Source: Nanohaloarchaea archaeon B1-Br10_U2g1
GTDB taxonomy: Archaea; Nanohalarchaeota; Nanosalinia; Nanosalinales; Nanosalinaceae
NCBI GenBank assembly: GCA_001563875.1
Contig: LKMN01000008.1
Span: 1 to 33,546 of the forward strand
Direction of reading: 5' to 3'
Length of the DNA: 33,546 bases
The position numbers were made by a program, and so were the translations under genes. Positions 1 to 33,546 of the stretch are shown piece by piece (within the stretch, counting starts at the first letter, position 1; every line of letters starts with the position of its first letter). The notes under the pieces are model-generated. The model ran no database searches and was not told where the DNA came from. It was given only the letters and a program-made list of their open reading frames with translations.

Positions 1-82
1 AAAACAGGTTTTTGAGGTTTTTAGAGGCAAAGGACGGTTCTTTACCTCTTAAGAGCTGGGAGATCTCAATTGGTTTCTTCAT
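1..82 (-). CDS. 5' end of an unidentified gene running off the window (MKKPIEISQLLRGKEPSFASKNLKNLF...)
   Basis: ATG at 82 on the minus strand, 28 nt after the dnaJ stop. The frame stays open to the window edge but is too short to identify. Confidence 0.45.
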   Translation of the reverse strand, partial: MKKPIEISQLLRGKEPSFASKNLKNLF

Positions 83-110
83 TATATTTTTAGAGCTGAA
101 AATTACTTCT

Positions 111-1175
111 TCAGCTTATTAGGTCCTTCACTGTTTCAAAGAAGGACTTGTTCTTGTTCGGTTCAGACCTAAGCCCTTTCATCACTTCTTCCTGTTCTTC
201 TGTCAACTTCTCCGGTATCTCGACATCGATCTTGACATAGATATCCCCGGAGCCTCCTCGGCCAGGCATACCTTTGTTCTCTATTCTTAGAACTTGGCCG
301 GGCTGGGTGCCGGGAGGAACATCAATCTTAAGATCTGAACTAGGCGTTGGAACCTGAATTTCTGTTCCTAGGGCCGCGTCACCAACACCTATGCGGACTG
401 ACGTAAACAGGTCGGAGTCACGTCTCTCAAGTGTTTCGTGGTCTTCGACCGTTATGAAAACGTATAGGTCTCCAGTCCTACCGGTCTCTGACCGGTTACC
501 CTTGTTTCTTACCCTCAACCTCTGTCCGTCTTGAACGCCTTTAGGTATACTAACTGTTATCTTCTCTTTCTCCTCGGTAACGCCCGTGCCGTTGCAGGAT
601 CTGCATTTCTGGTCGGGTACTTTGCCTGTCCCATTACATTTGTCGCAGCGCTGAACCGTTTCTGCTCTACCAAGAGGCGTTCTCTGAACAGTTTTTACTT
701 TTCCACGACCGTCACATTCGGAACATCTGGATAGTTTTTGGTTTTCGTCACCTGTCCCGTCACAGGGCTCACATTCCCTTTTTCTTTCTACCTCAAAGGT
801 TTTCTCTACTCCCTCGTACGCATCCTCTAAAGTTATCGTGGCATTAATCTTCAAATTAAGGCTTCCTTCTCTACGTCTTCTTCCGCCTCCGAAAAGATGC
901 TCGAAAAGATCTTGGAATGTTGAGGCCGCTCTTCTCTGTCCTCTGCTTGCATGACCTTCTACGCCTTGTTCTCCAAACTGGTCGTACTTTCTCCTTTTCT
1001 CCTCGTCAGAAAGGATGTCATAAGCCTTGTTGATTTTTTTGAACTGTTCCTCGTCTGCTTCCCCAGAATTAGAGTCGGGATGATACTTTTTCGCTTTCTT
1101 CCTGTACGCTTTCTTTATTTCTTCCTGGCTAGCGTCTTCTGATACTCCGAGAAGTTTATAGTACTTTTTAGCCAC
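111..1175 (-). CDS. dnaJ: Chaperone DnaJ (Hsp40)
   Basis: J-domain with HPD (KKYHPD), four CxxCxGxG repeats and C-terminal domains ([12 protein letters not shown]). GTG start with GAGGTG SD. Confidence 0.98.
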
Positions 1176-1213
1176 TTTGACTACACCTCAAAGAAAAAGA
1201 TGGGGGAGGGTTT

Positions 1214-3112
1214 TCAGGCTTTGTCCTCGTCATCATCTACTTCTTCAAAGTCTGCATCAACGACATCTTCTTCTCCGGTGTCGCCCATGTTCATGTTTTT
1301 CGCTGCCTGTTTGAGATCTTCCTCGCTCATATTGGACGGATCAAAGCCTCCTGGGCCTTGTTGGTCTCCGTAGATCTCTTTACCGATCTCTTGAAGCTGT
1401 TGTTGAAGGTCTTCAACCGCGTTTTCAAGCAGTTCGGATGCCTCTTCTAGATCTTCTACCTCCTCGGCCTCATCTTTCTTCTGTTTAAGATCTTCTATGG
1501 ACTGTTCAATAGAATCTATGACGGATTCGTCTACTTTCTCGCCGTGCTCATCAACTTGTTTCTCTGCTTGGTTTACTGCCTGGTCGGCCTTGTTCTTGGC
1601 TTCTATAAACTCTCTTCTCTTTCTATCTTCTTCCTCGTGTTTCTCGGCTTCTTCCTTCATCTCCTCAATCTCTTCATCGTCAAGACGTGAGGCGTCGTCG
1701 ATAGTGATCGAAGCTTCTTCTCCGCTCTGCTGTTCTCTAGCAGAAACTTGGAGAATTCCGTCGGCATCGATTTCGAAGGTTACTTCAATCTGTGGCTGTC
1801 CTGCAGGTGCTGGAGGAATTCCTTCAAGGTTGAAACGGCCTAGAGACTTATTGTCTCGCGCCATTTCTCTTTCTCCTTGTACTACGTTGACAGTAACCAT
1901 TGACTGGTTGTCTTGAGCGGTTGTAAACGTCTTTGATTCTTCTGCAGGCACTGTAGTGTTTTTATCTATTAGATGCTCCGTTAAGCCTCCTTTAACTTCT
2001 ACGCCAAGGCTGAGAGGTGTTACATCAAGAAGTAAAATATCGTCCATCTCGCCCGAGATGCTTCCTGCCTGGATTGCTGCTCCGAGCGCAACGGCTTCGT
2101 CTGGAGATACTTCTCTGTTTGGCTCTTGACCAGTAATTGCCTGTACATGTTCTCTTACTGCCGGAATTCTTGTAGTACCTCCTACCAGTATCACTTCATC
2201 TATATCTTTCGTTTCAAATCCAGCGTCTTCTATAGCGGTTTCTGTAGGCTTTGTGGTTCTTTGGATTAGTTCTTCCGCTAGTTCTTCGAACTTGGACCGT
2301 GTCAGCTCGTAGTCAACATTGTAGGTTTCTCCATCTTCTTGGTGAATGAAAGGGATGTTTATCTTGGTGTTTTTACGAGAGGAAAGCTCTTTTTTTGCTT
2401 CTTCGGCGTTTTCACGGATTCGCTGTAGTGCGTCCTCGTTTTCTGAGAGGTCTATACTGTTTTCGTCCTCAAACTTATCCAGTATCCAGTCTACAACTTT
2501 CTGGTCGAAGTCGTCTCCTCCTAGATCGTTGTCTCCTTCGGTACTTTTTACCTCGTAAATTCCGTCTCCCATTTCGAGAACGGTTACGTCGAAGGTTCCT
2601 CCTCCGAAGTCGTATACAAGGATTTTCTTGTCAGACTCTTCATCTATACCGTATGCTAAGGAGGCGGCTGTAGGCTCGTTAAGTATTCTTTCAACTTCAA
2701 GACCTGCAATCTCTCCTGCATCTTTGGTGGCCTGTCTTTGTGTGTCATCGAAGTGTGCAGGAACTGTGATTACAGCTTTCTCTACTGTTTCTCCTAGTTT
2801 TTCTTCAGCGTCGTTTTTCAGTTTTTGTAGGATCATTGAGGAGATTTCTTGAGGAGTGTATTCTTCGCCTTCAAGTTCTACGGTGTATTCCTCTCCCATG
2901 TGTCTTTTGATGCTTCTGACAGTGTTTTCTTCGTTTGTCAGCATCTGGTTCTTTGCAGGTTTACCCACTAGTCTTTCGTCGTTATCGAAAGCCACTATTG
3001 AAGGAGTTATTCTCTCTCCCTCTTGGTTTTCAAGTATTTCTGGTTCTCCGTCTTTTACTGCTGCTATAGCGCTTCTTGTTGTTCCGAGATCGATTCCAAT
3101 AACTTTAGACAT
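1214..3112 (-). CDS. dnaK: Chaperone DnaK (Hsp70)
   Basis: [41 protein letters not shown] motifs and an acidic VVDADFEEV tail. Lacks the N-terminal insert of proteobacterial DnaK, as in archaeal/Gram-positive DnaK. Confidence 0.99.
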
Positions 3113-3129
3113 TCTGCTTAAACCACCTA

Positions 3130-3159
3130 TTTTTTGTTTACAACATTAAAAATTTTTAA
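3130..3159 (-). promoter_or_regulatory. Putative dnaK promoter/operator
   Basis: Perfect 14-bp palindrome TTAAAAATTTTTAA (3146-3159) overlapping a TATA-like tract. The 12-mer TTTTTTGTTTAC (3130-3141) recurs upstream of the cdc48 operon. Confidence 0.4.
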
Positions 3160-3266
3160 AGAGTTCACATAAAAAAAGATTGCGCGAGTCGACTCAAAGA
3201 TATACACCGGACGACAAAATCATATGAAAAAGGTATTTAGGTTGAAGATCGACAGAATCCCGAGAT

Positions 3267-3764
3267 TTAATCCTCTTTTTTAGACACTATAACGTCTGCA
3301 GGGCGTAGAACCTTTTCTCCGTGCTTGTAGCCTGGCTTTTTCTGTTCCAAGACCTTGTCTTCATCTTCGTGATGCTCGGTGTCTACAGCGTTATGTAGTC
3401 TAGGATCAAACTCTTCTCCCTCGGCGCTAATACGTTTAAGCCCTTTCTGCTCTAAGGTTTCAAACAGTTCGTCGCCCACCATCTTCACTCCATGGTAGAT
3501 CGTCGAATCTTCGTCTGCTGCGGCTAAAGCTCTTTCGAAGTTATCTATAACAGATATGAGGTCTTCTGAGAGGTCTCTCTGTGCTTCTCTTCTCCATATT
3601 TCTTTTCGTTCGGACTCGTCTTTCTTGTAGTTCTCGAAATCCGCCTTAACTTTCTTTACGATTCCCTCCAGTTCTTCACGCCTGTCCCTCTCACGGCTGT
3701 AAAGTTTCTCCATCTCGTTTAACGCCTGTTCAACCTGTTCCTGGGAGAGCTCTTCGTAACTCAT
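3267..3764 (-). CDS. grpE: Nucleotide exchange factor GrpE
   Basis: ADFENYKK, DNFERAL, FDPRLHNAV and GY...VLRPADVIV motifs. Lies upstream of dnaK. Confidence 0.97.
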   Translation of the reverse strand: MSYEELSQEQVEQALNEMEKLYSRERDRREELEGIVKKVKADFENYKKDESERKEIWRREAQRDLSEDLISVIDNFERALAAADEDSTIYHGVKMVGDELFETLEQKGLKRISAEGEEFDPRLHNAVDTEHHEDEDKVLEQKKPGYKHGEKVLRPADVIVSKKED

Positions 3765-3803
3765 AAGATACCAAATAGACCAAGAATTTAAATTATCTTA
3801 GCA

Positions 3804-4214
3804 TTAGATAGCTTCTCCTTCTGTGTTTTGACATACATGCTCCAAGGAGTCTCCTCTCATGTTCAGCTCCACAATGGCTTGAGGTTCTAAACCTTCATCT
3901 ATCTCAATCGAGGAAGTTTCAGAAGGCTCCAGGAACTGTTCTTCTTCGATCAGGGTAAGCTCATCTCCTTCTGCATAACCTGTTATATCCGTGAGATCGA
4001 CGACTCGGTCCCCATCATTTGTTATAGATAGGTAGGCGGAGTCTTCGTCGTCCCAACAGCTGTTAATGGTTATGCCTGCGAGATTGTTCGCTACATCTGT
4101 CTCGGTCTCGACACCGTCCTGAAGGTCTACCATAGCAACATAAAGTGTGGCTCCAAGACCCAACGTGACCGCTATAAGCACAACAACCGCGATCACAGGT
4201 GTAACTCCTTTCAC
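3804..4214 (-). CDS. Archaeal type IV pilin/archaellin-like protein with class III signal peptide (136 aa)
   Basis: GTG at 4214 gives MKG|VTPVIAVVVLIAVTLGLG, a prepilin peptidase site followed by a hydrophobic helix, then an acidic globular domain with two Cys. The track start at 4385 is too long. Confidence 0.85.
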   Translation of the reverse strand: MKGVTPVIAVVVLIAVTLGLGATLYVAMVDLQDGVETETDVANNLAGITINSCWDDEDSAYLSITNDGDRVVDLTDITGYAEGDELTLIEEEQFLEPSETSSIEIDEGLEPQAIVELNMRGDSLEHVCQNTEGEAI

Positions 4215-4287
4215 ATCTATAGTAGGTTTAAGCTGGTTTTTACAGGTTATTGAAGTCTTTATCAAGGACGGAAAGTATACGTTCTTT

Positions 4288-4755
4288 ATGTCAGACCATC
4301 CTTTTGTCGATGAAAAAGCAAGAAAATCAACTACTATAGTAACAAAACACTCTTTAGCAATCCCTGAGGACGAACAGAAGTTCAAAAAAAGCCAGAGAGC
4401 CTGGAACTGGGAGAAAATCGTTGATCTGTTCTTCCCTGAAGAACAGTCTCCTAAAAGGAATAAGTATGCAAAAATATTCTTGAGAGAGCTTAAAGAAGAA
4501 GGCGAGATCGACTCAGAAAAGCTGAACGCATTCGATCAATGGGGTCATGAAAAAGGAAAATCAAACCTGAAAAACAATATTCTGCCTAAATTAAGACGTC
4601 TAGGAGTAATAAAATACGAGTACTTGGAGTATCGTGGCCGCCGTGAAGGAAAACAAGGCCGTCGTAAAGTTATCAAACCAGCACGAAGCTTCTCATCCAT
4701 ACTTGACTCTATGGCTAACGGCTGGGCTGCTTACGAGTCTGCGGCACTGGAATAA
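4288..4755 (+). CDS. Hypothetical basic protein, possible winged helix-turn-helix (155 aa)
   Basis: ATG at 4288, divergent from the pilin. SNLKNNILPKLRRLGVIKYEY...GRRKVIK resembles a wHTH recognition helix plus wing. Unusually K/R-rich for this acidic proteome. Confidence 0.7.
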   Translation: MSDHPFVDEKARKSTTIVTKHSLAIPEDEQKFKKSQRAWNWEKIVDLFFPEEQSPKRNKYAKIFLRELKEEGEIDSEKLNAFDQWGHEKGKSNLKNNILPKLRRLGVIKYEYLEYRGRREGKQGRRKVIKPARSFSSILDSMANGWAAYESAALE

Positions 4756-4762
4756 GATAGCT

Positions 4763-4800
4763 GTTTCTACCCGGGTAGAAACTTCTTTTCGCAGCGCTGC
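4763..4800. repeat. Two perfect palindromes; possible bidirectional terminator or binding site
   Basis: GTTTCTACCCGGGTAGAAAC (4763-4782, 20 bp) and GCAGCGCTGC (4791-4800), lying between convergent ORFs. Confidence 0.75.
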
Positions 4801-4809
4801 TCCGCTTGT

Positions 4810-4926
4810 TTAAAGAGCGGTTGCGGCTAATACTTCTGCATCGGAACTAAGTTCTGTCTCATGACGAAGATTTGTCTCCTGCTGTGCTTGAAGCTCCGCT
4901 TCGAAGTGTCGTGTGTTCGCGTTAAT
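4810..4926 (-). CDS. Putative small ORF with non-AUG start, 38 aa (I)NANTRHFEAELQAQQETNLRHETELSSDAEVLAATAL
   Basis: AGGTG SD 7 nt before an ATT codon, acidic protein-like composition, and a stop codon in the loop of a CCGCT/AGCGG hairpin. No in-frame ATG, GTG or TTG is available as a start. Confidence 0.4.
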   Translation of the reverse strand: MNANTRHFEAELQAQQETNLRHETELSSDAEVLAATAL

Positions 4927-4966
4927 CGTTATACACCTTTTTTATCGGGTTCTATAGTGTTAAGTA

Positions 4967-5276
4967 CTGGTTGGGAGATGTTCCGGAGACAGGCTCCACC
5001 CGGCTAGCAGAGTCCGTCCTTCCAAAGTTTCCAACGGTGTAGGAGGTGACAGGTTGTTGGAATACTTTTCTGGTGTCGTGTTTTTTCGCGGTCGGCCCGA
5101 ACACCCCGTTAACAGGGGTCAAGGCTTCATCCCACTTCACTCTGCCAGATACTTAATAATTTGAGAGAAGTTAGCCTTGACCCTGGTAAACCTAAGGCTC
5201 ACCGGCATCAGATGTTTCACGGTTGCCTGGTTGTTCAGGGCCAAATTCATTAGGTTGAAGTTGGGGTCGCTACCTT
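4967..5276 (+). ncRNA. Putative structured ncRNA (~300 nt), family unassigned
   Basis: Several helices: CTGGTTGGG/CCCGGCTAG, GGAG/CTCC, TTCCAAC/GTTGGAA, CAGGGGTCAAGGCT/AGCCTTGACCCTG, ACCG/CGGT and CCTGG/TCAGG. G-U pairs work on the + strand. TATA-like tracts lie upstream and a T-tract follows the 3' end. Confidence 0.45.
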
Positions 5277-6038
5277 TTAAATATTTCTGTTTTCTACGTG
5301 TTTGAGGAAGAAACGGTGTTCTAGACGGCTATGGACGAGTTCTAGTACTTGTTCTAGGTTTTCTGTATCGTAACGGTTGTAACGTATAAGATCCTCTAGA
5401 GCGTTTTCGTTTCCTTTGTTCTCGTATTTTTTCCAAAGTCTGACTGCTTCGCGTCCATCGATATCTTCTAGCTCTCTTTCTACGCCTAGGTCTTTCTCAA
5501 TTTTTTTCAGTCCTCCGGTAAGCCCTATTCTTCTACAGGAATGCATCAGGTCGATGTGAGGAAGCTCAATATCTAGATTGTAGTTTTTTTCAAGGAAAGG
5601 CTGGTCAAACATCTTGCCGTTAAATGAAACAAGCACTTTGGATTTGTGAATCTCTTTTTGCAGGTTTTCTCTCGTAAGGTCTTGGCCTTGTACGAAGGTT
5701 TTGGACTCTCCCCCTCTGTAAAGGCTTACAGTTGTAACTTTGTTCTTTTCTGGCGATAAACCTGTTGTTTCTATATCAAAGAAAGTTGCAGACTCTTCAA
5801 AGTTTCTGTACATACGCCAAACTGATTTACTTGGTAGTTGCGAACCGAAGAAAACACTGTTACCTACTTCAAGGTTTTTGCGTGCTTTTGAGAGAAAGTT
5901 GGATATCTTTTGTTTCTTATTGTCTGAGATTGAGGATTCTGTTACGTCGTCCCAGTGTGTTATGCCTTGTTTCCACAGTTTTTTCTCGGTTTTTTCTCCT
6001 ACACCCGGTGCTAGTAGAAAACTGTTTTCGATACGCAT
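5277..6038 (-). CDS. YprB-like RNase H-fold (DEDD) exonuclease with N-terminal HhH-like motif
   Basis: PGVGEKTEKKL HhH-like motif, FFDIETTGL, SFNGKMFD, HIDL, GGLKKIEK and RYNRYD. Confidence 0.88.
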   Translation of the reverse strand: MRIENSFLLAPGVGEKTEKKLWKQGITHWDDVTESSISDNKKQKISNFLSKARKNLEVGNSVFFGSQLPSKSVWRMYRNFEESATFFDIETTGLSPEKNKVTTVSLYRGGESKTFVQGQDLTRENLQKEIHKSKVLVSFNGKMFDQPFLEKNYNLDIELPHIDLMHSCRRIGLTGGLKKIEKDLGVERELEDIDGREAVRLWKKYENKGNENALEDLIRYNRYDTENLEQVLELVHSRLEHRFFLKHVENRNI

Positions 6039-6080
6039 AAAGAAAATAATAGAAAAATAGAGTTAAGAAGTAGGGTCTTC

Positions 6081-6278
6081 TTATCGGGAAGCCCTGATGT
6101 CGCTTGCTTGTACAGTCTTTCTGCCAGCGTGTTCTGCGTACTGTTTAGAGTCTCTTGCTCTTTCTTCAGCATGTCTCTCAAGTTCATCTCTTAGTTCTTG
6201 TACTGCATCTTCTGAAACTCTGTGAGCTCCTGCTTGTTTGATGATTCTCTTGACTGGTGCAAGTGGTAGTTCTGCCAT
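6081..6278 (-). CDS. Archaeal histone (HMf-type singlet)
   Basis: ELPLAPVKRIIKQAGAHRVS...AEHAGRKTVQASDI, with a perfect GGAGGTGA SD and an upstream TTTATAA box. Confidence 0.97.
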   Translation of the reverse strand: MAELPLAPVKRIIKQAGAHRVSEDAVQELRDELERHAEERARDSKQYAEHAGRKTVQASDIRASR

Positions 6279-6517
6279 TTTATTTTCACCTCCGTATGAA
6301 AAGCTTGTGCTTTCTTATAATGGAATAATCTCCGACGCCTTATAAATATAGTGGGGGTTTAGAACTGGTCTGAGGGTAATCCATGACTTCTGAACATTCT
6401 TATCCAATAACTGACAAGTTTGGAACCTGTTGAATATGGGTGGGTTGTGCAGAGCTTTCAAATACTTCAGTGCAAAACCAGTAGAACTCTACACAACACC
6501 ACATATTTTTTGAGTGG

Positions 6518-7174
6518 TCAAAGCTGTTTCAGCTCAACGCTTATGTCTTCATCTATCTCCGCTACCGCATAGTAGCCTTCCATTACAGGTCCGGGGTTCA
6601 CAAGTTCTGTTCCTTTGATATTGTCTCGGCCTCGAGACTCGTGTATATGTCCGGTAACTAGCAGGTCAAACTCCTTGTCTTCCAAGATATCTCTAACCTC
6701 CGGGCTTCCAACATGATTGTCTTCTATCACGTCTAACTCTGTGTTGTGCGGAGGCTGGTGCAGAACAGCGACCCGGTTGTCGGAGTTCATTCTTTCGTAA
6801 AGGGTTTCGACAGCGTTCTTGATCTCTTCTCCTTCAGGTTCAAAAGGAGTATCGAAAGGCGTCTGACCTCCTCCAAAACCTACAGCCTCAAAGGTTTCGA
6901 AAGCAGCTATCTTCTTGTGAAGGTTCATCCTTCTCTCTATAAGATGTTTAACACAGGCCTTTTCAGGATCCATGTTTCCCGGAACAGCTTTGGTAAGTAC
7001 ACCCTCTTTCTCGAATACGTCAAGAACGTTCTCCAAGTTTGAGTCGTAGTCCTCATACTCGTTGTTGTCACTTAGATCTCCTGCGCAGAGAATACTGTCA
7101 AAACTCTCTTCTGAAACAATTCTTTCAAGGTTTTCGACATCTCCATGTATGTCAGTTACCAGTAGAACTCTCAT
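6518..7174 (-). CDS. Metallophosphoesterase (calcineurin-like, Icc-related)
   Basis: DIHG, AGD, PGN, HQPP and GHIHE metal-binding motifs. Confidence 0.92.
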   Translation of the reverse strand: MRVLLVTDIHGDVENLERIVSEESFDSILCAGDLSDNNEYEDYDSNLENVLDVFEKEGVLTKAVPGNMDPEKACVKHLIERRMNLHKKIAAFETFEAVGFGGGQTPFDTPFEPEGEEIKNAVETLYERMNSDNRVAVLHQPPHNTELDVIEDNHVGSPEVRDILEDKEFDLLVTGHIHESRGRDNIKGTELVNPGPVMEGYYAVAEIDEDISVELKQL

Positions 7175-7248
7175 AACCCAACATTGTGGCCGAGAGGTTT
7201 AATTTGTTGGCCGGCTTTACTTAACTTTCGAGTTAGAAAACTGTCTGT

Positions 7249-9660
7249 ATGGCAGTGTTTGAAATCCAGTTAATCGATATTGACTACCAGATTGAAGATG
7301 GAGAGGTATACATCAGAGGTTTTGGAAAGACTTCTGAAGACGAGAACATTCTGTTCTATGATAGAGAGTTCCTGCCTTATCTTTACGCGGTACCGGAAAA
7401 AGATAAGGATATAGGGGATTTGAGACAGAAGATTCAGGAGACCGACTTCTCTAATGAGGGGACAGAGATACCTGTAAGAGATATCGAAACAGAGAAAGTG
7501 GTCGATGGAAGTAAAGAGATAGAAGCTCTAAAAGTTTTCTCAAACATACCTGCGATGATTCCCAAACTAAAAAACGAGTTATGGGATCTTCCTGAAGTAA
7601 AAGAGTGTAGAGAGTTCGACATACCGTTTTATAGACGCTACTTGGTTGACAGAGAGATCAGGCCAGGTTCATGGATACAGGTAGAAGGCAAGTCTGAAGA
7701 CGGAGAGATAGAAAACGTTCTGGAACTAGAAAGCATTGAAACCGGTTTAGAGAAAGAAACCGGTATAGACTGGTATACAGCAGCTTTTGATCTTGAGGTC
7801 TACCAAGATGAGATTATCATGGTCTCCATCTATTCGGAAGATCTCGAAAAAGTTATTACGACAGAAAAAGTTGACAGAAGCTTCGTTGAAACGGTTGAGA
7901 GTGAAAAAGAGCTGATTAAAAGTCTTGTAGAGATACTGGAAGATAGAGATATTGATGTACTGACCGGTTACAATACTGATGAGTTCGACTTTGATATACT
8001 GAGGAAACGTGCAGAACACCATAACCTTAACTTAGAAATGGGCAGAGACGGTGAAAGAATGAAGTTCAACCGTAGAGGCCGGTTTAAAGGAGCTAGGCTT
8101 AAAGGTAGAATGCATCTTGACATATATCCTTTTGTTTCCCATGTTCTTGCTCCTGGACTCGATTCGGAGACACTGGATCTGGACTCTGTCTCAGAGGAGC
8201 TCTTAGGACTAAACAAAGATGATATGTCTTGGGAAGAGATGAAAGCCTCTTGGAAAAATAAGGAGGACCTAGAGAAGTTCTCAGAATATGCTCTGAAAGA
8301 CTCCGAACTGGCTTACAAGCTAGCAGAGGAACTGGTTCCTCAGATACTTGAGCTTTCAGAAATCACAGGCCTAATACCTTTCGATGCATGCAGACTGACT
8401 TATGGACAGCTCACAGAGAACTATCTCATAAGAGAGGCCCGGGACCGTAACATGTTGGCTCCGAACAGGCCCTCACAGGACAAGAGGAGTAAGAGAAGAC
8501 GTCAGGACGCATACTCCGGAGGTTTCGTCTATACTCCTGAGGCAGGGCTTTACGAGGAGATAGGGCTTTTCGACTTTAAGTCTCTCTACCCAACAGTAAT
8601 GGTGGCTCATAACATATCTCCGGATACACTGAATACTGAGGACTGCGAAAACCGTTTCAGCTTAGAAAAGTTTGACTACGACTTCTGTCAGGACGAGACA
8701 GGTTTCTTCCCAGAGCTGGTTAGAGAGCTGGTTGAGGACCGTTCCAAGATAAAGAATAAGATGAGGAATCTAGAAGAAGACAGTCAGGAATATAAATCTC
8801 TGGATAACAGACAGCAGGCGGAGAAAATACTTGCAAACTCGTTTTACGGATACCTAGGATACAGCGGAGCCAGATGGTACTCCAGAGAATGTGCGGAAGC
8901 CACAACCTACATGGGAAGAGAATATATTCACGAAACTATCGAGATAGCGGAGGAAATGGACTTTGAGGTCGTTTACGGGGATACGGACTCTGTATTCCTT
9001 AAAGCTGAGGATATAGGGTCTGAGGCAGACTCTTTCCTTGATAGGGTTAACAGCAGTCTACCGGAGTTTATGAAACTGGAGCTGGAGGGGATATTCACCA
9101 GAGGTTTCTTCACCTCAACAGACTCTGGTGAAGGAGCTAAGAAGAAGTACGCGCTTTTATCTGAAGACGGAGATATGAAGATAACAGGCTTCGAACAGGT
9201 GAGAAGAGACTGGAGCCCTGTAGCCAAAAATACTCAGAAGGAAGTTCTTAGGAAGGTTTTAGAAGATAATATAGGAGGAGCCGTAGAAGAGGCTAAACAG
9301 ACCGTAGAGGATCTGAGACGGGGCAATATCCCGGTAGAACAGCTGAAGATATTCACTACGCTGACTAAAAAACCTGAAAATTATGAGTCTACAGCCCCTC
9401 ACGTCGAAGCAGCAAAGAAAGCGATTAAACAAGGAAAAGATATAGGGCCTGGAGATACTGTAGCTTACGTTATAACTAGAGGAGGAGGCACCATCTCTTC
9501 AAGAGCAGAAACAGTTGAAAATGCTCAGGACTACGACTCAGACTACTATATAGAGAACCAGGTTCTGCCGGCAGCAGTCAGAGTCCTAAAAGTGTTCGGT
9601 TATACGGAAGGCCAGCTTAAGGGAGAAGGAAAGCAGAGCGGTTTAGGGAGATTTAGCTAA
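7249..9660 (+). CDS. polB: Family B DNA polymerase, intein-free
   Basis: Exonuclease motifs FDLE, GYNTDEFD and YALKD. Polymerase motifs DFKSLYP, KILANSFYG, YGDTDS and KKKY. C-terminal PIP box QSGLGRF. Confidence 0.98.
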   Translation: MAVFEIQLIDIDYQIEDGEVYIRGFGKTSEDENILFYDREFLPYLYAVPEKDKDIGDLRQKIQETDFSNEGTEIPVRDIETEKVVDGSKEIEALKVFSNIPAMIPKLKNELWDLPEVKECREFDIPFYRRYLVDREIRPGSWIQVEGKSEDGEIENVLELESIETGLEKETGIDWYTAAFDLEVYQDEIIMVSIYSEDLEKVITTEKVDRSFVETVESEKELIKSLVEILEDRDIDVLTGYNTDEFDFDILRKRAEHHNLNLEMGRDGERMKFNRRGRFKGARLKGRMHLDIYPFVSHVLAPGLDSETLDLDSVSEELLGLNKDDMSWEEMKASWKNKEDLEKFSEYALKDSELAYKLAEELVPQILELSEITGLIPFDACRLTYGQLTENYLIREARDRNMLAPNRPSQDKRSKRRRQDAYSGGFVYTPEAGLYEEIGLFDFKSLYPTVMVAHNISPDTLNTEDCENRFSLEKFDYDFCQDETGFFPELVRELVEDRSKIKNKMRNLEEDSQEYKSLDNRQQAEKILANSFYGYLGYSGARWYSRECAEATTYMGREYIHETIEIAEEMDFEVVYGDTDSVFLKAEDIGSEADSFLDRVNSSLPEFMKLELEGIFTRGFFTSTDSGEGAKKKYALLSEDGDMKITGFEQVRRDWSPVAKNTQKEVLRKVLEDNIGGAVEEAKQTVEDLRRGNIPVEQLKIFTTLTKKPENYESTAPHVEAAKKAIKQGKDIGPGDTVAYVITRGGGTISSRAETVENAQDYDSDYYIENQVLPAAVRVLKVFGYTEGQLKGEGKQSGLGRFS

Positions 9661-9690
9661 TTTATAAGAATTAATGGCTTAAATGGTGTT

Positions 9691-9993
9691 ATGAATCCGG
9701 TTAATAATACTGAGGACACTCTTACGGAATCTAATGATTTATATGAGCAAGGCACAGAAGATCTAAAGACCGAAATTAAAACGCTTGTTAAGTACTCAGA
9801 CGATTATCTGAGCTCTAGAGATATATACAGACGCTTTGAATCATACTTTGGCTCAGAAGACAACTTTTACTCTGAAGAGGATCTAGAGTATGTTTCCAGA
9901 GCTCTAGTCGAGATGAGAAATGATAAAGAAGTTGAGAAGACAGCTTTCCTCCAAGAAGACGGTGCGAAGATAGTCTACAGACTATCTGAATAG
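9691..9993 (+). CDS. Hypothetical acidic protein, possible winged helix
   Basis: 100-aa ORF filling the gap, preceded by a TTTATAA box. The LSSRDIY...VSRALVEM...VEK...VYRL pattern resembles a wHTH. Confidence 0.65.
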   Translation: MNPVNNTEDTLTESNDLYEQGTEDLKTEIKTLVKYSDDYLSSRDIYRRFESYFGSEDNFYSEEDLEYVSRALVEMRNDKEVEKTAFLQEDGAKIVYRLSE

Positions 9994-10009
9994 AACCGGC
10001 ACCTCTATC

Positions 10010-10669
10010 TTACTTAAATACTTCTCCTGTCTCTATAGACCATAATACCAGATCTAAAGCCTTTATGTCTATACCTGTATCTTCTGCAAGCTTTCGCATC
10101 TTTCTCTCTATCTCCAGATAGCTTTCCTTATCTGAAGGCTGCTCCAGGTCTTCTAAGTAGTTAAGTTCGTAGAGCTTGCTGATTATACGGCTAGAAACTA
10201 TTGCGAAACCGTTTCCATAACCTATATTCCTGAGAAAGTGTGATCCACCTTTCCAGCTTAAGCCGTCTATATTTTCGACAAACCAGCTTCTTGTCTTATC
10301 TAGGTTGTCGGGTCTGATGAGTTCAGCGATCTTCAGCTTTCCGGAGGGGTCTGTCAGCGTTGGTTGAGACAGTTTTTTCCGGTTCTCTACTATATATGAA
10401 GCCTTTTTCTGTTCGTACTGGATATCGTTCAGTTCTAAGACTCCTGCTACTTCATCTTTCTCACTGCTTTCTAAGAGGCCAAGTTCTTCAAGTTTCTGGG
10501 TAGCTTCCCAAGATTTCTTTGCAGAGCTTTGGGACGTTAGAATAACGAAGACCAGTTCTTTGAATAGGCGGTCGTTATCAGCGTCTCTTAGTTTCTCAAA
10601 CTCTTCCAGACGGCTATCTATAACTTCTCTGTTTTCTTGATAGTGTTTCAAGATTTTCTTCTTGTCCAT
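10010..10669 (-). CDS. Ogg2-family (MJ0724-like) 8-oxoguanine glycosylase/lyase homolog with altered catalytic motif
   Basis: ELVFVILT, GLSWKGGSHFLRNIG, YLEIE and LDLVLW..ETGEVFK with the terminal Lys. The family's DRH motif reads SSR here. Confidence 0.85.
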   Translation of the reverse strand: MDKKKILKHYQENREVIDSRLEEFEKLRDADNDRLFKELVFVILTSQSSAKKSWEATQKLEELGLLESSEKDEVAGVLELNDIQYEQKKASYIVENRKKLSQPTLTDPSGKLKIAELIRPDNLDKTRSWFVENIDGLSWKGGSHFLRNIGYGNGFAIVSSRIISKLYELNYLEDLEQPSDKESYLEIERKMRKLAEDTGIDIKALDLVLWSIETGEVFK

Positions 10670-10710
10670 ACCGTATAAACGAGACGGCTACAGTTTAAAC
10701 TCTTGTTCTG

Positions 10711-12123
10711 TTAGACTGTGTGGATAGGGTTGCCTTGAGCGTCTTCACATGCTTCGGCGAATGCTTCTGGAAACGTCGGGTGTGCATGGATAGTGTTAAC
10801 AATATCGTCGAGATAAGCCTGCATCTCTAGTGCTAGAGTAGCTTCCGAAATCATATCTGATACTCTGACGCCCACCATTTGGACTCCTAAAAGCTTGCCC
10901 TTCGGACATGCCAGTACGCGGACAAATCCGGAGGTATCGTCCACGGTCATAGCCCTTCCCGAAGCTGAGAATGGGAATCTGCCGACCTTCAGTTCGTCAC
11001 CGTACTCTTCTTCAGCCTCTTCCAAGCTTTTTCCAACAACAGCCACTTCAGGATCAGTATACATAACCTTTGGGATGACCTGGTTGTCAAAAGCAGCAGG
11101 CTCTCCGGCTATTACTTCGGCCGCTACACGACCTTCTCTGTAGGCTTTATGAGCCAGCATCGGCTGTCCTGCTACGTCTCCTATAGCAAATATGTTTTCT
11201 TCAGAGGTTCTCATCTGTGAATCAACTTCGATAAAACCGTGTTTATCTGGTTCTATAGAGGTATTCTCAAGACCTAGCTCTTCTGTAATGTTTTTAGGTG
11301 TTCTACCTACTGCAACAAGAATATAATCTCCTTCAATCTCTATTTCTTTATCTTCTTTCTCTGCAATGAGTACTGCCTTTCCGTCTCTGTAACTTACTTC
11401 TTTAGCCTTTGTGGACTCGTAAACGGTGTCTGCGTAATCGCTGTTAGAGTTCTTCAAGCTTCTTACAATTTCTTCATCAAAGTTTCCAAGTATTCTTTCC
11501 ATTGCTTCAACAACTTTAACTTCTGAACCAAACTTAGAGAATTTTGTAGCTGCCTCCATGCCTATATACCCGCCTCCCACAATTACAAGCTCCTCCGGTA
11601 CCTCTTCAAGATTTAGAAGCTCTCTAGAGGAAATAATCTTTTCTTGGGAAAACTCTAGACCGGGTATCTCCATAGGCTGGCTGCCCGTGGCTATAACAGC
11701 GTTTTCAAACTCTATCTTGTCGGTACGGTGTTCTTCTTCAACCCTTACAGTCTTCGAATCAATAAATCGAGCCTCACCTTTCTTTATTTCGACATCATGT
11801 TTTCTTAGAATCTGTCTGACCCCTCCGTTCAGCTTATCTACAATACTGTTTTTCCAGTTCTGTACTTCTGAGAAGTCAAGATCTTCTTCGCCGTAGTAGT
11901 TTTTTTCGTCTCTACTGAGAAATTTTTCATACATCTTGGAGGAGTGGATAAATGCTTTTGCGGGTATACATCCACGGTTCAGGCATGTACCGCCTATGTC
12001 TTCTTTCTCAACCAGTACAACATCTTTATCTTTCTGTGCAGCCCTCATAGCGGCAGTGTATCCTCCTGGACCTCCACCTATGACCACTACGTCTGTTCCT
12101 GTTGCTATATCTCCTACAACCAT
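10711..12123 (-). CDS. lpdA: Dihydrolipoamide dehydrogenase (E3)
   Basis: GGGPGGY, GGTCLNRGCIP redox disulfide, GGGYIGME and HAHPTFPE. Confidence 0.97.
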   Translation of the reverse strand: MVVGDIATGTDVVVIGGGPGGYTAAMRAAQKDKDVVLVEKEDIGGTCLNRGCIPAKAFIHSSKMYEKFLSRDEKNYYGEEDLDFSEVQNWKNSIVDKLNGGVRQILRKHDVEIKKGEARFIDSKTVRVEEEHRTDKIEFENAVIATGSQPMEIPGLEFSQEKIISSRELLNLEEVPEELVIVGGGYIGMEAATKFSKFGSEVKVVEAMERILGNFDEEIVRSLKNSNSDYADTVYESTKAKEVSYRDGKAVLIAEKEDKEIEIEGDYILVAVGRTPKNITEELGLENTSIEPDKHGFIEVDSQMRTSEENIFAIGDVAGQPMLAHKAYREGRVAAEVIAGEPAAFDNQVIPKVMYTDPEVAVVGKSLEEAEEEYGDELKVGRFPFSASGRAMTVDDTSGFVRVLACPKGKLLGVQMVGVRVSDMISEATLALEMQAYLDDIVNTIHAHPTFPEAFAEACEDAQGNPIHTV

Positions 12124-12124
12124 T

Positions 12125-13498
12125 TTAAACCCTCATAAGTAGTTGTTCGGGGTTTCTAAGATTTTCTACAACTTCTTTCATGAATCTCGCTCCTGTTGCG
12201 CCATCTATTACACGGTGGTCGTAGCTTAGTGAAATTTTTACTGTCTTTCGAGGTTTAATATCTCCTTTAATAACTTCGGCTGTCTCTTTAATACTTCCTA
12301 TACCTAGTATGGCTGTTTGGGGATGGTAAATAATAGGTGTGAACTCTTCAACACCTATGACACCTAGATTGGTTACTGAGAATGTTCCTGTCTCCATCTC
12401 GTCTCTCGTGACCTTCCCTTCTCTAGCTCTTTCGACTGCTGATTCTATGCCTTTGGCAAGTTCGACAATACTTTTACTGTCGATATCTTCTACAACAGGT
12501 ACCATGAGGCCTCTATCTGTATCTACAGCAATATTGAAGTTGTAATCTTTCTTCAGTATTATCTCGTTCTCTTCTTCGTCCAGTTCGGCGTTGAGTTTCG
12601 GATAATCCTTTAATCCTTCTACTACAGCCTTCATGATGAAAGGTAGATAGGTCAGATGAACTTCAAAGTTTTCTTTTTCCTCTTCACGTAGTTCAACCAG
12701 TTTTGTTACATCGACCTTTTCAACATGAGTTACGTGAGGTGCTGTGAAACGGGACTCAGACATTTTATCTGCCATTGACCTCTCTAGTCCCGACATTTTG
12801 ACTCTTTCAGACTCTTCGGCACTTACTTCCTCTTTCGTTGTTGCACTGTCTTTTTGGTTGAGTACGTCGTCTCTTGTTATCTTTCCTCCTCGTCCTGAAC
12901 CTTTTATTTTCTCTAAATCTATGTTCTCTTCTCTAGCTAGCTTTCTTACCGAAGGAGTGGCGTTTACATCCGTTTTAATCTCTTCGGCTTTATTTGAGGT
13001 ATCTTGAACTTTCTTGTCTGTATTATTTTCTTTGTCTCTCGCTGCTTCTAGTACTTCTTCTTCAGTTATTCTCTCGCCGTTTTTAATCTTTGAGAGCGCC
13101 ACGTCTTTCTCTTCAGCAAGTTTCCGGACTTTTGGCAGTGCAAGAACTTCTCCCGCTTTAGTATCTCTTTCTACAGTATTTTCTTCGGTACTTTCAACCT
13201 CTTTTTCGTTATCTCTATCTTCGTTATCCTTATCTTCTACAGTCTCTTCAGCGGCCTCCACGGAGCCATCATTGTTTATGACCATTATCACTTCTCCTAC
13301 TTCTATGTTGTCACCCGGCTCTACCTTAAGTTGTGATACTGTTCCGTCGGCTGGAGCAGGTATATCAACTACTGCTTTATCCGTCTCCGCCTCTCCTACA
13401 ATCTGGTCTTCTTCAATTTCTTCACCTTCGTCAACCATCCACTGCAGGAACTTTCCTTCTGTTACTCCTTCTCCGGTGTCGGGGAACTTGAATTCCAA
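12125..13498 (-). CDS. pdhC: Dihydrolipoamide acyltransferase (E2): one lipoyl domain, two PSBD-like repeats
   Basis: ETDKA lipoyl Lys, two PxVRKLAxE repeats and the catalytic SYDHRVIDG. TTG start. Confidence 0.95.
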   Translation of the reverse strand: MEFKFPDTGEGVTEGKFLQWMVDEGEEIEEDQIVGEAETDKAVVDIPAPADGTVSQLKVEPGDNIEVGEVIMVINNDGSVEAAEETVEDKDNEDRDNEKEVESTEENTVERDTKAGEVLALPKVRKLAEEKDVALSKIKNGERITEEEVLEAARDKENNTDKKVQDTSNKAEEIKTDVNATPSVRKLAREENIDLEKIKGSGRGGKITRDDVLNQKDSATTKEEVSAEESERVKMSGLERSMADKMSESRFTAPHVTHVEKVDVTKLVELREEEKENFEVHLTYLPFIMKAVVEGLKDYPKLNAELDEEENEIILKKDYNFNIAVDTDRGLMVPVVEDIDSKSIVELAKGIESAVERAREGKVTRDEMETGTFSVTNLGVIGVEEFTPIIYHPQTAILGIGSIKETAEVIKGDIKPRKTVKISLSYDHRVIDGATGARFMKEVVENLRNPEQLLMRV

Positions 13499-13508
13499 AG
13501 CTTATCAC

Positions 13509-14477
13509 CTAGAACTCCAGGACTCTTTCCAGTCCGTTTACTGTTCTTTTGAGGTTAGGCATGTGGTAGTCTTCCAGGGTGTATAGAGGGTAGGGTACAT
13601 CAGGAGCTGTTACTCTCTCTACAGGAGCCTCCATATGTAGTATTGCTTCTTCCTGTATCCTTGAAGCTATCTCAGCACCAAATCCTCCGGTCTTAACTGC
13701 TTCATGAAGAACTACCGCTCTACCAGTCTTCTTAACAGAATTTAGTACGGTATCAAAGTCGGTAGGATATATTGTCATAAGATCGATAACTTCTACTGAG
13801 GCATCTACTTCCTCGGCCGCTTTTTCCGCCAGCGGAACCATTGCACCCCAGGCTATTAGTGTTACGTCTTCTCCTTCTTTTGCTATCCGTGCTTTCTCGA
13901 GATCTATCTCTTTTTCTCTGTCAACCTCTTGCTTAAAGGCTCTGTAAGTCTTTTTAGGCTCTAAAAACACCACCGGGTCATCGAGCTGTATTGATTTTCT
14001 TAGCAGAGAGTATGTGTTTTGAGGCGTACTAGGTATTACAACGTGCAGGCCTTGTGAATGTGCGTAAAAGGCTTCAGGACTTTCTTGGTGGTGTTCCAAG
14101 GCACTTATTCCTCCTCCGTAAGGCGCCCTGACTGTTAAAGGCACGTTGTAGTCTCCGCGGCTTCTTATACGCATACGTGAAGCGTGTTCCTTAATCTGGT
14201 AGAACGCTAGGTAAGAGAATCCTGAGAACTGCATCTCGACTACAGGTCTAAAACCGTAAAGACTCATTCCTATCGCGGTTCCGGCGATACCGGATTCTGC
14301 TAATGGGCTGGAGAAAACTCTTTTCTCTCCGAACTCTTCTTGAAGTCCTTCAGTTGCGCGGAATACTCCTCCGTCTTCCCCAACGTCTTCCCCGTAGGTT
14401 ATAACGTCTTCGTCCTCCTCGAGTTCGTCTCTTAAGGCCTCATTTACCGCGGTTATAATATTCATTTTCTCGGTCAC
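13509..14477 (-). CDS. pdhB: 2-oxoacid (pyruvate) dehydrogenase E1 beta
   Basis: GEDVG..GGVFRAT, PLAESGI, EMQF and VFLEPK. Confidence 0.95.
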   Translation of the reverse strand: MTEKMNIITAVNEALRDELEEDEDVITYGEDVGEDGGVFRATEGLQEEFGEKRVFSSPLAESGIAGTAIGMSLYGFRPVVEMQFSGFSYLAFYQIKEHASRMRIRSRGDYNVPLTVRAPYGGGISALEHHQESPEAFYAHSQGLHVVIPSTPQNTYSLLRKSIQLDDPVVFLEPKKTYRAFKQEVDREKEIDLEKARIAKEGEDVTLIAWGAMVPLAEKAAEEVDASVEVIDLMTIYPTDFDTVLNSVKKTGRAVVLHEAVKTGGFGAEIASRIQEEAILHMEAPVERVTAPDVPYPLYTLEDYHMPNLKRTVNGLERVLEF

Positions 14478-15538
14478 TATTCGGCCACCTCCTTTCTGAG
14501 GTCTGTCTTCTCTTTCTCAAGTATCTCGGGCATGTCGCCGTAAACATAGTCAAACAACTCGTCAAACTCCGGATCATCCATATCCATTGCCTTATTTGCG
14601 GCTTTATCTATTTTTTCCTCGGCTTCTTTCTCGTAGTCAGCTAGTTCATCGCTCCACATTCCGTTTTCTTCTAAAAACTGTTTGAACCTTGACAAAGGGT
14701 CATGTTCGTTCCAGCTCTCTATCTCTTCCTTGTCTCTGTATCGTGTAGAGTCGTCAGAGGTAGTATGGTCCTCCAGTCTGTAGGTAACTGCTTCTAGAAG
14801 TGTGGGTTCTCCGTTTCTAGCTCTATCCATTACTTCTCTCATAGCTTTTATTACTGCAAGAACATCGTTTCCGTCGACTTGTAAGCCATCTATACCGTAG
14901 GCTAATGCTTTCTGTGCTACAGTATCCGAGTTTGTCTGCTTTTCAAAAGGCATGGAGATTGCGTAATGGTTGTTCTGTACAAAGAATACTGAATGTGCGT
15001 CGTAAACTCCTGCAAAGTTTAAAGCTTCGTGAAAATCGCCTTCGCTAGTACTACCGTCTCCTGTAAAACCTACAACAATATTATTGTCTTCTTTGAAGCT
15101 CATAGCCATTCCTAGACCTGCGGTGTGAAGGTTCTGGGTTCCTACAGGTATTGAGACAGGCAAGGTGTTTAGCTCGGCTAAGCCTTTCTGACCGTTTGCA
15201 TCGCCCATCCAGCGCCGGAAGATCTTTTCTAGAGGTGCTCCTCTAGTTATGAATGCGGCGGTCTCCCTAAAGCTTGGTACTACCCAATCCTCGTCATTTA
15301 AGGGGTATATAGCGCCTATCTGTGCTGCTTCCTGTCCTTTGTGTGGGGCATATGTAGAGATTTCACCTCTTCTCTGAAGTGAGAAGGCTTTTTCATCGAA
15401 CTTTCTGGCAAGCATCATTAAACGGTAGAGCTCTTGGAACTCCTCCTCTTCTAGCTCTGGAGCCTCTTGCTCAGGGTTTTCAGAGTTTAATACCTCAATT
15501 TTTTCTATCTCTCCTGAGAACACCTTTTCTCTAGCCAT
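14477..15538 (-). CDS. pdhA: 2-oxoacid (pyruvate) dehydrogenase E1 alpha
   Basis: TPP-binding motif GDGSTSEGDFHE...NN, DGNDVLAV and YRLEDHTTSDD. Start placed at MAREK (15538) rather than 15586. Confidence 0.95.
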   Translation of the reverse strand: MAREKVFSGEIEKIEVLNSENPEQEAPELEEEEFQELYRLMMLARKFDEKAFSLQRRGEISTYAPHKGQEAAQIGAIYPLNDEDWVVPSFRETAAFITRGAPLEKIFRRWMGDANGQKGLAELNTLPVSIPVGTQNLHTAGLGMAMSFKEDNNIVVGFTGDGSTSEGDFHEALNFAGVYDAHSVFFVQNNHYAISMPFEKQTNSDTVAQKALAYGIDGLQVDGNDVLAVIKAMREVMDRARNGEPTLLEAVTYRLEDHTTSDDSTRYRDKEEIESWNEHDPLSRFKQFLEENGMWSDELADYEKEAEEKIDKAANKAMDMDDPEFDELFDYVYGDMPEILEKEKTDLRKEVAE

Positions 15539-15674
15539 TATAGATGAAGTTAAATCTCCGCTCCAATATAAAGAATGGTTTTGCAACTAAGAGGTAACTG
15601 GGATCTTCTATTCGGAAATCTTTACAACCGAAAGCCTCTCAATGTTTTCATACCGGATGATCTTAGCCGACTGG

Positions 15675-16805
15675 ATGCAGAAAGTAGACTTGGAAACAGA
15701 GATACACGAGGTTTATATCCACAGTTTTCTTTTCAGGTTTGCTACCAGTCTGATAAGCATATTTATTCCTTTGTACATTTTGGATATTGGTTTCGCGCCT
15801 ATATACGCAATTACGTTCTATATTGTCTATGATTTAACAATGCTTGTTTTTTCGGTTCCTTTTGCGTACCTAGCAGCCAGAATAGGTTACAAGCGTGTAG
15901 CCTTACTGTCTAGTATCCTTTGGCTATCGTTTTACCTGTTTTTAAGAGTTGTAGAAACATATCCGGCTCTATACCTAGCGGCTGTAATCGGAGGAATGGG
16001 TTTCAACCTTTACTGGATAGGTATGAATCCGGAGGTTGCAGAGAGCAGTCATGAAGACAGAACAGATAAAGAGTCCGGATTCTTTTTCTCAATGCCGTCT
16101 CTAGCCAATATTGTCTCTCCATTTGTAGGAGGCCTAATTTTAGCTTTGTTGGGCTTTAGCTCTCTTTTTGTACTGGCCACTGTCATGATAGGTGTATCTT
16201 TTGTACCTTTCTTATTTTCCAGAGAACACAGAGGAGGAATGGAGCTTGGATATTCTGATTTCGTGTCTAAAGAGTATTTAGATGACTTCTTAACCTACTT
16301 CTTTGATGGCTTACAGTCTGTAGGACATATAGTTATTTGGCCGCTATATATAGCAGTAGTTATAGGAGGAAGCGTAAACATAGGAAGCGTAGGTAGTCTG
16401 TTAGCACTTGGCGGGGCGCTGTCAAGTATATTTGTAGGTAAGCTAAGTCAGAGGTATGGGAGAAACAAGGTGCTGTTCTATGGACCTTCGTGTTTAGCAT
16501 TGGTTGTGGTCTCAATGGCTTTAACCGGCTCGGTTGCGGTCGCGTTCTTGGTATCGCTTCTACATGGACTGTTCCATAACACTCTTACTGTACCTATCTA
16601 CGGCTCAGCAATAGACAGAAGTGAGGAATCAGATGTGCTCGAGTACTTTACGTTCAGGGAGGTAGCTCTTACACTTGGAAGGCTTTTCGGACTTTCTATT
16701 GCAGGTCTAGGCTTTGTCATTGTCCCAGAGTATAAGTTCTTAGCAGCGTTCAGCTTTATGGCGGTGGCGGTACTTCTGTGCTCGTTTTTCGCCCGTCGAA
16801 TATGA
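15675..16805 (+). CDS. Major facilitator superfamily transporter
   Basis: About 12 hydrophobic segments with motif A-like AYLAARIGYKR and GKLSQRYGRNK. Start uncertain (15642, 15657 or 15675). Confidence 0.88.
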   Translation: MQKVDLETEIHEVYIHSFLFRFATSLISIFIPLYILDIGFAPIYAITFYIVYDLTMLVFSVPFAYLAARIGYKRVALLSSILWLSFYLFLRVVETYPALYLAAVIGGMGFNLYWIGMNPEVAESSHEDRTDKESGFFFSMPSLANIVSPFVGGLILALLGFSSLFVLATVMIGVSFVPFLFSREHRGGMELGYSDFVSKEYLDDFLTYFFDGLQSVGHIVIWPLYIAVVIGGSVNIGSVGSLLALGGALSSIFVGKLSQRYGRNKVLFYGPSCLALVVVSMALTGSVAVAFLVSLLHGLFHNTLTVPIYGSAIDRSEESDVLEYFTFREVALTLGRLFGLSIAGLGFVIVPEYKFLAAFSFMAVAVLLCSFFARRI

Positions 16806-16867
16806 TTTTTTGCGACTTCAAAGTGAAATAAACACTCTAAATAACCAGTTTCTACAAGCTTATACAC

Positions 16868-18925
16868 GTGGATCTAGACAAACTGTTCAGACCGGACAAA
16901 GTAGCTGTTGTAGGAGCATCTAGACAAGAAGGTAAAACCGGGCATGAGATATTTGACAACCTTCTACACGGGTTTGAAGGAGAAGTTGTGCCGGTGAACC
17001 CTAAAGCGGACGAGATTCACGGCGTACAAGCAGTAAAAGAAGTGCCTGAAGACACGGATTTGGCGGTTATAGCTGTTCCTGCAAAGATAGTGCCCGAAGT
17101 TATCTACGATTGTGGAGACAAAGATGTGGAGGCCGCAATAGTTGTTTCAGCAGGTTTCTCGGAGACAGGAAACAAAGAGCTTGAAGAACATGTGGTTCGC
17201 AAGGCAGAGCAGAACGGTATAACTCTATTAGGACCGAACGTATTAGGAATCATAAACACGGAGAACGGTATGAATGCCTCTTTCGCCTCCAAGATGCCGG
17301 AAAAGGGAGACATGGCATTTATGAGCCAGTCAGGAGCTTTCTGTACCGCGATACTTGACTACGCAAAAGCCGAGCATATAGGCTTCAAACATTTTGTATC
17401 TCTCGGAAACAAGGCTATGATCGATGAAGTAGACCTACTTGAATACTGGAAGGAAAAAGACATAGGGGCTGTACTCTCTTACACTGAAGGAATTAAGAAC
17501 GGCCGAGACTTCATTGAAGCTGCCATGGAGACCTCGGAAGAAACACCGATAGTAATGGTGAAATCTGGTAGGACTCAGCAAGGAGGCCAAGCTGCGTCCA
17601 GTCATACAGGGAGTATGGCCGGAAGCTACGAAGCGTATAAAGCCGCTTTCCGGAAAACGGGCATAATAGAAGCAGAATCCAACCGAGAGCTACTTGAGTT
17701 TGGTAGAGCCTTTGACTATCAGCCAGTACCTGAAGGCGATAATGTTGCAGTAGTTACAAACGCAGGAGGTCCTGGAGTTGTAACAACTGATGAGATAGCA
17801 GAACACGGTTTGAAGCTTGCCGAGCTAAGTATGGAGACTAAAAGAAGTCTCAGAGAGATAATGCCTGAGGAAGTGGAACCTGTGAACCCGATAGATGTTA
17901 TAGGGGATGCAGGACACCACAGATATCAGAAAGCATTAAACCATGTTTTAGAGGATGAAAAAGTCGACTCGGTTATCGTTATACTTACGCCTCAAGCCAA
18001 TACAGAGATAGAGAAAACCGCAAAAACCATAGTAAAAGCCGCTAAAAGCACCGATAAAACTGTTTTCGCATCCTTCATGGGTGAGAAAGATGTACAAAAA
18101 GGTATAGATATACTGGAAAAGGAGGAGGTGCCAGAGTTCCAAGACCCTATGGATGCGGTGAAAACACTCAAAGCTATGAAGGGTTACAGAGAATTTCTTG
18201 AACAAGAAAAGACGTTTAAAGACTTTAATTATGAAAAAGAAAGAGCTCGCTCCGCACTAGAAAACATTGAAGAATACAGTTCTAAAGAAGAGCTTTTCAA
18301 AGCTTACAACTTTAAAATGGCTCTGACAGAGCTCGCTGAAGCTCCTCTAGATGCTGAAAAAGCTGCATCAAACGTAGGATATCCTGTGGTCCTAAAGGTC
18401 GAATCACCTGATATTAAACACAAAACAGATATAGGAGGAGTAAAAACAGGTCTGAACTCAAAGAAAGAGGTCAAACAAGCCTTCCATGATATAGTCAACA
18501 ATGTCCATGTCAATGCAGGAGGATCATCTATAGAAGGGTTATTGGTCCAAGAACAGCTAGATGGGCTTGAAGTGGCGCTTGGTATGAAGAGAGATCCACA
18601 GTTCGGACCTATTATAATGGTAGGTCTTGGAGGAATCTATATAGAGGTTCTTAAAGACGTCAGCTTCGGTATAGCTCCTATAACGGAAGAAGAAGCCGAA
18701 AAAATGTTGGAGGAGCTACAGGCTCACGAGCTGTTCGAAGGTGCGAGAGGAGAAGAACACAGCCTAGAACCCGTTAAAGACGCGATTATCCGTCTGGGAG
18801 ATATGGCTCTAGAACATGAGGAGTTAGAGGAGATAGATCTGAACCCGGTGGTCCTACAGGACGGAAAACTTTACATCGCGGATATAGTGGTGGAGACCTC
18901 TGAAGATCTGGAAAAGTCCAAATAA
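16868..18925 (+). CDS. acdAB: ADP-forming acetyl-CoA synthetase, fused alpha-beta
   Basis: VAVVGAS CoA-binding region, LGPN, SQSGA, SSHTGS phospho-His, TNAGGPG and the ATP-grasp motifs HKTDIGGV and DPQFGP. Confidence 0.95.
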   Translation: MDLDKLFRPDKVAVVGASRQEGKTGHEIFDNLLHGFEGEVVPVNPKADEIHGVQAVKEVPEDTDLAVIAVPAKIVPEVIYDCGDKDVEAAIVVSAGFSETGNKELEEHVVRKAEQNGITLLGPNVLGIINTENGMNASFASKMPEKGDMAFMSQSGAFCTAILDYAKAEHIGFKHFVSLGNKAMIDEVDLLEYWKEKDIGAVLSYTEGIKNGRDFIEAAMETSEETPIVMVKSGRTQQGGQAASSHTGSMAGSYEAYKAAFRKTGIIEAESNRELLEFGRAFDYQPVPEGDNVAVVTNAGGPGVVTTDEIAEHGLKLAELSMETKRSLREIMPEEVEPVNPIDVIGDAGHHRYQKALNHVLEDEKVDSVIVILTPQANTEIEKTAKTIVKAAKSTDKTVFASFMGEKDVQKGIDILEKEEVPEFQDPMDAVKTLKAMKGYREFLEQEKTFKDFNYEKERARSALENIEEYSSKEELFKAYNFKMALTELAEAPLDAEKAASNVGYPVVLKVESPDIKHKTDIGGVKTGLNSKKEVKQAFHDIVNNVHVNAGGSSIEGLLVQEQLDGLEVALGMKRDPQFGPIIMVGLGGIYIEVLKDVSFGIAPITEEEAEKMLEELQAHELFEGARGEEHSLEPVKDAIIRLGDMALEHEELEEIDLNPVVLQDGKLYIADIVVETSEDLEKSK

Positions 18926-18982
18926 CTTGTTCACTTAAATTTTCCAAAGACATTTAGACCTTTACCGACTAATTTTTCACTC

Positions 18983-20134
18983 ATGACTCTAGAGGAAGAT
19001 GCCTTAGACCTTCACTCAAGGAATCCTGGTAAAATCAGTGTTGAAGCTTCGGTTGATATCAGTTCAAAAGATGATCTAAACCTTGTCTATACTCCAGGCG
19101 TTGCAGAGCCGTGTAAAGAGATAAGCAAAGACAAGAGTAAAGCCTATAACTACACTTCAAAAAGCAATCTTGTAGCTGTAGTAAGTGATGGCTCTGCTGT
19201 TCTAGGATTAGGAGATATAGGTGCTGAAGCATCAATGCCGGTGATGGAAGGAAAAGCAAACCTTTTGAAAAAGTTTGGAGATGTAGACGGCTTTCCTTTG
19301 GTGGTCGATACTGGAGACTCTGAAGAAATAATTGAAACTGTTGAAAGAGTGGCTCCGACCTTTGGAGCAGTAAATCTAGAGGATATTAAAGCACCTGAAT
19401 GTTTTGAAATTGAAGAGAAGTTGAAGGAGAGGCTGGGAATACCTGTATTTCACGACGATCAGCACGGAACCGCTATAGTAGTTCTTGCAGCTCTTAAAAA
19501 TAGTCTTGAGATTGTAGAGAAAGACTTGGCCGATGTGAAAGTAACTGTTCTAGGTTCAGGGGCAGCAGGCGTAGCCGTATCAAAGTTTCTAGATGATGCG
19601 GGTGTTGGAGAAGTTGTCGTAGTCGATTCTTCAGGAATAATCTCCTCTGATAGAGGGAATAGTCACAAACAAAGACTTGCTGAAAGACTGGGTATAAATG
19701 AAGAAGGCTCGATGGAGGATGCTATAGAAGGCTCTGATGTAGTTATAGGTCTCTCAACAGGGGGTATAGTCTCAAAGCAGATGGTTGAGTCTATGAATGA
19801 AGACTCAATTGTCTTCGCTCTAGCAAACCCTGAACCCGAGATACATCCTGAAGAAGCTAGAGAGGCAGGAGCAGAAATAGTTGCAACAGGTAGAAGCGAC
19901 TATTCTAACCAAGTCAACAACTCACTGGTCTTCCCAGGAGTCTTCCGAGGAGCCTTGAATGCCGGAGCTACCGAGATAAATGAAGAAATGAAGAAAGAAG
20001 CATCTGAAGCCGTAGCAGAGTCAATAAAACCGGAGAAAGATATGATAGTTCCCAACACTCTAGACAAAGAACTTGCTATGGAGATAGCTACTAGAGTGGA
20101 GAAGGCGGCAAGAGAAACCGGCGTGGTGAGATAG
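18983..20134 (+). CDS. NAD(P)-dependent malic enzyme
   Basis: YTPGVA, MPVMEGK, NLEDIKAP, FHDDQHGTA, GSGAAG, FALANP and TGRSD. Confidence 0.96.
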   Translation: MTLEEDALDLHSRNPGKISVEASVDISSKDDLNLVYTPGVAEPCKEISKDKSKAYNYTSKSNLVAVVSDGSAVLGLGDIGAEASMPVMEGKANLLKKFGDVDGFPLVVDTGDSEEIIETVERVAPTFGAVNLEDIKAPECFEIEEKLKERLGIPVFHDDQHGTAIVVLAALKNSLEIVEKDLADVKVTVLGSGAAGVAVSKFLDDAGVGEVVVVDSSGIISSDRGNSHKQRLAERLGINEEGSMEDAIEGSDVVIGLSTGGIVSKQMVESMNEDSIVFALANPEPEIHPEEAREAGAEIVATGRSDYSNQVNNSLVFPGVFRGALNAGATEINEEMKKEASEAVAESIKPEKDMIVPNTLDKELAMEIATRVEKAARETGVVR

Positions 20135-20138
20135 AAAA

Positions 20139-21029
20139 ATGGATGAGGAGACACGTCAACATTATCTAAAAGCAGGAAAAGTTGTACAAGAAGCTAGGAA
20201 AATCGCTAGAGAACAGGCAGAACCAGGTAAAAACCTGAAAGAGATAGCAGAGACTGTGGAGCAGCATGTAAGGGATGAAGGACTGAAGCCGGCCTTCCCT
20301 GTCAATACATCTATAAATGATGAAGCGGCACATTATACTCCTTCAACCGATGAAGAGAGAATTCTAGAAGAACATGATGTTTTAAAAATCGATATAGGAG
20401 CACAATCAAACGGATTCATAGCCGATACGGCCTTAACAGTTAATCCTTCGGGCAAGCATCAAGAACTGATTGAAGCAGTTGAGGACGTGCTTCAAAAGGC
20501 GCTTGAATATGTAGAGCCTGGCGTAACTATAGGTGAATTCGGTGCATACGTCCAGGAGCAAGTGCCTGAAGATTATGAACCTGTTATGAATCTTACAGGA
20601 CACTATCTGGACCAACATACTCAGCATGCAGGGGTATCAATACCTAACGTAGAGAACGGGTCTAACCATAAGTTCAAGGAAGGAGATGCAGTAGCAATCG
20701 AACCTTTCATAACTGAGGGATCAGGCAAAGTAGTTCACGGCAAACCAGGAAATATCTACATGCTTGAATCAGAGAGAAACGTTAGGGGAAGAACGGAAAG
20801 AAAACTACTTCGTAACATTAAGAAGTTCAAAGGACTGCCTTTTACAACTAGATGGATCTCAAACTATGGAGGAAGAGAGAAAATGGCTATGAGAAAACTG
20901 GTTCAAAACGGTGTAGTAAAGTCTTACGATGTCCTAAAGGATAGTCAAGAAGGTCTCGTCGCTCAGGCAGAACATACAGTACTAGTAGGTGTCGATGACG
21001 GAAACAACATAATCACCACTAAAAACTAG
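20139..21029 (+). CDS. map: Methionine aminopeptidase type II
   Basis: AFPVN, AAHYTP, KIDIG, IADTA, NLTGH, AIEPF and AQAEHT motifs, with the type II insert. Confidence 0.97.
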   Translation: MDEETRQHYLKAGKVVQEARKIAREQAEPGKNLKEIAETVEQHVRDEGLKPAFPVNTSINDEAAHYTPSTDEERILEEHDVLKIDIGAQSNGFIADTALTVNPSGKHQELIEAVEDVLQKALEYVEPGVTIGEFGAYVQEQVPEDYEPVMNLTGHYLDQHTQHAGVSIPNVENGSNHKFKEGDAVAIEPFITEGSGKVVHGKPGNIYMLESERNVRGRTERKLLRNIKKFKGLPFTTRWISNYGGREKMAMRKLVQNGVVKSYDVLKDSQEGLVAQAEHTVLVGVDDGNNIITTKN

Positions 21030-21544
21030 ACTTCACACATATTTTTCCTTCCTTTCTCCGAGATCCATAAGGCCGAGCACGTCAGGAGCAGGATACTGAG
21101 TATACCAAACTCCAAACCGCCTAGCGGTAGGAAGCTTATTCCTATCGAAAAACCAGCTAGGCTTAAGGCGCCTGTTGTGCATGCAGCGCATCCTGAAAGC
21201 ATCAGTCCCAGTACGCTGCCTGAAAATCCTCCCGAAGCACCACCAAAGGACAGATTTTTGATTAAAAGCACCACATTGACAGCTATTAGTAGGGAAGTTA
21301 CTAAGGTTACTGTGAGATTTGGCAGATGTACTGTTGACGGATATCCTATCGCTAAATTTACTATAAGAGATGATAAGACGCTGAAGTTAAGATCTGTTAA
21401 GTAGGAGAAAAGAAGAGAAAAATTGTTTGATACGGTTAGAATAATATAGGAGGCTACAGAGACTACGGACAAGACTATAAGTCCCTGAAGCGTGCCTATA
21501 CTACTTCCGATATTTGCTAAGTTTCCTTTAGTTAGCATCGGCAA
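21026..21544 (-). CDS. Integral membrane protein with a CxxC (SGCAAC) motif
   Basis: About 4-5 TM segments, GCAAC plus two further Cys near the C-terminus. Overlaps the end of the dsbA-like gene. Confidence 0.8.
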   Translation of the reverse strand: MPMLTKGNLANIGSSIGTLQGLIVLSVVSVASYIILTVSNNFSLLFSYLTDLNFSVLSSLIVNLAIGYPSTVHLPNLTVTLVTSLLIAVNVVLLIKNLSFGGASGGFSGSVLGLMLSGCAACTTGALSLAGFSIGISFLPLGGLEFGILSILLLTCSALWISEKGRKNMCEV

Positions 21545-22445
21545 GCTTATCCTCTATCACAGTCTGGAAAGCTGTGTAAGGCTGTGCTCCCTCAACTGTC
21601 TCCCCGTCAATAAATACGGTTGGTGTTGCCTGTGCGCCTAGAGACTCACCTTCCTGAGCTTGGTTTGAGACCTCCATCTGGGATCGGTCTTCATCCAGAC
21701 ACTGTTCGTACTCCTCTGTATCAAGTCCTAACTGGTCAGACCACTCAACCATAGTGCTTTCATACTCTGCAGGATTTGTCTCTGCAAGATCTCTTAGCTG
21801 CTCAAAGTTACTGAAGTGTTCGTGGTGGAATATCCAGTATGCTTCACTATCTTCCTGCTCTGCAACACATTCATGAGCCTCAGCAGAGATTTCGCCTCCT
21901 ACCACAGGGAACTGTCTAAAGTAGTACTGTACGTCTCCTGTCTCGATATAGTTCTCAGCTATATCTCCAAAGGCTGAGTTTGCATCAAGCTGTTGAGCTA
22001 CCTCTTGATTGTTGTATGCTGCACAGAACGGGCAGAAGAAGTCTTCATAGCTTACTATTGTTACGTCGGCGTCTGCATCACCAAGCCGAGGAGCACCTTC
22101 AAGACTGACGGTGTTTCCATCCCATTCTACGTCCTCAGACCCGAAACCAACCTCTACATCGTAAGGTAGTTCGGTATTTATGTCATCCAGATCGGAGTCT
22201 GGCTCAGCTGTTCCGGGCTCTTGCTCCCCTGTCTCATCTACAGAAGGCTCTGTATCTTCTGAAGGAAGATCGCCGTCCGGACTATCTTCTAATTCGGCTT
22301 CCAATGAATCTAATTCGTCATTATCTGTTATGCTCGTAGCTACTACACCTAATAATATTCCGGTAACTACTCCAAATACAAAGGATAATATAATTGCTTT
22401 TTTAACGCTTACAAATATTCCGGGACTATCAGTTTCTTCCGACAT
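21528..22445 (-). CDS. Membrane-anchored DsbA/BdbD-like thiol-disulfide oxidoreductase
   Basis: N-terminal TM anchor, acidic linker, GDADADVTIVSYEDFFCPFC and the cis-Pro loop ATPTVFIDG...GAQPY. Confidence 0.92.
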   Translation of the reverse strand: MSEETDSPGIFVSVKKAIILSFVFGVVTGILLGVVATSITDNDELDSLEAELEDSPDGDLPSEDTEPSVDETGEQEPGTAEPDSDLDDINTELPYDVEVGFGSEDVEWDGNTVSLEGAPRLGDADADVTIVSYEDFFCPFCAAYNNQEVAQQLDANSAFGDIAENYIETGDVQYYFRQFPVVGGEISAEAHECVAEQEDSEAYWIFHHEHFSNFEQLRDLAETNPAEYESTMVEWSDQLGLDTEEYEQCLDEDRSQMEVSNQAQEGESLGAQATPTVFIDGETVEGAQPYTAFQTVIEDKLADAN

Positions 22446-22529
22446 AATATAACTTAATTTGGTAATGGGTTTTGTTAATATTTAACCGTGTTGGTGGCTT
22501 AAGAGAGAAGAGTAAATAGGTAAGAGGTT

Positions 22530-24792
<2,263 letters not shown>

Positions 24793-24812
<20 letters not shown>

Positions 24813-25143
24813 AATTATCCTCCTGTTTTATCTTATCGAGTATATGTTTCTCCTTTACTAGTACGGTGAAGATGTGGTGTGATACCTTGTTCTCCCATTT
24901 CTGGAAGTATTCTTCTACTTTTCCGGTGTAGGTCTTTGCAAATATGAAAACAGAGTCGTCTATCCGGGTGTTTGGTACCTTGTCCATAAGTCCTTCTTTC
25001 TCGTACTCGTAGGTTTTACCGTTCTTCTTCACGGTCTGTCTGTATCCGAAGAGTCCGCGGTAAAACTTGTTTCTCTCGTATACGGAGTCGAAGTACTCCC
25101 TGTTCGTGTTGTATGTTAGTAGGGCTGCCTTCTCGCTCGACAT
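24793..25143 (-). CDS. Hypothetical protein, possibly Cas2/PaaX-like ferredoxin fold, coupled to cdc48
   Basis: ORF overlaps the cdc48 start by 20 nt. Pattern LLTY...[12 protein letters not shown]...GLM...RIDDSVFIF...VEEYF. Alternative start at 25152. Confidence 0.7.
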
Positions 25144-25178
25144 AGTAAACAACTTTGTAGTCAGTAAACTTTAAACAC

Positions 25179-25201
25179 TTTTTTGTTTACGTCAACAAAA
25201 A
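25179..25201. promoter_or_regulatory. Inverted repeat in the divergent cdc48-operon/radB promoter region
   Basis: TTTTTGTT-N6-AACAAAAA (25180-25201), overlapping a TTTTTTGTTTAC identical to 3130-3141. Confidence 0.45.
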
Positions 25202-25256
25202 TCTTGTTAGTTTTCATTGGAAGGGGATAAAAGAGTTCTAACACTAAGTAAACGGT

Positions 25257-25946
25257 GTGAAGGTCGAAAGAGTCTCAACCGGCAGCGAACCCGTTGACAA
25301 GCTTCTAAAAGGCGGTGTCGAAAAAGGGATAATCACAAATATATTCGGAGAGTCAGGAAGTGGAAAAACAAACCTCTGTGTACAGGTCGCCGCCGAAGTA
25401 GCTGAAAAAGGCGGGAAAGTAGTCTACATAGATACAGAGAAAGGTTTCTCGCCAGAACGTTTCACACAGATCACCACTGAAGACAAACTCGACAACATAC
25501 TTCTTATGGAGCCCTACGACTTTGAAGACCAAGATGAAAGAATCCAGGCTTTAGAAGAAGTGGTGCGGAAGGAGGAGCCCGGACTCGTGGTCGTGGACTC
25601 CCTAGTATCGCTCTACCGTCTACAAGTTAAAGGAGACCAGATTCAAGAAGTAAACCAGAAGCTTTCGGCACAGCTATCACAGCTTTCAAAGATAGCAAGA
25701 AAGTATAACATACCGGTACTTGTGACCAACCAGGTCTACACAAGCTTTGAAGAAGATCAGCTGGAGCTTGTAGGACGAGATGTGCCGCGTTACTGGTCAA
25801 AGTGCTTAGTAAAACTCTCAAACCACAGCAAAAACGTCAGAAAAGCCGAGATAGAGAAACATCGATCACTTCCACAGGGAAGAGCGGAGAAGTTTGAGAT
25901 AGCTAACGAAGGTCTCTTGAAACCTAAGAAGAAAGGACTGTTTTAA
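25257..25946 (+). CDS. radB: DNA repair and recombination protein RadB
   Basis: RecA core with no N-terminal HhH domain. GESGSGKT, YIDTE, VVDS, VTNQV and the RadB basic patch KHR. Confidence 0.95.
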   Translation: MKVERVSTGSEPVDKLLKGGVEKGIITNIFGESGSGKTNLCVQVAAEVAEKGGKVVYIDTEKGFSPERFTQITTEDKLDNILLMEPYDFEDQDERIQALEEVVRKEEPGLVVVDSLVSLYRLQVKGDQIQEVNQKLSAQLSQLSKIARKYNIPVLVTNQVYTSFEEDQLELVGRDVPRYWSKCLVKLSNHSKNVRKAEIEKHRSLPQGRAEKFEIANEGLLKPKKKGLF

Positions 25947-25984
25947 CGGATTATTTATAAAGATCCAGCATCACAGTTTGAGTT

Positions 25985-26077
25985 ATGAACGTTACAACAC
26001 CGAATCCGCAGCAGAAAGCCGAAGGTTTTATCGGAGCTGCTGTCTTATCCAAGGGTGGACGCGTTCTGCAAGGATAA
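25985..26077 (+). CDS. Putative leaderless small ORF, 30 aa (MNVTTPNPQQKAEGFIGAAVLSKGGRVLQG)
   Basis: TTTATAAA box at 25954-25961 at leaderless spacing from the ATG, with a terminator-like hairpin downstream. Confidence 0.45.
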   Translation: MNVTTPNPQQKAEGFIGAAVLSKGGRVLQG

Positions 26078-26137
26078 ACATTTCTCAACACTCCAAGATT
26101 CTAAACTTTCACTACTACTGATCCTGATTATTCTACT

Positions 26138-26177
26138 GCTGCTACTGCTGTAAAAAAGCGGTAGCGGTTTTCTTCTT
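26138..26177 (+). terminator. Hairpin plus U-tract (terminator/attenuator-like)
   Basis: 12-bp stem GCTGCTACTGCT/AGCGGTAGCGGT with G-U pairs, followed by TTTCTTCTT. Confidence 0.5.
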
Positions 26178-26211
26178 GTTCTCAGGTTTTTCTGAACGAG
26201 GTAAAATCGCT

Positions 26212-26289
26212 ATGAGACAAACAACAAACAACAACACAACTATAAACACTGCAAAACCCGTGAAAACAGTTGCAAGAGGTGAAAACTAA
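26212..26289 (+). CDS. Putative small ORF, 25 aa (MRQTTNNNTTINTAKPVKTVARGEN)
   Basis: GAGGT SD upstream. Its TAA abuts the next ATG and its end carries the next gene's GAGGTG SD. Confidence 0.4.
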   Translation: MRQTTNNNTTINTAKPVKTVARGEN

Positions 26290-26688
26290 ATGGAGGATCC
26301 AAGAGTAGAGGATGCGGTAAGATACCATCAGGCTATATACGGTGAGAAACCGCCTACAACTCTTAAGGAATCACGCAGAGAAAAATCGGAAGAGAGCCCA
26401 AGCCATCCTGTAGAATCTATTCTTGAGGATGCTGAATTAGCTGTTGCCGGATATCTTGAAGAGAAACCGGTTCGAGCTGATGGAGGAACAACTATGGAGG
26501 ATGTAGATCATGAACCGCCGTATGAAGGAGTTCAAAGAAGCCTTGAAAGAGGTTACAGCACCGAAACAAAAGACAGTCCCTGTACCGATGGAGGCTATAC
26601 AAAGGCAATGCCTATAGGCGGAGCACCGAGCTACGTAAACACAAAAAGAGGGGAAGAAGAAAGCTCTATAGGCGAAATGCCTATCTAG
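26290..26688 (+). CDS. Hypothetical acidic, probably disordered protein with repeated DGG motifs
   Basis: GAGGTG SD 8 nt before ATG, acidic composition, and RADGG, CTDGG and MPIGG motifs. Confidence 0.7.
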   Translation: MEDPRVEDAVRYHQAIYGEKPPTTLKESRREKSEESPSHPVESILEDAELAVAGYLEEKPVRADGGTTMEDVDHEPPYEGVQRSLERGYSTETKDSPCTDGGYTKAMPIGGAPSYVNTKRGEEESSIGEMPI

Positions 26689-26751
26689 CATCTTTCTTTC
26701 CTATTTAAACGAAACGCTAATTATAACAGCGTTAGGGAAGGATAAGGATAT

Positions 26752-27009
26752 ATGGAGTTAAAGGACTACAGAGCTGAAATAGACCGGTTAAACACTGAGA
26801 TAGTTGATGCGGTCTCGAGACGGATGAATGTTGTAGAAGAGATAGGGAGTTACAAGGAAAAGAACGGTCTTGAGGTCAAAGATAACGGCCGAGAGGAGAA
26901 AGTTAAACAGCAGTTCGAAAAACTTTTTGAAAAGGAAGATTTACCGAAGGATAAAGGCCGTGAACTGGCAGAACTACTTATAGCTATGGCGGTGGACAGA
27001 CAGAGATGA
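26752..27009 (+). CDS. aroQ: Chorismate mutase, AroQ class, monofunctional
   Basis: LxxYRxEIDxLN...RR...IGxYK...DxxRE...Q pattern. First gene of the Phe/Tyr operon. Confidence 0.92.
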   Translation: MELKDYRAEIDRLNTEIVDAVSRRMNVVEEIGSYKEKNGLEVKDNGREEKVKQQFEKLFEKEDLPKDKGRELAELLIAMAVDRQR

Positions 27010-27773
27010 AAGTAGCGCTTCTGGGTCCTGAAGGAACCTATACTCATGAGGCAGCGTCAAGATACTTCGACAGCTTAGAACCTGTATTCTGTGCAACTCT
27101 GAAAGAGGTCTTTGAATCAGATACGGAGACAAAGTTTGTACCGGTTGAGAACTCTCTAGGAGGAGATGTAACAGATACCATAGACCGTTTAACAGAAAAA
27201 GATGAAACCGTGACCGGGGAAGCGAAACTGTCCATAGACCATGCACTGATCTCAGACACGAAATTTGACAGTATTGAAACTGTAAGATCTCATCCACAGG
27301 CTTTAGCCCAGTGCAGTAAAATTATAGAGGAGAATGGCTGGGAAAAAACCGAGTCAAGCTCAACAGCTCAAGCAGTGAAGGAGTTAGGCGAAAACGAAGC
27401 AGCTATAGCGTCTGAAAAAGCTGCGGAGATAAATAAAGTGTCTGTACTGAAAAAATCGGTACAGGACGAAGACTACAATACAACACGTTTCTTCGTCTTA
27501 AACGGAGAGACAGAAGATACAGAGAAGACTTCCATGGTGCTTAACCCTGGAGAGGACCGGCCCGGACTTTTACACGCAATGCTTTCATGCTTCGCAGGCC
27601 ATGGAATAAACCTGTCTCATATACAGTCAAGACCTACAAGAGAGGGTTTAGGACAGTATTACTTCTATGTTGAAGCTGAAGTAGCCAACGGAAGGTTAGA
27701 GAAAGCTGTTAAATGTCTGGAAACGTATGCTGATGTAAAGGATCTCGGAAGATACGGTGTAAAAGATCTATGA
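27006..27773 (+). CDS. pheA: Prephenate dehydratase with ACT domain
   Basis: LGPEGTYT, PVENS, SHPQALAQC, NTTRF, DRPGLL and QSRP. Confidence 0.96.
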   Translation: MKVALLGPEGTYTHEAASRYFDSLEPVFCATLKEVFESDTETKFVPVENSLGGDVTDTIDRLTEKDETVTGEAKLSIDHALISDTKFDSIETVRSHPQALAQCSKIIEENGWEKTESSSTAQAVKELGENEAAIASEKAAEINKVSVLKKSVQDEDYNTTRFFVLNGETEDTEKTSMVLNPGEDRPGLLHAMLSCFAGHGINLSHIQSRPTREGLGQYYFYVEAEVANGRLEKAVKCLETYADVKDLGRYGVKDL

Positions 27774-28882
27774 GAGAAAGAGTTGAAAGAATAAACCTTT
27801 CTATAAGAAAAATATCTGAAAAAGCAGCTGAAAAAGACGATATAGTACGTTTCGATATAGGACAGCCTAGCTTTGGCACTCCTGAACATGTCAAGAAAGC
27901 AGCGGAACAAGGATTAGAAAACAAACAAGGCTACTCTCCAATGCTTGGCCTTCCGAGACTCCGTGAAGCAATAGCTGATGAAGAGAACGGTAAAAACGGT
28001 TTTGGACCCGAAGGAAAGTTCCTAGAGAAAGAACATGTAATGGTTACAACCGGCGGTATGGGAGCTCTTTACAGTATATTTACAGCAAGACTAGGCTCTG
28101 AAGACAAAGCCGTCTTCAACGATCCATGCTGGGGACCTTACAAGATGATTAGTGAAGTAGCAGGTAACCGTTGGAGCCAGGTAAAGTTCTGGAACAAAGA
28201 TAGAGAGCTTAGAGAAGAAGCTAAGAAAGAGATTGCAGAAGCTGAAATGGTTGTGGTAAATACTCCGGGCAACCCTACAGGATATACATTGACTAGGGAA
28301 CAAGCAAAGGAGATTGGAGAGGTAGCTGATGAAAACGATACCTTCCTAGTAAGTGACGAAGTCTACCACAGACTGGTTTACGGGGTAGAACATTACTCTC
28401 CCGCAGAGTTCTCATGTGACTCAGCAATAATCGGTTCAGCATCGAAGAACCATGCGATGACAGGATGGAGAATAGGATGGATAATAGATAAGGAGAGAAA
28501 TATTGAACAGTATGCCAAAGTCTCAAGAGCATCAACAGCATGTCCGCCAAGAATATCACAGTATGCAGCTATAGAAGCTTTAGAAAACGACTTCCACGTC
28601 CAAGAAATGAGAGAAAAGTATGAGGAAAGACGAGACCTGCTTGTAAACAGGATGAAGCAGCTTGACTGGGAGTCCGTCGCTCCTGAAGGCGCGATATATG
28701 CCTTCCCGGAGGTAGAAGAGGATTCTTGGGAATTCTGTATGGGGATGATAGATGAAGGTGTAGCAATGGTTCCTGGAGAGCCTATGGGCCCTGAAAGCGA
28801 TCAAAAAGTTAGAATCTGTTTTGGATCAACAACGAAGGAAGAGATCAACAGAGCTTTTGACATAATCGAGGATAACATATGA
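27770..28882 (+). CDS. PLP-dependent class I/II aminotransferase (likely aromatic/aspartate)
   Basis: GQP, NTPGNPTG, SDEVY and SASKNHAMTGWRIGW (PLP Lys). ATGA overlaps with both neighbours. Confidence 0.93.
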   Translation: MRERVERINLSIRKISEKAAEKDDIVRFDIGQPSFGTPEHVKKAAEQGLENKQGYSPMLGLPRLREAIADEENGKNGFGPEGKFLEKEHVMVTTGGMGALYSIFTARLGSEDKAVFNDPCWGPYKMISEVAGNRWSQVKFWNKDRELREEAKKEIAEAEMVVVNTPGNPTGYTLTREQAKEIGEVADENDTFLVSDEVYHRLVYGVEHYSPAEFSCDSAIIGSASKNHAMTGWRIGWIIDKERNIEQYAKVSRASTACPPRISQYAAIEALENDFHVQEMREKYEERRDLLVNRMKQLDWESVAPEGAIYAFPEVEEDSWEFCMGMIDEGVAMVPGEPMGPESDQKVRICFGSTTKEEINRAFDIIEDNI

Positions 28883-29727
28883 TAGATCAGAAAATCGCTA
28901 TAATAGGCGGAACAGGAAAGTTTGGACAGCATCTAGGGAAACGTCTTGAAGAGAATAACGAGATAAGGATATCTGGTAGAGACGCTGAAGAAGCTGAAGC
29001 TGTAGCGAGCAAATATGGCTGGAAGTCAGGAGAAAACACTGAAATAGTGAAAGAAGCTGATATAGTGATTGTTGCAGTACCTATCTCGGTTACTGTAGAG
29101 GTTATAGACAGTATAGGACCAAATATATCGGATGACACACTTCTCTGTGATATAACAAGCGTTAAACAGGAGCCTGTAGAGGCCATGGAAAAATATTCCG
29201 ACCAGGTGTTGGGGATGCATCCTATGTATGCACCTAGCAACTCTATAAAAGGCCAAAAAGTAGTTCTATGTCCTGAAAAAGGAAAGAAGTGGACGGAAAT
29301 GGAAGAGTTCTGGATAGAGAACGGTGCAGATATACATATCGTTGATCCGGAGACCCATGACAAAGCAATGTCTTTAGTACAGGGACTCATGCATTTTTCG
29401 GAGCTGGTGGTTGCTGACGTTATCAGAAAGTCTGATCTGACAGGCGAGGATTTAGAGGAGTACTCTTCACCGGTCTACCAGTTAATAACAGATCTTACTG
29501 CCAGAATGCTTAACCAGAAGTCTGGGCTTTACGGATCTATACAGAGCGAGAACCCTGAAAACGAAGATATTAGAGAAGAGTTTGTGGCTTCTGCTGAAGA
29601 TATAACAGAGCTTATAGGCGAAGAACAGTTTGACGAAAGATTTGAAGAGCTTGGAGAAGAGTTTGACTTGAAAGGTGCGCAGGAACGTACTGATAAAGTG
29701 ATTGAATTCTTATCTGAAGTTCGGTAG
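28879..29727 (+). CDS. tyrA: Prephenate dehydrogenase
   Basis: IIGGTGKFG Rossmann motif, DITSVK, GMHPMY and HDKAMSLVQGLMH. Confidence 0.95.
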   Translation: MIDQKIAIIGGTGKFGQHLGKRLEENNEIRISGRDAEEAEAVASKYGWKSGENTEIVKEADIVIVAVPISVTVEVIDSIGPNISDDTLLCDITSVKQEPVEAMEKYSDQVLGMHPMYAPSNSIKGQKVVLCPEKGKKWTEMEEFWIENGADIHIVDPETHDKAMSLVQGLMHFSELVVADVIRKSDLTGEDLEEYSSPVYQLITDLTARMLNQKSGLYGSIQSENPENEDIREEFVASAEDITELIGEEQFDERFEELGEEFDLKGAQERTDKVIEFLSEVR

Positions 29728-29729
29728 TT

Positions 29730-31778
29730 CTACCAGTCGTCCTTCGTCGAGCAGTCGGGGTTTATACACATCTGATAATCTTTACCTTTCTTTCGAGCTA
29801 CATAGATGCGAGGTGTGCCGCATTCATCACAGCTTTCATCTAGATTTTTGATACTTCCATTTCTTGGAAGAGGATAGGTGTTCTCACAGTCTGGATAGTT
29901 GCTGCATCCTACAAAACGGCCTTTTTTAGTCTTAATTATTCTCAGTGTGCCGTCTTCACGGCCTTCTTCCTCACAGACCTGGCAGGGACCTAGCTGTCTT
30001 CTACGCTCTCTGTCTGCATCGATTGTTTCTACAAGTTCGGATCCGATCTCTTTCTCTTTCTCCTTAAATTCTGTAAGTATCTCTATTAGTTTGTCTTGTG
30101 CTTCATCTAGAACTTCTTCCCGCGTGTCTTTCTGTTCCTGTATCTCTTCCATCTTTTCCTCAAATTCGCGTGTCAGCTCCTCTGAAACGATTTCTCCACA
30201 GTATTCTTCAAGTGTTGAGACTATTGTAAGTCCTAGGGGAGTTACCTCGATTGGTTCGTTCTCAATATAGTTTCTTGAGTATAGACGGTCAATGGTTGAT
30301 GCTCTTGTCGCCTTCGTACCAAGATTCTTTTTTTCAAGTTTGTTTACAATTCCTGACTGGCTGTAACGGTTAGGAGGCTGTGTCTCTTTCTCTTCGATAT
30401 CGAAGTCTTCGACTTTAAGAGTTTGACCTTCCTCCATGTCTGGGAGATCTGCCTCGTCAACACGTACATAAGGCTCGTAAAGATTGTACCAGTTTCTCTC
30501 CTTTGTAATTTTCGACTTGGCTTTGAAGTCGTGGCCGTTAACCTCTAACGTAAACGTTAGAGACTGTCTTTTCGCAGGTTTACCGAATACTGCGTGGAAA
30601 CGTTTGACTATGAGATCATAGACTTTTCTCTCCTGCTTGGAAAGGTTTCCGGGAGATTCTCCTGTAGGATAGATTGCGGGGTGCGCTTCATCCTTCTTCT
30701 TACCTTGTTTTGGAGAAAGCTTCTTCTTATCAAGCACTTTCTCTGATAGTTCGGTGTACTCTTTCTGGTTTTTCAGCTTTTTCAGAATATTCTTGTATCC
30801 TAGTTTGGCAGGAAGCTTCTGAGACTCTGTACGAGGATAGGAAATCAAACCGTTTTCGTAAAGTGTTTGAGCTATCTGTTGAGTCTTTTTCGGGGAGATT
30901 CTGAACTGGCTGGACGCCTCGCTTTGTAAGCCTGTAAGGTTGAAAGGTATAGGAACGTTATGGGTATAGTTATTGACTTTTACGTTGGTTACAACGGTTT
31001 CTGTTTCGTCTTTTACTTCTGAGAATATTTTTTCAGCTTCGTCTTCGTTCCATATACGGTCTTCATCATCCTCCCACTGTGCTTGGAATTCTGAGTGGTT
31101 TAGGTAGATTTCCCAGTATGGATCCGGTTCGAAAGCCTGTATCTCACGTTCTCTATCTGCTAGAATCTTTAATGCGGGTCCCTGTACACGTCCTGTTGAA
31201 AGTGTTTTGTAGCGATCAGCTTTCCTTACTGCTTTCATAAGTGCTCGGGACACGTTTATACCGTAGTAGTAGTCAAGTACGTGTCTTGTTATGCCTGCTT
31301 CGGTCATTCCTTTGTCGAATTCGCCTAGGTTGTCGTATGCATCCTGTAGGTCTCCTGCGGTGAGTGTGGAGAACTTCATTCTGCGGATATCTTCTTCATC
31401 TGCATCTGTAATATGTCTTATGACGTTGTAGCCGATTACGCTTCCTTCTAGATCGAAGTCGCAGGCGTTAACATAGTTGTCTGCTTTTTCGAGCTGGTCT
31501 CTGAGGTTGTTGTAGTATTTTTTCATGTAGTCGGCGCTGTCGGAGGTTTCGAAAGTAGGTTTCCATTCTACGTCGAAGACAGGGTAGTCCCAGCCTCCCT
31601 CTATCTGATCTAGATTGAATATATGGCCGACAGCAGGCGCTATGATTAGTTCTCCTTCGTCTGTATCTATTACGTAGTTTTTTACTCCTCTGTTTGTTTC
31701 TATAGAATAGTTTCCGAGAGCTTGAGCTATGCGTGAAGCTACTTTAGGCTTCTCTCCTACAAGCACTGTTGTGGCCAT
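29730..31778 (-). CDS. topA: DNA topoisomerase type IA with two C-terminal Zn ribbons
   Basis: TOPRIM EKP, DFDLEG, STGRVQ, catalytic ISYPRT, LGTKATR and C4 Zn ribbons. Confidence 0.98.
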   Translation of the reverse strand: MATTVLVGEKPKVASRIAQALGNYSIETNRGVKNYVIDTDEGELIIAPAVGHIFNLDQIEGGWDYPVFDVEWKPTFETSDSADYMKKYYNNLRDQLEKADNYVNACDFDLEGSVIGYNVIRHITDADEEDIRRMKFSTLTAGDLQDAYDNLGEFDKGMTEAGITRHVLDYYYGINVSRALMKAVRKADRYKTLSTGRVQGPALKILADREREIQAFEPDPYWEIYLNHSEFQAQWEDDEDRIWNEDEAEKIFSEVKDETETVVTNVKVNNYTHNVPIPFNLTGLQSEASSQFRISPKKTQQIAQTLYENGLISYPRTESQKLPAKLGYKNILKKLKNQKEYTELSEKVLDKKKLSPKQGKKKDEAHPAIYPTGESPGNLSKQERKVYDLIVKRFHAVFGKPAKRQSLTFTLEVNGHDFKAKSKITKERNWYNLYEPYVRVDEADLPDMEEGQTLKVEDFDIEEKETQPPNRYSQSGIVNKLEKKNLGTKATRASTIDRLYSRNYIENEPIEVTPLGLTIVSTLEEYCGEIVSEELTREFEEKMEEIQEQKDTREEVLDEAQDKLIEILTEFKEKEKEIGSELVETIDADRERRRQLGPCQVCEEEGREDGTLRIIKTKKGRFVGCSNYPDCENTYPLPRNGSIKNLDESCDECGTPRIYVARKKGKDYQMCINPDCSTKDDW

Positions 31779-31842
31779 TACTGTTATACTAATGTCCTAG
31801 AGTTTTAAACGGCTTTTAGCTATGTATGAACTGTAGTGTTAT

Positions 31843-33087
31843 ATGAAGCAAAGTGATTTAAATGTGTCACTACAAGGTAATAATGAAGGCATGAGTTTTT
31901 CACTCGACCAGCCGATAGAAGAGATTAACACATACATAGAGACAGATATAGGCAAACAGTACGTATCTCCGCTAGAGGCGTTCAACCATGCACATAGAGA
32001 CCTATACAAGTTTATAGAGGAAAGGAACGACGGACCCCAGTCCATAACATACGGAGGGATAGCAGGAGGTAGATACGGTAAACAAGATCCTGTAACACCG
32101 AAAGAAAAAAGATACTTAGAGCGATGGGAAGATACCCGAGACAGTATAGATATAGTGACAGAGATAGATTTGGAACAGAACGGTACAAGAAAATTCTACT
32201 GGGACCTAAGAGAGGCCGATCCCGAAGGAATGGCACAACCCTTCAGTATGGCAAGGCTAAGAACCGACACAGGCGAATCCCTGGGTCTAAGGGTAGCCAG
32301 ACAGTACGAACCTGATCTACTTGAACGAGGAGGCATAATGGACTCCACCAACGTTGATCCCGAGTACACGTCCCGTCTAAGATGGTCGAACAGAGACATA
32401 AAAGAAGATGAATGGGGCTGGATACAGGAACCATACCTGTTAGCAGCCTTGGACGGGGAGGACGGTATCCATGCCAGACTTGACTCCGAGTATCCTGAAA
32501 TACCCGAACTAACACCCAGCTACCAGATAATAGACTGGGATGAAAGCCCGGGAAGAAAGTCGGAAGCAGGTAAAGACCTCTCAAACTACGATAAATCAAA
32601 GTTCGAGATGGCGTTCCTGTACGAGTGGAACGAGCCGCTTTTCGACATGGGGATGACAGATAAAGAAGCCCGGAGAATGGGTGAACACGCAGCAGCACTT
32701 CACTCGACAGGACTGATGACATTTCTGGACAGAAAGCCTGAAGAGTTCTTCGTAGTGCCTCATGAAGACGGCTACCGGATACAGCAGAAGGATCTTGAGT
32801 ACGCTATGCATACAGTCGACAGTAATAGGATAAACGGAAGAGATATGCAGGACCTTGTACACCAGACAAAAAACGGTATACGTAACTATCATTCACCTTC
32901 ATCAGGAGAGATACCGGACGTTCTCAGAACTCAGCTTACTGAAAGACCTGAAACGGTAAAAGAGTCAAGAGCTGAGCTTATGGAGGATACCGATCCCGAG
33001 ATGCGTCAGTGGATGAGAGACTGTACACCGATGAATATAGATCCTGACGTCTTCTATGATCAGGCCAAGCTACTAGAATACGAATAA
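31843..33087 (+). CDS. Hypothetical acidic protein with degenerate kinase-like C-terminal motifs
   Basis: 414-aa ORF with host-like acidic composition. LHSTGLMTFLDRKPEEFFV...KDLEYA recalls kinase catalytic-loop and DFG spacing. Confidence 0.8.
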   Translation: MKQSDLNVSLQGNNEGMSFSLDQPIEEINTYIETDIGKQYVSPLEAFNHAHRDLYKFIEERNDGPQSITYGGIAGGRYGKQDPVTPKEKRYLERWEDTRDSIDIVTEIDLEQNGTRKFYWDLREADPEGMAQPFSMARLRTDTGESLGLRVARQYEPDLLERGGIMDSTNVDPEYTSRLRWSNRDIKEDEWGWIQEPYLLAALDGEDGIHARLDSEYPEIPELTPSYQIIDWDESPGRKSEAGKDLSNYDKSKFEMAFLYEWNEPLFDMGMTDKEARRMGEHAAALHSTGLMTFLDRKPEEFFVVPHEDGYRIQQKDLEYAMHTVDSNRINGRDMQDLVHQTKNGIRNYHSPSSGEIPDVLRTQLTERPETVKESRAELMEDTDPEMRQWMRDCTPMNIDPDVFYDQAKLLEYE

Positions 33088-33118
33088 AAAAGGAAATAGA
33101 AGTGTAGAGAAAAATCTT

Positions 33119-33349
33119 TTACTCTAGCACAGGATTTCTCCAGGATCCGCCAGCTATAATAGATGCTGCCACTATCAGTGCTGCTGAAAGCACTACGAAG
33201 TCTCCATCAACCGTTACGTTAGCAAGGTCTGCGCCTGTAACGACCACAAACACGGTTATGAAGAACGCGATAATCGCTAAGATTATGCTGACCGCAAATC
33301 CTAAAACCGAGTCTACTAAATCCCTGACACGAAAGTCGTCGTCTGCCAT
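33119..33349 (-). CDS. Small two-TM membrane protein
   Basis: AGGTG SD 8 nt before the ATG at 33349, and two long hydrophobic helices. Confidence 0.75.
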   Translation of the reverse strand: MADDDFRVRDLVDSVLGFAVSIILAIIAFFITVFVVVTGADLANVTVDGDFVVLSAALIVAASIIAGGSWRNPVLE

Positions 33350-33384
33350 TTCCAATACACCTAGAGGATTATTCTCTATCTCTA

Positions 33385-33546
33385 TTAATTAATTTCTAGG
33401 TATTCCTGTCCACCCATATACTGTTGTAGGGCTTTAGGGATCTTGATTCCTTCCTCGGTTTGGTTGTTCTCGATTATTGCGGTCATAACTCTGGAGGTTG
33501 CACAGGCCGTAGCGTTCAAGGTATGGGCCACATGGTTCTCCTCCTT
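33385..33546 (-). CDS. serS: Seryl-tRNA synthetase, C-terminal 53 aa (partial, absent from ORF track)
   Basis: Manual translation [53 protein letters not shown] matches SerRS motif 3 (HTLN..A.A..R...AI.EN.Q). Confidence 0.93.

Follow-up and report, generated by a model that had tools for sequence, protein, structure and literature searches.

A putative bicistronic micro-protein cassette with a stop-codon-adjacent kink-turn, conserved in Nanohaloarchaeota

Overall organization of the cassette

The interval 4967..5276 of the window (the whole stretch of 33,546 nucleotides of contig LKMN01000008.1 of Nanohaloarchaea archaeon B1-Br10_U2g1 that was analysed) is probably the 5' two-thirds of a single minus-strand transcription unit of around 490 nt. 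This unit would be a bicistronic mRNA for two micro-proteins, whose intercistronic RNA is structured and itself a probable L7Ae target. The cassette appears to consist of two micro-proteins of ~38 residues and an intervening structured RNA with a kink-turn, all on the minus strand, and it resembles no described RNA or protein family. The orientation of the transcript, its start site, the co-transcription of the two ORFs and their translation are all deduced from sequence.

The first-pass annotation had described the interval as a novel or highly diverged, free-standing ncRNA of ~300 nt, situated in a large gap between genes. The gap is real: 520 nt without convincing genes separate the stop of a plus-strand ORF (4147..4755) from that of a minus-strand ORF (5277..6038). 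The latter is a YprB/RNase_H_2-like gene. A conserved structured RNA element without an Rfam match is indeed present, but it does not stand free, as ~115 nt of the proposed RNA is ORF-A and the structured part lies between this ORF and a second conserved micro-ORF. The neighbourhood of the cassette is fixed: it follows a histone or YprB-like gene and faces a conserved gene of 157 aa. The features in the window are the following.

5276..5283, minus strand: TATA box (TATTTAAA in minus sense) with an A-rich BRE-like stretch immediately upstream; overlapping the YprB/RNase_H_2-like gene at its stop codon
5137..5250, minus strand: ORF-A, 37 codons (5250 to 5140) and TGA stop (5139-5137); peptide MNLALNNQATVKHLMPVSLRFTRVKANFSQIIKYLAE
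5088..5135, minus strand: kink-turn hairpin, 1 nt past the ORF-A stop; NC helix capped by CCCC/GGGG
5135-5132 with 5091-5088, minus strand: kink-turn C-helix, GUGG with CCGC; paired in 44/44
5131-5129, minus strand: kink-turn bulge GAU; GAU (or AAU) among relatives
5128-5127 with 5093-5092, minus strand: kink-turn tandem G.A/A.G; letters invariant in 44/44
A5126.C5094, minus strand: kink-turn position 3b.3n; mostly A.C among relatives
5069..5087, minus strand: A-rich single-stranded linker GAAAAAACACGACACCAGA; GAA directly past the C-helix conserved, remainder A-rich and of variable length
5024..5068, minus strand: hairpin H5, UUCCAAC/GUUGGAA with outer AAAGU/ACUUU; C/U-rich apical loop AACCUGUCACCUCCUACACC; present in the window's MFE fold
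4987..5019, minus strand: hairpin H6, 13-bp stem (5019-5007 with 5000-4987); loop UAGCCG (consensus UUGCAA)
4934..4939, minus strand: Shine-Dalgarno-like AAGGUG, 7 nt upstream of the ORF-B start
4810..4926, minus strand: ORF-B, 38 codons (4926 to 4813) and TAA stop (4812-4810); peptide INANTRHFEAELQAQQETNLRHETELSSDAEVLAATAL
4763..4782, no strand assigned: inverted repeat GTTTCTAC-CCGG-GTAGAAAC, located where the two transcription units converge, read from the sequence; terminator-like

Promoter and strand

A TATA-like octamer was recovered by regular-expression search in 44 of 46 homologous loci, where it occupies one and the same aligned position, while the upstream frame appears to stop at a variable offset from it (a rough longest-open-frame estimate). 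The distance between the TATA box and the ATG of ORF-A is ~27-30 nt, and by TATA spacing only the start of transcription would be located near 5251, which would make ORF-A leaderless. When a single alignment was folded with RNAalifold, the minus strand reached -98.2 kcal/mol versus -69.5 for the plus strand. Within the supported helices the minus strand contains 311 G-U cells versus 63 A-C cells, and reading these helices on the plus strand lowers the paired fraction from 91.7% to 78.8%, as the G-U pairs are lost. The G-U argument had originally been made in favour of plus-strand transcription; it is thus reversed, and the promoter, the G-U asymmetry, the kink-turn and both ORFs all point to the minus strand.

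Both ORFs are probably carried by one transcript, since the other families lack a TATA-like sequence between H6 and ORF-B.

Two conserved micro-ORFs

Within the family of the window ORF-A measures 35-43 codons, and in 43 of 44 members it opens with an ATG near the predicted start of transcription and closes at one common alignment column. The identity of that stop varies (TAA 30, TAG 8 and TGA 6 over all 44). All gap runs in the ORF-A columns (205/205) are multiples of three, whereas gap lengths in the intercistronic columns are distributed 24/75/70 over the remainders 0/1/2. ORF-A therefore displays the frame preservation and the fixed stop of a protein-coding micro-ORF, and a wholly non-coding minus-strand RNA of 275 nt was dropped as a candidate once this was recognised. 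A relaxation of the third codon position was not observed (identity 0.708/0.626/0.635 at positions 1/2/3), so the peptide may be less important than its translation, or constraints at the RNA level may overlie the coding signal. Compensatory changes within the helices inside ORF-A are found at only 2 (H1) and 4 (H2) pairs. The peptide gave no Pfam, NCBIfam or usable Atlas match.

ORF-B lies outside the 4967..5276 interval. A profile built from 20 homologues matches it in the window (G000:C15:4813-4926(-), E 4.2e-19) and, at E <= 2.3e-9, recovers ORF-B adjoining the RNA element in 46 genomes. Among 28 equal-length ORFs out of 39 complete ones, pairs share on average 0.639/0.776/0.444 of the letters at codon positions 1/2/3, hence the third position is relaxed; the peptide has no Pfam, NCBIfam or Atlas match. 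As judged by eye, nearly all aligned loci carry an [AG]GGTG motif before ORF-B, and in 15 loci without an ATG at the usual place that motif supplies a GTG exactly 6 nt before it and in frame. The window's GTG is out of frame, and its start would be ATT. In the genus of the window ORF-B has no canonical start codon, where most genomes have an ATG or an in-frame GTG.

A kink-turn directly past the ORF-A stop

The hairpin that follows ORF-A contains, at the level of letters and pairing, a C-helix, a 3-nt bulge with tandem G.A/A.G and a continuing NC helix; kink-turn geometry and L7Ae binding are predicted from these. Among 44 sequences the four pairs of the C-helix covary (GC to GU, AU and CG; CG to UG and UA; UG to UA). 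The -1b:-1n pair is G:C in 44/44, the NC helix is formed at 182:223 and 183:222 in 44/44 (183:222 as CG in 34 sequences, as UA in 10), and all 8 pairs of the upper NC helix have changed on both sides. The hairpin is also formed in the window's own MFE fold, and its G.A pairs are present in the minus sense only. The letters beside the kink-turn do not fit the consensus of a T-loop or a sarcin-ricin motif. At loci of other families the GAU-GA...GA arrangement was found in 9 of 11 cases with a loose kink-turn finder. This finder also matches 648 of 2200 shuffled leaders, and the case for the kink-turn is therefore based on position and conservation, not on the finder.

The genome encodes L7Ae (94.7 bits, G000 C9) as well as fibrillarin and Cbf5, from which one may assume that kink-turn RNP biology is active in the organism. 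The leader of its own l7ae gene can be drawn by eye as GCCUU-GAU-GA...GA-AAGGU, with the Shine-Dalgarno motif inside the C-helix, a drawing that agrees with the regulatory kink-turns described in PMC6298567. The same paper states that kink-turns with a -1b:-1n pair other than C:G fold only upon binding of L7Ae. Considering the G:C at this position in 44/44 and the mostly A.C 3b.3n, these published rules predict that folding of the cassette kink-turn is protein-dependent.

The intercistronic hairpins and the fold as a whole

The structure proposed for the minus sense comprises 49 pairs, which are 89.8% paired over 44 homologues and of which 29 have changed on both sides. None of 500 shuffles reaches it in any of five measures, and slid controls are 33-47% paired. 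Hairpin H6 is particularly well supported, with 97.0% of its cells paired and 11 of 13 pairs changed on both sides (44 sequences). The H5 region aligns poorly; the hairpin at this position in homologues has one of two loop types, CCUGCCAUCUCUACACC or CUCUGUGGAACA. The folding energies are unremarkable. The plus strand has an MFE of -101.6 kcal/mol (z = -0.63), with 27 of 100 shuffles equally stable, the minus strand yields z = -1.98 (3/100 as stable) and the 160-nt intercistronic part of the minus strand z = -0.48 (62/200 as stable). Of the checks named in the first-pass annotation, conservation and covariation came out above chance, but folding energy did not exceed the shuffles.

A similar division applies to the helices that had been put forward. 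The complementary words are found in the window, and TTCCAAC/GTTGGAA and CCCC/GGGG correspond to hairpin H5 and to the tip of the kink-turn hairpin, but the long stem and the three-way junction did not hold. The CAGGGGTCAAGGCT/AGCCTTGACCCTG stem is 82.7% paired, with 430, 291, 150, 466 and 189 of 500 shuffles scoring as high, and this alternative gave no covariation signal among the 44 homologues. The 5' junction is 47.9% paired (88/500 shuffles as high) and stays at 42-53% when slid 1-3 columns 5'-ward. A helix CUGG:CCGG that would close the 3' domain over a long range was also dropped (68.8% paired, zero compensatory change). Several segments of the interval are near-repeats (S1 of S3, S2 of S4), so that alternative pairing is possible; the switchable conformations suggested in the first-pass annotation are speculative.

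Distribution within and beyond the family

A covariance model of the RNA element (R1) identified one site per genome in 47 of 70 genomes across the phylum, and within the window's family 45 of 49 genomes have the cassette in single copy. ORF-B is found beside the RNA match in 46 of 47 genomes, the exception (G047) being a contig that ends 4 nt past the match. In two sister families a diverged ORF-A, a stop-adjacent kink-turn, an H6-like hairpin and ORF-B occur in the same order, despite an almost complete turnover of sequence relative to the window's family. With an ORF-B peptide of family f3 (from L155) as query, matches at E <= 0.1 were obtained in 6 of 10 genomes of f3 and 7 of 8 of f4. Of ten loci analysed from other families, nine have an ORF-A of 25-32 aa whose ATG follows a TATA box at 29-34 nt; this includes locus L161, counted by eye, as the script had extended its frame to an ATG far upstream and called no TATA box there. 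In these loci the ORF-A stop precedes the GAU-bulge motif by 1-5 nt. In the other families the C-helix measures 4-6 bp and covaries between genera, and H6-like hairpins (GGGCAGG..CCUGCCC) recur. At one locus of a sister family, L159, the kink-turn is degenerate and ORF-A is missing.

To look beyond the phylum, genome contigs were scanned with a degenerate kink-turn pattern, which yielded 31 archaeal and 15 bacterial records. Most of the 31 archaeal ones are labelled Nanohaloarchaea or bear close names. Twelve of the bacterial records scored only 8.1-19.8 bits with model R1 and three gave no score, versus 91-114 bits for four archaeal controls, and the bacterial records were hence taken as chance. 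Full-text literature searches on Nanohaloarchaeota non-coding RNA, L7Ae and small leaderless proteins gave no publication title suggestive of the cassette.

Possible function of the cassette

Most likely, the kink-turn is a binding site for the L7Ae encoded by the genome. The C-helix directly adjoins the stop codon of ORF-A, so that L7Ae, once bound, and a ribosome terminating there would contend for the same nucleotides. Such competition would couple the translation of ORF-A and the availability of L7Ae to the fold of the intercistronic RNA, which in turn could affect the expression of ORF-B or the stability of the transcript. On this basis one may tentatively propose, as a reading of rather low probability, that the cassette is a Nanohaloarchaeota-specific L7Ae-sensing translational device, in which a leaderless regulatory ORF ends at a protein-dependent kink-turn and the output is a second micro-protein or a stable kink-turn RNP. 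Free L7Ae would then serve as a read-out of ribosome and RNP assembly. Sequestration of the ORF-B Shine-Dalgarno motif by the 5' strand of the kink-turn, the H5 loop or C/U-rich motifs is a further, speculative idea: by eye it is suggestive in the window's family (the 5' strand of the kink-turn forms the best duplex in ~17 of 41 members) but not conserved in the other families. The spacing between the kink-turn and the ribosome-binding site of ORF-B is 130-230 nt (~195 nt in the window), and ~120 nt in the other families, which sets the cassette apart from known L7Ae switches and counts against such a role.

The segment from the kink-turn to H6 (~5136 to 4985), with or without the ORF-A region, might instead be a stable L7Ae-bound small RNA that acts in trans after processing or termination, the ORFs being secondary within a dual-function RNA. 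We consider this unlikely as well. It would fit the strong conservation of unpaired nucleotides within the family (the GAA past the C-helix and the loops of H5 and H6, the H6 loop UUGCAAGG having a G-U pair that is invariant in 44/44), the equal conservation of second and third codon positions in ORF-A, the presence of L7Ae, fibrillarin and Cbf5, and the short U/A-rich stretch that follows the 13-bp H6 in the window's family. That stretch is, however, inconsistent and weak, reading CAUCUCC in the window, and a sister family has GC-rich sequence there that runs into the Shine-Dalgarno motif. Moreover, no target complementarity was found, and both ORFs show a clear frame and coding constraint.

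That same constraint is what one would expect if the locus held two ordinary small protein genes, each with its own signals, separated by hairpins that serve as a terminator or stability element and a kink-turn-like sequence without protein partner. The unremarkable folding energies agree with this, and a weak TATA-like C[TA]T[AT]T past the CCGGAAC that follows H6 in the window's family could be a second promoter. Yet the sister family lacks a promoter-like sequence before ORF-B, and the intercistronic region is conserved more than terminators usually are. In addition, the kink-turn letters are invariant in 44/44 with a covarying C-helix, and the motif lies 1-5 nt past the ORF-A stop in three families whose surroundings have diverged beyond alignment. 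This explanation is accordingly improbable.

Comparison with known RNA classes

From the letters, the first-pass annotation had been unable to match canonical RNase P, SRP, tRNA or tmRNA signatures. An Rfam search of the interval gave 0 matches at gathering thresholds, and relaxed thresholds added two chance matches below the cut-off of 35 (18.9 bits for DUF3800-VI, 21.2 bits for CRISPR-DR27). A search of 17 homologous loci likewise gave 0 Rfam matches. Covariance-model and ARAGORN searches agreed that it is not an RNase P RNA, SRP RNA, tRNA or tmRNA. RNase P RNA had been suggested by the fact that RF00373 is not detectable in the window's genome and by purine-rich flanking strands (GAGUAAAG / GAAAA) that at first glance resemble CR-II/CR-III. 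The interval has no RF00373 match at E <= 10, however, and six relatives with the cassette (G003, G018, G017, G006, G011 and G002) have a genuine match of this kind at another locus than the cassette, for instance C50 versus C55 in G003, or 914713 versus 35143 in G018. The genome's SRP RNA (RF01857) is found at C23:151-423 (118.7 bits), and the interval has no match to this model. For tRNA and tmRNA, ARAGORN returned nothing, no conserved sequence 3' of ORF-B is able to form an acceptor or T arm, and ORF-B has a Shine-Dalgarno-like motif and in most genomes a start codon. Finally, AUGAAGC and CCGA resemble the boxes of a box C/D sRNA, but the 29-35 nt between them are a covarying helix instead of guides, and no C'/D' motifs were seen.

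A free-standing plus-strand ncRNA of ~300 nt, perhaps an SRP-like or diverged RNase P RNA able to switch folds, could draw on the complementary words, the lack of an Rfam match and the undetected RNase P RNA, but it is barely credible and already contradicted by the comparative data, since it would lose the G-U pairs and the minus-sense G.A pairs, depend on a junction and a long stem that do not exceed controls, run antisense to two conserved ORFs, and duplicate RNAs encoded elsewhere (RF00373 in cassette-bearing relatives, SRP RNA on contig C23).

The cassette has a similar size class as archaeal RNase P RNA and shares the presence of a kink-turn hairpin (P12 kink-turns, RF00373). Unlike RNase P RNA, it lacks CR-I or CR-V motifs and is partly coding.

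Relation to the closest known systems

The closest parallel is formed by archaeal l7ae mRNAs, in whose 5' leaders kink-turns bind L7Ae (Daume et al. 2017, PMC5539422; Huang, Ashraf & Lilley 2019, PMC6298567). As described in PMC6298567, such leaders share with the cassette a -1b:-1n pair other than C:G and a helix that overlaps a translation signal. The cassette differs from them in that its motif is located outside the l7ae gene and after a leaderless micro-ORF, within a larger intercistronic RNA of three hairpins, and in that its C-helix abuts a stop codon and not a Shine-Dalgarno motif, the next ribosome-binding site being 130-230 nt away; its binding of L7Ae is a prediction. No ribosome-binding site is present in or next to the kink-turn helix, and the nearest signal is the ORF-A stop at 1 nt.

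With the dual-function sRNAs of bacteria the cassette has in common a short, strongly promoted transcript that would combine conserved RNA structure with ORFs of ~25-45 codons. Bacterial examples that encode a small protein are RNAIII/delta-haemolysin, SgrS/SgrT and SR1/SR1P; these have a single ORF, base-pairing seed regions with known targets and no known kink-turn. The cassette has two ORFs, and any target or action in trans is hypothetical. The resemblance to leader-peptide attenuators and translation-coupled switches lies in ORF-A, whose frame and end point are conserved above its residues and which ends at a structured element. Strict conservation of frame and end is expected where the act of translation remodels the downstream RNA. 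Unlike attenuators, the cassette has no covarying terminator/antiterminator pair that we could find, its downstream gene has only 38 codons and ORF-A lacks a run of regulatory codons.

Implications

The analysis illustrates that 'structured ncRNA' calls on raw sequence can conceal leaderless micro-ORFs on the opposite strand. For the group as such, the cassette would extend the core gene set by two micro-proteins and one structured RNA, all of them unannotated, and it offers a concrete case of a kink-turn at a stop codon instead of at a ribosome-binding site. The Nanohaloarchaeota genomes searched measure only ~0.7-1.3 Mb and have little spare sequence; three families have nevertheless kept this ~0.5-kb cassette in single copy. 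If the proposed function is true, no kink-turn switch coupled to a stop codon would have been described before, nor a conserved dual-function RNA in DPANN archaea.

Locus and known RNA families

The interval 4967-5276 is located inside a 520-nt gap, and the long ORFs that flank it are convergent. On comparative grounds there is indeed a structured, conserved and novel RNA in the interval, predicted to lie on the minus strand between two micro-ORFs of one transcript. The complete cassette consists of a TATA box, ORF-A, a kink-turn hairpin, the hairpins H5 and H6, a Shine-Dalgarno-like motif and ORF-B.

Features of the locus (window positions)
Ends at 4755, plus strand: convergent ORF, which bounds the gap
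4813-4926, minus strand: ORF-B, profile match in the window (E 4.2e-19)
5137..5250, minus strand: ORF-A, 37 aa in the window
5276-5283, minus strand: TATA-like box, conserved at the right-hand end of the alignment
5277..6038, minus strand: RNase_H_2/YprB-like ORF (Pfam match 1.9e-44)

In 17/17 loci examined the element has the same neighbours, an ORF of ~157 aa on one side and a YprB-like gene of ~250 aa on the other. The ~157-aa gene (window 4147-4755, plus strand; 202 aa if counted from an upstream GTG) is without a Pfam match. It is retained downstream of the cassette, in convergent orientation, in the window's family (f1) and in families f3 and f4, and may be functionally linked to it. Nearby, the minus-strand ORF at 3804-4385, which adjoins grpE- and dnaK-like ORFs, contains a hydrophobic segment, KGVTPVIAVVVLIAVTLGLGATLYV, that by eye resembles an archaeal type IV pilin-like signal.

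A search of the whole window against Rfam gave no matches at gathering thresholds and, at relaxed thresholds, only two sub-threshold matches (DUF3800-VI, 18.9 bits, and CRISPR-DR27, 21.2 bits; cut-offs 35). The 17 homologous loci gave none at E <= 1, and ARAGORN found neither a tRNA nor a tmRNA. SRP RNA was dropped as a candidate, since the SRP RNA of the window's genome (G000; 710 kb, 26 contigs, 96.75% complete) sits on contig C23 (118.7 bits). A diverged RNase P RNA seemed attractive because G000 lacks a match to RF00373 (top score 7.5 bits); this family matched in 43/70 genomes of the phylum. However, six relatives (G002, G003, G006, G011, G017 and G018) carry the element and an RF00373 match at separate loci, and the element is therefore something other than RNase P RNA. 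The first-pass annotation had likewise seen no canonical signature of RNase P, SRP, tRNA or tmRNA.

RF00373 was undetected in both G000 and the same-genus G001, and 33/49 other family members had a match. Pfam searches of G000 found neither Pop5 nor Rpp30, and the matches to Rpp29 (15.2 bits, 274-aa frame) and Rpr2/Rpp21 (11.7 bits, 120-aa frame, C9:15101-15340) were weak. All five RNase P proteins are reported in at least one member of the Nanohaloarchaeota (PMC4919917). In the window's genus the RNA may have been lost, may have diverged extremely or may fall in an assembly gap.

Strand and conserved structure

The first-pass annotation had proposed a ~300-nt plus-strand ncRNA with a 5' three-way junction and a long stem. 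The complementary words that it quoted are indeed present. Thermodynamics gives the region no special standing: z was -0.63 for the plus strand (27/100 shuffles as good), -1.98 for the minus strand (3/100) and -0.48 for the 160-nt intercistronic part on the minus strand (62/200).

Many genera of the family to which the window belongs have significant blastn homologues, and several lines of evidence point to the minus strand. The TATA-like box was recovered by pattern search in 44/46 loci. The upstream frame, roughly estimated as the longest open one, has its apparent stop at a variable offset from the box, which therefore does not appear to be a by-product of that stop codon. RNAalifold favours the minus strand as well (-98.2 vs -69.5 kcal/mol on plus), and the supported helices are 91.7% paired as minus and 78.8% when read as plus. 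G-U pairs had been invoked for plus-strand transcription, but the minus-strand helices hold 311 G-U vs 63 A-C cells, which together with the box and the RNAalifold energies would reverse the proposed direction.

Over 44 aligned homologues of full length, a minus-sense structure of 49 pairs was paired at 89.8%, with changes on both sides at 29 pairs (217 cells). None of 500 shuffles did as well on even one of the five measures, and pairing in the slid controls was 33-47%. Hairpin H6 (13 bp) was 97.0% paired with compensatory changes at 11 pairs. Within the kink-turn, the C-helix is paired in 44/44 sequences despite changes (GC->AU, GC->CG, UG->UA), GAU or AAU forms the bulge, and the tandem G.A/A.G letters are invariant (44/44). 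The first NC pairs are also kept in 44/44 (CG 34, UA 10), and the upper NC helix shows compensatory changes at 8/8 pairs. The kink-turn hairpin, H5 and H6 are all recovered in the window's own intercistronic MFE fold. Conserved covarying structure thus exists in minus sense, but not in the two elements originally drawn: the junction was 47.9% paired, like slid controls, and the long stem, tested as reverse complement, was 82.7% paired, no different from shuffles. In one homologue (L019), 6/9 pairs of that stem are broken, yet the kink-turn hairpin is compensated (by eye). A long-range CUGG:CCGG helix was dropped as well (68.8% paired, zero compensation).

Searches with a covariance model of the RNA core gave exactly one site per genome in 47/70 genomes of the phylum. 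By family, matches were found in 45/49 genomes of the window's family, 1/10 of f3 and none of f2, f4 and f5; the four members of the window's family that were missed are 72-85% complete. The sole f3 match, on a short contig, probably belongs to another bin. In the genome concerned (G039) there are two cassettes. Contig C8 has the native one, a degenerate ORF-B locus of f3 type, and C114 (roughly 2.5-2.9 kb, probably mis-binned) has a copy of f1 type with 72% identity to the window.

The two micro-ORFs

ORF-A, in the 5' part of the element, opens with an ATG where transcription is predicted to begin. Its stop occupies one alignment column in 43/44 sequences (over all 44: TAA 30, TAG 8, TGA 6), one nucleotide away from the kink-turn C-helix. 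Both its start site and its translation are predicted. The peptides are 35-43 aa long among the 44 homologues, and 205/205 gap runs in the ORF-A columns are multiples of three, vs 24/75/70 runs with length mod 3 of 0/1/2 in the intercistronic columns. Identity at codon positions 1/2/3 is about equal (0.708/0.626/0.635) and the ORF contains helices H1 and H2, with compensatory changes at 2 and 4 pairs; constraints on the RNA and on the coding sequence therefore seem to coincide here.

Past H6, nearly all homologues show by eye [AG]GGTG followed by an ORF of 36-38 codons, with the peptide consensus M[DN]ANTR[DHN]FE[AT]ELQAQ...EA.VV.ATAL. A profile from 20 of these ORF-B peptides gave matches beside the RNA in 46 genomes (E <= 2.3e-9); only G047 has the RNA without an adjoining ORF-B, and its contig ends 4 nt past the RNA match. 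Identity at the codon positions (0.639/0.776/0.444; 28 equal-length ORFs of 39 complete) is the pattern of a coding sequence, and translation is predicted. Neither the ORF-A nor the ORF-B peptide has a Pfam, NCBIfam or Atlas match.

In the window's genus (window 4924-4939, minus strand, and locus L069), ORF-B lacks both an ATG and an in-frame GTG; its start would be ATT, 7-8 nt past AAGGTG. In 15 other genomes without the ATG, the motif's GTG lies in frame exactly 6 nt upstream (by eye). The 3' end of 16S rRNA is missing from the G000 assembly, in which a search found neither the anti-Shine-Dalgarno word nor a conserved 16S word from near that end. Two other TCACCTCCT sites in G000 are the reverse complement of GGAGGTGA, and the one on C10 precedes an ATG. 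Weak paralogues of the ORF-B N-terminus occur elsewhere in several genomes. The ORF-A peptide of f3 genus g27 (L155, ..QVNANTLFEIDL..) and the f1 ORF-B N-terminus (MNANTRDFEAEL) have a common NANT...FE.[DE]L motif, and the two ORFs may be ancient tandem paralogues.

The cassette in other families

In g27, the region past the YprB homologue shows the same order of parts in unrelated sequence: a TATA box, a 29-aa ORF-A, its stop, a mini kink-turn (CGGGG-GAU-GA-C-GUG...CAC-C-GA-CCCUG), more hairpins, GAGGTG and an ORF-B of 38 aa (MCFECQNFEKELEG...). At E <= 0.1 this ORF-B peptide matched in 6/10 f3 and 7/8 f4 genomes, although most matches were weak (3e-6 to 0.05). Nine of these and two g27 loci were inspected, and in 9/11 a GAU-bulge kink-turn lies 130-173 nt before ORF-B; the exceptions are L159, where it is degenerate, and L163, where none was found within 480 nt. 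With L163 omitted, 9/10 loci have an ORF-A of 25-32 aa, with a TATA box 29-34 nt ahead of its ATG and with its stop 1-5 nt ahead of the GAU-bulge motif. L161 was counted by eye here, as the script extended its frame to a far-upstream ATG and gave no TATA box. The C-helices vary among genera (GUGGGG/CCCCAC, GUAGGG/CCCUAC, GCGGGG/CCCCGC, CCCGGG/CCCGGG, AGGG/CCCU and CGGGG/CCCUG). In f4 and genus g29 the cassette directly follows a histone gene, and most sister-family loci also keep the convergent downstream gene.

The stretch from the H6-like hairpin to ORF-B is short in the sister families, and GC-rich in f4. Because it contains no TATA-like motif in these loci, the whole cassette is read as one transcript, and ORF-A to ORF-B would form a single co-transcribed unit. 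The first-pass observation is partly confirmed, and the idea of a new ncRNA partly supported: the RNA is new, conserved and structured, but rather than free-standing it would be the middle of a two-micro-ORF transcript on the other strand. Full-text searches of the Nanohaloarchaeota literature, judged by title, gave nothing suggestive of the cassette.

By eye, two g27 loci (L155 and L154) have a second kink-turn-like hairpin just past the ORF-B stop, ACGGCAGGA-GAU-GA-G-GGC-GUAA-GCC-U-GA-UC(G)CUGCCGU; none was seen in the window or f4.

A putative role for L7Ae

In letters and geometry the cassette kink-turn belongs to the class bound by L7Ae, making it a putative binding site; G000 encodes L7Ae, fibrillarin and Cbf5. 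In the leaders of archaeal l7ae mRNAs, regulatory kink-turns are reported to form stem-loops that combine tandem G:A/A:G pairs with a GAU bulge (PMC6298567). G:C at -1b:-1n, unlike C:G, is reported to block folding in metal ions alone, and L7Ae to fold every kink-turn tested (Huang, Ashraf & Lilley 2019, PMC6298567). As -1b:-1n is G:C in 44/44 sequences (3b.3n: A.C 22, C.C 12, other combinations 10), folding of the cassette kink-turn is, by these published rules, probably protein-dependent.

The l7ae leader of G000 (contig C9, locus L148, about 1385-1450, about 60 nt upstream of the gene) reads ACGCCUUGAUGAUCCAAGGUUUGUGAAAGGUGAAACAAUUAAUG. By eye it is drawable as GCCUU-GAU-GA...GA-AAGGU with the Shine-Dalgarno motif within the C-helix, and in this SD-bearing stem-loop it is like the published autoregulatory leaders. 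This makes control by L7Ae and a kink-turn plausible for the organism.

In the cassette, the 5' strand of the kink-turn (GCCUU) complements the AAGGUG of ORF-B, and is its best duplex partner in about 17/41 family members (by eye). This pairing was not relied on because it is not kept in f4.

While the anatomy and its conservation can be read from the alignments, the mechanism is what we infer from them. In three families the C-helix sits right against the stop codon of ORF-A, and a ribosome terminating there would have to unwind the putative site for L7Ae. Our best guess is that ORF-A translation would in this way be coupled with L7Ae occupancy and with either ORF-B expression or the fate of the transcript.
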